Part shown: one piece after another, positions 1-64,000 of the stretch | Position numbering within the stretch: position 1 is the first letter of the stretch | How the letters are laid out: each line of letters starts with the position of its first letter | Assembly: GCF_056712565.1 (NCBI RefSeq) | Contig: NZ_CM160072.1 | Strand: one strand, 5' to 3' | DNA length: 64,000 nucleotides | Notes under the pieces: generated by a model | The model's database searches: none | Told to the model about the DNA's origin: nothing | Seen by the model: only the letters and a program-made list of their open reading frames with translations | Translations under genes and position numbers: made by a program

Positions 1-747
1 GCCTTTCATGCATTACGTCTTGGCGGTACGCTGGTTTACTCGACCTGTACCTTAAACCGGGAAGAAAACGAAGCCGTTTGCCTGTGGCTGAAAGAGACTT
101 ACCACGACGCAGTAGAGTTTTTACCGCTTGGCGATCTCTTCCCTGGTGCAAATAAGGCGCTGACCGAAGACGGCTTTTTGCATGTTTTCCCACAAATTTA
201 CGACTGCGAAGGCTTCTTCGTTGCTCGTCTGCGTAAAACTCAGGCGATCCCCGTCTTACCCGCCCCAAAATACAAAGTGGGCAATTTCCCGTTTAGCCCG
301 GTGAAAGATCGCGAAGCCGGTCAAATTCGTCAGGCGGCTGCAAGTGTTGGCTTAAACTGGGATGAAAACCTGCGACTCTGGCAGCGTGACAAAGAACTGT
401 GGTTGTTCCCGGTAGGCATTGAAGCCCTGATCGGTAAAGTCCGATTTTCTCGCTTGGGGATTAAACTTGCCGAAACGCACAACAAAGGTTATCGCTGGCA
501 GCATGAAGCCGTTATTGCCCTTGCCTCCCCCGACAATGTGAACGCTTTTGAACTGACACCGCAGGAAGCGGAAGAGTGGTATCGCGGGCGCGATGTTTAC
601 CCGCAAGCCGCGCCAGTGGCGGATGATGTATTGGTTACTTTCCAGCATCAGCCGATTGGTTTAGCCAAACGGATTGGTTCACGACTGAAAAACAGCTACC
701 CGCGTGAACTGGTGCGCGACGGGAAACTTTTTACCGGTAACGCCTGA
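1..747 (+). CDS. rsmF: 16S rRNA m5C1407 methyltransferase RsmF (YebU), C-terminal part; 5' end outside window
   Basis: Frame 1 is open from base 1 to stop at 745-747; the 249 translated residues match RsmF as recalled. Confidence 0.85.
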
Positions 748-864
748 CAGCGCACAAAAAAAGCGCACTTTTTGACTGGCACATTCGACTGCCTCAACTA
801 GGCTGAAAAATGGTGCGATCGGACTGGTCGTACCACAATCGGCAGCTAAATGGAGAGCACGAAG

Positions 865-1101
865 ATGAAAACCAGTGTGCGCATAGGCGCTTTTGAAATC
901 GACGACGGCGAATTACACGGCGAATCGCCGGGTGATCGAACGTTAACCATTCCTTGTAAATCAGACCCCGATTTATGTATGCAACTGGATGCCTGGGATG
1001 CTGAAACCAGTATCCCTGCCCTGCTAAATGGCGAACACTCTGTCCTTTACCGTACCCGTTACGATCAACAATCTGATGCCTGGATTATGCGTCTTGCCTG
1101 A
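865..1101 (+). CDS. yebV: Small conserved protein YebV (78 aa)
   Basis: ORF 850..1101 in track; start placed at internal ATG 865 (MKTSVRIGAFEID...) to give the 78-aa product I recall. Confidence 0.8.
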   Translation: MKTSVRIGAFEIDDGELHGESPGDRTLTIPCKSDPDLCMQLDAWDAETSIPALLNGEHSVLYRTRYDQQSDAWIMRLA

Positions 1102-1205
1102 TCCAAAAAGAACCCGTCGGCATGGCGGGTTATTTGTCCGGGTTATTCCCCCGTTGTAAAATCTCTCCTAAACTTAACGGTACGGCACCACACTTCGGGG
1201 ATGAA

Positions 1206-1397
1206 ATGTTCGCGCTGGTACTTTTTGTTTGCTACCTGGATGGCGGTTGTGAAGATATTGTTGTGGATGTCTACAACACGGAACAGCAGTGTCTTTATTC
1301 TATGAGCGATCAACGGATCCGCCATGGCGGTTGTTTTCCGATTGAGGATTTTATAGATGGTTTCTGGCGACCTGCACAGGAGTACGGTGATTTTTAA
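1206..1397 (+). CDS. yebW: Small protein YebW (63 aa)
   Basis: Track ORF 1122..1397; start placed at internal ATG 1206 (MFALVLFVCYLDGG...) matching recalled YebW. Confidence 0.7.
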   Translation: MFALVLFVCYLDGGCEDIVVDVYNTEQQCLYSMSDQRIRHGGCFPIEDFIDGFWRPAQEYGDF

Positions 1398-2054
1398 TTA
1401 TTGCAATTGCACAAGAGTCAGTTCTCCCCCAAAGACAGCACCGGTATCAATATAATGCAGGTTGCCAATATCCACGCGATGGCGCAAAGGTGTATGACCA
1501 AACCAGAAATGATCAGCACCTGCAATTCCCTGCCCTTTTTGGCGTTCACCTAATCGCGAGCGGCTCCACAAGACCTGATGCAAATCGACGTCCTTTTGCC
1601 ATTCATAGACATCATCTGGATAATCGGCATGAGCAATAACATGTTTGCCGGTGCGACTGTGTAATTCAAGAATAAAGGGCAAATGCTGACATTTTTCCAG
1701 CGCCGTTTTCGCTTGTTTCTGGTGATTATCTGCCAGCGCAATAAACCAGTCGCCGCCATTTATCAACCATAAAGACATCTGCCGGGATGCCAGCGCATCC
1801 ATCGCCATCTGTTCATGATTGCCTCTTACCGCACGAACCCAATGTTGTTCCAGTAACTGCAGGCAACGTAAACTTTGCGGCCCACGATCGATAACGTCTC
1901 CCACTGAGATAAGTAAATCTCGCCACGGATCAAAACGACAATGCCATAATTTGCGGCGCAACTGCTCAAGACAACCGTGTATATCGCCTGAAAGCCAGAT
2001 ATGTCGCCATTGATGACCCGCAATTCTCTGATAAACGGGCGCAGGCTGTTTCAT
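1398..2054 (-). CDS. pphA: Serine/threonine protein phosphatase 1 (PphA/PrpA)
   Basis: Metallophosphatase motifs GDIHG, GDVIDRG and GNHE in the translation; start taken at second Met (218 aa). Stop abuts yebW stop. Confidence 0.92.
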   Translation of the reverse strand: MKQPAPVYQRIAGHQWRHIWLSGDIHGCLEQLRRKLWHCRFDPWRDLLISVGDVIDRGPQSLRCLQLLEQHWVRAVRGNHEQMAMDALASRQMSLWLINGGDWFIALADNHQKQAKTALEKCQHLPFILELHSRTGKHVIAHADYPDDVYEWQKDVDLHQVLWSRSRLGERQKGQGIAGADHFWFGHTPLRHRVDIGNLHYIDTGAVFGGELTLVQLQ

Positions 2055-2129
2055 CAATATTTTCCTCCCGCGCTAAAGATCACATAATCTTAACAAGAAT
2101 GTTAAAAAACGCTGGACTCAGACAGTAGA

Positions 2130-2419
2130 GTGTGTGTTATGGTTGACTATAAAGTCAGCGAAGGGAATGCTTCTGGCTTTTAACAGATAAAAAGAGACCG
2201 AACACGATTCCTGTATTCGGTCCAGGGAAATGGCTCTTGGGAGAGAGCCGTGCGCTAAAAGTTGGCATTAATGCAGGCTTAGTTGCCTTGCTCTTTAAGA
2301 ATAGATGACGACGCCAGGTTTTCCAGTTTGCGTGCAAAATGGTCAATAAAAAGCGTGGTGGTCATCAGCTTAAATGTTAAAAACCGCCCGTTCTGGTGAA
2401 AGAACTGAGGCGGTTTTTT
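2130..2419 (+). ncRNA. ryeA: RyeA (SraC) small RNA, antisense partner of SdsR; 5' end approximate
   Basis: Plus-strand transcript fully antisense to SdsR and ending at the hairpin plus T-run at 2384-2419. The 5' end is not resolved from sequence. Confidence 0.35.
2188..2291 (-). ncRNA. sdsR: SdsR (RyeB) sigma-S dependent small RNA
   Basis: Minus strand reads GCAAGGCAACUAAGCCUGCAUUAAUGCC...GUGUUCGGUCUCUUUUU, matching SdsR as recalled. Terminator hairpin at the 3' end; upstream -10 TATTCT with C at -13 (2298-2304). Confidence 0.85.
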
Positions 2420-2420
2420 A
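2377..2420. terminator. Bidirectional intrinsic terminator (RyeA 3' end and yebY)
   Basis: Stem CCGCC...GGCGG with inner GTTCT/AGAAC pairing, flanked by an A-run and a T-run. Confidence 0.75.
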
Positions 2421-2448
2421 TTGGAAATCAAAAGGCTATTTTAGGTAA

Positions 2449-2790
2449 TTAACAGAGTTTTTCAGCTCGCTCTATAAACGGTGCCAGACTCATTTTTTCG
2501 CCGGGATTGTTAGGATCATCAATCTGAATCACCGAAATGGGTTGGGCTTTAGTCTTCCCACTGGCAACTTCCTTTTGTGCGATATCGTTTAAAGGATACT
2601 GCACGAGGGTACTTGGGTTAATGACATACAAAGCATTACCCGGTCGGCAAGTCAACATCACCTCTTCGCGATTAAACGCCCATTTGTCTTTACCCACTTC
2701 AAAACGGCTGACGGTAATCACCTGCGGTGCCGCCAGCGCAGCTGCAGAACTGGTGAGTAACAGAAACGCCAGAATACTTTTTCTCATCAT
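2449..2790 (-). CDS. yebY: DUF2511 family periplasmic protein YebY
   Basis: 113-aa ORF with N-terminal signal peptide ([11 protein letters not shown]), matches YebY. Confidence 0.9.
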
Positions 2791-2802
2791 TTTCGTAATC
2801 CA

Positions 2803-3675
2803 TCAAAAAGGTTCGAGAGTCGCAAGCAGGCTGATGATCACCAGCACTACCGCACCTATCGCCCATTCGAGTTTAGTCATCCAGACAAACCAGGGAGCCG
2901 CACGATCTTCATCCTGCCTCATGCGCGGTACAAGAACATAACGATTAGCCAGCGCGATGACCACCATAATCATCACCAGGATGGCTTTGAGCAATAAGAG
3001 TTGGCCCCAGTAAGTCGTAAGCGTGGGGGGAAATCCGGTAATCAACAATGCATTAAGCACGCCGCTTGCCAGTACGCCGATCACCGCAAAATGCCCGCAC
3101 CAGGAAAAACGCATCAGCGCCTGAATAGCCTGGTGTCGCCAACGGCCTTTGATGAGTTGCATACACCAGAGCACCGGCAGTAATCCCCCAAACCACGCCG
3201 CCGCACAGATCAGGTGAATTGCGTGATTAGTCTGATGGATTTTCGCCGTTACCCCTTCATTCAACGTCGCATGCCCGACTCCCGCCAGCAGAATAAATTG
3301 CGCGGTAGTGAGCATAAACAGCAAACGTGGCATATTCCGCGGTTGCATAAGGGCGACGATCAATGTTACGAGGGCGAGAACAATTTGCCATAACCAGACG
3401 CCACCAAACTGCGTTTGCAAAACAGCCAGCCAAATGTTTGGCGAAAATACATCTGACCATCCCGTTCCCATCAACCCGCCCTGAACGGCGAGCATTGCAG
3501 TGGCACTGATCAAACTCCAGACGGCAGCGTGCTGTTGTAAACGCAGAAAACGCTTCGTCAGCAAGCGACGAATCGTTAAGGGGGCCAGCCAGGCACCGTA
3601 CATTGCGAAGCCAAAAACCAGCATCAGCGAGGTGAAATGGATAAATCGCAGCGCGATCCAGGTAAACGCCAGCAT
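2803..3675 (-). CDS. yebZ: CopD-family inner membrane protein YebZ
   Basis: 290-aa hydrophobic polytopic ORF matching YebZ; lies between yobA and yebY on the same strand. Confidence 0.9.
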   Translation of the reverse strand: MLAFTWIALRFIHFTSLMLVFGFAMYGAWLAPLTIRRLLTKRFLRLQQHAAVWSLISATAMLAVQGGLMGTGWSDVFSPNIWLAVLQTQFGGVWLWQIVLALVTLIVALMQPRNMPRLLFMLTTAQFILLAGVGHATLNEGVTAKIHQTNHAIHLICAAAWFGGLLPVLWCMQLIKGRWRHQAIQALMRFSWCGHFAVIGVLASGVLNALLITGFPPTLTTYWGQLLLLKAILVMIMVVIALANRYVLVPRMRQDEDRAAPWFVWMTKLEWAIGAVVLVIISLLATLEPF

Positions 3676-3678
3676 GAT

Positions 3679-4053
3679 TTATTTCACACTAAAGGTGTAA
3701 TGTCCTTTCGTTTTATGCCCATCCACCGAAACAACATGCCAGTCAACGGTGTAGGTTCCGGGTTTCAGCGAATCGGCCAGTGGAACAATCAGTTGCTTTT
3801 GGTCCTGCTCATTCCGCTTCGCCGGTAATGTTTTAATATTTTCGTTTTTTGGCCCCGTGATTTTTGCACCACTGAATCCTGTTTCAACGCCTTCCGAGAA
3901 GTTTAAAGTGATTGCCTGCGGAGCTGCTGTCACTTGTGCATTTGCCGCAGGATACTGATGCGTTAAATGCGCATGTGCCCAGACGGAAGGTGTCACCAAC
4001 GAAGTGGTCAGGATTGCCAGCGCGTAGCGAAGGGAGCGTGCAGTTGAAGCCAT
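3679..4053 (-). CDS. yobA: CopC-family periplasmic copper-binding protein YobA
   Basis: 124 aa; signal peptide ending VWA followed by HAHL; matches YobA. Confidence 0.9.
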   Translation of the reverse strand: MASTARSLRYALAILTTSLVTPSVWAHAHLTHQYPAANAQVTAAPQAITLNFSEGVETGFSGAKITGPKNENIKTLPAKRNEQDQKQLIVPLADSLKPGTYTVDWHVVSVDGHKTKGHYTFSVK

Positions 4054-4191
4054 ATTATCTATTCCTTTTTGTAATAACTTTTTTACAGAGCATAACCTTG
4101 TCTAATGTCTGAGTCGAGGATCATCAATTCCGGCTTGCCATCAAGGCTCACTCTTAGTAACTTTTGCCCGCGAATGATGAGGAGATTAAGA

Positions 4192-4422
4192 ATGCTGAAG
4201 AATCTGGCTAAACTGGATCAAACAGAAATGGATAAAGTGAATGTCGATTTGGCGGCGGCAGGGGTGGCATTTAAAGAACGCTACAATATGCCGGTGATCG
4301 CTGAAGCGGTTGAACGTGAACAGCCTGAACATTTGCGCAGCTGGTTTCGCGAGCGGCTTATCGCCCACCGTTTGGCTTCGGTCAATCTGTCACGTTTACC
4401 TTACGAGCCCAAACTTAAATAA
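4192..4422 (+). CDS. holE: DNA polymerase III theta subunit
   Basis: 76-aa product [32 protein letters not shown]...; ATG 4192 preceded by GAGGAG. Track ORF starts further upstream at 4105. Confidence 0.9.
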
Positions 4423-4523
4423 AACTTATACATAGTTACACTTTCTTACATAACGCCTGCTAAATTATGAGTATTTTCTAAACCGCACCCATAATTTGCA
4501 GTCATTTTGAAAAGGAAGTCATT

Positions 4524-5180
4524 ATGTCGTTCTGGAAAGTTGCAGCAGCGCAATATGAGCCCCGTAAAACCTCACTCACCGAACAGGTAGCTCATCATCT
4601 GGAGTTTGTGAGGGCCGCCGCCAGGCAACAATGTCAGCTGTTAGTTTTTCCATCGCTTTCTTTACTGGGGTGTGATTATTCGCGACGTGCCCTTCCTGCC
4701 CCACCCGATCTCTCGCTATTAGACCCGCTTTGTTATGCCGCAACGACCTGGCGAATGACCATCATTGCCGGCCTTCCCGTTGAATATAACGATCGCTTTA
4801 TTCGTGGAATTGCGGTATTCGCACCGTGGCGAAAAACGCCAGGGATCTACCATCAGAGTTATGGTGCATGTCTGGGCCGTCGTTCCAGAACCATCACGGT
4901 GGTCGATGAACAACCGCAAGGTATGGATATGGACCCGACCTGTTCACTGTTTACGACAGGGCAATGTCTGGGAGAACCCGACCTGCTGGCGTCGGCCCGT
5001 CGCTTACAATTTTTTTCACATCAGTACTCGATTGCAGTGCTGATGGCAAATGCCCGTGGTAACAGTGCACTATGGGATGAACATGGTCGTCTCATCGTTC
5101 GCGCCGATCGTGGTTCATTATTGTTAGTCGGTCAGCGTTCATCACAGGGTTGGCAAGGCGATATCATTCCATTACGCTAG
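4524..5180 (+). CDS. yobB: Carbon-nitrogen hydrolase family protein YobB
   Basis: 218-aa ORF matching YobB as recalled. Confidence 0.85.
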   Translation: MSFWKVAAAQYEPRKTSLTEQVAHHLEFVRAAARQQCQLLVFPSLSLLGCDYSRRALPAPPDLSLLDPLCYAATTWRMTIIAGLPVEYNDRFIRGIAVFAPWRKTPGIYHQSYGACLGRRSRTITVVDEQPQGMDMDPTCSLFTTGQCLGEPDLLASARRLQFFSHQYSIAVLMANARGNSALWDEHGRLIVRADRGSLLLVGQRSSQGWQGDIIPLR

Positions 5181-5202
5181 GCTTTTCGGCCTGGAGCATG
5201 CC

Positions 5203-7949
<2,747 letters not shown>

Positions 7950-8130
7950 TTATAAGGGTGGCAAAACTCACCGGGGATGCAAGCGAAACAGGGTAGTCAT
8001 TGCTTAGATGATGACAGGTAATGGCGCGGATATCGACTGTTATGCAGACAGAGAAAATCAGCCTGTTCAAATGGCTGTGCGGTTCTGGATAACCCGAAAT
8101 AGTCAACTTCAGGCTATCCAGAGAGCGGAA

Positions 8131-8790
8131 TTACTCCGCCAAAGTACGTTTTTGCTGTTCGAGATCGCGTTCAATGCCTTCACGAACATCCTGGGGGATT
8201 TTCAGCGCATCACCCAGTGCATTCAGGTAACTGCGTTCCATAAAATGGTCAATATCAATAGCCGCGCAGCTCAGGAAATAGATTTCCAGCGCCTCTTCTT
8301 CATTGCGGACCCCGGTAGCCAGGCGTTGTGGATCCAGCGGTTGTTCGATTGCCTGCTCAATGAGTACACGCCCCTTCTCTTCCACACCGGCTTCTCGCAA
8401 TTGCTGGTCGATTGCCGCACGTTCTTTGGCATCAATATGACCATCACTTTTAGCGGCAAAGACCAGCGCAAGGATCAAACGTTCCGTACGCTCATCCAGC
8501 GGCGTACTTTGCGCGCCAAACTGCGGTTCATCCTGATGCGCCGCGCGAATTTTATCTTTGTATTTATTCCACAGCACCGTACCCGCTACCGCTCCGCCGC
8601 CAACCAGTAACGCGTTTGTGCCATATTTCGTAAGAAGTTTACGTGCTGATTTATTTGCGACCAGCAGCCCAGCCAGTCCGCCTAATGCGCCAGGCACTAA
8701 AAGTTTGCCCAATCCCTGATCCGCAGACGAGGAGGTAGAAGAACGGCTTTGCCCAAGCAGGGATTGCAGTTGATTTAACCAGTTAGCCAT
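8131..8790 (-). CDS. yebE: DUF533 inner membrane protein YebE
   Basis: 219-aa ORF matching YebE. Confidence 0.9.
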
Positions 8791-9116
8791 ATTTGCTCCT
8801 CAATAACCATTTTTAGTGCCTGTAGCATAGCGGATGAGGATGTCAGAAAATGTATATTGAGACAAAAGATGCGCAAATAAGCGGGGCGGTAGGCCGTTAT
8901 TCAAAGAAATTCGCGCCAGGTAAGGTGTTCACTGTATATAAGGTGATAAGGGTATTTTAGGTGAAAGTAGTTTGACGTTTTGAGTGGAACTGTTTGATGC
9001 TGATTGCCCGGTTCGACGCTGCTGCGTCTTCTCAGGACTACGATTGTGTTGCGTTGTAGGGCGGACAAGGCACTCGCGCCGTATCCGCCAACGGTCAATC
9101 GAATTATCAGAAGCCA

Positions 9117-9521
<405 letters not shown>

Positions 9522-9539
9522 TCAGGAGCGCAAGTTGCT

Positions 9540-9830
9540 TCAGGCCGCGTGTGAGGCATCTTCCTCTTCGGATTCAGCACCGACGACCTGTGGGGACGGT
9601 AATTTGCCGGTTTTCAGAATGGTGCTCAGCACATCTTTTTGTTCTGCCAGCCATAGCGAAAGGGCTTCACGTTGCTCATCTTCCATTTGCACTGGAGAAT
9701 TTGTCAGCCAGGTGTCAAGCAGATCGGCCGTATCAAGCATCTTGTCATAAGCATCGGCTTCCTTTTTGCTGGTAAACGACATTTTCTCTTCGCCCTCACG
9801 AATGACTACGTATTTAACTTCAACCGCCAT
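9540..9830 (-). CDS. yebG: DNA damage-inducible protein YebG
   Basis: 96-aa ORF matching YebG; LexA box immediately upstream. Confidence 0.9.
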   Translation of the reverse strand: MAVEVKYVVIREGEEKMSFTSKKEADAYDKMLDTADLLDTWLTNSPVQMEDEQREALSLWLAEQKDVLSTILKTGKLPSPQVVGAESEEEDASHAA

Positions 9831-9849
9831 TTGCAGCCTCTCATAATAA

Positions 9850-9865
9850 CTGTGATTTTATACAG
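9850..9865. promoter_or_regulatory. LexA (SOS) box upstream of yebG
   Basis: Perfect CTGT-N8-ACAG palindrome (CTGTGATTTTATACAG), 20-35 bp upstream of the yebG start. Confidence 0.8.
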
Positions 9866-9910
9866 TATATTTATTTTCAGCTGGGAAATCAACATCAGCA
9901 ATAAAGACAC

Positions 9911-9926
9911 GCGCAAACGTTTTCGT
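9911..9926. promoter_or_regulatory. PurR operator upstream of purT
   Basis: GCGCAAACGTTTTCGT is a close match to the PurR box; about 40 bp upstream of the purT start. Confidence 0.7.
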
Positions 9927-9963
9927 TTATACTGCGCGCGGAATTAATCAGGGGATATTCGTT

Positions 9964-11142
9964 ATGACGTTATTAGGCACTGCGCTGCGTCCGGCAGCAA
10001 CTCGCGTGATGTTATTAGGCTCCGGTGAACTGGGTAAAGAAGTGGCAATCGAGTGTCAGCGTCTCGGCGTAGAGGTGATTGCCGTCGATCGCTATGCCGA
10101 CGCACCAGCCATGCATGTCGCGCATCGCTCCCATGTCATTAATATGCTTGATGGTGATGCATTACGCCGTGTGGTTGAACTGGAAAAACCACATTATATC
10201 GTGCCGGAGATCGAAGCTATTGCCACCGATATGCTGATCCAACTTGAAGAGGAAGGACTGAATGTTGTCCCCTGCGCTCGCGCAACGAAATTAACGATGA
10301 ATCGCGAGGGTATCCGTCGCCTGGCGGCAGAAGAGCTGCAGCTGCCCACTTCCACTTATCGTTTTGCCGATAGCGAAAACCTTTTCCGCGAAGCGGTTGC
10401 CGCCATTGGCTACCCCTGTATTGTTAAACCGGTGATGAGTTCTTCCGGTAAAGGGCAGACGTTTATTCGTTCTGCAGAGCAACTTGCTCATGCATGGGAG
10501 TACGCTCAGCAAGGTGGTCGCGCCGGAGCGGGCCGCGTAATTGTTGAAGGCGTCGTTAAGTTTGACTTCGAAATTACCCTGCTAACCGTCAGCGCGGTGG
10601 ATGGCGTCCATTTCTGTGCACCGGTAGGTCATCGCCAGGAAGATGGCGACTATCGTGAATCCTGGCAACCACAGCAAATGAGCCCGCTTGCCCTTGAACG
10701 TGCGCAGGAGATTGCCCGTAAAGTGGTGCTGGCACTGGGCGGTTATGGGCTGTTTGGTGTCGAGCTGTTTGTCTGCGGTGATGAGGTGATTTTCAGTGAA
10801 GTCTCCCCTCGCCCGCATGACACCGGGATGGTGACGCTAATTTCTCAGGATCTCTCGGAGTTTGCCCTGCATGTACGTGCCTTCCTCGGACTTCCGGTTG
10901 GCGGGATCCGCCAGTATGGTCCTGCTGCTTCTGCCGTTATCCTGCCGCAACTGACCAGTCAGAATGTCACGTTTGATAATGTGCAGAATGCCGTAGGCGC
11001 AGATTTGCAGATTCGTTTATTTGGTAAGCCGGAAATTGATGGCAGCCGTCGTCTGGGGGTAGCACTGGCTACTGCAGAGAGTGTTGTTGACGCCATTGAA
11101 CGCGCGAAGCACGCCGCCGGACAGGTAAAAGTACAGGGTTAA
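9964..11142 (+). CDS. purT: Formate-dependent phosphoribosylglycinamide formyltransferase (GAR transformylase 2)
   Basis: 392-aa ATP-grasp enzyme matching PurT. Confidence 0.95.
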
Positions 11143-11161
11143 ACCCGGCCAAAAAACGCTA

Positions 11162-11192
11162 CAAAAATGCCCGATCCTCGATCGGGCATTTT
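11162..11192. terminator. Bidirectional intrinsic terminator between purT and eda
   Basis: Stem ATGCCCGATC / GATCGGGCAT with A-run upstream and T-run downstream. Confidence 0.8.
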
Positions 11193-11197
11193 GACTT

Positions 11198-11839
11198 TTA
11201 CAGCTTAGCGCCTTCTACAGCTTCACGCGCCAGCTTAGTAATGCGGTCGTAATCGCCCGCTTCCAGCGCATCTGCCGGAACCAGCCAGGAACCACCGATG
11301 CACAGCACGCTTTTCAGCGCCAGGTAGTCACGGTAGTTAGCCGGAGAAATACCACCTGTCGGGCAGAAACGGACCTGAGAGAACGGACCCGCGATCGCCT
11401 GCAGGGCTTTCACACCGCCGTTAGCTTCAGCCGGGAAGAATTTGAACTCTTTCAAACCGTAGTCCATACCCAGCATCAGTTCGGAAACAGTGCTGATCCC
11501 CGGAATCAGAGGAATAGTCCCTTCGGTAGCAGCTTTCAGCAGCGGCTCGGTCAGACCCGGGCTAATTGCAAACTGTGCACCTGCTTCAGTGACTTCTGCC
11601 AGCTGCTGTGGATTCAGCACCGTACCGGCACCCACAATCGCTTCAGGCACTTCTTTGGCGATAGCACGGATAGCGTCAACTGCGCACTCGGTACGCAGAG
11701 TCACTTCCAGAACGCGCACCCCACCAGCAACCAACGCTTTTGCCATCGGCACCGCGTGTTCCAGTTTTTTTACCACGATAACCGGTACAACCGGGCCGGT
11801 GGTCAGGATTGATTCTGCACTTGTTTTCCAGTTTTTCAT
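11198..11839 (-). CDS. eda: KDPG / KHG aldolase
   Basis: 213-aa ORF matching Eda. Confidence 0.95.
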
Positions 11840-11875
11840 CAGAGTTTTCTCTCGCCTGATTACAAATTTGTCGTC

Positions 11876-13687
11876 TTAAAAAGTGATACAGGTTGCGCCC
11901 TGTTCGGCACCGGACAGTTTTTCACGCAAGGCGCTGAATAATTCACGTCCTGTTCCCACGCGTGACGCGCTCAGGTCAGGAATGTGCGGTTCGCGAGCAG
12001 CCAGTTCCGCTTCGTCTACCAGCAGCGTCAGTTCGCCTGTCTGTCCATTCACACGAATGATGTCCCCGTCGCGCACTTTTGCCAGCAGCCCGCCATCGTA
12101 GGCCTCTGGTGTTACGTGGATAGCTGACGGCACTTTACCTGAAGCGCCGGAGAGTCGTCCATCGGTAACTAACGCAATTTTGAAACACCGGTCCAATAAT
12201 ACACCAAGTGGCGGCATGAGTTTATGTAATTCTGGCATTCCGTTCGCTTTTGGCCCCTGATGACGGACAACAACGACACAATCGCGGTCCAGTAAACCCG
12301 CTTCAAAGGCCGGCATAACGTCATGCTGGCTTTCAAAAACAACCGCTGGCGCTTCAATCACCTGGTTCTCTACCGGCACGGCAGAGGTTTTCATAACCGC
12401 TCGCCCCAGGTTACCGCTTAACACTTTTGTCCCACCATGATGAGAGAAAGGTTGTTCGAAGGACGCGATCACATTGTTGTCGAGTGATTTTTCTGCCCCT
12501 TCCCGCCAGTCCAGTTCACCATTATTCAGCCATGGTTCAAGGGTATAACGAGACAGACCAAAACCTGCCACCGTATTGACATCTTCATGCAGCAGGCCTG
12601 CTTTGAGCAGTTCACGTACCAGAACCGGTACGCCACCTGCCGCCTGGAAGTGGTTAATATCGGCCGGACCGTTCGGGTAGAGACGTGCCATCAGCGGTAC
12701 AACATCAGAAAGGTCAGAGAAGTCATCCCAGTTAATCTGAATACCGGCTGCGCGCGCCATCGCCACCAGGTGCATGGTGTGGTTAGTGGAACCACCGGTC
12801 GCCAGCAGTGCAACGATACCGTTCACCACCACTTTCTCATCGATCATCTTACCGATCGGCATCCATTCATTACCATTACCGGTCATGCGCGTAACCTGGC
12901 GCGCAGCTGCAGCGGTCAAAGCATCGCGCAGCGGAGAATCCGGATGAACAAAAGAAGAGCCTGGCAACTGCATCCCCATAAACTCCACCACCATCTGGTT
13001 GGTGTTGGCAGTACCGTAGAAAGTACATGTTCCCGGCGCATGATAAGACGCGGCTTCTGACTCCAGTAATGCCATGCGGTCCACTTTACCTTCGGCATAA
13101 AGCTGGCGAATACGCACTTTTTCTTTATTTGGCAAACCGCTTGCCATCGGTCCAGACGGCACAAACACCGCAGGCAAATGACCAAACGACAGGGCTGCCA
13201 TGGTCAGACCTGGGACAATCTTGTCGCACACACCGAGAAACAGAGCACCATCAAACATGTTATGGGACAGCCCCACCGCCGCAGACATCGCAATCACTTC
13301 GCGGCTTAACAGCGACAATTCCATTCCATCCTGCCCCTGGGTGACACCATCACACATCGCCGGAACACCGCCCGCAACCTGACCAACCGCATTCGCTTCA
13401 TGCAGGGCTTTACGAATGATTTCCGGATAGTGTTCATAAGGCTGGTGAGCGGAGAGCATGTCGTTATAGGAGGTGATGATGGCGATATTGTTACGCAACA
13501 TGCTTTTCAAAGAGGCTTTGTCTTCTGGCTGGCAGGCAGCGAAACCGTGTGCCAGGTTACCGCATGCCAACTGCGAACGATGAACGGTCGAAGTTTTCGC
13601 TTGTTCTATCCGGGCGAGGTAAGCAGAGCGAGTCTCGCGCGAACGTTCAATGATTCGATTTGTTACGCGTAACAATTGTGGATTCAT
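11876..13687 (-). CDS. edd: Phosphogluconate dehydratase
   Basis: Start taken at internal ATG 13687 ([11 protein letters not shown]..., 603 aa) preceded by AGGAGCC; track ORF extends 22 codons upstream. Confidence 0.95.
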
Positions 13688-13808
13688 AAAGGCTCCTGAA
13701 ATTGAGTTGTCAGAGCAGGATGATTCACAACACGTTTCATTCAGAGGATTCATGACTGAAACGCCTGTAACCGGAGCTCATAGGGCAAAAACGTTTCAGT
13801 CAGTGTAA

Positions 13809-13843
13809 TAAAAAAAGCCTCGTGGGTGAATCCGCACGAGGCC
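13809..13843 (-). terminator. Intrinsic terminator downstream of zwf
   Basis: Minus strand reads GCCTCGTG-loop-CACGAGGC followed by TTTTTTT. Confidence 0.8.
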
Positions 13844-26564: not shown

Positions 26565-27305
26565 TCAGAGAGTCGCTGCAACCTCATCAGAGATTTCACC
26601 GTTATGGTAAACTTCCTGCACGTCGTCGCAATCTTCCAGCATATCGATCAGACGCATCAGTTTCGGTGCGGTTTCTGCATCCATATCAGCTTTGGTGGAC
26701 GGGATCATGGAAACTTCCGCGCTGTCTGCTTTCAGACCTGCCGCTTCCAGAGCGTCGCGTACTTTGCCCATTTCTTCCCATGCAGTGTAGACATCAATCG
26801 CGCCGTCATCATAGGTCACAACGTCTTCAGCACCGGCTTCCAGGGCTGCTTCCATGATGGTGTCTTCATCGCCTTTCTCGAAGGAGATCACGCCTTTTTT
26901 GCTGAACAAATAAGCTACGGAACCATCAGTACCGAGGTTACCGCCACATTTGCTGAATGCATGACGCACTTCAGCAACGGTACGGTTGCGGTTGTCAGAC
27001 AGACATTCAATCATGATTGCCGTGCCGCCAGGACCGTAACCTTCGTAGATGATGGTTTCCATGTTTGCATCATCATCACCGCCCACACCTCGTGCAATTG
27101 CGCGGTTCAGAGTGTCACGGGTCATGTTGTTAGACAGTGCTTTATCAATTGCTGCACGCAAACGCGGGTTAGCGTCCGGATCACCACCGCCCAGCTTAGC
27201 CGCGGTTACCAGCTCACGAATGATTTTAGTGAAGATTTTACCGCGCTTAGCATCCTGCGCAGCTTTACGATGTCTGGTGTTGGCCCATTTACTATGACCT
27301 GCCAT
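26565..27305 (-). CDS. yebC: YebC/PmpR family probable transcriptional regulator
   Basis: 246-aa ORF matching YebC. Confidence 0.93.
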
Positions 27306-27333
27306 AAAAATATCTCCAGATAGCCCTGCCTGT

Positions 27334-27777
27334 TCAGGCAGCGTTAATTACAAACTGTTCAATCGCCTGCCGGTTGCTCCAGGACTTAGTGAGCGCCGCC
27401 GCAGCAGACGCATCAAACCACTTGTAAGCCAGATGTTCAGTGAAAACGATCTGGCGCTCGTGCGGAAGCGCAAGACAGAACCATGATTCCGTATTACGCG
27501 TCACGCCCGGCGCATAGCGATGACGTAAATGTGAAAAAATTTCAAACTCTACCGTGCGCTGACAGTCAATTAAGGTCAGTTGTTCAGCGACAACATCAAT
27601 GGTGACCTCTTCCTTTACTTCGCGCATGGCAGCTTGCGGCGCGGTTTCACCCTCTTCCACGCTGCCGGTTACCGACTGCCAGAAATCGGGATCGTCACGC
27701 CGCTGCAACATCAGCACCCGTTTCGTATCTTGTGCGTAGATGACCACTAAGATCGAAACGGGACGCTTATAAGCCAT
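27334..27777 (-). CDS. nudB: Dihydroneopterin triphosphate pyrophosphatase (Nudix)
   Basis: Nudix box [21 protein letters not shown]; start at the only in-frame ATG (27777). The K-12 annotation I recall is a few residues longer. Confidence 0.88.
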
Positions 27778-27778
27778 A

Positions 27779-29551
27779 TCAGTTATTCTCAGCCTTCTTC
27801 ACAACCTGAATGCTCAGCTCAGCCAGTGCAGTCGGGTTAGCAAAGCTCGGTGCTTCAGTCATCAGACACGCTGCCGCCGTGGTTTTCGGGAAGGCGATAA
27901 CGTCACGGATATTGTCGGTGCCGGTCAGCAGCATCGTCAGACGGTCAAGACCGAATGCCAGACCTGCGTGCGGCGGAGTACCGTATTTCAGGGCGTCGAG
28001 CAGGAAGCCGAATTTCTCGCGCTGTTCCTCTTCGTTGATACCCAGAATACCAAACACCGTCTGCTGCATATCACCATTATGGATACGCACAGAACCACCG
28101 CCCACTTCGTAACCATTGATGACCATATCGTAAGCGTTAGCCACCGCATTTTCCGGTGCAGCTTTCAGTTCTGCTGCCGTCATGTCTTTCGGTGAGGTGA
28201 ACGGATGGTGCATTGCTGTCAGGCCGCCTTCACCGTCGTCTTCAAACATCGGGAAGTCGATAACCCACAGCGGTGCCCATTTGCTTTCGTCGGTCAGACC
28301 AAGGTCTTTACCCACTTTCAGGCGCAGTGCGCCCATCGCGTCGGCAACAATTTTCTTGTTGTCGGCACCGAAGAAAATCATATCGCCATCTTGCGCGCCA
28401 GTACGCTCCAGGATGGCTTCGATGATTTCTGCATTAAGGAACTTCGCTACCGGGCTATTGATACCTTCCAGACCTTTCGCGCGTTCGTTAACTTTGATGT
28501 AAGCCAGACCTTTCGCGCCGTAGATTTTAACGAAGTTACCGTATTCGTCGATCTGCTTACGGGTCAACGATGCGCCGCCCGGAACACGCAGAGCGGCAAC
28601 ACGGCCTTTCGGATCGTTCGCCGGACCTGCAAATACTGCAAACTCAACAGATTTCAGCAGATCGGCAACGTCGGTCAGTTCCATCGGGTTACGCAGATCC
28701 GGTTTATCAGAACCATAACGGCGTTCTGCTTCTGCAAAGGTCATTACCGGGAAATCGCCCAGATCCACGCCCTTCACTTCCAGCCACAGATGACGCACCA
28801 GCGCTTCCATCACTTCACGCACTTGCGGCGCGGTCATGAAAGAAGTTTCCACATCGATCTGAGTAAATTCAGGCTGACGGTCAGCACGCAGGTCTTCGTC
28901 ACGGAAGCATTTAACGATCTGATAGTAGCGGTCAAAGCCGGACATCATCAGTAGCTGTTTGAACAACTGCGGGGATTGCGGCAGCGCGTAGAATTTACCT
29001 TTGTGCACACGAGAAGGCACCAGGTAGTCACGCGCGCCTTCCGGCGTGGCTTTGGTCAGCATCGGAGTTTCGATGTCGAGGAAGCCGTGGTCATCCATAA
29101 AACGGCGCACCAGGCTGGTGATTTTAGCGCGGGTTTTCAGGCGCTGAGCCATTTCCGGGCGACGCAGGTCGAGGTAGCGGTATTTCAGACGCGCTTCTTC
29201 GGTGTTGACGTGGTTAGAGTCAAGCGGCAGAACATCTGCACGATTGATGATAGTCAGCGAGGACGCCAGTACTTCGATTTCGCCAGTCGCCATATCGCGG
29301 TTAATATTTTTTTCGTCACGCGCACGTACGGTGCCCGTGACCTGAATGCAGAACTCATTACGCAGTTCAGAGGCCAGCTTTAACGCGTCCGCACGATCCG
29401 GATCGAAAAATACCTGCACGATACCTTCGCGGTCGCGCATATCGATGAAGATCAGGCTACCAAGATCACGACGACGGTTGACCCAACCACACAGAGTCAC
29501 CTGCTGCCCCACGTGGGACAAACGGAGCTGTCCACAATATTCTGTACGCAT
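27779..29551 (-). CDS. aspS: Aspartate--tRNA ligase
   Basis: 590-aa class II aaRS matching AspS. Confidence 0.97.
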
Positions 29552-29860
29552 GAGATATCCCTTAACTTAGCTGCCGGCGGATGCCCCCTGCTGCGCAGGT
29601 GACCAAGTCGCAGCGTTAGCTGTATGTCACAACTGAATGAAAAAAGGCGGCTATTATACTGGAAATTCTGCCGCACCGTAAGAGCCTGGCCCGCGCTGGA
29701 ACGCCTCGTTACCACTTTATATCGGGCCTGAAATCAGACTCTACGCCAGTTTGCTATAAAGGTGTTGCCCGAACTCATAAAAATTAACAAAATTTGTCGT
29801 TCCGCCATCGGCTAATCGCATTAAGGTGAGAGGCACGATTTTGTTTTGTCAGGAGTCATC

Positions 29861-30427
29861 ATGCTTGAACTTAATGCTAAAACCACCGCGCTGGTGGTGA
29901 TTGATTTACAAGAAGGCATCTTACCTTTTGCCGGAGGTCCACATACTGCCGATGAGGTGGTTAATCGCGCCGGGAAGCTGGCGGCGAAATTTCGCGCCAG
30001 CGGTCAGCCCGTGTTTCTGGTGCGCGTTGGCTGGTCTGCCGATTACGCCGAAGCATTAAAACAGCCGGTTGATGCCCCCTCCCCCGCAAAAGTGTTGCCC
30101 GAAAACTGGTGGCAACATCCTGCTGCATTAGGTGCAACCGACAGCGATATCGAAATCATCAAACGTCAATGGGGTGCGTTTTACGGTACGGATCTGGAGT
30201 TGCAATTACGCCGCCGGGGTATCGATACAATAGTGTTATGTGGGATCTCGACCAATATCGGTGTTGAATCCACCGCCCGCAATGCCTGGGAACTCGGTTT
30301 TAATCTGGTGATTGCCGAAGATGCCTGTAGCGCCGCTAGCGCCGAGCAGCACAATAACAGCATTAATCATATCTACCCGCGCATCGCCCGTGTGCGCAGT
30401 GTGGAAGAGATCCTCCACGCGTTATGA
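29861..30427 (+). CDS. yecD: Isochorismatase-family hydrolase YecD
   Basis: Start taken at ATG 29861 ([17 protein letters not shown], 188 aa) preceded by CAGGAG. Confidence 0.88.
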
Positions 30428-31242
30428 TTTACATCGGTTTGCCGCAATGGTCGCATCCTAAATGGGTGCGGTTGGGGATCACCAACCTTGAAGAGTATGC
30501 CCGCAACTTTAACTGCGTGGAGGGTAACACCACGCTTTATGCCCTGCCGAAACCCGAGGTTGTCCTGCGCTGGCGTGAGCAGACCACAGATGACTTCCGC
30601 TTCTGTTTTAAGTTTCCGGCGACCATTTCGCATCAGGCAGCATTACGGCATTGCGATGATTTAGTGACTGAATTTTTGACCCGCATGTCACCGTTGGCTC
30701 CGCGCATTGGACAATACTGGCTGCAACTGCCTGCCACATTCGGCCCACGAGAGCTGCCTGCGCTTTGGCATTTTCTCGATTCTCTTCCCGGTGAATTTAA
30801 TTATGGGGTGGAAGTCCGCCATCCACAGTTTTTCGCCAAAGGGGAAGAGGAACAAACGCTTAATCGCGGTTTACATCAGCGCGGCGTTAATCGGGTGATT
30901 TTAGACAGCCGCCCGGTTCATGCAGCACGTCCACACAGTGAAGCTATTCGCGACGCTCAACGAAAAAAACCTAAAGTTCCGGTACATGCTGTACTGACGG
31001 CGAAAAATCCACTGATCCGTTTTATCGGTAGTGATGATATGACGCAAAACCGGGAGTTATTTCAGGTCTGGTTACAAAAATTAGCACAGTGGCATCAGAC
31101 CACTACGCCTTATCTTTTTTTACATACGCCAGATATTGCCCAGGCCCCGGAACTGGTACATACCCTGTGGGAAGACTTACGTAAAACGCTTCCAGAGATC
31201 GGAGCAGTTCCGGCTATTCCACAGCAATCTTCTCTTTTCTGA
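30424..31242 (+). CDS. yecE: DUF72 family protein YecE
   Basis: 272-aa ORF overlapping the yecD stop by 4 nt. Confidence 0.88.
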
Positions 31243-31294
31243 ATTTGCCACCTATCATAGACAGGTGCCATCGGCCATTTTAAAGGGAGTTTGT

Positions 31295-33442
<2,148 letters not shown>

Positions 33443-33457
33443 AGGTCTGGTAATACT

Positions 33458-33556
33458 GCCGGATGCGGCGTGAACGCCTTATCCGGCCTACAAAGTCTTG
33501 CTAATTCAATATATTGCAGGGGCTATGTAGGCCTGATAAGCATAGCGCATCAGGCA
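33458..33556. repeat. Pair of REP elements downstream of cmoB
   Basis: TGCCGGATGCGGCGTGAACGCCTTATCCGGCCTACA and GTAGGCCTGATAAGCATAGCGCATCAGGCA. Confidence 0.8.
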
Positions 33557-33576
33557 GTTTTGCGTTTGCATAACCT

Positions 33577-33601
33577 CAGCGCCCGTTTCCGGGCGCTTTT
33601 C
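33577..33601 (+). terminator. Intrinsic terminator of cmoAB
   Basis: AGCGCCCG-TTT-CCGGGCGCT followed by TTTT. Confidence 0.75.
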
Positions 33602-33606
33602 ACGTC

Positions 33607-36036
33607 TTATGCCTGAACAGCTGGCTGATCAAACGCCGTTAACTTCGGCGCATTGCCCGTATATTTTTCGATATACACCAGCGCAGTGTTACCGGCACAG
33701 GCATTCGCCAGCTGCGAGCTGGGGATATCCGCCGTTAACACGTTCGCACTACCGTTTTTACACAAGCCATTTTCCAGATCTAGCCATGCACCTTCATGCA
33801 CGCATACCACGCCTTTTTTGATCCCGTCAGTCACCACCGCGCCTGTCAGAATCTGACCGCGCTTGTTCCAGACACGCACCAGATCGCCATTCGCAATACC
33901 AAAGCGAGCAGCATCTTCGGTGTGAATAGTGATTGGTTCACGATCGGCAACCGCATATTTTTTACGCAGTTCCGCATAGTTAAGCTGACTGTGTAAACGG
34001 TGTGCCGGATGTGCGGTCAGAAGCTGCAACTGCTTCTCGTCGGCGGTACCCTTCCACTCATCAGGCGCAAGCCAGGTTGGGTGTGCCGGGCAATCCTTAT
34101 AGCCAAATTTTTCCAGCGTTCTGGAGTAAATCTCAATTTTGCCGCTTGGTGTACCCAGCGCATTTTTCACCGGATCGGCGCGGAAATCACCATAACGAAT
34201 GTACTGTTCGTTCTTCTCGCTGCGGCGCATTTCGATCAGTTTATTTTGCTGCCAGAAGGCATTAAACATTGGCATCGTCACGCGTTGCGCACGCGCACCT
34301 TTCTGAGCGGCATCATAGAAAAATTTCAGCCACGCCATTTCATCTTTACCTTCGGTATAGATCTCTTTTCCGCCAGGTTTGAGTAATTCAGCAAGATCGG
34401 CAAACACGTCAAAATCGTTGCGCGCTTCAAATTGCGGAGCGACAGCCTGCTTCATCGGCACAATATGCTGGTTGCTGTAATCACCGGTCATCGTCAGGTC
34501 ATTGCGCTCAAACGATGTGGTGATCGGTAATACGATATCTGCATGTTTAGCAGCTGCGGTCCAGTAGCATTCAGAAACGACGATCATCTCCGGTTTCTGC
34601 CATGCTTTAATCAGACGATTAGTATCCTGGTGATGGGTAAAGTTACCGCCACCCGCCCACCAGATCATTTTGATATTCGGATACGTTTGTTCTTTACCGT
34701 TATGCTGATATTTGCCGCCAGGATTTTCCAGCGCATCGACGATACGGGCAACAGGAATCGCCGTAATTCCGCCATCATCAGCGGCCTCGCTGGCCTGTCC
34801 GGCAATCGCCGCAGACATTTCTGGTAGCACTCCGCCAACACGCGTCGGGTTGCCACCGTTGGAGTAATGATAAGAGAAACCAAACCCGCCGCCCGGTGTA
34901 CCAATCTGCCCTAACATCGCCGCCAGCGTCACCAGCATCCAGTGTTTCTGTTCACCATATTGCTGGCGCTGAATTCCCCAGCCTGCCATCAGCATTGTGC
35001 GATTTGCCGCCATCAGTTCAGCGAGTTTGACTATCTGCGCTTCCGGTACGCCAGTAATTTCCGCCGCCCAGGCCGCGCTCTTCGGCGTATTATCGCTCTT
35101 ACCTGTCAGATACTCTTCAAACTGCGGATACCCGGTAGTGTATTTTTCAAGGAACACTTTATCGTGTTTGCCTTGTGTCATCAGGGTATGCGCAATCCCT
35201 AACATCAGTGCCACATCGGTGCCCATATTCGGTGCGATCCAGGTGGCATTATCGCCAAAGAATTCGATGGTTTCGGAGCAGATAGGATCAATGGCAATCA
35301 CTGGTTTGCCAGATTTTTTCAGCTGATGGAAGTATTCCAGCCCTTGCTCATCGGTACTGCTCCAGGCAATTTTGAGCGTGTTCAGCGGGTTCATCCCCCA
35401 CAGCACCACCACCTGGCTGTTTTCCAGAATAAGCGGCCAGGAGGTCTGCTGTTCATACACCTCTACAGAACCGACCACATGCGGCATGATCACCTGTGCC
35501 GCTCCGGTTGAATAATCGCCGCTATGCCCGGAATAACCGCCCGCCAGGTTCATATAACGTTGCAGTAAGGTTTGCGCTTTATGCAACACGCCAGAAGAAC
35601 GCCAGCCGTAAGATCCGGCAAAAATGGCCGATGGTCCGTTAGCTTTACGAATACGATCGTGTTGTTCATGAATCAGTTTTAATGCTTGTTCCCAGCTCAC
35701 CTGTACATAGGTATCTTCGCCACGACCTTTCGCCGGTTGCAGTGGATTATCGAGATAGCTTTTTCTCACCATCGGATGCTGAATACGCGCCGTGGTGTGT
35801 ACCTGATCCGCCGCCGTAGACTGTAAGGAGTTCGGTATGGTTTTCGCCAGCGCGCCTGTCGAAGAAACAATCTTGCCGTCCTTCACTTCTACGTTCATCG
35901 CTCCCCAACGGCCCGCAGTGAGAATTTTGCCGCCCTTCTCTTCTGCCCATGCGGGTAGCGGTGCAGCCGATGTCACCACCAGCGTCCCTGCCGCAATACC
36001 GCTATGTTTAATAAATTCACGTCTTGTTAATGTCAT
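33607..36036 (-). CDS. torZ: TMAO / S- and N-oxide reductase TorZ (BisZ), molybdopterin enzyme
   Basis: Start taken at ATG 36036 ([13 protein letters not shown]..., 809 aa) preceded by GGGAGGAAG; twin-arginine signal. Confidence 0.93.
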
Positions 36037-36060
36037 AACTTCCTCCCTGATCAACGAGGA

Positions 36061-37161
36061 TCACTGTTTCTCGGTAATATCTTTGGCGTTGTACTGGAAG
36101 TACCGCGTCAAAATGTCCAGTTCGTTTTCGCTCATGCTGGTTCGCGCCCCCATTCCTTTGGCAATGGACGGCCATGCATTGACGGTGTAATGGTCGGCGG
36201 CAATAGGGGCATGGCAGCCAGCGCAATAGGTATCGTCAAGTTTTTCAGCGTATTGCCATAGCGGTTTACGGTCCGCTAATGCGGGATCGATAAGCGACCC
36301 CTGCAAAGACGCCTGACGCCATTGATTGCCGTATTCGTCAGCCTGCCATTCCCCGTTTACCGTTAGCGCCTTGATACCTTCTTCACTTAATGTGGCGAGC
36401 GCCAGCCGTTGACCTGCCGCCAGGTAGAGCGTGTTTTCACTGCCCTGCATTTGATAACCCTGCAACCGAACAATTGGCTGTTTACCACTGACATCAACGA
36501 CGGTAAGATCGGTACCAGGAGTCACGGTAGCCAGGTCGCCTATGCGAGAAGTTTTGAAAGGATAAATATGTGCGCCATTAGTAACTGAAGTAGCGGCCTG
36601 ACTTTCCAGCTCATGCGCCGCGTTGTCATCCATTTTTATTTCTGGCGGAAAATGGGCAATGCCTTTATGGCAATCGATACAGGTTTCGCCGTCCTTTTGC
36701 GCTTTATTATGCATTTTTTGCGCAGATTCACTTTGCGAGGCAATATCCATGGCATCAAAAGAATGGCAACTACGGCAGGTTGCAGAGTCAGTTGCTTTTA
36801 ATTCTTTCCATACTGTTTCGGCCATTTCCTGGCGATGAGCTTCGAACTTATCGTCACTGTCTATTTTGCCGCTAACAAATTCATGATAAATATCTTTAGA
36901 TGCTTTTAATTTAGCAAATAAATAATCCATCCCTGACTTTGGAATATGGCAATCAGCACATTCCGCACGTATCCCTTTCTGGTTTGAAAAGTGGACAGTT
37001 CCCTGATATTCCTCAAAAGGTTTACTCATCGAGTGGCAGGAAAGGCAAAATGCGGTATCCGACGTTTTATGTAAGGCTTTTTGCGCCAGCAATAACCCGC
37101 CGCCACCAACCACAACCGCTATCAGCAAAAACAATAACCCAATGCGTTTTTTCCCTCGCAT
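36061..37161 (-). CDS. torY: Pentaheme c-type cytochrome TorY (TorC-like)
   Basis: 366 aa; N-terminal membrane anchor; five CxxCH motifs (CLSCH, CADCH, CRSCH, CIDCH, CAGCH). Confidence 0.93.
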
Positions 37162-37469
37162 AGATTCCTCTAATTAAATTCCAGGACACCGATACCATTG
37201 TATAAATAAATACACAACGAATTGACTACTTGCTTAATTCGGCACAACACTGCCTGAAATAATCGATAAAGAATATGATTTATTACAATGTAATCATTAA
37301 TTGCTAAGAAATAACCCAGTTGTTATTTAGAATATATATTTGTCAGTTTTGGCAATTTAAATCACATAATGAATGTGAATATATAAAATATTTTTAGCAC
37401 AACGCTATGCGCACTGTCACCCGCTCAACAGATCACGGCAATCGTTCGTTTTTTATACTGCTCAGGGAT

Positions 37470-37502
37470 AAAAAAAGGCCCCTGTTGAAATTGCAGGGGC
37501 CT
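37470..37502 (-). terminator. Intrinsic terminator downstream of cutC
   Basis: Minus strand AGGCCCCTG...CAGGGGCCT followed by TTTTTTT. Confidence 0.8.
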
Positions 37503-37548
37503 GGTACGAGCAAGCATCATATTGGGCGACATGATGCAACGGTAAAAA

Positions 37549-38304
<756 letters not shown>

Positions 38305-38308
38305 TTAG

Positions 38309-38875
38309 TTACGCCGACTGCTCGCTGGCAACGATCTCTTCAATGGACCACGGATGAAACTTAATGGTTGTTTTACCATCGGTGACCGCCAGCGTCGGAT
38401 TCGGTAATCGTTCATGCTCACCTTTTGGCGAACTGGTTTTAACTGAGATCCCCGGCAGGCTGAGTCCTTCATCAGAAAGCAATGCCAGCGCACGGGCATT
38501 CAGCGTTTCTGGATCACCCGGCAGAACGATTTCAATATGTTCCCAACCTTCGTGCGGGTAACGTTTTTCCCCGGGCCACGGTAGCTCCACAATGGAAAAC
38601 TGCCAGTGCGCAACCTGTACCGGTTCATGCAATTTAAACAGACAAATCGGTCTGCCATTGATCATATTTTCTGACAAAAGCTCGCCGCACTGTTCAAACC
38701 CGCGACGCCAGCGTTCAGCGGTGACGTTTTGATGGCAACGCAAGGAAATGTGATCGGCAGTCAGCGGAGTGATATCCAACCCCAGACGGCGGGAAAGTTC
38801 ATCTAATGCGTGGGTAAATCGCGGTAAATCCGATGCAATATCCTGCAGCTCGTCGATAGATTGCCAGTTCGCCAT
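38309..38875 (-). CDS. yecM: Conserved protein YecM
   Basis: Start taken at internal Met (MANWQSIDELQ, 188 aa). Confidence 0.88.
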   Translation of the reverse strand: MANWQSIDELQDIASDLPRFTHALDELSRRLGLDITPLTADHISLRCHQNVTAERWRRGFEQCGELLSENMINGRPICLFKLHEPVQVAHWQFSIVELPWPGEKRYPHEGWEHIEIVLPGDPETLNARALALLSDEGLSLPGISVKTSSPKGEHERLPNPTLAVTDGKTTIKFHPWSIEEIVASEQSA

Positions 38876-39090
38876 AATCACTCTTCGTCTTTCATTAAAA
38901 GCGTTAATTTACCCTGTTGCCCTGCGCCAACCAACCGCTGATTTCGCGCCGCTCCTGATGCAATAGTGAAAACGGCAATACGCCCCGCGCACGTTGCTGA
39001 CGAAAACAGCCATTTGCAGTATACTCCCGCCCTAATTTCTTTAACTGGTGCGGGCAATTTTTGCTCGCTTCATCAATGTAAGGTATTCCG

Positions 39091-40824
39091 GTGAATATTC
39101 AGGCTCTTCTCTCAGAAAAAGTCCGTCAGGCCATGATTGCGGCAGGCGCGCCTGCGGATTGCGAACCGCAGGTTCGTCAGTCAGCAAAAGTTCAGTTCGG
39201 CAACTATCAGGCTAACGGCATGATGGCAGTTGCTAAAAAACTGGGTATGGCACCGCGACAATTAGCAGAGCAGGTGCTGACTCATCTGGATCTTAACGGT
39301 ATCGCCAGCAAAGTTGAGATCGCCGGTCCAGGCTTTATCAACATTTTCCTTGATCCGGCATTCCTGGCTGAACATGTTCAGCAGGCGCTGGCGTCCGATC
39401 GTCTCGGTGTTGCTATGCCAGAAAAACAAACCATTGTGGTTGACTACTCTGCGCCAAACGTGGCGAAAGAGATGCATGTCGGTCACCTGCGCTCTACCAT
39501 TATTGGTGACGCAGCAGTGCGTACTCTGGAGTTCCTCGGTCACAAAGTGATTCGCGCAAACCACGTCGGCGACTGGGGCACTCAGTTCGGTATGCTGATT
39601 GCATGGCTGGAAAAGCAGCAGCAAGAAAACGCCGGTGAAATGGAGCTGGCTGACCTTGAAGGTTTCTACCGCGATGCGAAAAAGCATTACGACGAGGATG
39701 AAGAGTTTGCCGAGCGTGCACGTAACTACGTGGTAAAACTGCAAAGCGGTGACGAATATTTCCGCGAGATGTGGCGCAAACTGGTCGACATCACCATGAC
39801 GCAGAACCAGATCACCTACGATCGTCTGAACGTGACGTTGACCCGCGATGACGTCATGGGTGAAAGTCTCTACAACCCAATGCTGCCGGGTATCGTGGCG
39901 GACCTGAAAGCCAAAGGTCTGGCAGTAGAAAGTGAAGGCGCGACCGTTGTATTCCTTGATGAGTTCAAAAACAAGGAAGGCGAACCGATGGGCGTTATCA
40001 TTCAGAAGAAAGATGGCGGCTATCTCTACACCACCACTGATATCGCCTGTGCGAAATATCGTTATGAAACACTGCATGCCGATCGCGTGCTGTATTACAT
40101 CGACTCCCGTCAGCATCAACACCTGATGCAGGCGTGGGCTATCGTCCGCAAAGCAGGCTATGTACCGGAATCCGTACCGCTGGAACACCACATGTTCGGC
40201 ATGATGCTGGGTAAAGACGGCAAACCGTTCAAAACCCGCGCGGGTGGTACAGTGAAACTGGCCGATCTGCTGGATGAAGCCCTGGAGCGTGCACGCCGTC
40301 TGGTGGCAGAAAAGAACCCGGATATGCCAGCCGACGAGCTGGAAAAACTGGCTAACGCGGTTGGTATTGGTGCGGTGAAATATGCGGATCTCTCCAAAAA
40401 CCGCACCACGGACTACATCTTCGACTGGGACAACATGCTGGCGTTTGAGGGTAATACCGCGCCATACATGCAGTATGCTTACACGCGTGTATTATCCGTG
40501 TTCCGTAAAGCAGAAATTGACGAAGAGCAACTGGCTGCAGCTCCGGTAATCATCCGTGAAGATCGTGAAGCGCAACTGGCAGCTCGCCTGCTGCAGTTTG
40601 AAGAAACCCTCACTGTGGTTGCCCGTGAAGGCACGCCGCATGTGATGTGTGCTTACCTGTACGATCTGGCCGGTCTGTTCTCTGGCTTCTACGAGCACTG
40701 CCCGATCCTCAGCGCAGAAAACGAAGAAGTGCGTAACAGCCGTCTGAAACTGGCACAACTGACGGCGAAGACGCTGAAGCTGGGTCTGGATACGCTGGGT
40801 ATTGAGACAGTAGAGCGTATGTAA
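39091..40824 (+). CDS. argS: Arginine--tRNA ligase
   Basis: 577 aa; GTG start at 39091; class I HVGH motif. Confidence 0.97.
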
Positions 40825-40841
40825 TCGCGTTATACGGCAAC

Positions 40842-40872
40842 AGCCGATGTCATTGCAGACATCGGCTTTTTT
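40842..40872 (+). terminator. Intrinsic terminator of argS
   Basis: AGCCGATGTC-loop-GACATCGGCT followed by TTTTTT. Confidence 0.8.
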
Positions 40873-40876
40873 ATCA

Positions 40877-41269
40877 TTAACGATAATTTACAATCACTTC
40901 ATTCCGTTGAATCTTTAGCGGCGGAATTAACCGCCCACCGCCAGGCACTTCCCAGATAAAGCGCAACGGTTCTGCCGCCGGTATACCGGAAAAGGCCATG
41001 GTGGTTCCACTCTGCCCCTCTAATTCGACACAACGAGATTGTGAACACAAGCGAACCCGCAGTCCTGCAGGTGTCGGACCGATAAGCTGATAACGCCACG
41101 CCACCAGCGTCATCAATCCTGAAGCAGGTTGTCGCGTAGAAAGAGGCGCTGACGACATCGATTCACCGCGATGATTTAGCGTAACGCCCACGCTACTCGC
41201 CTGCCACATCCCCTCCCCGGCGGCTTGCACCAGCAGCGGAAACAATAATATTGCTAATAAGGCTCTCAT
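40877..41269 (-). CDS. flhE: Flagellar protein FlhE
   Basis: 130 aa with signal peptide; start codon overlaps the flhA stop by 1 nt. Confidence 0.92.
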   Translation of the reverse strand: MRALLAILLFPLLVQAAGEGMWQASSVGVTLNHRGESMSSAPLSTRQPASGLMTLVAWRYQLIGPTPAGLRVRLCSQSRCVELEGQSGTTMAFSGIPAAEPLRFIWEVPGGGRLIPPLKIQRNEVIVNYR

Positions 41270-43347
41270 TATTTGCCGCCAATCGTCGCCGTCATACGGA
41301 TATGTCGGTTATCTGATAGTTCCAGATTCGACAGCACCACTAACTGCGGCAAGCTGCGGCGCAGGAAGCGAGACAATAATGGTCGCAGCGCGTGGTTCAC
41401 CAACAATACCGGCGGCGCACCCAACATCTCCTGACGGGATAGCGCTTCCTGAGTTTGCGCCAACAAGCGATCCGCCAGCCCTGGCTCCAGTCCCCCCCCG
41501 CCCTGCAATGCCTGTAGCAACAAACGTTCCAGCGGTGTATCGAGGCCAATAACATGGACTTCATCTTTGCCAGGAAACCACTGCTGGGTAATCGCCCGTC
41601 CCAACGCCACGCGCACGACGGCGGTTAATTCATGTGGATCGCTCTGAATGGGCGCATGTTCCGCCAGCGTTTCGAGAATGGTGCGCATATCGCGAATCGG
41701 CACTTTTTCATCGAGCAGATTTTGCAGCACTTTATGCAGTGTGGTAAGCGTGACGACGCCAGGAACGAGATCTTCCGTCAGCTTTGGCATCTCCTGGGCG
41801 ACGCGATCCAGCAGCTGTTGCGCCTCCTGACGACCAAACAGCTCTGCGGCATGCTGGCTAATGAGGTGGTTAAGATGCGTTGCCACCACCGTGCTGGCCT
41901 CAACCACGGTGTACCCCTGAATCTGCGCCTGTTCTTTAAGCGCACTTTCAATCCAGATAGCATTCAGGCCAAATGCCGGATCGACGGTCGCCTCACCAGG
42001 TAACGTCCCGGCAGCGGTTCCAGGGTTAATCGCCAACCAACGCCCCGGATAAGCATCACCACTGCCTATCTCCACGCCTTTCATCAAAATGCGATAGCGG
42101 GCAGGTTGCAGATCCATATTGTCGCGAATGTGCACCACTGGCGGCAGAAACCCCATCTCCTGGGCAAATTTCTTGCGGATACTGCGTATACGGCCCAACA
42201 ACTCACCATCCTGCTGGAAATCGACCATCGGGATCAGTCGATAACCCACTTCCATTCCCAGAGAATCTTCCAGTTGTACATCGTTCCACGTCGCTTCGAC
42301 AACGGTATTATTCTCTGCCATTTTTACCGGTTTTGGTTCGGCAGGCGCTTTTTGTTCACGTCCGCGGATCCACCAGGCCAGTCCCAGCAATCCGGCAGTG
42401 AACAGCAAAAATACCAGGTTCGGCATTCCAGGCACCAGGCCGAGTAAACCGAGCACGGCGGCGCTTAATAACATAACGCTTGGGTTACTGAAAAGCTGAT
42501 TCACCATCTGCTCGCCAACATCCTGATCGGTGCTGACACGTGTAACGATGACGCCCGCGGCGGTAGAAATCACCAGTGCCGGGATTTGTGCCACCAGACC
42601 GTCGCCAATGGTCAATAGCGTATAACTTTCCGCCGCGTGCCCCATGCTCATGCCATGTTGCAGCACACCGACCAGCAATCCGCCGACAACGTTAATGACC
42701 ATGATGAGGATCCCGGCGATGGCATCGCCGCGAACAAACTTACTTGCCCCGTCCATCGAGCCGTAAAAATCGGCTTCCTGAGTCACTTCGGAGCGGCGTT
42801 TTTTCGCTTCATCTTCACCAATCAATCCAGCGTTAAGGTCGGCGTCAATCGCCATCTGCTTACCCGGCATACCATCGAGAACAAAGCGCGCGCCCACTTC
42901 CGCAATACGCCCGGCACCTTTGGTGATAACCATAAAGTTGATGATCACGAGAATGACGAACACCACGATACCGATAGCGAAATTGCCACCAACGAGGAAG
43001 TGACCGAACGCTTCGACCACCTTTCCAGCCGCCGCCGCGCCGGTATGCCCTTCCATCAAAATGATACGGGTTGAAGCCACGTTAAGTGCCAGACGCAACA
43101 GCGTGGTAAACAACAGGATGGTCGGAAACGCAGCAAACTCAAGCGTGCGCTGGGTAAACATCGCCACCAGCAACACCATGATCGACAAGGCAATATTGAA
43201 GGTAAACAGCAGGTCGAGTATGAATGCGGGCAGTGGCAGTACCATCATCGACAAGATCAACAGGATCAAAATCGGTCCGGCAAGGATCTGCCATTGTGTC
43301 GATTTCAGGTTTGCAGGCAGGCGCAGCATCGCGGCCAGATTACTCAT
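41269..43347 (-). CDS. flhA: Flagellar export apparatus protein FlhA
   Basis: Start taken at ATG 43347 (MSNLAAMLRLPANLKSTQWQ..., 692 aa); track ORF carries a 25-codon extension. Confidence 0.95.
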   Translation of the reverse strand: MSNLAAMLRLPANLKSTQWQILAGPILILLILSMMVLPLPAFILDLLFTFNIALSIMVLLVAMFTQRTLEFAAFPTILLFTTLLRLALNVASTRIILMEGHTGAAAAGKVVEAFGHFLVGGNFAIGIVVFVILVIINFMVITKGAGRIAEVGARFVLDGMPGKQMAIDADLNAGLIGEDEAKKRRSEVTQEADFYGSMDGASKFVRGDAIAGILIMVINVVGGLLVGVLQHGMSMGHAAESYTLLTIGDGLVAQIPALVISTAAGVIVTRVSTDQDVGEQMVNQLFSNPSVMLLSAAVLGLLGLVPGMPNLVFLLFTAGLLGLAWWIRGREQKAPAEPKPVKMAENNTVVEATWNDVQLEDSLGMEVGYRLIPMVDFQQDGELLGRIRSIRKKFAQEMGFLPPVVHIRDNMDLQPARYRILMKGVEIGSGDAYPGRWLAINPGTAAGTLPGEATVDPAFGLNAIWIESALKEQAQIQGYTVVEASTVVATHLNHLISQHAAELFGRQEAQQLLDRVAQEMPKLTEDLVPGVVTLTTLHKVLQNLLDEKVPIRDMRTILETLAEHAPIQSDPHELTAVVRVALGRAITQQWFPGKDEVHVIGLDTPLERLLLQALQGGGGLEPGLADRLLAQTQEALSRQEMLGAPPVLLVNHALRPLLSRFLRRSLPQLVVLSNLELSDNRHIRMTATIGGK

Positions 43348-44488
43348 GGGTCGGTTTCTCGTTAATAAAATCCAGGGCTTCCGGCACCGGAAGATGTGTA
43401 GGTTGTACAGGGCGTTGTCCACCAGCCAGACGCCAGCGTTTCAGTTGCCAGACCCAGGCCAGCACTTCCGCCACCGCGGCGTACAGTTGACCCGGGATTT
43501 GTTGACCGATCTCCGCATGTCGATACAGCGCACGCGCCAGCGGCGGCGCTTCAAGCGTCGGGACGTTATTTTCAGCGCCAATTTCACGAATGCGCAGCGC
43601 GACCAGCCCTGCACCTTTAGCGACCACTTTCGGTGCGCTCATTTTGTTTTCGTCATACTGCAACGCTACCGAATAGTGGGTCGGGTTATTGACAATGACA
43701 TCCGCTTTCGGCACATCGGCCATCATCCGACGCCGTGCGGCCGCTCGCTGCATCTGACGGATCCGCCCTTTAACATGGGGGTCGCCTTCGCTTTGTTTGA
43801 ACTCATCACGAATATCCTGCCGTGACATTCGCAGCTTTTTCAGGTGGCTGAAGATTTGGAAAAAGACGTCAAATCCCACCATTGGAATGACACCAAGCAC
43901 CACCAGCAGCGCGCATAGCCCTACCAGATCCATCGCATTACCCATGGCGGTAATCGGAGACTCGGCCATTAAGCGCATCATCTGCGGCCAGTGATGCCAG
44001 AGAAAAAACCCCGTCACGCTGCCAACCAGGATGGTTTTCAAAATTGCCTTAAGCAACTCCGCGCCAGTCTGTGCCGAGAACATCCGTTTAATGCCCGGTA
44101 GCGGGTTGAGTTTGGAAAACTTCGGCTGCAAGGATTTTCCGCTAAATACCAGCCCCCCCAGCATAACCGGAGAAATAATCGCCACCAGCACCACGCCGCT
44201 AATCAGCGGTAGCAGCGCCAGCATGGCTTCTCTGATCAGCAGAATAATCTGCCCGAGGATCAGATTCGGGTCATTGATAATACTGTGATCAAAATGCAGC
44301 CCTGCGGAGAGCATGCCCGACAATCGACGGGCCAGCGACACACCGCCAAACCAGATAACACTAACGCCCACCAGCAAAATCAGCAGTGAAGTCAGTTCAC
44401 GGGAACGCGGGATTTGCCCCTCTTCCCGCGCTTTTTCTAGTCGGTGAGGTGTGGGGGCTTCTGTTTTGTCGTCGCTCTCGTCAGACAC
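43340..44488 (-). CDS. flhB: Flagellar export apparatus protein FlhB
   Basis: 382 aa; NPTH autocleavage motif; overlaps the flhA start by 8 nt. Confidence 0.95.
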   Translation of the reverse strand: MSDESDDKTEAPTPHRLEKAREEGQIPRSRELTSLLILLVGVSVIWFGGVSLARRLSGMLSAGLHFDHSIINDPNLILGQIILLIREAMLALLPLISGVVLVAIISPVMLGGLVFSGKSLQPKFSKLNPLPGIKRMFSAQTGAELLKAILKTILVGSVTGFFLWHHWPQMMRLMAESPITAMGNAMDLVGLCALLVVLGVIPMVGFDVFFQIFSHLKKLRMSRQDIRDEFKQSEGDPHVKGRIRQMQRAAARRRMMADVPKADVIVNNPTHYSVALQYDENKMSAPKVVAKGAGLVALRIREIGAENNVPTLEAPPLARALYRHAEIGQQIPGQLYAAVAEVLAWVWQLKRWRLAGGQRPVQPTHLPVPEALDFINEKPTHE

Positions 44489-44696
44489 GTCGCCAATCCT
44501 GGAAAGAGTATTAAGCGTAAATGATGCCAGAGCGCAAAGCGTTCAATGGTTTGAGTAAGGGGCAAAACAGGCGGGATTTAGGGCTTTTGCCACAGCACAT
44601 CAGGCATGGTGACATGTTTGTCGGGTACGGCGTAAACGCCTTATCCAACCTTGAAGATCTGATGTGACGCGGCCACGTCACATCAGGCAATACAAA

Positions 44697-45341
44697 TCAA
44701 AATCCAAGACTATCCAACAAATCGTCCACCTGATCCTGACTGGCTACCACACCGGCTTTGCTGGTATCGACCTGAGGTCCATTAAGCAAACTCTGGTTTT
44801 CACGTTTTGGACGCGACTCCTGTTCCGGGATGTTTTCCAACAGCACCATCAGCAACTGACGTTCGATCTCCTGAATGACATCCATCATCCGCTTAATGAC
44901 CTGTCCGGTGAGATCCTGAAAATCCTGCGCCATCATGATTTCCAGCAGTTGCGCGTTAGTAAAGCTGGTATGCGCGGGGACATCTGCCAGAAATTGCCGC
45001 GTGTCTGTTACCAGTTCACGGGCGTCGGCAAGGTCAATCGGATCGGCAAACCAGTCATCCCAACGTTGGGTTAACGCTTTTGCTGATTTCTCCATTTGAT
45101 CCTGATGCGGTTGTGACGCCTCAACACTGTTCAGCGCCCGCTCCGCAGCCTGGGCGGTCATCTGCACAACATAGTACAAACGATCGCGCGCATCGGGGAT
45201 GGCTTCCGCTGCTTCGGCAATGGCCTGATCCAGCCCCAGCTCCCGCAAACTGTCGCGCAGCATACGCGTCAGGCTGCCGATGCGCGCAATGATATCGCCA
45301 GCTGAATGCTCGTCAGCAGGTTTGATTGATGGTTGCATCAT
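44697..45341 (-). CDS. cheZ: CheY-P phosphatase CheZ
   Basis: Start taken at internal Met ([16 protein letters not shown], 214 aa). Confidence 0.95.
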
Positions 45342-45351
45342 AGTCGCATCC

Positions 45352-46805
<1,454 letters not shown>

Positions 46806-46807
46806 CG

Positions 46808-47668
46808 TTAATCCTTACTTAGCGCATACACCGTCTGACCACGCAGCGTGAAGCGGCGCTCAAGGTGGCTAAAGTTTTCAGAGTGACCCGCAAACAGCAA
46901 TCCGTCGGGTTTAAGGAGCGGAACAAAGCGGCGCAAAATCTTCTGCTGGGTAGTTTGATCGAAGTAGATCATGACGTTACGACAGAAGATCGCATCAAAC
47001 GGCCCCGGCACGGTGTACTGTTTCGCCAGTAAATTCAGCGGGGCAAAATCAACATAGTTCGCCAGCTCCTGACGCACGCGTACCAGCCCTTCATGCGGTC
47101 CCGTCCCTCGCATGAAATACCGTTGCAGTTGCTGCGGCGTCAGTTTTTTCAACTCTTCATGGCGATAAATACCGCTTCTGGCTTTTTCCAGCACTTCGGT
47201 GTCGATATCGCTGGCAAACACTTTCCAGCGTCCGGGCGCGGTGCCCAATGTATCAGCCAGCGTCATCGCTATGCTGTACGGCTCTTCGCCGGTTGAAGCC
47301 GCCGCGCTCCATACGCGATACTCGCCAGAACGGCGACGTGCGTGATCCGCGAGCAGAGGAAAATGGTGTGCCTCACGGAAAAATGCCGTCAGATTCGTGG
47401 TCAGCGAATTGATAAACGCCTGCCACTCACCGCTGTGCTGATTAGATTCCAGCAAGTTCAGGTAATGACCGAAATCCGCCAGTCCCAGCGCACGCAAACG
47501 ACGAACCAGTCGGTTGTAAACCATGTCGCGTTTATGGTCAGCCAGAACGATCCCGGCTCGTTGATAGATCAATTGACTTATCCGCCGAAAATGCGCGTCG
47601 GAAAGCGCCAGGCGCTCGGTCATCTGTAACAATAAAGACGTTTGCCCACAGGGCAGAGATGAAGTCAT
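46808..47668 (-). CDS. cheR: Chemotaxis methyltransferase CheR
   Basis: 286-aa ORF matching CheR. Confidence 0.95.
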
Positions 47669-47686
47669 AGCGCCTTCTCAATCACT

Positions 47687-47913
47687 TCAGGATACCACTG
47701 GCGCAATTTGTAACTGCGCCGACTCATGTCGTGCTACTTCATGTTCTTCAAGGGTAAATACCGCCACACGCGACGAAAGATGGTCGGCCTGATTCAGTCG
47801 TTGCAAATCGTCGCGAAATGCCCAAAAGACATGCCGTTACTGCCAATCTGCAAGATCCCGCAGAGAATCAAAATTAAAAACAGCGTGGTCGAAATTCGAA
47901 TACGATTAAACAT
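47687..47913 (-). pseudogene. tap: Remnant of MCP gene tap (dipeptide chemoreceptor): internal deletion plus frameshift
   Basis: Minus strand from ATG 47913 encodes MFNRIRISTTLFLILILCGILQIGSNGMSF and stops after 40 codons (stop 47794-47796). A different frame encodes a C-terminal tail ...ADHLSSRVAVFTLEEHEVARHESAQLQIAPVVS ending at 47687-47689. Only about 230 bp remain where a 1.6-kb MCP gene is expected. Confidence 0.7.
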
Positions 47914-47958
47914 CAACGCTCCCCATCAGGCGGCAATGACCGCTTTAGTAAATACTCG

Positions 47959-49620
47959 TCAAAATGTTTCCCAGTTTGGATCTTGTTCAGCAATTCGCAG
48001 TCGTGGCTGTGCCGGTGGTTGCTCACTGGCAGGACGGGATGGTGTTTGCGGTTTATTGGTGAGTGGGCTGGCTGCCAGACGGAACGCGGAAACCGCTTGC
48101 GTTAAACGACTCGCCTGTTCTTCCAGCGCAGCTGCGGCGGCAGCTGATTCCTGCACCAGCGATGCGTTCTGTTGCGTGACGCGATCCATTTCCGAAACCG
48201 CCAATGCGACTTGATCGATGCCACGGCTCTGTTCATCCGATGCTGATGCAATCTCGCCCATAATGTCAGTCACGCGAGTGACAGCATTGACGATATTGTT
48301 CATTGTTTCCCCAGCGCTTTCGACCAGCACCGAACCGGTATCAACGCGCGAGACGGAGTCTTCAATGAGGACTTTGATCTCTTTTGCCGCCTGTGCACTG
48401 CGACTGGCAAGATTACGCACTTCACCCGCCACCACGGCAAAACCACGGCCCTGTTCACCCGCTCGCGCGGCTTCAACAGCGGCATTCAGCGCGAGGATAT
48501 TAGTCTGGAAGGCAATACCATCGATAACGCTGATAATGTCGGCAATTTTCTTCGAACTATCGGCGATCTCATGCATCGTTTTCACTACGCCATCCACCAC
48601 TTTGCCGCCGTGCTGGGCGGTGTCGGAGGCACTTTGCGCCAGTTGCGAGGCCTGGCGGGCGTTATCGGCGTTTTGCTTCACTGTCGCGGTGAGCTGCTCC
48701 ATGCTGGCGGCAGTTTCTTCCAGCGCGGATGCCTGCTGTTCAGTACGGGAGGAAAGATCGGTGTTGCCCGCCGCAATTTCACGGGTACCGGCATAGATGG
48801 CATCTGAACCTTCGCGCACATGAGTGACGGTGTCAGTCAAAGAGCGTTGCATATGTGAAACGCTCTGCGCCAGGTCGCCCATTTCACTGCGCCCGTCAAT
48901 GGTCAGGGTATTCGCCAGGTTACCACCGGCAATTTCGCGAATATGCGCAATAATTTTTGCCAGCGGTGTAAGCAACATACGGCGAATGCCGTACCACGCC
49001 ACCAGCAGAATCAATACCACCACCAGCGCGATAACCGCCAGTTGCCACTGGGCAAATCGGTAATCATCTGCGTTGTCAGTGACGATATCGCGATACAGTT
49101 TTTCACTGCTGAGGGCGTACTGAGCAAACGCTTCGCCCATTGCATTTTGCATTCCCTGGGTTGGCTGAGCGAAATAAGCTCCAGTATTGCCATAATCAAG
49201 ATAATCAATCAGTTCAGTTAACGCTGTGTGATAGTTTTTATATTTTTCATCAATATTACGACTGGTAGCGACCATTTCAGGTAACGGTGCCATGCTTTTG
49301 AATTTTTTATAATGAGTCGCGGCCTGGGCCAATGTTTTCCTGGCACTATCGAGCAACTCAACTTTGGCATTACTTTGCTGATTGGATGAATCCATCATCA
49401 TCCGCACCGCTGAACGACTCAGGTTAATGCGCGTTTGTAGCATTAAATCCCATGTTGACGTCAGCTCGCCCTGCTGTTCCCGTAATTGATTGGAAACCAC
49501 AAAGCTCTTCTGGCTATGGTGAAGGGAAGAAAAAAACAGACTGCCGGAAATAAGCTGTAACAGTGCGAATACCCCCAGCACCATTACCAACAGCGTGACT
49601 ACGCGGATACGGTTAATCAT
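47959..49620 (-). CDS. tar: Methyl-accepting chemotaxis protein II (aspartate/maltose receptor Tar)
   Basis: Start taken at [18 protein letters not shown] (553 aa); C-terminal NWETF pentapeptide. Confidence 0.92.
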
Positions 49621-49651
49621 AAGGCACCTTCCTGAAAACAAGTTGATCTCG

Positions 49652-49678
49652 TTATCGGCAAGGAGGGGGGAAACTTTA
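49652..49678 (-). promoter_or_regulatory. Sigma-28 (FliA) class 3 promoter of the tar-cheRBYZ operon
   Basis: Minus strand TAAAGTTT-N11-GCCGATAA, a perfect match to the sigma-28 consensus, about 30 bp upstream of the tar start. Confidence 0.88.
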
Positions 49679-49708
49679 TTGCTGATGCCACCCGCCGCGA
49701 AATTGAAA

Positions 49709-49738
49709 TAAAAAACCCGATGCGCAGATCATCGGGTT
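49709..49738 (-). terminator. Intrinsic terminator downstream of cheW
   Basis: Minus strand ACCCGATGATCTGCGCATCGGGT followed by TTTTTT. Confidence 0.8.
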
Positions 49739-49764
49739 CATTTCAATTGAGGAAATCGGGAGAA

Positions 49765-50268
49765 TTACGCCACTTCTGACGCCGCGCTATCTAACAGCGC
49801 CATCTCTTCGCTGTTCAGCAGTTTTTCGATGTTCACCAGAATCAACATGCGGTCGCCCAGTGCGCCCAGTCCTGTGAGATATTCGGTTGAAAGCGTCACG
49901 GCAAATTCCGGTGCCGGACGAATTTGCTCCGCCGTCAATGAAAGCACGTCTGAGACGCCGTCAACCACGATGCCGACCACCCGCTGTCCGAGATTCAGGA
50001 CGATAACTACCGTGTTGTCGTTATAGTCCACATCCACCTGGCTGAACTTAATTCGTAAGTCAACAATCGGCACAATAACGCCGCGCAGATTCGTGACGCC
50101 TTTGATAAACGCTGGCGTGTTCGCAATCCGTGTCACCTGATCGTAGCCACGGATCTCCTGCACTTTCAGAATATCAATACCGTACTCTTCATCACCAAGG
50201 GTAAATACCAGAAATTCCTGGCCTGACGGCTCGCTGGCCAGCTTTGTTACATTCGTCATACCGGTCAT
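49765..50268 (-). CDS. cheW: Chemotaxis coupling protein CheW
   Basis: 167-aa ORF matching CheW. Confidence 0.95.
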
Positions 50269-50288
50269 ATTGTTACCTTTTTACTCAT

Positions 50289-53180
<2,892 letters not shown>

Positions 53181-53184
<4 letters not shown>

Positions 53185-54068
53185 GCTTCCTCGGTTGTCG
53201 TCTGTTGTTGCGGATTTTTCACCGCACGCACATGCTCTTCCAGCTCAATAAACGACGGACGTTCGCTGGAATAGAGCGTTTTGCGACCAAACTCAACGGC
53301 GATAGGCGGTGCGTAACCGTTCAGATTAGAAAGCAGAGTGACTTTGACGCACTGCATCATTTTGCTGGTTTCGGCGCTTTTCTGACGTAAAACACTCGCT
53401 AATGGGGAAATAAATCCGTAAGCCAATAAAATACCGAGGAAAGTCCCCACCATCGCATGAGCGATAAGCGCCCCCAGCTCGGCGGCAGGACGATCGGCTG
53501 AACCTAACGCGTGAACGACCCCCATTACAGCCGCAACAATACCAAACGCCGGAAGTGAGTCCCCGACCAGCGCCAGACTGTTCGCCGGGACTTCTGCCTC
53601 GCTTTCGTGCGTCTCAATCTCTTCATCCATCAGAGCTTCGATTTCGAAGGTGTTCATGTGACCGCTGATAATCAGGCGCAGATAATCGACGATAAATTCA
53701 AGCATGACGCTATCCGCAAGGATGCGTGGGTAGCTGGCGAAGATCTCGCTCTCACGGGGATTTTCAATATCGCGTTCCAGCGAAAACATCCCCATCTGCC
53801 GCGATTTCGCCATCAACCGATAAAGCAGAGCCAGCAGATCCATATACATTGCTTTGGTGTATTTGGAGCGACGAAACAGCAACGGCAGCGCCTTCAGCGT
53901 GCCTTTAATCGCTTTGCCATTATTGCCGACGATAAACGACCCAATCCCTGCACCGGCAATAATCACCAGTTCAGCGGGTTGATAGAGTGCTCCAAGGCTT
54001 CCACCGGTCATCAAATAACCGCCGAAAACTGTACCGAGAACAACCAGGTAACCTAATAAGATAAGCAC
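53181..54068 (-). CDS. motA: Flagellar motor stator protein MotA
   Basis: 295-aa membrane protein; stop overlaps the motB start by 4 nt. Confidence 0.95.
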
Positions 54069-54137
54069 GACATCATCCTTCCACTGTTGACCATGACAGG
54101 ATGTTCAGTCGTCAGGCGTTAACACGCGATAGGGGCA

Positions 54138-54231
54138 AAAGAAAGCAGCGGTACATCGTTACCGCTGCTGGAATGTTTCGCCACACCGTATCAGTTAAAC
54201 AGCCTGTACTCTCTGTTCATCCAGCAGTTGT
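54138..54231 (-). ncRNA. motR: Candidate MotR-like sRNA from the motA leader (ends approximate)
   Basis: Sigma-28 promoter at 54238-54264 inside flhC, followed about 90 nt downstream by hairpin GCAGCGGTA...TACCGCTGC plus TTTCTTTTG (54138-54169), upstream of the motA start. Confidence 0.45.
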
Positions 54232-54773
54232 GGGATAATATCGGCAGGATTCTGGGAAAGTTTACGTCTTTTTACTGCCCGGGATGGCGGCTGACATAAG
54301 CTGCAGGCAAAGCTGCCAACAGGCTGGTGAGCATGGGTAATAAAATTGCCGCCGCAGCAGTTGCAGCTGGAAAGTTGCAGTAATCCACTTTCAACAAACC
54401 GCACCAATGTCCAGGCACGGGTTAATGCCAGCAGCGGTCCTTCTTCTGCTTGCGGGCACTGTTCAAGGTATAAACGGTAGGCTTTGATCACCGCATCGAC
54501 GCCATTACACAAGCCAGTTTTCAGTAAAAACTGCCATGCATTACAGAACATCGAAGCATGAACGTTTTGTTCCCAGGTCATAAACCAGTCGGTTGAAAAT
54601 GGCAGCATGCCTTTCGGCGGTGGGCTTCCGCGCAGTTCTTTATAGAGTTTTATCAGACGTCCGCGACTTAACTGTGTTTCGCTTTCCAGCATCTGCAAAC
54701 GAGCGCCCAGGGTGATCAATTCCATTGCCAGCTGAATATCCCGCGCTTCCTGAACAATGCTTTTTTCACTCAT
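54195..54773 (-). CDS. flhC: Flagellar master regulator subunit FlhC
   Basis: 192 aa; C-terminal zinc-binding cysteines (CNCCGGNF...CSLC). Confidence 0.95.
54238..54264 (-). promoter_or_regulatory. Sigma-28 promoter embedded in the 3' end of flhC
   Basis: Minus strand TAAACTTT-N11-GCCGATAT, one mismatch in each element from the sigma-28 consensus. Confidence 0.7.
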
Positions 54774-54775
54774 GA

Positions 54776-55126
54776 TCAGGCCCTTTTCTTGCGCAGCGCT
54801 TCTTCAGGCTGATTAACATCATTCAGCAAGCGTGTTGAGAGCATGATGCCGGTATGAATTTGCTGGAGATCGTCAACGCGGGAATCTTGCGTCAACTGAG
54901 TAATCGTCTGGTGGCTGTCAAAACGGAAGTGACAAACCAGTTGATTGGTTTCTGCCAGCTTAACCATTTGCGGAAGAGTCAGTGCCGCTAACGTTGTCGC
55001 CATTTCTTCATTTATGCCGAGACGAAACATAGCGGACGCTTTGTCCTGAACAATCAGACGCTGTGCAAGTAGTAAATATGACAAGTTGATGTCATAAATG
55101 TGTTTCAGCAACTCGGAGGTATGCAT
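54776..55126 (-). CDS. flhD: Flagellar master regulator subunit FlhD
   Basis: Start taken at [18 protein letters not shown] (116 aa). Confidence 0.95.
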
Positions 55127-55384
55127 TATTCCCACCCAGAATAACCAACTTTATTTTTATGCGGTCTCACCGCACCCCGTGATGTCGCCGGGAAGCCCCG
55201 GTAAAAAATAATTAGCATTAGAATAGTTGCGATAAGCTGCAATAAGCAGACCCACCTTTTTGGTTTAATAAGTCCTTACAAATAGAAGGGGGTCTTTACA
55301 CTTATCTAAGATTTTTCCTAAATCGACGCAACTGTACTCGTCACTACACGCACATACAACGGAGGGGGGCTGCGATTTTCAATA

Positions 55385-55406
55385 ATGTGTGATGCAGATC
55401 ACACAA
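55385..55406. promoter_or_regulatory. CRP binding site in the flhDC regulatory region
   Basis: TGTGA-TGCAGA-TCACA, perfect CRP half-sites with 6-bp spacer, about 265 bp upstream of the flhD start. Confidence 0.8.
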
Positions 55407-55905
55407 AACGCTCAATTACTTAACATAAATGTATAAGTCATACTTTTGTTTTGGGTGTATTTCAATCTGTTAAAAAATTTTTCGCTACACTGGCAAGCAA
55501 AAATGAAACAGGAATAATCGAAATGGGATGTTGCGCACAGTTAAAATAACTCACCGTAAATAATCATCTGCTATAAATAATCGCTTTAATGCAATACCAG
55601 ATAAGCCATTTTTAAACAAACACTTACCGCACAACAAACTAATTAACTACAAAGAAAGGCAACAATCAACCCAATGTTAATAAAATGTTTTACATATATT
55701 AACCACTTGTTCAATATGGGAAATCAGTACATTATTTTCTTATAAATACAGTTGAAATCATATGATAACCAAGAGCAATTGATTAATTGTATTTACTAAT
55801 GACCAGACTAATATTTACCTGTTTAACTGAGTTGGGATTGCGTCGTTTCTCCATTAGGAGTAAAGCTTTAATGTCACCTGAAGTTCACAGAATAAGGAAC
55901 AGGTT

Positions 55906-56334
55906 ATGAGCTATAGCAATATTCTTGTCGCCGTTGCGGTTACACCGGAAAGTCAGCAACTGCTGGCAAAAGCGGTATCTATCGCCAGGCCAGTAAAGGG
56001 ACACATCAGTTTAATTACTCTCGCTTCCGACCCGGAAATGTACAATCAATTAGCTGCGCCGATGCTTGAAGATTTACGCAATGTGATGCAGGAAGAAACG
56101 CAAAGCTTTCTTGATAAGTTAATTCAGGATGCGGGGTATCCCGTTGACAAGACGTTTATTGCCTACGGTGAGTTAAGCGAACATATTCTGGAAGTTTGTC
56201 GCAAACATCATTTCGATTTGGTGATTTGCGGTAATCACAATCACAGTTTCTTTTCGCGAGCATCCTGCTCGGCGAAAAGAGTGATTACCTCAAGTGAGGT
56301 CGATGTGCTGTTAGTTCCACTTACGGGAGATTAA
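55906..56334 (+). CDS. uspC: Universal stress protein C
   Basis: 142-aa ORF matching UspC. Confidence 0.9.
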   Translation: MSYSNILVAVAVTPESQQLLAKAVSIARPVKGHISLITLASDPEMYNQLAAPMLEDLRNVMQEETQSFLDKLIQDAGYPVDKTFIAYGELSEHILEVCRKHHFDLVICGNHNHSFFSRASCSAKRVITSSEVDVLLVPLTGD

Positions 56335-56340
56335 CCGCAC

Positions 56341-59696
<3,356 letters not shown>

Positions 59697-59707
59697 ACTC
59701 TCCTTAC

Positions 59708-61222
59708 TCAGGCAACTGCCTGGCTGACTTTAGGCATCGCAAGGCTCAGTGCCTGACGCTCATCTGCCTGCTCGTGTAACAATTCACCGGCGATTTCGCC
59801 TTCCCGCATCACCACAATCCGGTCGGCAACGCCGAGGACTTCAGGTAAGTCGCTGGAGGCAAACAGCACCGCCACACCCTGCGCCGCCAGCGCATAAATC
59901 ACGTTGTAAATTTCATGCTTAGCACCAACATCAATGCCACGCGTAGGTTCATCCAGCAAAATGACCTTCATCTCTTCCGATAACCAGCGGCCCAGAATGG
60001 CTTTTTGCTGATTTCCGCCTGAGAGATTCATGATCAGTTGCTCAGCGCCCGGCGTTTTGATGTTGAGCGAACGAATGTGGTGATCGGCATTGTTTTCTTC
60101 CCAACCGTTGTTGATTACACAACCGCCAAGCACATGTTTACGTCTGGCACTGATGTTGATATTGTCGCGAACGGAGTGCACGGGAATAATGCCTTCCGCT
60201 TTGCGATCTTCCGGGCAGAGCATCATGCCTGCGGCAATGGCGTGGCTCGGTTTACGAATATCGATCGGCTGTTGGTCGATATAAACCTGACCGGCGGTGA
60301 TTTGCGTCCCGCCAAACATGCCTTTCATTAATTCGCTACGCCCTGCCCCGACCAGACCAAACAGACCGACAATTTCTCCACTGCGAACCGCCAGACTTAT
60401 TGGCGTACGCACGCCTGGTGCTTTCACAGCATCAAGACGCAGCCGCTCCTCGCCATAACTACGCGGTTGCCAGCCGTAGATATCGCCAATGTCGCGCCCG
60501 ACCATCGCCTGCACCAGTGCGTCGTGGTCAACCTGCTGCATATCGGTAAAGGTTTTGACATAACGCCCATCTTTAAAGACGGTGATGGCATCGCTGAGGG
60601 CAAATATTTCTTCCATACGGTGAGAAACGTATAAGATCACCCGCCCCTCTTTTCGCAGTTCACGAATAACGCGGAAAAGATTGTCGATTTCGCGGGCAGA
60701 GAGGGAGCTGGTTGGCTCATCAAAGGCGATAATTTTGGCGTTACGCGCCAGCGCTTTGGCGATTTCAACCATCTGCCACTGACCAATGGAGAGATATTTC
60801 AGCGGCGTGTCCGGGTCAATATCCATACCAAGATGTTTAATTTGTAAACCTGCCTCATAATTCAGCAATGAACGATTCACAATGCCGCCTTTATGCGGCA
60901 GCTGGCCGAGATAGATGTTTTCCGCGACGGTCATTTCCGGCACGAGATGCAGTTCCTGATAAATAATCGCCACACCCGCGTTAAGTGCTGCGGTCGTGTC
61001 GGAAAAGGACATTTCCTGCCCATTAATCACTACAGAACCCGTGGTTGGCGCATAGTTTCCGCTGAGGATTTTTAAGAGAGTTGATTTTCCTGCGCCATTT
61101 TCACCCATCAACGCATGAACCTGACCGGCATAGCAGTCAAAACTAATATCCGTCAGCGCCTTAACGCCGGGAAACGTTTTACCGATGCCGCGAAATGAGA
61201 GATACGGGGTAGACTGTTGCAT
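59708..61222 (-). CDS. araG: L-arabinose ABC transporter ATP-binding protein (duplicated ABC domains)
   Basis: Start taken at [19 protein letters not shown] (504 aa); two Walker A motifs ([19 protein letters not shown]). Confidence 0.95.
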
Positions 61223-61291
61223 AACGTCTCCGTGAATCACTGGTCGTTCACACCCCCTCTGCATCATGCAGAGGGGAATTTTTCCGGCAAA

Positions 61292-62281
61292 TTACTTACC
61301 GCCTAAACCTTTTTTCTCCAGTTCTTCTTTAAAGTTGTCACGCGTGATCAGCACCACGTCGGTAACTTCGGTGAATTTGGTCGGTTCAACACCTTTTGCA
61401 ACCCAGTTGTAAAGCATTTCGCTGGACTTATAACCATGTACGTCCGGGCTTGGCAGCAGGGAACCGTAGAAGCCGGTTGCCTGTGCCTTAGACAGTTCAC
61501 TCACCGCATCCACACCGTTAATACCGATACCGATGATATCGCTCGCTTTAAAGCCCTGACCTTCCGTCGCGCGTACGCCGCCCAGCACGGTGCTGTCGTT
61601 CATACCGACAATCAGCCAATGTTTAACTTCCGGATGTTGAACCAGCATTGAGTTGGCAGCGTCAAATGCCCCCGGGATGTCGTTAGATTTGGTAGGTACC
61701 TGATAAATTTGTTTTTCCGGGAATCCTGCAGCTTTCAGCGCATCCATAGACCCCGTAGTACGGCGACGAGCCGTATCCAGTTCGTTGGAGGTAATCGCCA
61801 TCACCGCGCTTTCTTTGACATCCCAGCCACGTTTCTGCATCTCTTTATACAGTTCCTGGCCCTGACGTTCGCCAATTTTGGTCGCAGCCATCATCACCAG
61901 CGGAACGGTATCCATTGGCTTACCTTTGGCGTTAACAAACTGGTCATCCACGGCAATGACTTTCATATCGTAGCCACGCGCTTTCGCCACGATGGCAGAG
62001 CCGAGTTTCGGGTCCGGAGTACAAATAACGAAACCTTTCGCGCCACTGGCAGCCAGGCTGTCGATAGCGTTCAATGTTTTTTCGCCATCCGGCACGGCAA
62101 TCTTAATAACTTCAAACCCTAAATCCTTCCCGGCTTTATCGGCAAACTTCCATTCGGTCTGGAACCACGGCTCTTCCGGTTGCTTCACCAGGAAACCGAG
62201 CTTCAGGTTCTCCGCCATAGCGGATTGTGACATAACGGCTGCCAGACCAATGGCTGCCAGGGCTTTAGTAAATTTGTGCAT
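61292..62281 (-). CDS. araF: L-arabinose-binding periplasmic protein
   Basis: Start taken at MHKFTKALAAIGLAAVMSQSAMA (329 aa) with signal peptide. Confidence 0.95.
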   Translation of the reverse strand: MHKFTKALAAIGLAAVMSQSAMAENLKLGFLVKQPEEPWFQTEWKFADKAGKDLGFEVIKIAVPDGEKTLNAIDSLAASGAKGFVICTPDPKLGSAIVAKARGYDMKVIAVDDQFVNAKGKPMDTVPLVMMAATKIGERQGQELYKEMQKRGWDVKESAVMAITSNELDTARRRTTGSMDALKAAGFPEKQIYQVPTKSNDIPGAFDAANSMLVQHPEVKHWLIVGMNDSTVLGGVRATEGQGFKASDIIGIGINGVDAVSELSKAQATGFYGSLLPSPDVHGYKSSEMLYNWVAKGVEPTKFTEVTDVVLITRDNFKEELEKKGLGGK

Positions 62282-63077
62282 GGTTCTCTCCAGCTTTAGT
62301 GTCGTTTTGTGTAGGGCAAAAACGAATGACATTCGTTAAATTAATCGGAAAACAAAGCATTACCTTTTAACTAAAAGATAAGTGACTGTGTTGACATAGT
62401 TTTAGCGAGAAATTAATTCTCCATAGGAGAGCAATATCACATCGCAGAATTACAGTGAAAACGTGCATAAATTTAGCGGGAAAAGACATAAGGAAAAGCG
62501 AATTTGTCAGACAAATTATCGAGTGCACAGCAGAATAATCCATAAGATTAGCCTGGAAGTCCTTGTTGTCTTTGGTACCCATGCGGGATGTCTTCTTTTT
62601 AACCAGTCAATAGGCCTCATTACCTGGCGTTGAGTTTTTGCAATGGTGTAATAACCGCAACTTAAAGATGTGGAAAATGCGCGTCATTCATTTCGCCATT
62701 AATTATCACTGTACTCATTAATTAACAGAACACGTATAATGAGAGCTATATCGCAAAAATGAAAAAACGTTTTATAAAATCATTGCTTCATCATGAATTC
62801 AAATTCATCGATTAATATCAACAAGATACAAAAAGCACCATCATTAAAATTCATTACAGTTACATTGATTTCATCAATGAAATGTAAAAATATATAAACT
62901 TGATGATTTAAGCATTTTCTTATACCCGTTCAGACGTTATTCTTATTTCAGATCATCGTCAGAATTGACTCCACGATCACATTTCGGACCGGCAGAAAGG
63001 AATTATTCTGCAAACAGTAATTATGGTGTTTTGATTTATCTTGCACCTCTCCACTTCTGGATATAAGGATATTAGGT

Positions 63078-63581
63078 ATGGCAACCGCTGGAATGCTTCT
63101 CAAACTCAACTCTCAAATGAACCGCGAGTTTTACGCATCCAATCTCTACCTTCACCTGAGTAACTGGTGTTCTGAACAGAGTCTGAACGGCACCGCCACT
63201 TTCCTTCGCGCCCAGGCACAGAGTAATGTGACCCAAATGATGCGCATGTTTAACTTTATGAAGAGTGTCGGCGCTACCCCCATCGTTAAAGCCATTGATG
63301 TTCCCGGTGAAAAACTGAACTCTCTGGAAGAACTGTTCCAAAAAACGATGGAAGAATACGAGCAACGTTCAAGCACGCTGGCGCAGTTAGCCGATGAAGC
63401 GAAAGAACTGAATGATGATTCAACCGTCAATTTCCTGCGCGATCTGGAAAAAGAACAGCAGCATGATGGCCTGTTACTGCAAACCATTCTTGATGAAGTG
63501 CGCAGTGCGAAACTTGCTGGTATGTGTCCTGTGCAGACCGACCAACATGTTCTGAATGTCGTGTCGCATCAGCTACATTGA
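63078..63581 (+). CDS. ftnB: Ferritin-like protein FtnB
   Basis: 167-aa ORF matching FtnB. Confidence 0.9.
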
Positions 63582-63586
63582 TCATC

Positions 63587-63660
63587 ATCGGCGCTAATGC
63601 ATTGCGCCGATGAAGTTTTTGAGAAACCGCTGCCTCATTTTTTTGAAGCAGCGGTTTTTT
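63587..63660 (+). terminator. Tandem hairpins downstream of ftnB, overlapping the yecJ stop
   Basis: CATCGGCGC...GCGCCGATG followed by AGTTTTT, then AAACCGCTGC...GCAGCGGTTT followed by TTT. Confidence 0.7.
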
Positions 63661-63910
63661 AATGGGATTCGCCCTGTGGGGTAAACTTGAGTTCAATCAA
63701 CGCGATGGCTTTTTGGATTGCCCGCATGGTGACCGGGTCTGCGGCGGCGGGATGGTTAGTAAAGTCGATATTCTTCAGCTGGCTGGACATTTTTTCGCGA
63801 ACTTCAACGGGCGCGATCACATCGAGAACATCCAGAATTTGTTTGATAACCAACTGGCAAGCAACCACATCAGAAACCAGTTCCTGATCGGCATTCAGCG
63901 GCTGGGACAT
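63659..63910 (-). CDS. yecJ: DUF2766 family protein YecJ
   Basis: 83-aa ORF matching YecJ. Confidence 0.88.
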
Positions 63911-64000
63911 CGTAAACTCCTGATAGCATTTTGAAAGCCTTTATAGTAGCGGCTTCACATCTTCAGCGATAGTCACATCCACCGTCATCAGAACACAAAA

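What the first reader, a model, noticed from the sequence alone, without database searches (positions are those of the whole stretch)
2130..2420. SdsR/RyeA antisense sRNA pair between pphA and yebY
Seen in sequence: the minus strand at 2188-2291 matches SdsR (RyeB) as I recall it, with a sigma-S style -10 (TATTCT, C at -13) and an intrinsic terminator. The plus strand over the same bases would be RyeA, ending at a bidirectional terminator (2377-2420) shared with yebY. The track lists a 63-aa ORF (2155..2346) here, but the locus is best read as non-coding. Established knowledge: RyeA and SdsR form a fully overlapping pair. The RyeA 5' end is not determinable from sequence alone.
Basis: partly seen in the sequence, partly recalled or inferred. 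Interest (0 to 1): 0.4.

Follow-up and report, generated by a model that had tools for sequence, protein, structure and literature searches.

The report
Known SdsR/RyeA antisense sRNA pair

Summary
The finding is confirmed and already known. Rfam matches SdsR_RyeB at 2288→2189 (−) with 114 bits (threshold 38) and SraC_RyeA at 2185–2329 (+) with 176 bits (threshold 37). The window differs from E. coli K-12 by 4 SNPs and one T, and none of these changes mature SdsR.

Mapped K-12 ends transfer as follows:
- **SdsR:** 2291→2190.
- **sdsR promoter:** −10 TATTCT (2303→2298), −13C (2304), −35 TGGAAA (2325→2320).
- **RyeA:** 2151→~2419, with −10 TATGGT at 2138–2143.
- **RyeA 3′ end:** a two-way hairpin at 2379–2418, 30 nt past the yebY stop.

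Across 102 Enterobacterales sequences SdsR is 92–94% conserved, and the −13C, −12T, −11A and −7T promoter positions never vary. RyeA-only segments are at background (34–39%). The 63-aa ORF is not conserved and matches no protein family, so the locus is non-coding.

Corrections: the RyeA 5′ end is known experimentally, and the Rfam RyeA hit mirrors SdsR, so it is not independent evidence.

Side observation: the sdsR 3′ end is a phage attachment site, occupied in 227 of 5,426 E. coli genomes. The ryeA promoter lies in a decayed integrase 3′ end (2081–2144).

The parts
2190..2291 (-). SdsR (RyeB) sRNA, about 102 nt. Start G at 2291, 3' ends at 2192-2190. Hairpin 1 at 2291-2273, single-stranded AUUAAUGCCAACUUUUAGCGCAC, hairpin 2 at 2249-2232, then the terminator hairpin.
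   Evidence: RF00111 at 114.4 bits. Identical to K-12 over 2189-2291. Ends from primer extension and RACE in K-12. MFE -34.8 kcal/mol, z = -4.67. 92-94% conserved across 102 sequences.
2298..2325 (-). sdsR sigma-S-type promoter: -35 TGGAAA (2325->2320), 16-bp spacer, -14T, -13C (2304), -10 TATTCT (2303->2298), -8C, A/T-rich discriminator.
   Evidence: The -10 hexamer is the one changed to CTCGAG in the sdsR promoter mutant. RpoS dependence and -13C mutagenesis in Salmonella. E-sigma-S alone transcribes sdsR in vitro. -13C, -12T, -11A, -7T and the TGG of the -35 box are invariant in 102 of 102 sequences; spacer is 16 bp in all 98 sequences where the motif search matched.
2190..2223 (-). SdsR intrinsic terminator: 11-bp stem 2223->2195 followed by CUUUUU. 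It is leaky, and read-through gives the sdsR-pphA mRNA.
   Evidence: Terminator scan. Fold -15.8 kcal/mol, z = -3.7. 99.7% of cells paired, with both-side changes at 4 of 11 pairs. Read-through to pphA shown in K-12.
2135..2143 (+). ryeA sigma-70 promoter core: -10 TATGGT (2138-2143), preceded by TG at 2135-2136 (extended -10 shape, my inference).
   Evidence: Primer RyeA-p3 replaces TATGGT with CTCGAG and abolishes RyeA. E-sigma-70 alone makes RyeA in vitro. Window is identical to K-12 across 2040-2164.
2151..2419 (+). RyeA (SraC) antisense RNA, about 269 nt in this strain. It runs through the whole sdsR gene and its promoter. RyeA +40 to +141 is perfectly complementary to SdsR.
   Evidence: K-12 ryeA 1923066-1923337 maps to 2151-2421. 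5' end by primer extension and RACE; 3' ends at +261 to +270, i.e. window 2411-2419, Rho-independent in vitro. The construct coordinate sdsR +132 = ryeA +10 gives ryeA +1 = 2151. RF00101 at 176 bits over 2185-2329 only.
2379..2419 (.). Two-way intrinsic terminator hairpin: GC core 2384-2413, A-run 2379-2383, T-run 2414-2419. It ends RyeA on the + strand and is presumably the yebY terminator on the - strand, 30 nt after the yebY stop.
   Evidence: Folds on both strands at -20.0 and -19.8 kcal/mol, z = -4.2 and -5.2. RyeA 3' ends fall in the T-run. Stem, A-run and T-run are conserved with a variable loop in Enterobacteriaceae. The yebY direction is inferred.
2189..2211 (.). Phage or island attachment site (attB core, roughly the last 23 bp of sdsR). 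It is unoccupied in this window.
   Evidence: The literature places the PhiW104 att site in the last 23 bp of ryeB. In E. coli lysogens homology to the window starts at about 2188, next to an integrase. The junction is present in 227 of 5,426 genomes. The window has a single copy of the 23-mer.
2081..2144 (+). Decayed 3' end (about the last 21 codons, with one frameshift) of a tyrosine integrase gene. The ryeA promoter lies inside it: the -10 TATGGT corresponds to codons ..V-M-V of the integrase.
   Evidence: Local alignment to the last ~64 nt of intact integrases in L054, L059 and L071 gives z = 8.6, 6.2 and 6.6, with 0 of 300 shuffles as good. Window translation SHNLNKNVKK / LDSDSRVCVMV against GHKNLTMTKKYLDARGAEYVMV*. 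The intact ORF matches the PHROG integrase family at 8.6e-96.
2155..2346 (-). Mechanical 63-aa ORF (TTG start). Not a gene.
   Evidence: The start lies 55 nt upstream of the sdsR transcription start. The frame is closed 12-39 nt upstream of the SdsR core in most genera, and the C-terminal end varies from 66 to 393 nt. No NCBIfam match. No CDS in K-12 RefSeq or in the listed PGAP records.
1398..2054 (-). pphA (phosphoprotein phosphatase 1), the gene downstream of sdsR. It is expressed largely by read-through from the sdsR promoter.
   Evidence: K-12 annotation. Choi 2019. Adjacent to sdsR only in Escherichia and some Citrobacter.
2449..2790 (-). yebY, the conserved gene upstream of sdsR.
   Evidence: K-12 annotation. 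Found about 205-260 nt from the SdsR core in nearly all Enterobacterales loci. Fröhlich 2012 reports sdsR downstream of yebY in all cases examined.

Best explanation
The locus encodes two convergent, overlapping non-coding RNAs.

SdsR: RNA polymerase with sigma-S starts at G2291 on the minus strand. It makes the ~102-nt sRNA, which ends at its own intrinsic terminator. SdsR accumulates in stationary phase, binds Hfq, and represses trans-encoded mRNAs by base pairing. Reported targets are ompD in Salmonella, and tolC, yhcB and mutS in E. coli.

RyeA: sigma-70 polymerase starts at about 2151 on the plus strand. It makes the ~270-nt RNA, which crosses all of sdsR and its promoter. RyeA ends at the two-way hairpin beside yebY.

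The two RNAs restrain each other in two ways. First, the perfect ~102-bp RNA duplex is cut by RNase III, so each RNA destroys the other. [quoted passage not shown] That collision also lowers the sdsR-pphA read-through mRNA.

Shown here: sequence identity to the characterised K-12 locus, family membership, promoter and terminator anatomy, conservation and synteny.

Inferred by transfer from K-12 and Salmonella experiments: expression, sigma-factor dependence, targets and mutual degradation in this particular strain.
For: Both Rfam models match over their full length, far above the gathering scores. The region 2040-2460 differs from K-12 only at 2165, 2292, 2371 and by one T in the terminator tail. 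Mature SdsR and both -10 boxes are identical. K-12 RefSeq annotates ryeA and sdsR at this position.

Ends, sigma-factor specificity, Rho-independent termination, mutual degradation, transcriptional interference and pphA read-through were all shown in K-12. [quoted passage not shown]

Structure and conservation: SdsR z = -4.67. The terminator helix is 99.7% paired with compensatory changes. SdsR is 92-94% conserved and its promoter 75%. The core promoter positions are invariant. The locus is present in 5,425 of 5,426 complete E. coli genomes.
Against: There are no expression data for this strain. The window has A instead of G at -1 of the sdsR promoter (2292) and T6 instead of T7 in the RyeA terminator tail. 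Position -1 is naturally variable (A 17, G 50, T 35 of 102), so an effect is unlikely, but it was not tested.

The toxin-antitoxin label for the pair rests on overexpression work from one group. Fröhlich 2012 saw only a ~1.5-fold rise in SdsR when the sraC promoter was deleted. RyeA-only segments are not conserved.
Confidence: 0.95

Rival explanations
1. The 63-aa ORF (2155..2346, minus strand) is a real protein-coding gene, and the RNA-family matches are incidental.
For: The ORF exists with a TTG start. The part of the frame inside SdsR stays open in all homologues.
Against: The open frame inside SdsR is explained by near-invariance of the RNA sequence. The TTG lies 55 nt upstream of the mapped sdsR start, inside the promoter. 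Outside the Escherichia lineage an in-frame stop closes the frame 12-39 nt upstream of the core, including in Salmonella and Citrobacter. The C-terminal end varies from 66 to 393 nt. Variation in SdsR follows base pairing, not codon position. There is no NCBIfam match and no CDS in K-12 RefSeq or the PGAP records.
Confidence: 0.02
2. Only SdsR is a selected functional gene. RyeA is an evolutionary by-product: an outward-reading promoter left by an integrated element. It dampens SdsR in E. coli but is not a conserved partner or a true antitoxin.
For: RyeA-only segments and the promoter region are at background conservation, 34-39% against 92-94% for SdsR. The Rfam RyeA model merely mirrors SdsR. 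[quoted passage not shown] The ryeA promoter lies in an integrase fossil, and lysogens carry a different, phage-borne 5' region.
Against: In K-12, ryeA -10 mutants show earlier SdsR appearance, higher pphA and altered tolC and yhcB expression. The duplex is abundant in vivo. The T-run for the RyeA direction is kept in Enterobacteriaceae. This rival concerns evolutionary status, not the existence of the pair.
Confidence: 0.3
3. The hairpin at 2379-2418 is only the yebY terminator and RyeA does not really end there. On this view the older 249-nt or ~150-nt RyeA annotations reflect the true RNA.
For: Older annotation gives 249 nt. The Rfam model is 145 nt. A ~150-nt RNase III product is reported.
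Against: 3' RACE places RyeA ends at +261 to +270, inside the T-run. In vitro transcription gives a ~270-nt product. Current RefSeq annotates 272 nt. The shorter species are processing products.
Confidence: 0.04

Closest known systems
SdsR / RyeB (Rfam RF00111), the RpoS-dependent Hfq-binding sRNA of enterobacteria
   Same: Full-length covariance-model match. Mature sequence identical to K-12. Same sigma-S promoter architecture, same terminator, and same position downstream of yebY.
   Different: Nothing of substance. There is one SNP at promoter position -1 (2292) relative to K-12.
SraC / RyeA (Rfam RF00101), the antisense partner of SdsR in E. coli K-12
   Same: Promoter -10 box, start region and terminator hairpin are identical or nearly identical to K-12. 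SdsR is fully contained within it.
   Different: Two SNPs inside RyeA (2165, 2371) and a T6 rather than T7 tail. It is the K-12-type short form, not the ~35-nt longer Salmonella/Shigella form.
PhiW104-type integration hot spot in the ryeA/ryeB locus of Salmonella (Balbontín et al. 2008, as cited in PMC7380047 and PMC3333887)
   Same: The same site (the sdsR 3' end) is used by prophages in 227 of 5,426 E. coli genomes. Integration replaces the RyeA 5' part.
   Different: The window's site is empty. It holds only an integrase 3' fossil, which now carries the ryeA promoter.
Type I toxin-antitoxin antisense pairs (e.g. Sib/Ibs) and other cis-antisense sRNA pairs
   Same: Fully complementary convergent transcripts, with duplex degradation that depends on RNase III.
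   Different: Here both partners are non-coding, and the 'toxin' is a trans-acting Hfq sRNA rather than a peptide mRNA. RyeA does not co-sediment with ProQ as the Sib antitoxins do.

Membership tests
SdsR_RyeB (RF00111) | Covariance-model score at or above the curated gathering threshold, over the full model | tested here: met
   114.4 bits against 38, model positions 1-100 of 100, E = 1.8e-21.
SdsR_RyeB (RF00111) | Three-hairpin structure ending in a Rho-independent terminator | tested here: met
   MFE -34.8 kcal/mol, z = -4.67. Terminator helix 99.7% paired, with 4 pairs changed on both sides. Hairpin 2 never varies, but the search pattern fixed it, so that is uninformative. Hairpin 1 is 74.5% paired on a partly misaligned MAFFT alignment, so that is inconclusive.
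SdsR_RyeB (RF00111) | Sigma-S-type promoter: -13C, -14T/G, -8C, 16-bp spacer | tested here: met
   All features are present at 2298-2325. -13C is found in 102 of 102 sequences. The spacer is 16 bp in all 98 sequences where the motif search matched. Criteria are from Fröhlich 2012.
SdsR_RyeB (RF00111) | Genomic position downstream of yebY | tested here: met
   The yebY stop is at 2449, 158 nt upstream of the sdsR start. The same arrangement holds in nearly all Enterobacterales loci and in the literature.
SdsR_RyeB (RF00111) | RpoS-dependent stationary-phase expression, Hfq binding and trans-repression of targets | not testable with these tools
   Transferred from K-12 and Salmonella experiments.
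SraC_RyeA (RF00101) | Covariance-model score at or above the gathering threshold | tested here: met
   176 bits against 37. The model mirrors SdsR plus its promoter and also scores opposite SdsR in Shewanella, so this is weak as independent evidence.
SraC_RyeA (RF00101) | Own sigma-70 promoter and start upstream of the sdsR 3' end, on the opposite strand | tested here: met
   Window 2040-2164 is identical to K-12. The -10 TATGGT is defined by mutagenesis and the start is mapped.
SraC_RyeA (RF00101) | Intrinsic terminator giving a ~270-nt RNA that fully contains the SdsR complement | tested here: met
   Hairpin at 2379-2418 plus U6. K-12 3' ends map to 2411-2419.
RNA-RNA toxin-antitoxin pair (SdsR toxin / RyeA antitoxin, Choi et al.) | Growth arrest or death on SdsR overproduction, rescued by RyeA | not testable with these tools
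   Reported for K-12 only. Effects at native expression levels are modest.
Protein-coding gene (63-aa ORF) | Reading frame and start codon conserved among relatives, with a family match | tested here: not met
   Frame broken in most genera. No NCBIfam hit. No annotated CDS.

The most novel reading that the evidence does not exclude
The ryeA promoter and the RyeA-specific 5' segment of E. coli are the fossil right end of an integrative element that once occupied the attachment site at the sdsR 3' end. That end consists of the last ~21 integrase codons plus the int-attR spacer. On this reading RyeA began as a mobile-element-borne anti-sRNA against SdsR and was later retained by the host. Present-day prophages that integrate here bring their own alternative RyeA 5' ends. 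This may already be noted in Balbontín et al. 2008, which I could not read.
Probability: 0.5. Interest if true: 0.3.

Novelty: already known. Interest (0 to 1): 0.1.

Why it matters
For the scan, it matters mainly as a correct call. A mechanical 63-aa ORF should not be annotated here, because the locus is a known sRNA pair with roles in stationary-phase envelope remodelling, TolC-dependent drug efflux and pphA expression.

Two practical lessons follow. First, an Rfam SraC_RyeA hit should not be counted as evidence independent of the SdsR hit. Second, the sdsR 3' end is a live prophage attachment site, occupied in about 4% of complete E. coli genomes. The RyeA half of the pair therefore varies between strains even though SdsR does not.

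Tried and rejected
- The sigma-70 consensus scan found neither the sdsR nor the ryeA promoter, and it missed the plus-strand terminator because of the interior mismatch and long stem. Both promoters were placed instead from published mutagenesis primers and mapped starts, and the terminator from folding.
- The global MAFFT conservation profile understated similarity in the RyeA 5' flank because of indels. A focused alignment of close relatives was needed.
- Covariation in SdsR hairpin 1 is inconclusive because loop-length variation misaligns it. Hairpin 2 invariance is an ascertainment artefact of my search pattern.
Conservation was recomputed without the fixed positions and is 92%.
- A literature search for yebY with 'bidirectional terminator' found nothing. 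A search for translation claims in RyeA found only incidental mentions.
- Balbontín 2008 (PMC2395037) is not held.
- I considered and rejected the idea that the Shewanella hits were chance: they pass the RF00111 gathering threshold.
- I considered whether the window carries a prophage at the att site. It does not, because the 23-mer occurs only once.

Full report
**Observation**

A scan of the whole window with Rfam at gathering thresholds gave five hits. Two lie in the finding. SdsR_RyeB (RF00111) matches 2288→2189 on the minus strand at 114.4 bits (threshold 38, model 1-100 of 100, E = 1.8e-21). SraC_RyeA (RF00101) matches 2185–2329 on the plus strand at 176 bits (threshold 37, model 1-145 of 145).

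The intergenic 391 bp is 100% identical to Nissle 1917, ATCC 11775 and other strains. It is present in 5,425 of 5,426 complete E. coli genomes.

**Transfer of mapped coordinates from K-12**

MG1655 RefSeq annotates ryeA at 1923066–1923337 (+, 272 nt) and sdsR at 1923104–1923207 (−, 104 nt) between pphA and yebY. A pairwise alignment shows four differences from K-12 over 2040–2460:

| Window position | Window | K-12 |
|---|---|---|
| 2165 | G | A |
| 2292 | T | C |
| 2371 | T | G |
| 2414–2419 | T6 | T7 |

Everything else is identical, including mature SdsR and both −10 boxes.

Choi et al. 2019 (PMC6610125) mapped the ends in K-12:
- The sdsR start is 1 nt inside the old annotation, which is window 2291.
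- SdsR 3′ ends are at +100 to +102, which is window 2192–2190.
- ryeA starts at three adjacent sites. The most downstream is the annotated one, window 2151. This is cross-checked by their construct coordinate, where sdsR +132 equals ryeA +10.
- RyeA 3′ ends are at +261 to +270, which is window 2411–2419. They arise by Rho-independent termination in vitro.

Their mutagenesis primers define the −10 boxes. TATGGT was changed to CTCGAG for ryeA (window 2138–2143). AGAATA on the plus strand, which is TATTCT on the minus strand, was changed for sdsR (window 2298–2303).

**Anatomy**

SdsR (2291→2190) folds into a 5′ hairpin, a single-stranded stretch, the GGCUCU/AGAGCC hairpin and an 11-bp terminator hairpin followed by CUUUUU. 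The MFE is −34.8 kcal/mol, z = −4.67, and 0 of 200 shuffles fold as well.

The hairpin at 2379–2418 folds equally well on both strands:
- Plus strand: −20.0 kcal/mol, followed by U6.
- Minus strand: −19.8 kcal/mol, followed by U5.

It begins 30 nt past the yebY stop codon. The plus-strand direction is experimentally supported for RyeA. The yebY direction is my inference from shape, position and conservation.

**Comparative evidence**

- yebY lies about 205–260 nt from the core, on the same side, in nearly all Enterobacterales.
- pphA is adjacent only in Escherichia and some Citrobacter.
- Both points match Fröhlich et al. 2012 (PMC3333887).

Identity to the window across 102 distinct Enterobacterales sequences:

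| Segment | Identity to window |
|---|---|
| SdsR, all positions | 93.5% |
| SdsR, without the 20 positions fixed by my pattern | 92% |
| sdsR promoter | 75% |
| RyeA-only 5′ segment | 34% |
| RyeA-only 3′ segment | 39% |

In the sdsR promoter, −13C, −12T, −11A, −7T and the TGG of the −35 box are invariant in 102 of 102 sequences. −8C is present in 99 of 102. The spacer is 16 bp in all 98 sequences where the motif search matched. These are the sigma-S selectivity features listed by Fröhlich 2012, who also showed RpoS dependence and sensitivity to −13 mutation.

The window's SNP at 2292 is position −1, which varies naturally (A 17, G 50, T 35).

The SdsR terminator helix is 99.7% paired, with both-side changes at 4 of 11 pairs. 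The covariation score exceeds all 500 shuffles and all slid controls. Hairpin 2 is uninformative because my pattern fixed it. Hairpin 1 is inconclusive because it is misaligned.

**Coding question**

The 63-aa ORF starts at a TTG 55 nt upstream of the sdsR start. In most genera, including Salmonella and Citrobacter, an in-frame stop lies 12–39 nt upstream of the SdsR core. The downstream end ranges from 66 to 393 nt.

The frame is open inside SdsR only because the RNA sequence is nearly invariant. No NCBIfam family matches this ORF or the 38-aa and 50-aa ORFs nearby. K-12 RefSeq and the listed PGAP records annotate no CDS here. The non-coding reading is supported.

**A caution on the RyeA model**

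RF00101 covers 2185–2329, which is the complement of SdsR plus the sdsR promoter. It also scores 47–65 bits on the strand opposite SdsR homologues in Shewanella and Paraglaciecola. The evidence that RyeA exists here therefore rests on three other things: identity to the K-12 promoter and terminator, K-12 experiments, and in vivo dsRNA capture, in which ryeA–ryeB was the top stationary-phase cluster.

**Mechanism**

Shown in K-12 or Salmonella and transferred here by sequence identity:
- sdsR is transcribed by sigma-S polymerase and ryeA by sigma-70 polymerase.
- The ~102-bp duplex leads to mutual, RNase III-assisted degradation.
- Convergent ryeA transcription interferes with the sdsR promoter.
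- It also reduces the sdsR–pphA read-through mRNA.
- SdsR represses ompD, tolC, yhcB and mutS.

The toxin–antitoxin label is one group's interpretation. Deleting the sraC promoter changed SdsR only about 1.5-fold in another study.

**Beyond the finding: the attachment site**

About 237 E. coli genomes have the locus split. In STEC strain 2015C-4498, a prophage carrying an integrase, excisionase, RalR and RecT abuts the sdsR 3′ end, and homology to the window starts at about 2188. This integrase→sdsR junction is present in 227 of 5,426 genomes. One strain has an IS1A inside sdsR.

This matches the published Salmonella hot spot, in which the last 23 bp of ryeB serve as the attachment site for phage ΦW104. 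The source is Balbontín 2008, cited; the paper itself is not held. The window has one copy of the 23-mer, so the site is empty.

**Beyond the finding: the integrase fossil**

31 of the 120 species-level loci have an integrase homologue ending 69–284 nt from the sdsR 3′ end. In loci with an intact integrase, the gene ends …GAGTATGTTATGGTTTAG, which encodes …KKYLDARGAEYVMV*.

Window 2081–2144 aligns with the last ~64 nt of these genes. The z-scores are 8.6, 6.2 and 6.6, with 0 of 300 shuffles as good. It translates, with one frameshift, to SHNLNKNVKK / LDSDSRVCVMV. The intact ORF matches the PHROG integrase family at 8.6e-96.

The mapped ryeA −10 box therefore sits in a decayed integrase 3′ end. 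I found no mention of this in the searchable literature, but it may be in the paper I could not read.

**Beyond the finding: distant homologues**

SdsR homologues in Shewanella and Paraglaciecola pass the RF00111 threshold at 62–87 bits. They share the central UAGCGCAC stretch, hairpin 2 and the terminator, but have a different 5′ third. In Shewanella they lie about 111–118 nt downstream of rsmF in four of five loci (594 nt in the fifth). rsmF is the same gene that sits 729–7,474 nt from the sdsR 3′ end in Enterobacteriaceae.

**Verdict**

The feature is already known and interest is low. The report adds exact element coordinates, the caveat about the Rfam RyeA model, and the mobile-element context.

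Noticed in passing
window 2081-2144 (+): A decayed 3' end of a tyrosine integrase gene lies between pphA and sdsR. It contains the mapped ryeA promoter: the -10 TATGGT corresponds to integrase codons V-M-V. It aligns with the last ~64 nt of intact integrases that abut sdsR in Silvania, Kluyvera and Enterobacter (z = 6-9). K-12 is identical here.
   Followed up: yes
window 2189-2211; L122 (NZ_CP027552.1) 4794-6100: The sdsR 3' end is an occupied prophage attachment site in 227 of 5,426 complete E. coli genomes (integrase, excisionase, RalR and RecT next to sdsR). The prophage supplies a different RyeA 5' region (TTGGTTGTGATATAAC...) and its own version of the last sdsR bases. The same sequence type sits upstream of sdsR in E. 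albertii, Salmonella arizonae and K. oxytoca. This is known for Salmonella (Balbontín 2008). The window's site is empty.
   Followed up: partly
L123 (NZ_CP065613.1, E. coli FDAARGOS_944) 4226-5000: An IS1A element is inserted inside sdsR, at about window position 2282, which should inactivate both SdsR and RyeA in that strain. copD (yebZ) next door is also annotated as a pseudogene there.
   Followed up: no
L015, L029, L074, L091, L117 (Shewanella); L103 (Paraglaciecola): SdsR homologues outside Enterobacterales pass the RF00111 threshold at 62-87 bits. They keep a CTACACT-type -10 box with -13C, the UAGCGCAC stretch, hairpin 2 and a compensated terminator, but their 5' third is different. In Shewanella the gene lies about 111-118 nt downstream of rsmF in four of five loci (594 nt in L015). 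No listed paper appears, from its title or abstract, to address SdsR in Shewanella; only one of the ten hits was opened.
   Followed up: partly
window 2185-2329 (+): Methodological point: the Rfam SraC_RyeA model is essentially the reverse complement of SdsR plus the sdsR promoter. It scores above threshold opposite any SdsR homologue, so RF00101 hits do not show that a RyeA transcript exists.
   Followed up: yes
window 37470-37777 (-), 49668-49745 (+), 33492-33534 (+): Other Rfam hits above the gathering score in the window: MicL (368 bits), C0465 (111.6 bits) and ES036/CssrF (43 bits, just above its 37.6 threshold).
   Followed up: no
L024 (Yersinia artesiana) 7976-8076; L119 (Izhakiella australiensis) 4835-4934: In these two genomes sdsR is not in the usual orientation or position relative to yebY and yebZ. 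In L024 yebY is on the other side and on the opposite strand. In L119 yebY is about 2.7 kb away and pphA is on the other side. This suggests local rearrangements at the locus.
   Followed up: no
L121 (NZ_SZPQ01000002.1, titled Martelella alba BGMRC 2031): A record named after an alphaproteobacterial genus carries a typical Enterobacterales sdsR-yebY-yebZ locus. Its SdsR resembles that of Acerihabitans. The organism name of this assembly is probably wrong or outdated.
   Followed up: no
window 2165, 2292, 2371, 2414-2419: Strain differences from K-12 inside the pair: G for A at RyeA +15, A for G (minus strand) at sdsR promoter position -1, T for G at RyeA +221, and T6 for T7 in the RyeA terminator tail. 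None changes mature SdsR.
   Followed up: partly

Follow-up and report, generated by a model that had tools for sequence, protein, structure and literature searches.

The genes yobA, yebZ and yebY, which lie on the minus strand within the 64,000 nucleotides of DNA that were analysed (the window), are the chromosomal AZY operon of E. coli, an operon that is already known together with its function. We consider it highly likely that this operon is a high-affinity copper uptake module working by the full mechanism proposed below. The original prediction had read the three genes as a module for periplasmic copper capture and import, and experiments by Hadley et al. 2021 (PMC8689200) and by Palmer et al. 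2025 (PMC11923076) have since demonstrated this role for the K-12 proteins, whose sequences are identical or nearly so. The prediction thus reached an experimentally supported function from the raw sequence alone and is a useful positive control. As a scan finding it contains nothing new, since the operon, the copper chemistry and the YebY crystal structure were published for the same proteins in 2021 and 2025, including a YobA-YebZ model and the physiological role, namely copper import feeding MarR-dependent multidrug resistance. The distribution of homologues and their genomic neighbourhoods are described in the literature as well.

Identity and layout of the locus

The positions of all features are listed in Table 1. 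Three closely spaced minus-strand genes, 3 and 12 nt apart, had been predicted, and the ORFs were found at exactly the predicted coordinates. The 3-nt spacer between yobA and yebZ lies in the context TAA-ATC-ATG, and 12 nt separate yebZ from yebY; because of these short gaps, the three genes are probably translationally coupled. Their order on the minus strand is the AZY-type order copC-copD-DUF2511, which is the canonical one in >97% of AZY-like loci (PMC8689200), and RefSeq annotates them as yobA, copD and yebY. The predicted divergence from holE was also found, with a spacer of 138 nt between yobA and holE. The annotated neighbours are rsmF, yebV, yebW, pphA, ryeA/sdsR, holE, yobB, exoX and ptrB.

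All but one of 5426 complete E. coli genomes (5425) carry the locus. Given this near-universal presence and the NCBIfam and Pfam matches described below, the three ORFs are real genes and not chance ORFs. At the DNA level, several E. coli genomes match the locus with 100% identity, and K-12 matches it with 98.4% identity over 2.8 kb. The AZY operon of K-12 (yobA b1841, yebZ b1840, yebY b1839) occupies the same locus with the same order and spacing and the same neighbours pphA, ryeA/sdsR and holE; all functional residues are identical and the differences are restricted to strain-level polymorphism in YebZ and YebY. Mentions of yebZ in the DigH paper were set aside, as that paper names the gene only to mark where a 21-kb deletion ends, with no yebZ phenotype.

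Table 1 Features of the yobA-yebZ-yebY locus and its flanks in the window.
Feature	Position	Strand	Description
yobA	3679-4053	minus	ORF, 124 aa, CopC-family periplasmic Cu(II)-binding protein
yebZ (annotated copD)	2803-3675	minus	ORF, 290 aa, inner-membrane copper importer, 8 helices by hydropathy
yebY	2449-2790	minus	ORF, 113 aa, periplasmic DUF2511 protein, Cys48-Cys113 disulfide
yobA signal peptide	3976-4053	minus	codons 1-26 (MASTARSLRYALAILTTSLVTPSVWA), predicted cut before His27
yebY signal peptide	2731-2790	minus	codons 1-20, AXA-class site ALA/APQV
Bidirectional intrinsic terminator	2379-2418	both strands	common to yebY (-) and convergent RyeA/SraC (+)
yobA-holE divergent spacer	4054-4191	minus	138 nt; yobA promoter and 5' UTR
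yobA Shine-Dalgarno region AAAAAGGAA	4062-4070	minus	core of putative FnrS pairing site
holE	4192-4422	plus	divergent from yobA

YobA carries the residues of a CopC-type Cu(II) site

YobA matched the NCBIfam YobA equivalog profile NF007636 over its entire length (residues 1-124 of 124; 264.6 bits, cut-off 129) and the Pfam profile CopC (PF04234) with 97.1 bits (cut-off 23.3), where residues 27-123 cover profile positions 1-92 of 92. The protein is 100% identical to YobA of K-12, and the published functional residues, His27 and Asp111-x-His113, are all kept. At the predicted cleavage point of the N-terminus, TPSVWA is followed by HAHLTH; two Arg precede the hydrophobic core (residues 13-20) and the first 25 residues contain no acidic residue. 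According to the (-3,-1) rule, the only AXA-class cleavage sites are 26/27 (VWA/H27) and 28/29 (AHA/H29). The original prediction had proposed a signal peptide ending in VWA, followed by HAHL, and an N-terminal histidine copper site, and had tied this proposal to a signal-peptidase site exposing a His. Both AXA-class sites do so, and His27 corresponds to the first residue of mature CopC chains deposited with the PDB, as 6tpb, 9c14 and 5icu all begin at the residue aligned to it. Predicted cleavage would thereby give YobA an N-terminal His copper site, a reading supported by the sequence. The calculated mass of residues 27-124 is 10.6 kDa, and YobA was purified from periplasmic extract as a mature protein of ~11 kDa (PMC8689200).

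The second part of the site, Asp111-Gly-His113, lines up with VDTH in P. fluorescens CopC (6nfq); the PDB also contains a ligand mutant (6nfr) in which Phe takes the place of the residue equivalent to His113. Mature YobA contains neither Met nor Cys and thus lacks the Met-rich Cu(I) site that is present in CopC of the P. syringae type. The K-12 protein, which is identical in sequence, bound one Cu(II) with a KD of ~3 nM by ITC, and did not bind Cu(I) (PMC8689200).

YebZ is a polytopic CopD-family protein

The prediction that YebZ is a polytopic CopD-like membrane protein was borne out by eight hydrophobic segments and by matches to the NCBIfam CopD equivalog profile NF033808 (297.9 bits, cut-off 195, residues 4-290) and to Pfam CopD (PF05425; 93.3 bits, cut-off 32.1). 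The number of helices is a hydropathy estimate, taken from eight Kyte-Doolittle peaks at residues 7-25, 51-69, 92-110, 118-136, 153-171, 196-214, 225-243 and 269-287. Alternate loops differ strongly in their K+R content (16 versus 1), which points to an N-out/C-out topology. His135 and His154, which are near-invariant in the CopD family, are both present and flank loop 137-152 on the low-K+R side, and this charge difference therefore places the two residues on the periplasmic side. Compared to K-12, YebZ shows four conservative substitutions (A40T, T74S, Q83L and I93V), none of them at a known functional residue. A PDB sequence search with YebZ gave no match at E<=1, so that no CopD structure was at hand for comparison. 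Overexpression of YebZ was reported to increase cellular copper in a copper-specific and glucose-dependent manner, and H135A/H154A abolished uptake at equal expression (PMC11923076); the published uptake assay combines overexpression with whole-cell copper content, as opposed to transport in a purified system.

YebY and its relation to the lantibiotic immunity protein MlbQ

The assignment of the third gene to DUF2511 held with 152.3 bits against Pfam PF10709 (cut-off 21), as did that of a signal peptide to its product, with the site ALA/APQV, two K/R before the hydrophobic core and no acidic residue among the first 25. Residues 21-113 match PDB entry 7N0J, the sole PDB sequence match for YebY at E<=0.001, with one substitution, and the deposited chain starts at Ala21. 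The differences to K-12 are K3R and N81K, neither of which is a known functional residue. YebY was localised exclusively to the periplasm (PMC8689200).

The DUF2511 fold of YebY is shared by MlbQ (PDB 2MVO), a lipoprotein conferring self-resistance to the lantibiotic NAI-107 in Microbispora, with an RMSD of 1.84 Å, 26.9% identity and a disulfide at the same place. This close similarity to a lantibiotic immunity protein raises an alternative, namely that YebY is not a copper protein but an MlbQ-type protein that binds an envelope ligand or a peptide antibiotic, its place in the operon being that of a regulator or passenger. Its copper binding is indeed weak and requires that the structural disulfide be reduced; the only two Cys, Cys48 and Cys113, are both engaged in this disulfide and kept in the protein of the window, and ~48% of DUF2511 genes are found away from copC and copD. 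Coexpression of YebY with YebZ nevertheless reproducibly decreased copper accumulation (PMC11923076). Furthermore, yebY directly follows copD in >97% of AZY-type loci and YebZ-YebY fusions exist (PMC8689200), which speaks for YebY interacting functionally with the transporter. MlbQ itself, a lipoprotein that carries a long unstructured linker and is encoded in an ABC-transporter lantibiotic immunity operon, differs from YebY, which is a soluble periplasmic protein encoded in a copper operon. We thus regard the alternative as unlikely and YebY as part of the copper module. A remote possibility, suggested by the MlbQ-like fold, is that YebY gates copper import when an envelope-active peptide or antibiotic is present.

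Copper import as the function of the operon

Besides the effects of YebZ described above, it was reported that YobA raises and YebY lowers copper uptake by YebZ, and that an AlphaFold-Multimer model places the copper site of YobA within 5 Å of YebZ His135 (PMC11923076). In a chromosomal ΔAZY strain, the response of a CueR reporter was 3-4-fold lower, and deletion of AZY reduced a mar reporter by 80-90%, with copper-chelator epistasis (PMC11923076).

The family names and the homology of YobA and YebZ to CopC/PcoC and CopD/PcoD of P. syringae CopABCD and of the E. coli plasmid system PcoABCDRSE could also suggest a classical resistance module of the Cop/Pco type, in which YobA would sequester periplasmic copper and YebZ would aid detoxification. 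Growth of the ΔAZY strain at 0-2 mM CuSO4, however, equals that of wild type, and AZY overexpression does not rescue the copA-deficient strain GG44. Moreover, the multicopper oxidase (copA/pcoA), the outer-membrane protein (copB/pcoB) and the two-component regulator (copRS/pcoRS) of the resistance systems are absent from AZY and from its annotated neighbours, no CusR/PcoR-type box was found within 3 mismatches in the spacer upstream of yobA, and the missing Met-rich Cu(I) site of YobA speaks against this role as well. A resistance function is therefore extremely improbable in our assessment, and since ΔAZY has no copper-tolerance phenotype, the copper handling by this operon is not to be taken as copper resistance. 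As a parallel to AZY, copCD of the resistance systems alone raises copper accumulation.

A second alternative deserves more weight, and we see it as possible, if rather doubtful. It holds that YobA and YebY mainly serve to supply copper in the periplasm to membrane cuproproteins, NDH-2 for example, with import by YebZ being secondary or an effect of overexpression. In its favour, NADH oxidase activity was lost in ΔyobA, ΔyebY and ΔAZY membranes at unchanged levels of NDH-2 protein and was restored by complementation. Membranes of ΔyebZ, in contrast, had normal NDH-2 activity, which means that part of what YobA and YebY do does not depend on YebZ. The lower CueR response of ΔAZY and its lost mar induction, the latter with chelator epistasis (PMC11923076), argue against delivery as the main job, since both require cytoplasmic copper. 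The loss of uptake in the YebZ His point mutants at equal expression argues against it as well. The periplasmic delivery and import roles are, in addition, not mutually exclusive.

A related uptake system is encoded by the B. subtilis operon ycnKJI, in which YcnJ acts with YcnI and brace mutants phenocopy the deletion (PMC12362106). YcnJ differs from the separate YobA and YebZ in being one fused CopC-CopD polypeptide (PMC12362106), its accessory protein YcnI belongs to DUF1775 as opposed to the DUF2511 protein in E. coli, and the B. subtilis operon has its own copper-sensing repressor YcnK, whereas no such regulator gene adjoins the E. coli locus.

For copper import by the AZY operon, we propose the following mechanism. 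The genes yobA, yebZ and yebY would be co-transcribed from the yobA-holE spacer. YobA would be exported and cut before His27, and one periplasmic Cu(II) would be captured by the amine and imidazole of the newly exposed N-terminus along with Asp111 and His113 (a 'histidine brace' with DxH). YobA may then dock on the periplasmic face of YebZ, a putative N-out CopD protein with eight helices, and hand its copper on to His135 and His154, the pair situated at the transporter mouth, from where YebZ would move it into the cytoplasm in an energy-dependent manner. YebY, periplasmic, disulfide-stabilised and MlbQ-like, would dampen this uptake. The imported copper would supply cytoplasmic sensing by CueR and MarR, which would account for the published requirement of the operon for copper-dependent mar induction and for tolerance to quinolones and ampicillin. 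In this scheme, we infer the direct hand-off from YobA to YebZ, the oxidation state of copper during transport and the mode of action of YebY. Under anaerobiosis, FnrS would repress the operon by pairing across the yobA ribosome-binding site, and transcription would end at the bidirectional hairpin common with RyeA.

Upstream region and pairing with FnrS

The yobA-holE spacer is 98.6% identical to K-12. A scan of this spacer for sigma-70 consensus promoters gave no site at the scan threshold; according to the literature, initiation occurs at -34 and -22. Hadley et al. mention sites resembling a copper box at the same two positions, where inspection by eye revealed only TGTAA-N8-TTACA. A search of the spacer for inverted repeats with a 6-nt seed found none, and neither was the pattern TGTAA-N9-TTACA present in it, because the true spacing by eye is N8. 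The CusR-type box ATGACAANNTTGTCAT had no occurrence within 3 mismatches in positions 4054-4191; elsewhere in the window it had four matches, which is the level expected by chance.

The documented regulation of the operon is repression by the sRNA FnrS, and yobA-yebZY is among the FnrS-repressed operons tabulated by Myers et al. 2013. A lack of copper-responsive expression, which the original prediction had counted as refuting, would not count against the import role. The Shine-Dalgarno region of yobA, AAAAAGGAA, is an exact 9-nt complement of FnrS nt 52-60, and the extended duplex, computed for the single-stranded FnrS region only, has an energy of -19.6 kcal/mol. Three of the 86 start regions in the window, probably with that of yobA among them, score this well, so the predicted FnrS-yobA pairing is plausible and only moderately exceptional. 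A duplex calculated for full-length FnrS spanned 90 nt and was discarded as physically meaningless.

Terminator common to yebY and RyeA

The terminator scan did not pick up a hairpin downstream of yebY, probably because its stem contains a bulge, and the region was folded directly instead. On the minus strand, the hairpin has a folding energy of -19.8 kcal/mol (z -4.3 against shuffles) and is followed by U5. On the plus strand, an 81-nt stretch containing it has an MFE of -24.9 kcal/mol (z -3.1 against shuffles), and the hairpin is followed by U6. The 272-nt RyeA of K-12 maps to positions 2151-2422 of the window, just past the hairpin, where its 3' end at ~2422 is transferred from the K-12 annotation. 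With a hairpin and a U-run on both strands and convergent RyeA ending there, the element qualifies as a bidirectional terminator. The terminator had been predicted to be common with the SdsR/RyeA locus; this holds for RyeA on the plus strand, but not for SdsR, whose terminator is a separate one at 2195-2223.

Froehlich et al. found sdsR immediately downstream of yebY in each enterobacterium that they examined, with a variable neighbour on its other side. A single conserved functional unit made up of the AZY operon and the sRNA pair SdsR/RyeA is, to our judgement, very unlikely. Since sdsR and yebY are linked and the yebY terminator doubles as that of RyeA, read-through or terminator efficiency could couple copper import, and hence mar activation, to the sigma-S-dependent, porin-remodelling programme of SdsR. 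SdsR controls efflux components.

Identity and layout of the yobA-yebZ-yebY operon

The yobA-yebZ-yebY (AZY) operon is a real feature that had been read correctly in the original prediction, and it is already known in detail. Its three minus-strand ORFs have exactly the coordinates predicted, with gaps of 3 nt (TAA-ATC-ATG) between yobA and yebZ and of 12 nt (TGA-TGGATTACGAAA-ATG) between yebZ and yebY, and the divergence from holE was likewise confirmed. Several E. coli chromosomes, among them ATCC 11775 and NU14, share the 2.8-kb region at 100% identity, and K-12 MG1655 (b1841-b1839) matches it at 98.4%. Of 5426 complete E. coli genomes, 5425 carry the locus, under the annotation yobA, copD (yebZ) and yebY. 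Compared with the K-12 proteins, YobA shows no difference, YebZ has four substitutions (A40T, T74S, Q83L and I93V) and YebY two (K3R and N81K). All five profile scores were far above the curated cut-offs (in brackets): 264.6 bits (129) for YobA against the NCBIfam YobA equivalog and 97.1 bits (23.3) against Pfam CopC, 297.9 bits (195) for YebZ against the NCBIfam CopD equivalog and 93.3 bits (32.1) against Pfam CopD, and 152.3 bits (21) for YebY against Pfam DUF2511. Further along, exoX (5203-5865, plus strand) is intact in the window with 220 aa; in the ATCC 11775 record, which is otherwise 99.98% identical to the window, its Trp154 is replaced by a stop and the gene is annotated as a pseudogene, so the window stems from a close E. 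coli relative and not from that record itself.

Coordinates of the AZY operon and adjacent features.
Feature	Position	Strand	Remark
yobA	3679-4053	-	ORF, 124 aa
yebZ (copD)	2803-3675	-	ORF, 290 aa
yebY	2449-2790	-	ORF, 113 aa
yobA-holE spacer	4054-4191		138 nt
yobA Shine-Dalgarno region (AAAAAGGAA)	4062-4070	-	exact complement of FnrS nt 52-60
holE	4192-4422	+	divergent from AZY operon, 138-nt spacer
SraC/RyeA	2185-2329	+	Rfam
SdsR/RyeB	2189-2288	-	Rfam
RyeA	2151-2422	+	K-12 annotation transferred
SdsR	2189-2292	-	K-12 annotation transferred

Copper site and signal peptide of YobA

YobA retains His27, Asp111 and His113, and its mature part contains neither Met nor Cys. Judged from sequence, these features are characteristic of CopC proteins with a single Cu(II) site, an N-terminal His brace and a DxH motif. 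A dozen CopC homologues of YobA have been solved; in the PDB alignments, His27 falls on the first residue of the mature chains 6tpb, 9c14 and 5icu, and a deposited P. fluorescens CopC variant has Phe at the position of His113. The signal regions of YobA and YebY are alike, with two basic residues followed by a hydrophobic core and an AXA-class site. The N-terminus of YobA reads MASTARSLRYALAILTTSLVTPSVWA, followed by HAHLTH past the predicted cleavage point. Simple (-3,-1) enumeration placed AXA-class cleavage points behind Ala26 and behind Ala28, two sites that overlap within residues 25-28 (3970-3981, minus strand; VWA/HAHL and AHA/HLTH). The copper site had been predicted to require His as the first mature residue; since cleavage at either site exposes an N-terminal His, this test cannot fail on this sequence. 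Homology favours cleavage before His27 over the other site, and having both sites may serve to protect the histidine brace. For YobA purified from periplasmic extract, binding of a single Cu(II) was measured at a KD of about 3 nM, but no binding of Cu(I) (Hadley et al. 2021, PMC8689200).

Copper uptake by YebZ and its modulation by YebY

YebZ has eight hydrophobic segments and retains His135 and His154. The distribution of Lys and Arg, 16 in the odd loops versus 1 in the even loops, suggests an N-out/C-out topology in which these two histidines would flank the periplasmic loop 137-152. This loop (3220-3267, minus strand) holds two further histidines, His147 and His151, and together the four residues would form a cluster toward the periplasm. 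A sequence search gave no PDB relative of YebZ. Overexpression of YebZ raises cellular copper in a copper-specific and glucose-dependent manner; uptake is abolished in H154A and reduced in H135A, and an AlphaFold-Multimer model places the YobA copper site at most 5 Å from His135 (Palmer et al. 2025, PMC11923076). Copper accumulation with YebZ is increased by co-expression of YobA and decreased by YebY (PMC11923076). The role of YebY, initially unclear, is now partly answered as that of a negative modulator of uptake.

The only cysteines of YebY are at positions 48 and 113, and the crystal chain 7N0J matches residues 21-113 with one substitution. The protein is a periplasmic monomer with a Cys48-Cys113 disulfide and a fold like that of the lantibiotic immunity protein MlbQ, and it binds copper weakly and only once reduced (PMC8689200). 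YebY may have a role other than in copper handling: its resemblance to MlbQ and the location of roughly half of the DUF2511 genes outside copper contexts argue for it, whereas the strict copD-yebY adjacency, natural YebZ-YebY fusions and the change in uptake caused by YebY point to an interaction with the transporter.

Physiological role of the operon

Deletion of the operon (Delta-AZY) lowers the response of a CueR reporter to copper 3-4-fold and mar induction by 80-90%, and raises the sensitivity to norfloxacin, ciprofloxacin and ampicillin, with copper-chelator epistasis (PMC11923076). The experiments of Hadley 2021 (PMC8689200) and Palmer 2025 (PMC11923076) therefore support periplasmic copper capture and import, as originally proposed. 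A Cop/Pco-type role in copper resistance is contradicted by the growth data, as copper tolerance is unaffected in Delta-AZY (PMC8689200); it is also contradicted by the gene content of the locus, which lacks the oxidase, the outer-membrane protein and the two-component system. Delta-AZY has no oxidant phenotype either (PMC8689200). NDH-2 activity is lower in Delta-yobA and Delta-yebY, but not in Delta-yebZ (PMC8689200), which supports a chaperone function of YobA and YebY for membrane cuproproteins that does not need YebZ and probably exists alongside import.

Regulation upstream of yobA

Within the yobA-holE spacer, neither a CusR-type copper box (allowing up to 3 mismatches) nor a consensus sigma-70 promoter (at the threshold of the scan) was found. 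Hadley et al. (PMC8689200) mentioned sites resembling copper boxes at -34 and -22; by eye, this region holds a repeat with 5-bp arms, TGTAA-N8-TTACA, and the cited boxes are at best this weak repeat. The regulation on record for yobA-yebZY is that FnrS, an anaerobic sRNA, represses the operon. Nucleotides 52-60 of FnrS (UUCCUUUUU) form an exact 9-nt complement to yobA -17 to -9, spanning the Shine-Dalgarno sequence, and the extended duplex has -19.6 kcal/mol. Pairing this good is reached at 3 of the 86 start regions in the window, probably including that of yobA itself. The complementarity is consistent with the published repression.

Terminator and the SdsR/RyeA locus

The genes pphA and yebY flank the antisense sRNA pair RyeA/SraC and SdsR/RyeB (Rfam scores of 176 and 114 bits). 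The hairpin at 2379-2418 folds with -19.8 kcal/mol (z -4.3) on the minus strand, the 81-nt stretch containing it has an MFE of -24.9 kcal/mol (z -3.1) on the plus strand, and a U-run follows on each strand, which together indicate a bidirectional terminator for yebY and the convergent RyeA. The terminator predicted to be shared with the SdsR/RyeA locus is thus shared with RyeA, but not with SdsR, whose transcript begins beyond this hairpin and ends at a separate terminator (2195-2223). Froehlich et al. (2012) found sdsR downstream of yebY in each of the enterobacteria they examined, with a variable neighbour on its other side; this linkage of sdsR to the yebY 3' end and the common terminator are the only residual novelty at the locus. 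On the other side of the sRNA pair, pphA (serine/threonine phosphatase 1; 1398-2057, minus strand) has a TTG start and 219 aa in the mechanical ORF list, and 657 nt and 218 aa in RefSeq, where it starts one codon later.

Follow-up and report, generated by a model that had tools for sequence, protein, structure and literature searches.

The torYZ operon of Escherichia coli and the AT-rich spacer upstream of torY, a known H-NS-binding region in K-12

The torYZ locus

The window analysed here is a stretch of 64,000 nucleotides (contig NZ_CM160072.1, assembly GCF_056712565.1) from an E. coli chromosome of the phylogroup-B2 type, and at this locus it is 100% identical to ATCC 11775. Gene coordinates (Table 1) follow RefSeq, which annotates the identical sequence of ATCC 11775 and names the two genes torY and torZ. 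They form the well-known S-/N-oxide reductase operon of E. coli. For torZ the annotated ATG start was taken; a longer open reading frame with a TTG start extends to 36054.

torY lies directly upstream of torZ on the minus strand, and the 24 bp between the two genes would not accommodate a separate regulatory region. The surrounding genes are cmoA, cmoB, cutC, yecM and argS. In Escherichia, torYZ is placed between cutC/micL and cmoB, with cutC, micL and torYZ all on the same strand. Among the genera compared, the order cutC-torYZ-cmoB is confined to Escherichia; in the nearest other genera, TorY is only ~61% identical and the operon occurs in other gene contexts. The GC content of the torYZ coding DNA is close to that of the genome, and torY has been flagged as a predicted horizontally transferred gene (Higashi 2016). 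As the original prediction had noted for torSTR-like regulators, no two-component system is found within ~6 kb of torYZ, and neither torD nor torSTR is present there.

The K-12 locus (yecK-bisZ, b1873-b1872) is the same one. It runs collinear with the window for 7 kb without indels, has the same order cutC/micL - torY - torZ - cmoB, and its torY and torZ DNA is ~97% identical to that of the window.

Table 1. Features of the torYZ locus (window coordinates)
Feature	Position	Strand	Description and basis
torZ (bisZ)	33607..36036	-	periplasmic molybdopterin S-/N-oxide reductase, 809 aa, Tat signal; RefSeq annotation and model matches
torY-torZ junction	36037..36060	-	24 bp with the torZ ribosome-binding site GGGAGGAAG; same in K-12
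torY (yecK)	36061..37161	-	membrane-anchored pentaheme c-type cytochrome of TorC/NapC-NirT type, 366 aa; annotation and models
5' part of torY CDS	36700..37161	-	57.8% AT, carries the AT-rich tract into the gene; inside both K-12 H-NS ChIP regions
True torY upstream spacer	37162..37469	-	308 bp, 67.9% AT, TpA-rich; core of the published H-NS-bound region; presumed torY promoter(s)
torY Shine-Dalgarno region	37163..37173	-	TTAGAGGAATC directly before the ATG; surrounding block nearly invariant in six Escherichia sequences
TTTCAGGCAGTGTTGT block	37244..37259	-	alignment of six Escherichia sequences
Literature-predicted sigma-70 promoter	37391..37420	-	GTGACA -35 at 37415-37420, 18-bp spacer, TAAAAA after TGC (extended -10) at 37391-37399
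Intrinsic terminator common to cutC and MicL	37470-37501	-	8-bp GC-rich stem, then seven T
MicL-S	37470-37549	-	within MicL
MicL sRNA	37470..37777	-	308 nt, sigma-E dependent, represses lpp; Rfam RF02654, MG1655 b4717
cutC	37549..38295	-	co-oriented upstream gene whose 3' end hosts micL, outside the torYZ operon; NCBIfam CutC 476.7 bits and annotation
Anaerobic H-NS ChIP-chip footprint	36121..37796	.	K-12 U00096.2 1955116-1956791, mapped to the window; Myers 2013 Table S3
Aerobic H-NS ChIP-chip footprint	35949-39215	.	K-12 U00096.2 1954944-1958210, mapped to the window; Myers 2013 Table S3

TorY and TorZ

TorZ matches the S/N-oxide reductase model TIGR00509 (bisC_fam) with 1261.5 bits (cutoff 1017.55) and the Tat-signal model TIGR01409 with 25.7 bits (cutoff 16.7). 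It stays under the cutoffs of both TorA equivalog models (859 vs 909 and 819 vs 1465). TorY carries five CxxCH motifs, at residues 39, 68, 129, 161 and 313. It aligns with the TorC pentaheme model from end to end (residues 5-365) at 311.7 bits, which is under the TorC equivalog cutoff, and the NapC/NirT model covers residues 10-174. The architecture is thus that of a NapC/NirT tetrahaem domain joined to a C-terminal monohaem domain.

The five haem motifs, the Tat match and the short intergenic gap bear out the initial description of a pentaheme cytochrome and a Tat-signal molybdoenzyme in a two-gene operon. By its cytochrome, its catalytic subunit and its gene order, the pair is a TorYZ-type S-/N-oxide reductase operon. 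For the activity expected of such an operon, on TMAO, DMSO, biotin sulfoxide or methionine sulfoxide, the source is the literature on the K-12 enzyme (Gon 2000, as summarised by later work citing it). The name of a 'second' TMAO/S-oxide reductase system has to be corrected: in the primary literature TorYZ is the 'third' TMAO reductase, as the title of Gon et al. 2000 has it. In the proposed scheme, TorY would oxidise quinol as a pentaheme cytochrome, and TorZ, exported by the Tat route, would reduce S- and N-oxides in the periplasm.

Two related systems help to place the operon. The main inducible TMAO system of E. coli, torCAD with torS/torT/torR, is likewise built from a pentaheme cytochrome of the TorC type and a molybdopterin reductase exported by the Tat route. 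TorY aligns over its full length with the TorC model and TorZ with the TorA models, all under the equivalog cutoffs; in contrast to torCAD, the torYZ locus lacks a torD chaperone gene and adjacent TorS/T/R. Closer in organisation is TorYZ/MtsZ of Haemophilus influenzae, which comprises the same two genes with a 366-aa pentaheme TorY and torZ ~25 bp downstream. The H. influenzae operon is switched on under oxygen limitation, supports infection and prefers methionine sulfoxide (Dhouib 2016). In Pasteurellaceae, candidate FNR, ArcA and NarP sites have been predicted upstream (Ravcheev 2007), whereas the E. coli spacer has no close FNR site.

MicL and the limits of the spacer

The original prediction had treated 37162-37548 as the DNA upstream of torY. 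Its larger part, 37162-37469, is indeed the torY spacer. The remaining fifth, 37470-37548 (53% AT), is the final 79 nt of the small RNA MicL including the intrinsic terminator, rather than promoter DNA, and therefore the spacer open to torY ends at 37469. The Rfam model RF02654 matches 37470-37777 with 368 bits (gathering score 56) over model positions 1-308, in agreement with the transcript ends described for MicL (Guo 2014). The copper phenotype formerly ascribed to cutC has been traced to MicL (Guo 2014). The 79 nt at the 3' end of MicL show no differences from K-12. Since the ~90 bp upstream of 37777 are also identical to K-12 in the alignment, the published sigma-E promoter inside cutC is presumably intact here.

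Composition of the DNA upstream of torY

The claim that the upstream DNA is AT-rich was confirmed. AT makes up 64.9% of the 387 bp of 37162-37548 (window mean 49.4%), a value reached by only 1.6% of 387-bp windows, and the figure rises to 72.8% over 37162-37400. The AT-richest 200 bp start at 37197 (76% AT) and tie for the window maximum: this peak equals that of araF|ftnB and lies above that of the flhDC regulatory region. Of the 34 intergenic regions that are 50 bp or longer, the one upstream of torY ranks fifth by AT content.

Two features make the spacer distinctive, namely its density of TpA steps and its long A/T-only runs, rather than A-tracts or curvature. TpA accounts for 12% of the steps in the 259-bp core (37162-37420) and for 10.7% in the whole spacer, compared with a window mean of 4.2%; the core density belongs to the top 0.2% of windows. 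The longest A/T-only run in the core spans 19 bp.

The curvature check suggested with the original prediction gave an ordinary result. On a heuristic wedge model, with parameters that we take to be the accepted ones, the core peaks at 23 degrees, and 55% of the blocks of equal size come to at least as much. The core contains three A/T tracts of 4 bp or longer, no more than composition-matched shuffles do. A 10-mer with a TCGATAAATT-like consensus reportedly acts as a high-affinity nucleation site of H-NS. No close match to it occurs in the spacer, where the best hits, at 37257-37272, deviate at two positions; with two mismatches allowed, the window as a whole holds 90 matches where 68 are expected, a weak enrichment. 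The lack of a close 10-mer match, of A-tract enrichment and of unusual curvature counts against a silencing view.

AT-rich upstream tracts of 300-500 bp also accompany torYZ in Citrobacter, Trabulsiella, Budvicia, Leminorella, Yersinia and Limnobaculum, regardless of the genes around the operon. In some of these loci a regulator is adjacent: a hybrid kinase and a LuxR-type regulator in Y. massiliensis, and a LysR regulator in C. amalonaticus. Because AT-rich DNA precedes torYZ in most Enterobacterales examined, regulator-adjacent loci included, composition alone could be a generic promoter property.

Conservation of the spacer and promoter candidates

The spacer occurs in 5424 of 5426 complete E. 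coli genomes; in one strain, an IS1 insertion with deletion has taken it out. Within Escherichia its length stays between 294 and 308 bp, and indels are very rare. The spacer of K-12 aligns collinearly, without indels, and is 92.5% identical. It is similarly AT-rich (69.2% vs 67.9% here), and its differences are allelic only: 23 substitutions over the 308 bp, none of them in MicL-S or in the literature-predicted promoter, which both strains share.

Across six Escherichia sequences, E. albertii included, TTTCAGGCAGTGTTGT is the only invariant block that contains GC; it is possibly a factor site or a promoter element. All six sequences share the GAGG of the torY Shine-Dalgarno 11-mer, in which E. 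albertii has three positions that are different. The predicted promoter appears as 'GTGACA-18-TAAAAA torYZ' in Table 2 of Shimada 2014. Its TAAAAA is invariant across Escherichia, its -35 element is not conserved, and it would imply a leader of ~220 nt. Promoter prediction gave several other weak candidates in the spacer with similar scores, and the supplements of Cappable-seq and SMRT-Cappable-seq, searched by coordinates and gene names, gave no experimentally mapped torY start site. The torY promoter or promoters probably lie within the spacer, at a position that these candidates only suggest. We know of no paper in which the torYZ promoter has been dissected.

Given the response of torZ to HOCl and copper, the palindrome ATTACATTGTAAT (37282-37294) was weighed as a possible HprR/CusR-like box. 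Neither the other Escherichia species nor any other genus examined has it, and it was rejected as a chance AT-rich palindrome.

H-NS, RNA polymerase and FNR at the K-12 locus

For the transfer of K-12 positions, the offset between U00096.2 and NC_000913.3 is taken by us to be 1,976 nt. The mapped ChIP footprints rest on this assumed offset, which fits the gene labels of Myers 2013, and on the gapless alignment of K-12 with the window.

In vitro, the torY<-cutC spacer contains a SELEX site for RpoD holoenzyme, classed as a constitutive promoter, and a SELEX site for H-NS (Shimada 2014). In Table S3 of Myers 2013, H-NS ChIP-chip regions extend over torY, the spacer and micL, with a length of 1,675 bp under anaerobic and 3,266 bp under aerobic conditions. 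Furthermore, the S2 Table of Higashi 2016 scores H-NS binding both for torY and for the torYZ transcription unit. H-NS occupancy of the torY upstream DNA is thus already known from three published genome-scale datasets, all of them in K-12; the strain studied here belongs to B2. Since the spacer is collinear, similarly AT-rich and part of the species core, H-NS presumably covers it in this strain as well.

These data support the idea, put forward with the original prediction, that the AT-rich DNA is a candidate H-NS site. As published K-12 data show occupancy, the absence of H-NS that would have spoken against it is not what is found. The prediction was correct and at the same time ordinary, because the upstream DNA of torYZ is already recorded as H-NS-bound in the K-12 maps.

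The anaerobic sigma-70 ChIP-seq list contains no peak between 1955119 and 1958021 (U00096.2; Myers 2013), and therefore none in the torY spacer in vivo. For the K-12 sigma-70 ChIP peak at ~36124, a scan of both strands gave no consensus promoter. torZ is counted among the genes with FNR binding and regulation only in the absence of H-NS and StpA: the hns stpA double mutant alone acquires an FNR ChIP signal at torZ and shows a torZ +O2/-O2 ratio of 0.50, a twofold anaerobic induction (Myers 2013). A consensus search did not locate the published FNR peak 'within torZ': neither the spacer nor torZ contains an FNR consensus with two or fewer mismatches, and weak FNR-like sites lie inside torY at 36664 and 37003.

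Low expression of torYZ and its explanations

Poor expression of torYZ in the laboratory, given at the outset as established, agrees with the literature. Low basal levels are given by Ravcheev 2007 and Dhouib 2016, in passages that both cite Gon 2000, and by Nasreen 2025. In a uropathogenic strain, torZ is raised 3- to 6-fold by HOCl, copper and paraquat, with copper giving the sixfold effect (Nasreen 2025). Specific activators may therefore matter as much as H-NS. A literature search for torY or torZ expression in wild type and hns mutant found no direct comparison. The only functional figure is the twofold difference with oxygen that the double mutant of hns and stpA shows, which counts against a silencing view.

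We consider it probable that silencing by H-NS, together with StpA, over the AT-rich promoter and leader explains the low expression of torYZ. The 308-bp spacer and the 5' part of torY would act as one TpA- and AT-rich tract. RNA polymerase with sigma-70 may bind the spacer, as it does in vitro; in the cell, an extended nucleoprotein region of H-NS with StpA would cover the tract. By polymerising over promoter and leader, H-NS would shut out RNA polymerase and regulators such as FNR and hold torYZ at a constant low laboratory level. H-NS occupancy would then be the main cause of low expression. Modest induction would follow once silencing is relieved or overridden, for example when H-NS and StpA are lost in anaerobic cells, and possibly also at higher temperature or under HOCl, copper or paraquat stress.

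Several traits are shared with classical H-NS-silenced promoters such as hlyE, bgl, proU and flhDC. In torYZ, too, AT- and TpA-rich DNA spans the promoter and the early coding sequence, the H-NS ChIP region exceeds 1 kb, and loss of hns and stpA unmasks the binding of a transcription factor. torZ and hlyE are placed in one group by Myers 2013, and the flhDC upstream region of the same window is comparable in composition to the torY upstream DNA. In contrast to these promoters, no high-affinity nucleation motif or marked curvature was found upstream of torY, and the measured effect of removing H-NS and StpA is small, about twofold.

Low expression could instead be caused by a weak promoter, or by one dependent on an activator that is missing from Escherichia, with H-NS binding as a by-product and AT-richness as an ordinary promoter or UP-element-like composition. 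All promoter candidates are weak, and the -35 element of the literature-predicted one is variable even within Escherichia. The AT-rich tracts in six other genera, the regulators next to torYZ in Y. massiliensis and C. amalonaticus that E. coli does not have, the response of torZ to HOCl, copper and paraquat, and the merely twofold hns stpA effect all fit such a promoter. However, holoenzyme alone binds the spacer in vitro, at a site of the constitutive class, while in vivo this DNA is covered by H-NS and lacks a listed sigma-70 peak. Moreover, neither FNR binding nor oxygen regulation is seen unless H-NS and StpA are removed. On balance we regard a weak or activator-dependent promoter as rather unlikely to be the cause.

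Alternatively, the spacer could be a mostly neutral remnant from the time when torYZ was inserted between cutC and cmoB; its AT content would then reflect mutational bias, and H-NS binding would be incidental. Its divergence from K-12 (7.5%) is about the reported synonymous rate of torY (dS 0.08), the gene order is restricted to Escherichia, and one strain has lost the spacer to IS1. Such a remnant is nevertheless very improbable given the invariant blocks of six Escherichia sequences (TAAAAA, TTTCAGGCAGTGTTGT and the ribosome-binding region), the steady length, the near-universal retention among E. coli genomes and the published hns stpA phenotype. Lastly, expression of torYZ mainly by read-through from the cutC or micL promoters after sigma-E or copper stress, which the shared strand, the sixfold copper induction of torZ and the role of MicL in the former cutC copper phenotype might suggest, is extremely unlikely in view of the strong intrinsic terminator in between and the independent binding of RNA polymerase to the spacer in vitro.

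Biological meaning

torYZ is a long-known cryptic operon, and the probable silencing by H-NS matters little beyond good annotation. For that annotation, the DNA upstream of torY should be read as 79 nt of MicL with its terminator, followed by the 308-bp spacer. Fusions or deletions built on 37162-37548 would harm MicL, a functional sRNA.

A wider reading, to which we attach little credence, joins micL and torYZ in one H-NS-controlled stress module in which TorYZ is a repair reductase and TTTCAGGCAGTGTTGT the site of an anti-silencer. We know of no anti-silencer for this locus. One extended H-NS region does span micL, its sigma-E promoter, the spacer and torY. If the reading were true, both units would be released whenever H-NS is loosened, be it by 37 degrees C, by host-like envelope or oxidative stress or by copper, and a putative factor at TTTCAGGCAGTGTTGT might act as the anti-silencer. 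MicL-related envelope protection would then be freed along with TorYZ, which would serve as a periplasmic methionine-sulfoxide/S-oxide repair reductase and not as a respiratory TMAO reductase.

The torYZ locus

From left to right, the neighbourhood comprises cmoA and cmoB (plus strand), torZ, torY, cutC and yecM (minus strand) and argS (plus strand), according to the RefSeq annotation of the identical record. In a megablast search of complete E. coli genomes, 33400-37700 was 100% identical to ATCC 11775, S88, APEC O18 and other B2-type strains, and in 5307 of the 5426 genomes there was a place with at least 80% query coverage. Alignment with E. coli K-12 MG1655 (K-12) showed zero gaps over 7 kb around torYZ. 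The 4.3-kb query hit multiple places per E. coli genome (median 34), probably because of the repeated extragenic (REP/BIME-like) sequence in the convergent cmoB-torZ spacer (33443-33606). An Rfam scan placed an ES036/CssrF match at 33492-33534 (43 bits, gathering 37.6) and a naRNA4 match below threshold at 33444-33488.

Features of the torYZ region in window coordinates
Feature	Coordinates	Strand	Remarks
torZ	33607-36036	minus	annotated ATG start
torY	36061-37161	minus	24 bp upstream of torZ
MicL sRNA	37470-37777	minus	Rfam, full model: 368 bits (gathering 56)
MicL terminator hairpin	37470-37501		

TorY carries CxxCH motifs at residues 39, 68, 129, 161 and 313 and, over its full length, aligns with the TorC pentaheme model, with a score under the equivalog cutoff. 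TorZ passes both the Tat-signal and the bisC_fam models and stays under both TorA equivalog cutoffs; a mechanical ORF list also offers a longer TTG-start version reaching 36054. TorYZ fits a TorC/TorA paralogue pair. These results, together with the 24-bp gap, confirm the pentaheme cytochrome and the Tat-signal molybdoenzyme of the original prediction and their two-gene arrangement. The reported lack of an adjacent two-component regulator was also borne out, with none annotated by RefSeq within ~6 kb of torYZ.

Elsewhere in the window, the flhE-argS gap is only 52 bp (40825-40876), and in E. coli DS26-1 yecT and yecV sit between these genes; the difference is a strain-variable insertion or deletion. 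In K-12, yecT is an H-NS-bound unit (Higashi 2016, PMC4720273). RefSeq also records a frameshifted, truncated Tar-like chemoreceptor remnant between tar and cheR, the usual tap position (47762-47913), and marks exoX (5203-5865) as a pseudogene interrupted by an internal stop.

AT content and the MicL boundary

The region first described as AT-rich DNA upstream of torY, 37162-37548, is indeed so: it contains 64.9% AT against 49.4% for the window, a value reached by only 1.6% of equal-sized windows, and ranks fifth by overall AT among the 34 intergenic regions that are 50 bp or longer. Its richest 200 bp, starting at 37197, are 76% AT, the joint window maximum, equal to araF|ftnB and above the flhDC regulatory region. 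The extent of the region has to be corrected, as the MicL sRNA was missed. MicL, which depends on sigma-E and represses lpp, overlaps the cutC 3′ end and occupies the first 79 nt of the region, so that 37470-37548, its less AT-rich fifth (53% AT), is functional sRNA plus terminator. These last 79 nt of MicL show no differences from K-12. The sRNA is b4717 in the MG1655 annotation and is absent from the RefSeq annotation of the window strain. The spacer left for torY is 37162-37469 (308 bp, 67.9% AT).

Other strongly AT-rich intergenic tracts lie upstream of flhDC (55127-55905), between ftnB and araF (62282-63077) and around yebB/yobI/ruvA (25130-25404), with 200-bp peaks of 74-76% AT.

H-NS occupancy

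Published coordinates were transferred to the window through the gap-free K-12 alignment and a 1,976-nt offset from U00096.2 to NC_000913.3, which we take to be correct and which agrees with the gene labels of Myers et al. H-NS ChIP-chip regions at 1955116-1956791 (anaerobic) and 1954944-1958210 (aerobic) of U00096.2 (Myers et al. 2013, PMC3688515, Table S3) correspond to 36121-37796 and 35949-39215. Both span torY, the spacer and micL and, at more than 1 kb, belong to the ‘extended’ class of that study. In vitro, the torY-cutC spacer holds a genomic-SELEX site of RpoD holoenzyme and has a predicted promoter, GTGACA-18-TAAAAA, and an ‘HNS’ mark denoting an H-NS genomic-SELEX site within the same spacer (Shimada et al. 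2014, PMC3946193, Table 2). This promoter is unchanged in the window (-35 at 37415-37420, TGC-TAAAAA at 37391-37399). Furthermore, torY is listed as H-NS-bound, torYZ as an H-NS-bound transcription unit and cutC as bound at its 3′ end only (Higashi et al. 2016, PMC4720273, S2 Table). Three K-12 datasets (SELEX, ChIP-chip and S2 Table) therefore support the proposed candidate H-NS site, and H-NS very likely occupies the torYZ upstream DNA in E. coli generally.

An IHF ChIP-chip region (U00096.2 1956449-1957477; Myers 2013, PMC3688515) maps to 37454-38482, spanning cutC and micL and touching the spacer at its terminator-proximal end.

Sequence properties of the spacer

In the 259-bp spacer core (37162-37420), TpA steps amount to 12% against a window mean of 4.2% (top 0.2% of windows), and the longest A/T-only run is 19 bp. 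A-tracts are not enriched in the core relative to composition-matched shuffles, and the H-NS 10-mer consensus is matched only with two mismatches (37257-37272). Curvature, proposed earlier as a check, gave a negative outcome, the core being ordinary in a wedge model, which is a heuristic only. Contiguous TpA-rich AT DNA is a good H-NS substrate without A-tract curvature. The core properties thus fit binding and add nothing beyond the ChIP data.

Conservation within Escherichia

The spacer was found in 5424 of 5426 complete genomes, ~1% of which are without its full coverage. Between the window strain and K-12, divergence is 7.5% in the spacer, 3.2% in torY, 3.1% in torZ and 0 in MicL-S. As the spacer value approximates the torY synonymous rate (dS 0.08; Higashi et al. 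2016, PMC4720273), most spacer positions look nearly neutral. Across six Escherichia sequences the spacer measures 294-308 bp (68-74% AT); the TAAAAA -10 element, TTTCAGGCAGTGTTGT (37244-37259, minus strand) and the ribosome-binding region are invariant, and the -35 GTGACA is not conserved. TTTCAGGCAGTGTTGT is the sole GC-containing spacer block invariant from E. coli to E. albertii.

In E. coli DS26-1, the bulk of the AT-rich spacer and the 5′ third of torY have given way to an IS1A element (5068-5836 of L039, ~36835-37402 of the window), and torY is left as a pseudogene.

torYZ in other genera

A TorY scan across one genome per species yielded 34 loci, among which the cutC-torYZ-cmoB arrangement is confined to Escherichia. 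Other contexts occur in Citrobacter, Trabulsiella, Budvicia, Leminorella, Yersinia, Limnobaculum, Vibrio and Photobacterium (TorY 52-64% identical). In most Enterobacterales loci the upstream 300-500 bp are 65-84% AT; AT-richness therefore goes with the operon, in E. coli as elsewhere. In Yersinia massiliensis, a divergent 1195-aa hybrid sensor kinase and LuxR-type response regulator lie 1.1 kb upstream of torYZ (L022, 690-4897). LysR and Usp genes neighbour torYZ in C. amalonaticus, and in C. braakii and Citrobacter sp. On2M (L017, L010) a torCA-like pair is followed by TorD-like and Usp genes and then torYZ. Leminorella grimontii has two torYZ copies (L021, L023). These varied neighbours support the earlier view that E. 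coli is without a dedicated adjacent regulator. Given the regulators beside torYZ in Y. massiliensis and C. amalonaticus, a missing activator, and not H-NS alone, may explain low torYZ expression in E. coli.

Expression and proposed silencing

Secondary sources citing Gon et al. 2000 state that TMAO respiration by a torYZ-only strain needs operon overexpression. In K-12, the spacer has no in vivo sigma-70 peak in the anaerobic list although holoenzyme binds it in vitro; the nearest anaerobic ChIP-seq peaks are at 1955119 and 1958021 of U00096.2 (Myers et al. 2013, PMC3688515). It is unlikely that transcripts reading through from cutC or micL supply torYZ expression, in view of the strong terminator after cutC/micL and the published MicL transcript ends (Guo et al.).

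A sizeable K-12 sigma-70 peak (1955119, labelled torZ and higher anaerobically, 577 against 835; Myers et al. 2013, PMC3688515) maps to ~36124, in the torY 3′ end, 88 bp before the torZ ATG and at the margin of the H-NS region. No consensus promoter was found near ~36124 on either strand; the peak could mark a torZ promoter internal to the operon, an antisense promoter or a spurious one.

Silencing by H-NS is addressed indirectly by the hns stpA double mutant, in which FNR gains a ChIP signal assigned to torZ (Table S7) and in which alone torZ shows a +O2/-O2 ratio of 0.50 (Table S11); torZ is also listed as temperature-responsive (Myers et al. 2013, PMC3688515). No fold change comparing wild type directly with an hns mutant was found in the literature that could be searched. 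In uropathogenic EC958, HOCl, copper and paraquat raise torZ about 4-, 6- and 3-fold, respectively (Nasreen et al. 2025), so torYZ is not fully silent. An HprR/CusR-box-like palindrome (37282-37294), considered for this stress response, was rejected as it is not conserved even within Escherichia.

The torYZ promoter appears not to have been dissected by anyone. The H-NS interpretation is supported by the existing K-12 occupancy data and the modest published hns stpA phenotype, which means that H-NS at torYZ is already on record in published datasets. On this evidence, H-NS is probably a main cause of low torYZ expression.

What the first reader, a model, noticed from the sequence alone, without database searches (positions are those of the whole stretch)
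47669..47958. tap chemoreceptor gene reduced to a frameshifted remnant of about 230 bp between cheR and tar
Seen in sequence: no ORF of 60 aa or more lies on the minus strand between the tar stop (47959) and the cheR start (47668). The minus strand still carries an MCP-type N-terminus (MFNRIRISTTLFLILILCGILQIGSNGMSF) that stops after 40 codons, and in another frame an MCP C-terminal tail ending IAPVVS. Established knowledge: K-12 has a full-length tap gene (about 533 codons) at this position, and loss of tap and trg has been reported as common in uropathogenic E. coli. Inference: an internal deletion of roughly 1.4 kb plus a 1-nt frameshift; the strain would lack dipeptide taxis while keeping Tar with its NWETF tether.
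Basis: partly seen in the sequence, partly recalled or inferred. Interest (0 to 1): 0.55.

Follow-up and report, generated by a model that had tools for sequence, protein, structure and literature searches.

The report
Known tap chemoreceptor pseudogene scar
This is the well-known dead remnant of the tap (dipeptide/pyrimidine) chemoreceptor gene carried by about a fifth of sequenced E. coli; it is already annotated and published, and the only mildly new points are that the same deletion has arisen several times at one short repeat and exists in two junction variants.

Summary
Window 47913-47687 (minus strand) is a 227-nt tap remnant between intact tar and cheR. Compared with K-12 tap (1602 nt) it has two lesions. 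One is an in-frame 1374-nt deletion (Tap residues 43-500) between two copies of the imperfect repeat GAATCAGG-n-CGA-n-CA, with the junction at 47795-47781. The other is a separate 1-nt loss in a T5 run (47827-47824), which gives a stop after 39 codons. The scar is in 1058 of 5426 complete E. coli genomes, including ATCC 11775 (6 mismatches to the window in 64 kb) and Nissle 1917. NCBI annotates it as a frameshifted pseudogene, and the loss of Tap in UPEC/B2 strains is published. First, the same deletion without the frameshift sits on at least two non-B2 haplotypes that otherwise match intact-tap genomes, so the site is a recurrent deletion hotspot. Second, B2-type genomes carry two junction variants (about 920 versus about 135 genomes), both with the frameshift, which hints that the frameshift came first. 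Function is lost; there is no convincing sign that the remnant is repurposed. Ordinary, low interest.

The parts
49652..49678 (-). Sigma-28 (class 3) type promoter motif TAAAGTTT-N11-GCCGATAA upstream of tar. It would drive the tar-(tap remnant)-cheRBYZ transcript.
   Evidence: (one match in the window; 0.03 expected by chance). Promoter function is inferred from the consensus and was not tested.
47959..49620 (-). tar, intact, 553 codons, ending in the NWETF pentapeptide.
47914..47958 (-). tar-tap spacer with the retained tap ribosome-binding region (GGGGAG at 47924-47919).
   Evidence: It is identical to K-12 except for one A/C difference.
47687..47913 (-). tap pseudogene remnant, 227 nt. It consists of K-12 tap nt 1 to about 131 (minus 1 nt) fused to nt about 1494-1602.
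   Evidence: RefSeq annotates it as a pseudogene, 'frameshifted; incomplete'.
47824..47827 (-). T4 run, which is T5 in intact tap. This is the -1 frameshift.
47794..47796 (-). Premature TGA stop reached after 39 codons. It overlaps the start of the junction repeat.
47781..47795 (-). Deletion junction: the single surviving copy of the imperfect direct repeat GAATCAGG-n-CGA-n-CA (13 of 15 matching in intact tap, copies 1374 nt apart). The window has the C...C form, meaning the crossover fell in the first 8-nt block.
47687..47780 (-). The 3' fragment of tap (last 31 codons plus stop), out of frame with the start codon because of the T4 run.
47673..47679 (-). cheR Shine-Dalgarno sequence (GAGAAGG), retained just downstream of the tap stop.
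   Evidence: It matches the native cheR RBS sequence listed in PMC2716512.
46808..47668 (-). cheR, intact, 286 codons.

Best explanation
The interval is a dead remnant of tap (methyl-accepting chemotaxis protein IV). Shown: two lesions separate it from the intact gene. The first is a 1374-nt in-frame deletion whose end points lie in two copies of the short imperfect direct repeat GAATCAGG-n-CGA-n-CA. It removes residues 43-500, which is the whole ligand-binding domain, TM2, HAMP, the methylation helices and the signalling tip. The second is a -1 slip in a T5 run 30 nt upstream of the junction, which stops translation after 39 codons. Inferred: the deletion arose by misalignment between the short repeats (replication slippage or single-strand annealing), and the frameshift arose by homopolymer slippage. 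No receptor can be made, so the strain should lack Tap-mediated taxis to dipeptides and pyrimidines. Meanwhile tar, the cheR ribosome-binding site and cheRBYZ stay in one transcript from the tar promoter, with no terminator introduced. Shown: the allele is shared by about 20% of complete E. coli genomes. Shown: the same deletion, without the frameshift, has arisen independently on non-B2 haplotypes, so the repeat pair is a recurrent deletion site. Inferred (about 55%): two junction variants both carry T4, so in the B2 lineage the frameshift probably came before the deletion or deletions.
For: The remnant is 99% identical to K-12 tap on both sides, and the two alignment blocks overlap on the repeat. 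The deletion is exactly 1374 nt (458 codons), the repeat copies lie at K-12 tap nt 120 and 1494, and the run is T5 in K-12 versus T4 here. RefSeq annotates a pseudogene in ATCC 11775, Nissle, IAI39, S88, ST131 and others. Census: 1058 genomes carry the scar, 4321 are full length and about 47 are something else. Independent origin: Z1323CEC0015 equals intact-tap FORC_042 minus exactly the inter-repeat 1374 nt, with 0 mismatches in the 303-nt middle, 2 in 8394 nt on the left and 1 in 3053 nt on the right. HH45 relates to intact-tap WEC the same way, with an identical middle and flanks identical for 3671 nt and 642 nt. These flanks are 26-61 SNPs from B2-type flanks. Two junction variants...GGCCGACCATC... 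versus ...GGTCGAGCATC..., and the only two variable sites fall exactly on the two repeat mismatches, in about 913-923 and about 135 genomes respectively. There is no terminator-like site on the gene strand between tar and cheR, and a sigma-28 motif lies upstream of tar. Literature: loss of Tap is common in UPEC and B2 strains (PMC3559539; PMC12623472). Tap senses dipeptides and pyrimidines (PMC4742279).
Against: No phenotype or expression was measured. For the recurrence claim, three natural non-B2 genomes is a small number, and import of a short unframeshifted scar by recombination cannot be formally excluded. For frameshift-first, no full-length tap with T4 was found among 4322 full-length genomes, so the proposed intermediate is not observed. 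The GAATCAGG pair is not the longest or closest repeat in tap, so mutational bias alone does not explain why this pair recurs.
Confidence: 0.95

Rival explanations
1. The remnant has been repurposed. Either the 39-aa peptide (Tap TM1) is a functional small membrane protein, or translation of the short ORF tunes cheR expression. This would parallel the truncated trg of B2 strains, which turned out to encode the regulator Tls.
For: The tap start codon and ribosome-binding region are retained. Among 10 B2/F-type haplotypes, the 290-nt tar-cheR interval has no variable site other than the junction variant, against 10.4 expected at the 4-fold-site rate of the flanking genes. The Tls precedent is in PMC12623472.
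Against: The empirical control shows that 21% of 290-nt windows in the flanking coding DNA have two or fewer variable sites and 5% have none, so the low diversity is not exceptional. Nothing of the signalling domain survives, unlike Tls. Independent non-B2 scars keep T5 and would encode a different 75-aa product. No expression data exist.
Confidence: 0.04
2. There was a single origin. The deletion happened once and reached the non-B2 backgrounds and the second junction form by recombination or repair, not by repeated deletion.
For: E. coli recombines frequently. IAI39 and CE10 (phylogroup F by my own knowledge) carry a remnant identical to the window's, with flanks inside B2-type diversity. 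One annealing event with an unrepaired heteroduplex across the 15-nt repeat could segregate both junction forms.
Against: In HH45, HH97 and Z1323CEC0015 every informative site within 31 nt upstream and about 60 nt downstream of the remnant core, including T5, is of the local non-B2 type. Each middle segment equals a local intact allele minus 1374 nt. An imported tract would have to be under about 90 nt and come from a T5 donor. Converting the window-type junction to the ST131-type by recombination with an intact donor lacks homology on the right-hand side (inference).
Confidence: 0.12
3. Deletion came first in the B2 lineage, and the T5-to-T4 slip happened afterwards, either twice in parallel or once followed by spread.
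For: All independent non-B2 scars are T5, so the deletion does not need a prior frameshift. No full-length T4 allele was found. Homopolymer runs are slippage-prone (established knowledge).
Against: Both junction variants carry T4. The run is otherwise stable: apart from three genomes from one study, all of the roughly 1050 B2/F-type scars are T4.
Confidence: 0.4
4. The short interval is an assembly or sequencing artefact.
For: One scar-bearing record (EcN_Sk) does look reference-scaffolded, and three T5 B2-type records come from a single study.
Against: The same scar is in 1058 complete genomes from many laboratories and platforms, including several independent Nissle and type-strain assemblies.
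Confidence: 0.01

Closest known systems
Loss of tap in uropathogenic / phylogroup B2 E. coli (Lane et al. 2006, J Bacteriol 188:5618; Borziak et al. 2013, J Bacteriol 195:3596)
   Same: Same gene, same locus, same strain group. CFT073-type strains encode only tsr, tar and aer, and B2 strains are described as having lost Tap (as cited in PMC3559539 and PMC12623472). I regard the window's feature as this lesion.
   Different: I could not read either primary paper because neither is held. I therefore cannot say whether the exact junction, the in-frame nature of the deletion, the two junction variants or the non-B2 recurrences were reported. PMC12623472 calls Tap 'completely lost', whereas 227 nt remain.
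Tls, the truncated trg of B2 E. coli (PMC12623472)
   Same: It is a chemoreceptor gene of the same strains, truncated and long regarded as a pseudogene.
   Different: Tls keeps an open reading frame with part of the cytoplasmic signalling domain plus a new N-terminus, and it has a demonstrated regulatory function. The tap remnant keeps no signalling domain, and its frame is broken after 39 codons.
Deletions between short direct repeats in E. coli (the classical lacI deletion hotspots; my own knowledge)
   Same: The end points lie in two copies of a short imperfect repeat, one hybrid copy remains, and the same end points recur independently.
   Different: Here the events are seen in natural populations. 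The pair used is not the longest or closest repeat in the gene, so a selection filter on which deletions survive is probably involved (inference).
tar-tap hybrid gene in strain ET474
   Same: It is another natural way of losing tap at the same locus.
   Different: It was made by unequal recombination between the homologous 3' halves of tar and tap, leaving one 1608-nt chimeric gene rather than a short-repeat deletion. I did not analyse its junction further.

Membership tests
tap (MCP IV) locus of E. coli | Position between tar and cheR in the tar-tap-cheRBYZ operon | tested here: met
   same neighbours and orientation as K-12.
tap (MCP IV) locus of E. coli | Nucleotide homology to reference tap | tested here: met
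   272/276 and 226/227 identities to the K-12 tar-tap-cheR region on the two sides of the junction.
tap (MCP IV) locus of E. coli | Intact reading frame with ligand-binding, HAMP and signalling domains (a functional receptor) | tested here: not met
   residues 43-500 are deleted and the frame is broken after codon 39. It is therefore a pseudogene, not a functional member.
Short-direct-repeat (microhomology) deletion | Two repeat copies at the deletion end points in the intact allele and one copy at the junction | tested here: met
   the copies lie at K-12 tap nt 120 and 1494, also in WEC, FORC_042 and D9, and a single hybrid copy remains in all scars.
Short-direct-repeat (microhomology) deletion | RecA-independent slippage or annealing mechanism | not testable with these tools
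   This needs genetics: deletion frequency in recA, and in strains with altered repeats.
Repurposed chemoreceptor fragment (Tls-like) | Retained open reading frame containing part of the signalling domain | tested here: not met
   no signalling-domain codons remain in frame. Only TM1 (39 aa) is translatable from the native start.
Repurposed chemoreceptor fragment (Tls-like) | Sequence conservation beyond neutral expectation | tested here: inconclusive
   2 variable sites against 10.4 expected at the 4-fold rate (P = 0.002); 21% of coding flank windows are equally invariant.

The most novel reading that the evidence does not exclude
The remnant is not inert. Its retained start region and 39-codon TM1 ORF (or the 75-codon in-frame version in T5 strains) would be translated, and would either act as a small membrane peptide or set the translation level of cheR immediately downstream. 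It would then have been kept for that reason, as happened with the truncated trg (Tls) in the same strains.
Probability: 0.04. Interest if true: 0.55.

Novelty: already known. Interest (0 to 1): 0.2.

Why it matters
For genome annotation it matters little, because the pseudogene is already called and the loss of Tap in UPEC/B2 strains is textbook for that field. There are three modest gains. The lesion is now described to the nucleotide. The identical deletion recurs on unrelated haplotypes, which gives a natural example of a short-repeat deletion hotspot that could be assayed directly. The two junction variants are a simple sequence marker that splits scar-bearing genomes about 920 to 135. 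They also bear on the order of events in the loss of the gene.

Tried and rejected
1. Lane 2006 (PMC1540019) and Borziak 2013 (PMC3754581) are not held, so what they reported about the junction is unknown to me.

2. I first took EcN_Sk (K-12-identical flanks plus the scar) as proof of an independent deletion and then rejected it. It is collinear with Nissle over 50 kb, with only seven 1-nt gaps but 935 mismatches. It is 99.9% identical to K-12 except at the structural differences. That pattern fits a reference-scaffolded consensus.

3. I tested whether some intact tap genes have a perfect 12-nt repeat that would explain the hotspot. None was found.

4. I looked for a full-length tap with T4 as the intermediate for frameshift-first. 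None was found.

5. An exact-match scan for the junction 25-mer in one genome per species found nothing. The pattern was verified in the window. This says little, because the match is exact and there is one genome per species.

6. The constraint test on the remnant looked significant against 4-fold sites. It did not survive an empirical sliding-window control.

7. One search counted 1174 genomes covering at least 80% of a 1401-nt scar query, against 1058 with three junction-centred queries. I attribute the excess to pieces joined through tar/tap paralogy but did not verify this. I used 1058.

8. The census threshold (at least 80% coverage) would not detect small deletions or frameshifts in the 4321 'full-length' genomes.

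Full report
**Observation**

On the minus strand, tar ends at 47959 and cheR starts at 47668, and no ORF of 60 aa or more lies between them.
- From ATG 47913 the sequence reads MFNRIRISTTLFLILILCGILQIGSNGMSFGHFATICND and stops at TGA 47796-47794.
- In another frame the stretch ends ...HESAQLQIAPVVS, with TGA at 47689-47687.
- Tar is intact and ends in NWETF.
The remnant is 227 nt, not 'about 230'. The ORF has 39 sense codons from the ATG.

**What it is**

The window is almost identical to the E. coli type strain ATCC 11775 (CP033092.2), with 6 mismatches in 64,000 nt. In that record the interval is annotated as a pseudogene: 'Tar ligand binding domain-containing protein; frameshifted; incomplete'. 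K-12 has a 1602-nt tap gene at this position.

Alignment to K-12 gives two blocks of 99% identity that overlap on a short repeat. Exact bookkeeping shows two lesions.
- **Deletion:** K-12 tap carries GAATCAGGTCGA at nt 120-131 and GAATCAGGCCGA at nt 1494-1505, exactly 1374 nt (458 codons) apart. The remnant keeps one copy, at window 47795-47784.
- **Frameshift:** the T5 run at K-12 nt 87-91 is T4 in the window (47827-47824).

So the large deletion is in frame. On its own it would leave a 75-codon ORF made of residues 1-42 fused to residues 501-533. The frame is broken by the separate 1-nt loss. A longer comparison shows the microhomology is GAATCAGG-n-CGA-n-CA, 13 of 15 positions.

**Context**

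- A sigma-28-type motif (TAAAGTTT-N11-GCCGATAA) lies upstream of tar at 49678-49652.
- The only terminator-like site on the gene strand in the scanned region 47500-49900 lies upstream of that motif (49739-49713), following cheW. None lies between tar and cheR.
- The cheR ribosome-binding sequence GAGAAGG (47679-47673) is retained. It matches the native cheR RBS listed by Løvdok et al. (PMC2716512).
- The remnant is therefore most likely transcribed as a passive part of the tar-cheRBYZ message (inference).
- That paper tested translational coupling for cheR_cheB, cheB_cheY, cheY_cheZ and cheA_cheW, but not for tap_cheR. Whether moving the upstream stop codon from 18 nt to 126 nt before cheR matters is unknown.

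**Distribution**

Three queries centred on the junction each find the contiguous scar in 1058 of 5426 complete E. coli genomes.

| State | Genomes |
|---|---|
| Full-length K-12 tar-tap-cheR region (at least 80% covered) | 4321 |
| This scar | 1058 |
| Other states | about 47 |

- The 'other' states include a tar-tap hybrid gene in strain ET474 and genomes lacking the region.
- Scar carriers include Nissle 1917, S88, ATCC 25922, ABU 83972, UM146, IHE3034 and ST131. They also include IAI39 and CE10.
- From my own knowledge the first group are phylogroup B2 strains and the last two are phylogroup F.
- The IAI39 remnant is identical to the window's, and its flanks lie inside B2-type diversity.
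- Papers in the library state that CFT073 encodes only tsr, tar and aer, and that loss of Trg and Tap is common in UPEC (PMC3559539 citing Lane 2006). They also state that B2 strains have lost Tap (PMC12623472 citing Borziak 2013).
- The finding is therefore already known.

**Recurrence**

Seven scar genomes have T5 rather than T4.
- **FCI5, FCI23, FCI29:** three genomes from one study with B2-type flanks. FCI5 has 0 differences from Nissle over 5.2 kb. Homopolymer error or true reversion cannot be told apart here.
- **EcN_Sk:** it has K-12-identical flanks but is collinear with Nissle over 50 kb. There are 935 mismatches and only seven 1-nt gaps, and it breaks against K-12 exactly at the structural differences. 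I treat it as a reference-scaffolded consensus and discard it.
- **HH45, HH97, Z1323CEC0015:** these have non-B2 flanks (26-61 SNPs from B2-type). Their local structure also differs from Nissle's and from each other's.

For the last three, the closest intact-tap genomes give a clear answer.
- Z1323CEC0015 equals FORC_042 minus exactly the 1374 nt. There are 0 mismatches in the 303-nt middle, 2 in 8394 nt on the left and 1 in 3053 nt on the right.
- HH45 equals WEC minus the same 1374 nt, with flanks identical for 3671 nt and 642 nt.
- The middle of HH97 equals that of D9 minus 1374 nt, with flanks that diverge sooner.
- All three are T5.

The same deletion has therefore arisen at least twice, and probably three times, outside the B2-type lineage.

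The repeat pair is not the longest or the closest in the gene. A 12-mer pair lies 267 nt apart, and there are 34 exact repeats of 8 nt or more. It is, however, the best-extending pair among those more than 1 kb apart. No intact tap with a perfect 12-mer was found. I infer that survival of the product also shapes what is seen. This deletion is a clean, in-frame, near-complete removal that spares cheR expression.

**Two junction variants**

Among ten B2/F-type haplotypes the 290-nt tar-cheR interval has only two variable sites. Both fall on the two mismatch positions of the repeat.
- **Window-type:** ...GAATCAGGCCGACCATC..., with the crossover in the first block.
- **ST131-type:** ...GAATCAGGTCGAGCATC..., with the crossover in the last block, seen in the ST131 genome and strain 98194.
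- About 913-923 genomes carry the first form and about 135 carry the second.

Two point mutations that both restore the 5'-copy bases are very unlikely. Converting one form into the other by recombination with an intact donor lacks homology on one side (inference). So these forms are either two deletion events or two segregants of one annealing event.

Both forms carry T4, and the run is otherwise stable across about 1050 genomes. The simplest order is therefore frameshift first and deletion later. The predicted intermediate, a full-length tap with T4, was not found. I give this order about 55%.

**Is the remnant functional?**

The precedent of Tls, a truncated trg in the same strains that proved to be a regulator (PMC12623472), makes the question fair.
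- The remnant keeps its start region. It shows fewer variable sites than the 4-fold-degenerate sites of the flanking genes: 2 observed against 10.4 expected, P = 0.002.
- However, 21% of 290-nt windows in the flanking coding DNA are equally invariant, and 5% have no variable site at all.
- Nothing of the signalling domain remains, and independent scars would encode a different product.
- I rate repurposing at about 4%.

**Verdict**

The feature is a known, annotated pseudogene scar. What these analyses add is the exact anatomy, a census, the recurrence at one microhomology, and the two junction variants. Loss of dipeptide and pyrimidine taxis follows from the known role of Tap (PMC4742279) and was not tested.

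Noticed in passing
L012 (NZ_CP172017.1, EcN_Sk, 2132500-2182499): This Nissle-labelled, Nissle-sized genome is collinear with Nissle 1917 over 50 kb, with only seven 1-nt gaps. It nevertheless carries 935 mismatches that make about 42 kb 99.9% identical to K-12, while keeping Nissle's large indels (the tap scar, no yecT, the prophage at yecE). It looks like a reference-scaffolded consensus or a very odd recombinant.
   Followed up: partly
L011 1670-3277 (NZ_CP100954.1, strain ET474): A single 1608-nt gene annotated as tar sits directly before cheR, and its 3' part matches tap at about 93%. It appears to be a tar-tap hybrid made by unequal recombination between the paralogues. If so, it would end with the Tap tail rather than NWETF.
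   Followed up: partly
window 5203-5865 (+), mismatch at 5669: exoX is an uninterrupted 220-codon ORF in the window, whereas the ATCC 11775 record CP033092.2 annotates it as a pseudogene with an internal stop. One of the six window-versus-record mismatches (5669) lies in this gene. The others are at 6853, 11323, 14549, 27417 and 47144.
   Followed up: partly
window 40825-40876: Only a 52-nt spacer separates argS and flhE. K-12 has yecV and yecT (an LprI-family lysozyme inhibitor) there. HH45 keeps a 69-nt yecT fragment, and HH97 and Z1323CEC0015 have yet other spacer lengths, so this junction is structurally variable among strains.
   Followed up: no
L006, L008, L009 (FCI5, FCI23, FCI29): These three B2-type scar genomes from one Colombian study have T5 instead of T4, which restores a 75-codon ORF. 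FCI5 is otherwise identical to Nissle over 5.2 kb. This is either homopolymer error or genuine slippage back.
   Followed up: partly
window 45756-46805 (cheB) and the same gene in L008, L010, L021, L024-L029: Among ten B2/F-type haplotypes cheB has 15 variable sites out of 182 4-fold sites. That compares with 6/283 in tar, 2/143 in cheR and 2/91 in cheW, which suggests an imported segment in some lineages.
   Followed up: no
window 47726-48214 (+): A 162-codon ORF runs antisense across the tap remnant and the 3' end of tar. It is most likely a spurious antisense frame, and it is not annotated in RefSeq.
   Followed up: no
H40 (NZ_CP170328.1, BKQ37E) and H190 (NZ_CM194009.1): A few genomes match only part of cheR next to a 'motility-associated protein', or have no tar-tap-cheR region at all. 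These indicate larger deletions of the flagellar/chemotaxis region.
   Followed up: no

Follow-up and report, generated by a model that had tools for sequence, protein, structure and literature searches.

Organization of the flhC-motA region

The flagellar genes flhD (55135-54776), flhC, motA, motB and cheA follow one another on the minus strand of the window, the 64,000-nucleotide stretch of DNA analysed here. A further gene, motR, begins inside flhC, towards its 3' end, and finishes in the 5' untranslated region (UTR) of motA on the same strand, a layout that matches that of Escherichia coli K-12. The window is E. coli DNA and is 100% identical to ATCC 11775 throughout the motR region. Of 5,426 complete E. 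coli genomes, 5,376 contain the 601 bases surrounding the site, and over this interval several ExPEC strains as well as ATCC 11775 are 100% identical to the window. With the exception of the K-12 reference, the matching RefSeq E. coli records examined carry annotations for flhC and motA only and leave motR unannotated. The features of the region are as follows.

54195-54773, minus strand: flhC coding sequence, 192 aa, stop codon TAA at 54197-54195; includes the promoter and 37 nt at the start of motR
54257-54264, minus strand: -35 element of the sigma-28 promoter, TAAACTTT, in flhC codons 170-173
54238-54245, minus strand: -10 element of the sigma-28 promoter, GCCGATAT, spanning flhC codons Ala177-Asp178-Ile179
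54137-54231, minus strand: motR, encoding a predicted 95-nt, sigma-28-dependent, 5' UTR-derived sRNA that runs from +1, the A at 54231, to a 3' end at 54137
54144-54169 (+63 to +88), minus strand: intrinsic terminator stem-loop AGCAGCGGTAACGATGTACCGCTGCT, 10 pairs of which 6 are G-C, 6-nt loop
54137-54143 (+89 to +95), minus strand: terminator U-tract UUCUUUU, with C at +91 (54141)
54069-54136, minus strand: remaining motA 5' UTR, 3' of the terminator; transcribed on read-through only, precedes the motA GTG
54068-53181, minus strand: motA, with its GTG start at 54068 and its end at 53181

A sigma-28 promoter within flhC

The promoter reads TAAACTTT-N11-GCCGATAT from 54264 to 54238 on the minus strand and lies entirely within flhC, at the coordinates where a first-pass annotation of the sequence had placed a sigma-28 motif. 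The same annotation put the motif about 40 bp before the flhC stop codon, and the distance from the end of the -10 element to the last base of the stop codon is 43 nt. The promoter differs from TAAAGTTT-N11-GCCGATAA by 2 mismatches. Measured against the sigma-28 class 3 consensus (TAAA(G/C)TTT, 11 nt and GCCGATAA, with a stringent -10), it agrees at 14 of 16 positions and has the correct spacing.

Short consensus matches arise randomly, and a scan of 1.7 kb for terminator-like sites returned 3 where 1.6 would be expected. On these grounds the motifs resembling a promoter and a terminator might be chance matches in and after a coding sequence, a reading that is already refuted. A search of the whole window at 3 or fewer mismatches gave 5 sigma-28 matches where 0.55 were expected, and none of 100 shuffled sequences reached 5; three of the five (flhC/motA, tar and otsA) are published FliA ChIP-seq sites. 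The window promoter is letter-for-letter the 28-nt FliA ChIP-seq motif '(flhC)motAB-cheAW' (TAAACTTTCCCAGAATCCTGCCGATATT; FAT score 101) of Fitzgerald et al. 2014, and identity with a ChIP-seq-verified site speaks against a chance match. The promoter in flhC has been known for decades as the motA promoter, and Fitzgerald and coworkers (2017/2018) reported that it constrains the evolution of FlhC. There is no difference between the promoter of the window and that class 3 FliA promoter of motAB-cheAW (Fitzgerald et al. 2014; 2017/2018). Judged by its sequence, the promoter in this strain is a FliA promoter.

Two other sites in the window are listed in the table of Fitzgerald et al. 2014. A perfect sigma-28 consensus at 49678-49652 is the tar promoter, and an intragenic sigma-28 site in otsA lies at 57470-57496.

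Identity with the sRNA MotR

Melamed and coworkers (2023, eLife 12:RP87151, PMC10578931) described MotR, an sRNA that derives from motA's 5' UTR. In K-12 it is absent from a fliA deletion strain, is seen as a band of about 95 nt and co-immunoprecipitates with Hfq, and its RIL-seq targets have been published; larger bands were ascribed to read-through of the MotR terminator into motAB-cheAW. The start site, the fliA dependence, the band, the Hfq binding, the targets and the phenotypes have been shown by others in K-12 (PMC10578931), and such direct experimental characterisation also speaks against chance motifs. In the K-12 reference, motR is annotated as ncRNA b4828 at 1977208-1977302 on the minus strand, 95 nt long and overlapping the last 37 nt of flhC.

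The oligonucleotide table of Melamed et al. 2023 (PMC10578931) supplied the primers and the T7 template with which the window was compared. The published 5'-phosphorylated cloning primer for +1, SM001 (ACAACTGCTGGATGAACAGAGAGTAC), maps to 54231-54206 with 0 mismatches, which sets +1 at 54231 and motR at 54231-54137. SM002, the published reverse primer used for cloning, likewise matches with 0 mismatches, at 54065-54084. The published T7 template of MotR and 54231-54137 are identical at 91 of 95 bases, as are the K-12 sequence and the window. Comparison of 54138-54231 with published MotR had been suggested in the first-pass annotation, and the result bears out the identity proposed there. The window and K-12 share the locus, the sigma-28 promoter, the sequence at +1, the 95-nt length and the terminator stem, and they differ at 4 of 95 bases, of which two are in the seed, one is in the loop and one is in the U-tract.

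No Term-seq 3'-end data for MotR were found in the literature search, and none of motA, flhC and motR is listed in the text or supplementary data of Adams et al. 2021; the 3' end is therefore taken from the K-12 annotation, the northern band of about 95 nt and the terminator prediction. Rfam 15 has no MotR family, and it gave no match at E<=1 over 53500-55800 or at the gathering score over the whole window.

The region is almost certainly the E. coli motR locus, working as it does in K-12. FliA (sigma-28) RNA polymerase would use a promoter lying within about the last 60 nt of flhC and initiate at the A at 54231. Most transcripts would then end at the intrinsic terminator, with its stem at 54169-54144 and its U-tract reaching 54137, and give the 95-nt Hfq-binding sRNA MotR, and the fraction that reads through would be the motAB-cheAW mRNA. 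In K-12, MotR together with Hfq pairs through a seed at about +46-54 inside the coding sequences of rpsJ and fliC, and this pairing raises the expression of S10 and flagellin and increases the number of flagella. By homology with K-12, a fliA-dependent RNA of about 95 nt whose 5' end is the A of ACAACUGC would be expected in this strain, where the RNA should also be expressed and bind Hfq. A sigma-28 promoter and leader terminator that yield a MotR-like sRNA of roughly 90 nt, with read-through giving the motA mRNA, had been proposed from the sequence; the proposal matches the published K-12 locus (Melamed et al. 2023, PMC10578931), of which this is the ortholog, with a predicted RNA of 95 nt.

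motR is an already published and characterised gene and is not a new feature. What is added here to the published work is the exact coordinates in this strain, the allele differences in the seed and the U-tract, the derived state of the K-12 seed and the anti-terminator hypothesis.

The terminator and its probable action on flhDC transcripts

A scan for terminators found AGCAGCGGTAACGATGTACCGCTGCT followed by TTCTTTTG, the sole terminator-like site between the flhC stop codon and motA. It has the GC-rich stem and short loop of an intrinsic terminator, and 6 of the next 7 nt are U, the run being interrupted by one C. The stem is identical to that of K-12 and has an energy of -16.7 kcal/mol. The hairpin dominates the predicted fold of the 96-nt transcript and is the only helix in its centroid structure. 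The first-pass annotation had located a GC-rich hairpin with a T-rich tail about 70 bp upstream of motA, which agrees with a U-tail that ends 69 nt before the GTG. Its placement of the hairpin about 90 nt downstream fits the 3' end of the U-tail, about 94 nt downstream, but not the stem, which already starts 62 nt after the start site (+63).

The hairpin most likely also terminates flhDC transcripts. Fitzgerald and coworkers (2014, Table 2) reported 107 normalised units for flhC and 1 for motAB-cheAW in a fliA deletion, and this drop, together with the lack of any other terminator between the two genes, points to the motR hairpin. Termination of flhDC transcripts at this site had been suggested from the sequence, and the published levels are indirectly consistent with it. 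The MotR and FliA literature examined contained no statement on whether the hairpin ends flhDC transcripts. A bidirectional terminator was considered and rejected; the plus strand has GGAATGTTT after the stem instead of a U-tract.

Conservation across Enterobacterales

Eighty flhC loci from different Enterobacterales species were surveyed. The -35 element is TAAACTTT in 76 of them and TAAACTTA, in which the last T is replaced by A, in the remaining 4. The core of the -10 element, GCCGATA, is invariant (80/80), while the 11-nt spacer varies freely. In 79 of the 80 loci precisely 43 nt separate the end of the -10 element from that of the flhC stop codon; only an Enterobacter cloacae strain departs from this, having lost 1 nt of the spacer, a deletion that also puts flhC out of frame.

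Synonymous sites were scanned by third-position entropy in 70 indel-free flhC sequences. Five promoter codons are conserved in amino acid (R170, K171, L172, A177 and D178), and their third positions are invariant in all 70 species. The background is much more variable; 139 comparable codons have a mean third-position entropy of 1.16 bits, and only 8 of them are invariant, 7 of which adjoin the promoter. The survey thus reproduces the extreme conservation of the motA promoter and its published constraint on FlhC, at Ala177-Asp178. Beyond that published constraint, the invariance of synonymous sites over the 70 species extends downstream to flhC codons 182-187 (CAA CTG CTG GAT GAA CAG, equivalent to MotR +2 to +19) and likewise to V167/K168, upstream of the -35 element. 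Such invariance over 70 species would not be expected of a chance match.

Of 79 evaluable loci, 70 have the terminator hairpin, AGCAGCGG...CCGCUGCU followed by a U-run; these are the loci of Enterobacteriaceae and Erwiniaceae. It begins 61-65 nt from the predicted +1 in nearly all carriers, giving predicted RNAs of 92-97 nt. In Pectobacterium, Brenneria and Serratia the leaders carry other structures in place of the motR hairpin. In an alignment of 68 sequences the outer 7 pairs of the stem are invariant, and the inner 3 pairs are kept by compensatory changes in 4, 4 and 14 sequences, so that the hairpin, too, is maintained in a way that argues against a chance origin.

Seed and U-tract differences between the window and K-12

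The motR allele of the window carries four substitutions relative to K-12, at +49, +54, +77 and +91.

+49, 54183, minus strand: A in K-12, U in the window; in the seed duplex with rpsJ
+54, 54178, minus strand: C in K-12, A in the window; in the seed duplex with rpsJ
+77, 54155, minus strand: C in K-12, U in the window; in the terminator loop
+91, 54141, minus strand: U in K-12, C in the window; in the U-tract
+46 to +54, 54178-54186, minus strand: seed region, GUGUGGCGA in the window and GUGAGGCGC in K-12

Among 5,357 matching E. coli genomes the exact allele of the window was found in 114, compared with 2,897 for the K-12 allele, and alleles intermediate between the two exist. The validated duplex, as set by the M1 and rpsJ-M1 oligonucleotides, joins K-12 MotR +46-54 (GUGAGGCGC) to rpsJ GCGCUUCAC. 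The window seed retains 7 of the 9 bases of this duplex and differs at +49 and +54. Duplex energies were calculated locally at the validated site, with every allele paired against the K-12 rpsJ sequence.

K-12 MotR (A49/C54): -22.4 kcal/mol
U49/C54: -18.7 kcal/mol
Window (U49/A54): -15.1 kcal/mol
Loss-of-function M1 mutant: -10.3 kcal/mol

When whole MotR was paired with the rpsJ fragment in RNAduplex, the resulting duplexes had long loops and no physical meaning, and they were discarded. Opposite +49, rpsJ has the second base of a Phe codon, where no silent change is possible.

The U-tract is also altered. The tail after the stem is UUUCUUUU in the window and U8 in K-12, and the C at +91 is unique to the window among 68 aligned sequences, K-12 and all 67 others carrying U. 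A T-tail score, which is only rough, is 3.25 for the window and 4.71 for K-12. Both intrinsic termination and Hfq binding depend on 3' U-tails, and an interruption of the tail should weaken both. Termination and Hfq binding would thus be expected to be somewhat weaker in this lineage owing to the C at +91.

These differences allow the reading that the short RNA of this strain is a mere by-product, the site serving as promoter of motAB-cheAW and terminator of flhDC with no role in trans. The change of 2 of 9 validated rpsJ duplex bases, which costs the predicted duplex about 7 kcal/mol, and a U-tract interruption found in no other aligned sequence are in its favour, as is the long history of the promoter simply as that of motA. 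It is nonetheless improbable. GUGUGG (around +46-51, non-coding) is the majority or consensus state in Enterobacteriaceae and is also the state of the window. Since U49 and A54 both match the cross-species consensus, it is the K-12 seed (A49, C54) that is the derived allele, and the window retains a conserved non-coding motif. The predicted window duplex also exceeds that of the M1 null in stability by about 5 kcal/mol, and the strain keeps the hairpin with most of its U-tail. According to Melamed and coworkers, moreover, MotR was bound to Hfq in the RIL-seq data of EPEC and Salmonella (PMC10578931). The validated rpsJ pairing accordingly rests on a derived K-12 seed, whereas this strain and most other Enterobacteriaceae carry GUGUGG.

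The substitution at +77 changes ACG in K-12 to AUG in the hairpin loop of the window and opens a frame of 14 codons. A leader peptide was rejected, as the frame has no Shine-Dalgarno sequence and is not conserved.

A predicted anti-terminator helix

The 5' end of MotR is perfectly complementary to a segment that reaches into the 5' arm of the terminator, and the two could form an alternative helix.

54220-54227 (MotR +5 to +12), minus strand: predicted anti-terminator 5' strand CUGCUGGA, in flhC codons 183-185
54165-54172 (MotR +60 to +67), minus strand: predicted anti-terminator 3' strand UCCAGCAG, overlapping the terminator stem by its first 5 nt

In folds of successive transcript prefixes, the helix is predicted to form once +67 has been made, and its pair probability is about 1.0 in the ensemble of +1..78 for both the K-12 and the window alleles. 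A standard folding tool returned the same prefix structure (z = -2.15). In the full-length RNA the terminator is favoured over the helix by just 3.2-3.8 kcal/mol. The predicted helix and the terminator thus exclude each other, and the helix could form before the terminator, as an alternative helix should. Within a limited literature search, no earlier proposal of the helix between +5-12 and +60-67 was found.

These folds raise the possibility, put forward tentatively, that the leader is primarily a cis-acting attenuator or structural switch, and its terminator not just a fixed leaky one; the helix would block the 5' arm of the terminator and so let untranslated sigma-28 transcripts continue into motAB-cheAW at an appreciable rate. 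On the flhDC mRNA, a ribosome at flhC codons 182-185, or at the stop codon, where it would occupy the prospective loop, would prevent the anti-terminator from forming, and termination would be efficient. The MotR sRNA would be the terminated product of the switch. Such a mechanism would be compatible with the identification of the region as motR and would add to it. The energies fit this proposal, with a helix that is nearly certain in the +1..78 ensemble and a terminator that is only slightly better. The transcript levels fit as well; transcripts from flhDC essentially never reach motA (107 vs 1) and those from the sigma-28 promoter do (302), and a ribosome that prevents the helix while completing flhC would be in keeping with near-complete insulation of motA. 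Melamed and coworkers prefer a different explanation of read-through, by S10-NusB (PMC10578931).

The mutants bear on the switch in different ways. MotR*, in which +6-8 is changed from TGC to GAG, was described only as a MotR variant of higher abundance that was found fortuitously (PMC10578931). The change lies within the 5' strand and is predicted to abolish the helix (P about 0; -12.8 vs -26.0 kcal/mol). Under the attenuator model the loss of the helix would lead to more termination and hence to a higher yield of MotR, but the greater abundance of MotR* could also reflect stability alone. MotR-M1, in turn, is predicted by folding to make helix and terminator nearly isoenergetic, yet its levels were reported to be those of the wild type (PMC10578931), which does not favour the model.

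Comparison between species is similarly divided. The synonymous invariance of codons 182-187 coincides with the 5' strand, with a single other invariant flhC codon lying away from the promoter, and Serratia loci that lack the motR hairpin show synonymous changes in these codons. U60, C61 and C62, which are non-coding and lie outside the terminator stem, are invariant or nearly so in 68 sequences. Sequestration of the terminator arm is predicted in all 68 species sequences, at 0.99 compared with 0.41-0.46 in shuffles. However, some form of sequestration of the arm is seen with about 45% of shuffled 5' ends too, and the 68 sequences are not independent of one another. Both strands of the helix are invariant in these sequences, so that covariation is impossible to see. 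No comparable anti-terminator pairing was found in the leaders of Pectobacterium, Brenneria and Serratia, and Pectobacterium and Brenneria retain the 5' sequence despite having a different hairpin. The invariant stretch may have other causes, as CTG, CAG, GAT and GAA are common codons and an initially transcribed region may be constrained by promoter escape, RNA stability or target pairing. On balance the switch is possible but rather unlikely.

If true, the switch would explain both the hyper-abundance of MotR* and the invariant synonymous sites in codons 182-187, and it would show how one hairpin can insulate motA from flhDC while the motA promoter still works. The C in the U-tract of this strain would then shift the balance further toward motA mRNA.

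The trp leader is a translation-sensitive transcription attenuator. The motR leader resembles it in the prediction of an anti-terminator and a terminator helix that exclude each other, and in that a ribosome stopped just upstream would favour the terminator. Unlike the trp leader, the motR leader has no dedicated leader peptide, the translated segment being the end of flhC, and just one of its two transcript classes is translated.

Relation to other flagellar sRNAs

MotR connects late flagellar transcription with the synthesis of ribosomal protein S10 and flagellin, and in this case a reading of the sequence alone recovered a published regulatory RNA. Automated pipelines are likely to miss motR, as it has no Rfam model and is annotated in K-12 alone among the records examined. 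UhpU, FliX and FlgO are the sister sRNAs of MotR, likewise sigma-28 dependent and derived from UTRs. All three come from 3' UTRs, FliX and FlgO by processing, whereas MotR alone among the four arises by premature termination in a 5' UTR (PMC10578931).

Sequence variation in MotR and conservation of its promoter

Relative to K-12, MotR in this E. coli strain varies at positions 54141 (+91), 54155 (+77), 54178 (+54), and 54183 (+49), numbered from the transcription start at 54231. The C at 54141 breaks the U-tract of the terminator, the sole such case in 68 aligned species/strain sequences, while 54183 and 54178 fall in the seed and distinguish it from that of K-12. The aligned sequences give U49 and A54 as the ancestral consensus at the two seed positions. 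The exact allele of the window is found in 114 complete E. coli genomes whereas the K-12 allele is found in 2,897. As a separate observation on the E. coli genome collection, the flhC-motA junction has approximately 5,378 matches, of which two lie on plasmid-labelled records.

Among 70 species, synonymous sites at the third positions of flhC codons 182-187 (54213-54230) are invariant, as are those of codons V167 and K168 (54266-54271), directly upstream of the -35 element. Synonymous invariance in flhC reaches past the promoter elements and into the first ~19 transcribed nucleotides. Invariant third positions outside the promoter elements suggest a constraint at the RNA or DNA level that would exceed the known promoter "duon" in flhC.

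The sigma-28 promoter within flhC is retained in Serratia, Pectobacterium, and Brenneria (survey loci L071, L073-L079, and L081), where the motA leaders are longer (173-258 nt), contain other hairpins, and lack the AGCAGCGG terminator. A MotR equivalent in these genera, if any, would be a different RNA. At L069, the flhC locus of Enterobacter cloacae DSM 26481 (~2019-2112), a 1-nt deletion leaves a promoter spacer of 10 nt rather than 11, which both changes the sigma-28 spacing and causes a frameshift at the end of flhC. The strain may be defective in motility, or the deletion may be an error of sequencing.

The flhDC upstream region and other features of the window

MG1655 carries IS1H upstream of flhD (K-12 1978503-1979270). 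The element is missing from the window at ~55424-55431, and the alignment runs unbroken, with an overlap of 8 bp, over the place of the insertion, so that the flhDC regulatory region is uninterrupted in this strain. The antisense RNA AsflhD (b4839), annotated in K-12, overlaps the 5' end of flhD; its homologous region, placed by coordinate offset alone, is ~55105-55324 (plus strand).

MotR has no Rfam match within the window because Rfam 15 does not include a MotR model. Small RNA matches and other sigma-28 motifs are as follows.

Rfam matches and sigma-28 motifs in the window
2185-2329, plus/minus, SraC/RyeA with SdsR/RyeB (Rfam)
33492-33534, plus, ES036 (Rfam)
37470-37777, minus, MicL (Rfam)
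49652-49678, minus, perfect sigma-28 consensus TAAAGTTT-N11-GCCGATAA, identical to the published tar-tap-cheRBYZ FliA site
57470-57496, plus, sigma-28-like motif TGAAATTGCACCAGATCGAGCCGATAA within otsA, identical to a K-12 FliA ChIP-seq site

The otsA site in K-12 is intragenic and weak (FAT score of 2) and has no associated expression change (Fitzgerald et al. 2014). A match to Rfam family C0465 (49668-49745, plus strand) overlaps the tar-tap-cheRBYZ sigma-28 promoter on the opposite strand.

Follow-up and report, generated by a model that had tools for sequence, protein, structure and literature searches.

The 779-bp region between flhD and uspC in the DNA analysed here is very probably the native, uninterrupted divergent control region of flhDC and uspC in the lineage of the Escherichia coli type strain (ATCC 11775/DSM 30083, phylogroup B2). 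A reading of the sequence together with the listing of open reading frames (ORFs) places this region exactly at positions 55127-55905 of the window, by which we mean the whole 64-kb stretch under analysis. It is bounded by the flhD start codon on the minus strand (55126-55124) and the uspC ATG on the plus strand (55906). This is a textbook example of a regulatory region, in its most common form, and represents biology that is already known. For the strain, this reading means that it carries a standard control region for the flagellar master switch and is not an IS-activated motility variant.

The locus reads motB, motA, flhC and flhD on the minus strand, then uspC on the plus strand and, again on the minus strand, otsA/otsB; the same neighbours (motBA-flhCD / uspC-otsAB) are annotated in a near-identical RefSeq record. 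The flhC gene (54195-54773, minus strand; 192 aa) and the flhD gene (54776-55126, minus strand; 116 aa) are each supported by an ORF and by the annotation of that record, and both encode proteins identical to those of K-12; at the nucleotide level, flhD carries a single synonymous difference from K-12, at 55057. The uspC gene, divergent from flhD (55906-56334, plus strand; 142 aa), is supported in the same two ways and has four amino-acid differences from its K-12 counterpart. The initial annotation had described the intergenic region as AT-rich, and its composition bears this out. G+C amounts to 35.2% against 50.6% for the 64-kb window, and just 0.36% of the 779-bp windows across the 64 kb are equally low. 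The distal part, at 55411-55905, falls to 30.7% G+C. A second strongly AT-rich stretch, at 62114-63372, corresponds to the long araF-ftnB intergenic region and contains the lowest-G+C 779-bp window of the 64 kb (0.339).

The affiliation of the DNA follows from its match to NZ_CP033092.2, the record of E. coli DSM 30083 (= ATCC 11775, the species type strain). Positions 55127-55905 are 100% identical to this record, and the whole window is the reverse complement of its positions 2115599-2179598 with six mismatches, at 5669, 6853, 11323, 14549, 27417 and 47144. By this match, the window is from the E. coli type-strain lineage (ATCC 11775, phylogroup B2) and not from K-12. The type strain is recorded as serotype O1:K1:H7 and phylogroup B2, and is listed as motile, an entry that stems from the genus description and not from an assay of the strain (PMC4334874).

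Comparison with K-12 provides the most direct view of what an insertion at this locus looks like. In K-12, motility is activated by IS elements or point mutations upstream of flhDC, and these vary between stocks (PMC11237407; PMC5100188), with insertions reported up to 476 bp upstream from where flhDC starts and an IS5 hot spot at the TTAA located at -99 to -96 from that start (PMC5100188). The MG1655 spacer is 1,555 bp long and, as read from its junctions, carries IS1H (768 bp) plus an 8-bp duplication of cataaatg; the window has neither. The comparison with MG1655 suggested along with the initial annotation gave a collinear result: once IS1H and one duplicate are removed, the two spacers align at 779 versus 779 bp, with 39 substitutions and 0 indels. 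The sequenced MG1655 and the K-12 stocks with IS1 or IS5 thus share with the window the same locus and the same targets, which in the window are unoccupied (55420-55431): the IS5 hot-spot TTAA at 55420-55423 and the IS1H target cataaatg at 55424-55431 adjoin each other, and each is present in a single copy.

Searches within the interval agree with this comparison. The initial annotation had reported an uninterrupted region with no transposase ORF or terminal inverted repeats and had named IS ends or a transposase fragment as contrary evidence; neither was found in 55127-55905. An ORF search of the interval allowing ATG, GTG or TTG starts returned nothing longer than 40 aa, and the longest stop-free stretch spans 49 codons. 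No direct or inverted repeats of at least 12 bp occur in 54900-56100; only trivial 9-mer palindromes were seen. The MG1655 IS1H sequence gave no match to the interval in a blastn search, InsA and InsB gave none in a tblastn search, and the 64-kb window holds no second copy of the interval.

The arrangement and its dimensions extend well beyond E. coli. A degenerate search pattern for the flhD 5'-coding sequence gave 19 loci. The divergent flhD/uspC arrangement is also present in 16 other enterobacterial species of the genera Escherichia, Citrobacter, Salmonella, Kosakonia, Phytobacter and Pseudenterobacter, and in 15 of these the spacer measures 776-794 bp with 35-37% G+C; in E. albertii it measures 779 bp. 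On this comparison, about 780 bp is the ancestral spacer length. The wild-type, insertion-free configuration proposed initially is therefore upheld: the interval has the same length as K-12 minus IS1H and as the uropathogenic strain CFT073, its length falls in the range of 15 of the 16 other species, and its insertion targets are unoccupied. The lone longer spacer, 1,001 bp in C. amalonaticus S646, owes its length mainly to a 207-bp GC-rich insert near uspC, in which no obvious terminal inverted repeats were seen.

The frequency of the insertion-free state was estimated among 5,426 complete E. coli genomes. The resulting counts are bounds, since the search merges pieces separated by as much as 500 bp plus half the query length (which hides IS1-sized insertions in the longest query) and since insertions close to a query end still leave 80% coverage: a 780-nt query spanning the whole interval matched 5,421 genomes, with at least 80% of it in one place in 5,271; a 201-nt query centred on the K-12 hot spot matched 5,410, with 5,265 at this coverage; and a 361-nt query further upstream matched 5,420, with 5,343 at this coverage. 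The uninterrupted spacer is the species norm, found in some 95% or more of the complete genomes, so the absence of an insertion is not a distinguishing feature of the strain.

The genomes with an interruption include several laboratory derivatives of K-12. Two E. coli strains of human clinical origin, TUM13881 (locus 3552-4304) and g1-11 (locus 3050-3762), also carry IS1 upstream of flhD. Both have lost uspC, otsBA, araFGH and more, with the loss extending as far as yecH in the former and ftnA in the latter. They represent naturally occurring deletions associated with IS1 at the flhDC hot spot; the window, in contrast, keeps the full ancestral arrangement. Chlorine-tolerant wastewater E. coli carry IS30 at the uspC-flhDC locus, and the portion of Table 1 of that study covered here lists no IS30 at the locus among isolates and genomes of the human and animal source groups (PMC5007776). 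The wastewater uspC-IS30-flhDC marker strains share the intergenic locus with the window but carry IS30 there, whereas the window is without insertion.

Two independent routes place the flhDC transcription start at 55324. The 3' end of the K-12 antisense RNA AsflhD, annotated in MG1655 (b4839) at 1,978,176-1,978,395, maps to this position from 1,978,395, and counting from this start puts the published hot spot of IS5 (-99 to -96) precisely on the TTAA at 55420-55423. A -10 hexamer, TACAGT, can be read on the minus strand at 55331-55336, 7 nt ahead of the G at 55324 where transcription starts, and is conserved across genera. It is preceded, across a 17-bp spacer, by a -35 hexamer, TTGTAT, at 55354-55359 (minus strand), where 55352-55359 is invariant in 17 aligned enterobacterial sequences. 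A generic promoter scan scored this pair below threshold and did not flag it, as expected for the weak hexamers of an activator-dependent promoter. The generic promoter and terminator scan did report two plus-strand promoter-like sites, at 55490-55518 and 55518-55547, which we set aside since their number is not above the shuffled expectation of 2.9.

The start at 55324 defines a 5' untranslated leader of 198 nt (55127-55324, minus strand) that differs from K-12 by five substitutions and 0 indels. In the 17-sequence alignment, conservation is 87-90% over the 80 nt nearest the ATG (55127-55206) and almost complete at 55297-55324. Small RNAs and CsrA act on the flhDC leader in K-12. Post-transcriptional control through AsflhD and RNase III has also been described for the K-12 leader, and AsflhD is the complement of the leader together with the initial 22 nt of flhD (PMC9600491). 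A putative 220-nt counterpart of AsflhD occupies 55105-55324 on the plus strand, a position taken from the b4839 annotation and Table 1 of PMC9600491; AsflhD is without an Rfam family, and the counterpart is placed solely by collinearity with K-12. The 60 nt upstream of it differ from K-12 by one base. An Rfam scan of 53000-57000 with E-values up to 1 returned no match.

Conserved blocks in the 17-sequence alignment comprise the ATG-proximal leader, the start region at 55297-55338, the -10 and -35 hexamers and the CRP half-sites discussed below. The start region includes an RcsAB-box-like sequence, TAAGATTTTTCCTA, at 55307-55320 (+5 to +18). Positions 55307-55321 are invariant in 17 of 17 aligned sequences, and TAAGATTTTTCCTAA is the invariant form of the element within the conserved start region. 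We take these coordinates to be those of the repressor site for RcsB/RcsAB defined by Francez-Charlot in 2003. Their placement is compatible with the location of an RcsAB box near the flhDC promoter (PMC5829831).

The leader also contains a TTG-initiated ORF of 38 codons (55126-55242, minus strand), whose TAA stop overlaps the flhD ATG (TAATG). We rejected this ORF as a translationally coupled upstream ORF. In E. albertii and one other Escherichia its frame runs for 9-13 codons before it closes, and Salmonella, Kosakonia, Phytobacter and Pseudenterobacter have no stop at the overlapping codon. The apparent conservation of its peptide arises because the leader is conserved at the nucleotide level.

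Upstream of the promoter hexamers lies a predicted cAMP-CRP site, TGTGATGCAGATCACA, at 55388-55403. The site has 6-bp perfect inverted arms (TGTGAT/ATCACA) and is centred at -71.5, a class I position. The initial annotation had singled it out as a perfect CRP site, and this description is well borne out: it is the sole TGTGA-N6-TCACA in the 64 kb, where 0.09 would be expected by chance. By itself such a match is only suggestive; position and conservation are what settle the predicted assignment to CRP. Among the other enterobacterial species, all 18 whose upstream sequence was long enough carry a perfect TGTGA-N6-TCACA, located 276-291 nt ahead of the flhD ATG, and the 6-bp spacer between the half-sites varies.

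K-12 departs from this pattern. It has a C at the equivalent of 55388, giving a promoter-proximal half-site of CGTGA instead of TGTGA. A 60-mer around the site is found in exactly the window version in 3,837 of 5,361 matching genomes, and in exactly the K-12 version in 401. From these distributions, the perfect CRP core is the ancestral, majority allele, and the K-12 CGTGA is a minority, derived and weaker-looking one. K-12 is atypical at this locus twice over, with many of its stocks carrying an insertion that natural isolates lack and with a derived half-site, and both oddities matter when the flhDC promoters of natural isolates are judged against K-12.

The closest K-12 comparison is provided by IS-free K-12, represented by BW25113 and by MG1655 minus IS1H. 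It shares with the window the flanking genes and their orientation, a 779-bp spacer without indels, the promoter hexamers, the start region, the layout of the leader and identical FlhD and FlhC proteins. It differs by the 39 substitutions (5% of the 779 positions, for 95% identity), five of them in the leader, by the CGTGA half-site, and by lacking a palindrome, GTTAAAATAAC, that the window keeps through a T at 55542.

This palindrome lies within a putative 29-bp operator position for PapX and FocX, two fimbria-linked repressors, at 55531-55559. The 29-mer at these coordinates is presumably the exact PapX site. Its centre lies 221 bp upstream from where flhDC starts, in keeping with the site in CFT073, which is centred about 220 bp upstream of that start (PMC6246914). 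From 55525 to 55565, the window and CFT073 are identical, whereas K-12 has a C at 55542 that breaks the GTTAAAATAAC palindrome. Any papX or focX gene of this genome would lie beyond the 64 kb. CFT073, a uropathogenic strain of phylogroup B2, resembles the window more generally: it has the same 779-bp spacer with just five base differences, the identical sequence where PapX binding is placed, and the tap remnant described below.

The locus is a known insertion hot spot at which natural strains carry IS1 with adjacent deletions and wastewater strains carry IS30, and it can be asked whether the interval conceals a degraded mobile element or an excision scar and so is not truly ancestral. We consider this highly improbable. 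The length of 779 bp is that of K-12 without its IS, of CFT073 and of E. albertii, and falls within the range of 15 of 16 species; both targets are single-copy, and the interval shows none of the repeats, IS1 or InsAB similarity or second copy in the window that were looked for. A mobile repeat would be multi-copy, whereas the interval occupies a median of one place and a maximum of two across 5,421 E. coli genomes, with only 2 places on plasmids, which argues against mobile DNA. Much the same holds for the idea that TGTGA-N6-TCACA arose by chance as a palindrome in AT-rich DNA and has no function in CRP binding. At least one match does turn up in 9 of 100 shuffles of the window, but chance is hard to credit as the explanation for a site that lies exactly at -71.5 from an independently mapped start and whose half-sites stay invariant in 18 of 18 species while the spacer between them varies. 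CRP is, moreover, the reported activator among the regulators listed as binding the flhDC upstream region (PMC5493358). We accordingly retain the reading of a native, uninterrupted control region with a predicted CRP site, and none of the evidence speaks against its structural part.

How strongly this region holds flhDC down is a separate matter. The initial annotation had called the configuration tightly regulated, a wording carried over from K-12 and against which the perfect CRP half-site argues somewhat, as TGTGA in place of the K-12 CGTGA should favour activation, if it matters at all. Fahrner and Berg reportedly found in 2015 that flhDC of poorly motile K-12 is stimulated when single bases are changed in the region that binds cAMP-CRP; the rule that an IS-free region implies a poorly motile, tightly repressed strain may for this reason not transfer from K-12 to the window allele. 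An extension of this argument holds that the region, though intact, is not tight in the way meant for K-12. The T at 55388 and the other 38 substitutions would then make for a better-activated flhDC promoter than that of IS-free K-12, whose poor motility would stem partly from a K-12-specific weak CRP site and would not be the wild-type condition. We regard this as possible, if somewhat unlikely. It would fit the report of Fahrner and Berg, the half-site difference itself, the predominance of the window 60-mer over the K-12 60-mer among E. coli genomes, the presence of TGTGA in 18 of 18 other species and the record of the type strain as motile and of serotype H7 (PMC4334874). On the other hand, the activity of both alleles is predicted from sequence, the motile entry derives from the genus description, and B2 strains carry extra repressors such as PapX/FocX, whose putative operator the window retains.

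By analogy with K-12 and uropathogenic E. coli, the native control region would work through layered inputs. At its class I position, cAMP-CRP would recruit RNA polymerase to an otherwise poor sigma-70 promoter. RcsB or RcsAB at +5 to +18, together with upstream repressors and nucleoid proteins, would hold expression down, and the long leader would serve as a substrate for control by small RNAs, CsrA and AsflhD/RNase III. In some K-12 laboratory stocks, IS1 or IS5 in the upstream stretch would relieve this repression at a cost in acid-shock survival.

The AT-rich distal region (502 bp, 55404-55905) is where the upstream repressor and nucleoid-protein sites, the K-12 IS zone and the uspC promoter and ribosome-binding site are assigned; individual OmpR, LrhA, H-NS, Fur and IHF sites are treated here as part of this region as a whole. 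Outside Escherichia, the distal ~400 bp retain little recognizable sequence similarity, with a gapped identity of 0.49-0.57 versus 0.50 for shuffled sequence and an ungapped identity of mostly 0.2-0.45 per 100-nt bin versus 0.29 for random sequence. Even within Escherichia, the distal region contains small indels that net out. The CRP site and the uspC ATG nonetheless lie 496-504 bp apart in 16 of 16 other species, compared with 502 bp in the window, a conservation of length that was judged from flhD-uspC alone.

These measurements raise the suggestion, which we put forward tentatively and think unlikely to hold, that what is constrained in the ~500-bp stretch from the CRP site to uspC may be its length and AT-richness and not its sequence. 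If so, the upstream DNA would act as a length- or topology-dependent silencer, for example through a nucleoid-protein filament or a loop joining the uspC and flhDC promoters, and this would explain the activation of flhDC by any large insertion regardless of its sequence. The conserved length, if upheld, would provide a testable handle on whether flhDC is controlled through the topology of its entire upstream region.

Elsewhere in the window, the mismatch at 5669 lies in exoX (5203-5865, plus strand), where the window reads TGG (Trp) and the RefSeq record TGA. The gene is intact in the window, whereas the RefSeq record flags it as a pseudogene with an internal stop, and the discrepancy reflects either a difference between stocks or an error made in sequencing one of them. 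All that is left of the tap gene is a frameshifted remnant of 152 bp (47762-47913, minus strand), flanked by tar (47959-49620) and cheR (46808-47668). Loss of tap is typical of uropathogenic and B2 strains. The near-identical RefSeq record labels the remnant a pseudogene, and CFT073 carries the same one.

Follow-up and report, generated by a model that had tools for sequence, protein, structure and literature searches.

Hairpins that lie between the cistrons of an operon and stabilise the upstream part of the message have been textbook knowledge since 1987. For the araFGH operon itself, Scripture et al. (1987) and Horazdovsky and Hogg (1987), both in J Mol Biol 197, are said to have noted a dyad symmetry in the araF-araG spacer, and reportedly also an abundant araF-only transcript beside the full-length one. 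Our full-text literature search for a hairpin or stem-loop at araF/araG, which did not reach these 1987 araFGH papers, returned only irrelevant ones. A better documented case is the malEFG operon, in which an endonuclease makes the initiating cut and a stem-loop between malE and malF then stops the 3'-to-5' exonucleases (Newbury et al. 1987, summarised in PMC5927463), REP-type palindromes being the class experimentally shown to stabilise malE (precedent summarised in PMC5927463). More broadly, Dar and Sorek (2018, PLoS Genet, PMC5927463) found that the substrate-binding subunit was the stabilised segment in all of the ABC-transport operons that they scored. The araFGH operon lies outside their set, araF and araG being unnamed in those parts of the text and supplements that were examined (PMC5927463), presumably because it is not expressed without arabinose.

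The araF-araG hairpin of E. coli, described below, resembles the malE-malF element in being a stable stem-loop immediately 3' of the cistron for a periplasmic binding protein in a sugar ABC-transporter operon. Neither element stops RNA polymerase, and both loci favour the upstream cistron, malE being more abundant and araF being more strongly induced. Unlike the malE-malF REP element, the araF-araG hairpin is unique and single-copy in E. coli, and its protective effect is putative. It falls in the same proposed functional class as the protective 3' structures of Dar and Sorek, most of which are located inside the downstream open reading frame, whereas the araF-araG hairpin is intergenic (PMC5927463). 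In this sense, the araFGH hairpin as a probable stabiliser is sound but ordinary, and already known: it illustrates the textbook route by which one operon could yield more binding protein than membrane transporter. The only aspect that we regard as mildly new is that an antisense RNA 3' end has been mapped to this hairpin in E. coli K-12. The comparative data describe a structure retained while its sequence turns over, including replacement by REP elements, and users of araFGH or those engineering arabinose uptake are dealing with a spacer that apparently carries a functional RNA structure.

Location and stability of the hairpin

The araFGH operon occupies the minus strand of the window (the whole 64-kb stretch of E. 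coli DNA that was analysed). It comprises araF, encoding the periplasmic L-arabinose-binding protein (61292..62281, stop codon at 61292-61294), araG, encoding the ABC ATPase (59708..61222, ATG at 61222-61220), and araH, the last gene, encoding the permease (58707..59693). An 11-pair hairpin with a T-rich tail is found about 38 nt after the araH stop (58642..58669, minus strand) and is the probable terminator of the operon. A 251-nt query around the site matched 5416 of 5426 complete E. coli genomes, where the annotations are again araF and araG.

The initial annotation had described a perfect 10-bp stem-loop at 61254-61276, between the araF stop and the araG start, and this description is confirmed. 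In the 69-nt spacer (61223-61291), the plus strand at 61254-61276 reads CCCCTCTGCA-TCA-TGCAGAGGGG; positions 61254-61263 pair with 61267-61276, and an inverted-repeat search returned 11-nt arms (61254-61264 and 61266-61276) that are 100% complementary. On the araFGH mRNA, the stem-loop spans 61253..61277 (minus strand) and consists of 10 Watson-Crick pairs, 7 of which are G-C, a 3-nt UGA loop and a closing U.G pair (61277/61253). On the mRNA, 15 nt separate the araF stop codon from the stem, and 31 nt lie between the stem and the araG ATG. The mRNA strand reads ...GGAAAAAUU-CCCCUCUGCA-UGA-UGCAGAGGGG-GUGUGAACG... through the hairpin, and UAA-UUUGCCGGAAAAAUU-(CCCCUCUGCA UGA UGCAGAGGGG)-GUGUGAACGACCAGUGAUUCACGGAGACGUU-AUG from the araF stop to the araG start, with the hairpin in parentheses. 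The Shine-Dalgarno sequence of araG, GGAG (61228..61231, minus strand), is outside the hairpin and is not sequestered by it.

The sense RNA folds at -19.8 kcal/mol including the closing U.G pair (z = -5.25), and none of 200 shuffles folded as well. In the 64-kb window, only 6 places carry a perfect inverted repeat of at least 10 bp whose loop is 1-8 nt long; these amount to 10 nested hits, where dinucleotide shuffles gave 0.76 +/- 1.0. The araF-araG hairpin is not a product of chance. The other perfect repeats of at least 10 bp in the window are at 11165-11191, 23351-23378, 40842-40867, 44659-44686 and 54144-54169. Two of them are likely terminators judging by their flanks, the repeat at 11165 lying between A-rich and T-rich sequence, and the repeat at 40842 being followed by TTTTT.

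With regard to known element families, a covariance-model scan of 58000-64000 against Rfam (cmscan, E up to 10) found nothing at the spacer, and the MG1655 record has no feature annotated for the hairpin. The stem arms are single-copy within the window, and a 60-nt query matched a median of one place per E. coli genome. The hairpin also lacks the copy number of REP or BIME elements, with at most 2 places per E. coli genome, and no REP motif was found when the arms CCCCTCTGCA and TGCAGAGGGG were compared with the REP consensus (GCCGGATG...CATCCGGC type). Elsewhere in the window, REP-like elements are present at 18182-18211 and 33458-33487.

We also considered whether araG might start at the ATG in the hairpin loop (61265-61267, minus strand), which opens an in-frame reading frame of 519 aa (59708-61267). 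This start was rejected because the ATG is missing in other Escherichia, whose loops are UUA, GUUAU or UGUGU, and because it has no Shine-Dalgarno sequence, while the annotated start is conserved together with its GGAG.

Conservation of pairing across species

The comparison covered one genome per species, for a total of 80 loci from Enterobacteriaceae and Erwiniaceae (Escherichia to Klebsiella, Pantoea and Buttiauxella; AraF identity 91-98%). In all 80 loci araG follows araF, with a spacer of 53-152 nt, and each of the 80 distinct spacers holds a stable single hairpin (best dG on average -21.5 and at the weakest -15.3 kcal/mol). The spacers themselves fall into 19 clusters at 70% identity that are unrelated in sequence. 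This turnover can be followed in the arms, which are CCCCUCUGC/GCAGAGGGG in Escherichia, GCCCCUCAC/GUGAGGGGC in Enterobacter, GCCUCCCGCC/GGCGGGAGGC in Klebsiella and Raoultella, ACGGGCGUGC/GCACGCCCGU in Mangrovibacter and GGCGAGCGC/GCGCUCGCC in Atlantibacter. Several Citrobacter spacers, among them those of loci L048, L050 and L056 (3991-4104), hold REP-type palindromes. One or two palindromes of this type (TAGGCCGGATAAGGC...ATCCGGC) replace the unique hairpin in several Citrobacter, also at loci L012, L014, L016, L030 and L047; this is a non-homologous replacement at the same position, by REP elements like those of malE-malF.

The position of the structure relative to araF is also retained, the stem starting a median of 14 nt after the araF stop over the 80 species and 15 nt after it in E. 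coli. A distance of 14-15 nt after a stop codon is just outside the footprint of the terminating ribosome, and the stem can therefore stay folded.

A plain MAFFT alignment of 45 spacers placed the 3' arms out of register, RNAalifold recovering only 4 pairs from it, and for this reason we used end-anchored hairpin segments. The resulting set comprised 38 distinct hairpins from the alignable group of Escherichia, Enterobacter, Leclercia, Phytobacter and Kosakonia. In this helix alignment, 96.6% of cells form standard pairs and 7 of the 10 pairs have compensatory double changes. The covariation score was 0.305 against 0.147 in shuffles (0 of 500 reached 0.305) and at most 0.124 in slid registers, in an alignment that leans towards structure, given that the boundaries of the 3' segments were chosen by folding and that the sequences are related. 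Within Escherichia species, the stem is constant and the loop is free in both sequence and length (UGA, UUA, GUUAU, UGUGU, CUUUAUUGU).

Among E. coli genomes, 4773 of 5416 are identical over 60 nt. Of four variants sampled, two strains carry a C-to-U change in the 5' arm that yields a U.G pair (strain 136, VTEC+), strain KC-Dl-1 has a U.U mismatch in the stem, and one strain is changed outside the hairpin. The variant hairpins fold at -17.2 and -15.2 kcal/mol.

As a DNA palindrome folds in both transcripts, we looked for an asymmetry between the strands. In the 38-sequence set, the homologous helix contains 17 G.U cells and 2 A.C cells. The sense-strand RNA is favoured because G.U outnumber A.C and because the segregating E. 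coli variant is of the U.G type. Folding energies point in the same direction with weak support. The raw comparison of minimum free energies favours sense over antisense by 58 to 20 (p = 3e-7); after clustering, 14 clusters against 5 do so (p about 0.05), and the observed difference of -2.31 kcal/mol compares with -1.56 kcal/mol in shuffles. The energetic asymmetry is thus largely base composition, and we therefore relied on the counts of G.U and A.C. Taken as comparative evidence, these patterns indicate that selection for pairing in the sense RNA has preserved the hairpin.

Two observations concern the spacer around the hairpin. The block CACGGAGACGTT (61223-61236, minus strand) upstream of the araG ATG, within which the GGAG lies, is almost invariant across genera, beyond what a Shine-Dalgarno sequence needs; in the cross-genus comparison the nearly invariant block reads CACGGAGACGUU. 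Enterobacter-type spacers have a GTGATT 5' of the hairpin that is complementary to an AATCAC beside the Shine-Dalgarno sequence, and a long-range helix between the two is possible.

The antisense strand and its mapped 3' end

Full-length RNA profiling in E. coli has described bidirectional terminators, in which the hairpin is preceded by an A-tract and followed by a U-tract. The araF-araG hairpin is like them in that transcripts from either strand make use of a single palindrome, and unlike them in that the T-run is on one side only and that araF and araG are co-directional, not convergent. Given this one-sided T-run, termination would be expected in the antisense direction only.

An AATTTTT tract lies directly 3' of the hairpin on the plus strand (61277..61283), which on the mRNA strand is an AAAAAUU 5' of the stem. 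The plus strand after the hairpin (AATTTTTCC) was called terminator-like by a pattern scan, and CCCCTCTGCATCATGCAGAGGGG AATTTTTCCG on this strand has the stem-loop and U-tract of an intrinsic terminator. In the Term-seq data of Adams et al. (2021, eLife, PMC7815308), a curated 3' end is placed at MG1655 1985131 (+), with the sequence string GAATCACTGGTCGTTCACACCCCCTCTGCATCATGCAGAGGGGAATTTTTCCGGCAAATTA and the class "antisense araF" (supplementary file 1). Using the position of araF in MG1655 (1985139-1986128, where 1985139 = window 61292) and an identical 61-nt string, the spacer being identical, this end maps to window 61284 on the plus strand. This base is the C that immediately follows TTTTT, at a distance of 8 nt from the stem, which fits the 7-9 nt spacing of terminators. 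The end had 1565 reads in LB at OD 0.4, 1137 in LB at OD 2.0 and 1414 in M63 glucose, and is tabulated in PMC7815308 but not discussed there.

The same dataset (PMC7815308) contains an antisense 3' end inside araG (MG1655 1984165 (+), window 60318), which was seen in M63 alone, and also, antisense to araF, a Rho-termination region at MG1655 1985454 (+), window ~61607. These two features imply that antisense transcription across araG and araF exists and is pervasive in the operon. In K-12, an antisense RNA ends, or is trimmed back, at the araF-araG hairpin.

The hairpin therefore has two faces when compared with intrinsic terminators: it resembles them in its GC-rich stem and, on the plus strand, in the AAUUUUU that follows and in the Term-seq 3' end mapped 8 nt beyond the stem, and differs from them on the mRNA strand, where the tail GUGUGAAC is without the defining U-tract. 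The claim of the initial annotation that the element is a stabiliser "rather than a terminator" holds accordingly only for the mRNA strand, the antisense strand having a canonical hairpin with U-run and a mapped end. The T-run is kept in all Escherichia representatives and in a few Citrobacter (one group). Enterobacter, Klebsiella, Leclercia, Kosakonia and most other genera lack it and have kept the hairpin. Being restricted to this lineage, the T-run is a lineage-specific addition and not the reason why the hairpin is conserved. In Escherichia, the palindrome and its A/T tract additionally mark the 3' end of an antisense transcript.

Expression gradient and possible functions

In E. coli RNA-seq with and without L-arabinose (PMC12299780 Table S1), the log2 fold changes of araF were 9.71 (biofilm, 28 °C), 4.55 (planktonic, 28 °C), 2.55 (biofilm, 37 °C) and 0.94 (planktonic, 37 °C), those of araG, in the same order, 6.72, 4.02, 0.95 and 0.25, and those of araH 5.07, 3.19, 0.18 and 0.48, while araB, araA and araD were roughly equal within each condition. 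On microarrays of E. coli O157:H7 Sakai, araF was induced 10.45x and 6.01x, and the values for araG were not significant and 2.16x (PMC8489885); these, like the RNA-seq values, are fold changes and not absolute abundances or half-lives. The gradient from araF to araG runs in the direction that a stabiliser model predicts, and plausibly reflects one. Induction drops again from araG to araH, whose spacer is only 11-14 nt long and has no hairpin, and the araF-araG hairpin is therefore not the sole cause of the gradient; general 5'-to-3' polarity or translation-dependent decay must contribute. With respect to 3' ends on the sense strand, the Term-seq dataset (PMC7815308) lists none for araF, which is uninformative as the operon is uninduced in the media used.

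We consider it rather probable that the hairpin is an intercistronic barrier to 3'-to-5' exonucleases that protects the araF message. Polymerase would read through the hairpin because it is without a U-tract; consistent with this, araG and araH are still induced by arabinose (PMC12299780), and the stem-loop is directly 3' of the more strongly induced araF. The distal araG-araH part would then be cut by an endonuclease, or be prematurely terminated, and degraded by PNPase or RNase II. Decay from the 3' side would stall at the hairpin, and a translatable araF-only mRNA would outlive the rest and so help to keep binding protein in excess of the membrane components. The exonuclease block and its share in the stoichiometry are what we infer from precedent. 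The stabiliser proposed in the initial annotation thus keeps its real paired structure, its lack of a sense U-tract, its position next to araF and the stronger induction of araF over araG; the gradient has further causes besides the hairpin.

The intercistronic position and the graded induction would be equally compatible with partial termination, that is, with a weak attenuator or pause site without a U-tract that frees some polymerases after araF, so that stoichiometry is set by transcription and not by decay. The tail of the hairpin speaks largely against it. On the mRNA strand the stem is followed in E. coli by GUGUGAAC, with 2 U in 8 nt, in line with the initial annotation, which had seen no U-run at this place. 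At most 2 T are found in the 8 nt after the stem in 71 of 80 species and only three species have 4. A few relatives do have T-rich tails (Atlantibacter L022 and L026, Citrobacter sp. R56 L023), which would suit an attenuator. The terminator pattern scan did not call the site on the minus strand, where a GC-rich stem-loop is present and a U-rich tract is not. With so few T after the stem in 71 of 80 species, the hairpin is not an intrinsic terminator on the sense strand. E. coli RNA polymerase needs a U-tract for efficient intrinsic termination, and we accordingly hold an attenuator to be quite unlikely. A decay-based alternative would invert the polarity of the protection: RNase E would cut in the A/U tract 5' of the stem, and the hairpin, then 5'-terminal, would protect araGH as in papBA-type stabilisation. 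In GGAAAAAUUCCCC, a site similar to the RN|WUU motif, AA|AUU, does precede the stem by 2-3 nt, and 5' protective structures in other operons were described by Dar and Sorek (PMC5927463). This reading is nonetheless very improbable, since the A/U tract upstream of the hairpin is missing in most genera and the gradient favours araF, not araGH. The perfect 11/11 inverted repeat could finally be recognised in DNA by a dimeric protein, or be a functionless repeat of chance or relic origin. This we regard as close to negligible: pairing is conserved across species and sequence is not, the loop or spacer varies from 3 to more than 9 nt, G.U pairs are tolerated, fewer than one such repeat is expected by chance per 64 kb, neither arm recurs in the window, and the 60-nt query matches a median of one place per genome.

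The selected function could also lie on the other strand, where the hairpin and AAUUUUU would form an intrinsic terminator that stops antisense transcription coming from araG before it enters araF. The terminator-like call on the plus strand, the Term-seq 3' end at 61284, right after the U-run and in three conditions, the presence of the sense A-tract (the antisense T-run) in all Escherichia species representatives, and the Rho-termination region downstream on the same strand at 1985454 all speak for such a terminator. Its difficulty is that only Escherichia and a few Citrobacter have the T-run, other genera keeping a bare hairpin. The pairing also argues for the sense strand, with 17 G.U against 2 A.C, and the U.G polymorphism would be a C.A mismatch in the antisense RNA. 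Furthermore, by read count the end ranks near the bottom of the plus-strand entries listed (PMC7815308), and exonucleolytic trimming of a Rho-terminated antisense RNA could give the same 3' end. No antisense promoter was identified either, a promoter scan having returned 5 sites, none of them convincing, against 8.7 expected in shuffles. An antisense terminator as the selected function is therefore unlikely, though we give it somewhat more credit than the attenuator. We find it no easier than with the attenuator to believe that both strands are served in Escherichia, an ancient decay barrier on the sense strand having been joined by an A/T tract that makes it a one-way terminator insulating araF from antisense transcription; if true, the operon would be adjusted from either strand by one element of 30 nt.

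Returning to the decay barrier that we prefer, a natural disruption of the spacer is found in E. coli ECSC054 (NZ_AP024112.1; locus L002, 2282-3061), in a region that is fully covered in all but fewer than ~3 of 5416 genomes. An IS200/IS605-family insert with an annotated tnpA is located there at window ~61281, where it interrupts the A-tract, 3' of the araF stop codon and 5' of the hairpin. In the sense direction of araF, the element begins with a hairpin and T-run of its own (CCTCCGGCATAGCCGGAGGTTTTT), and it should be polar on araGH.
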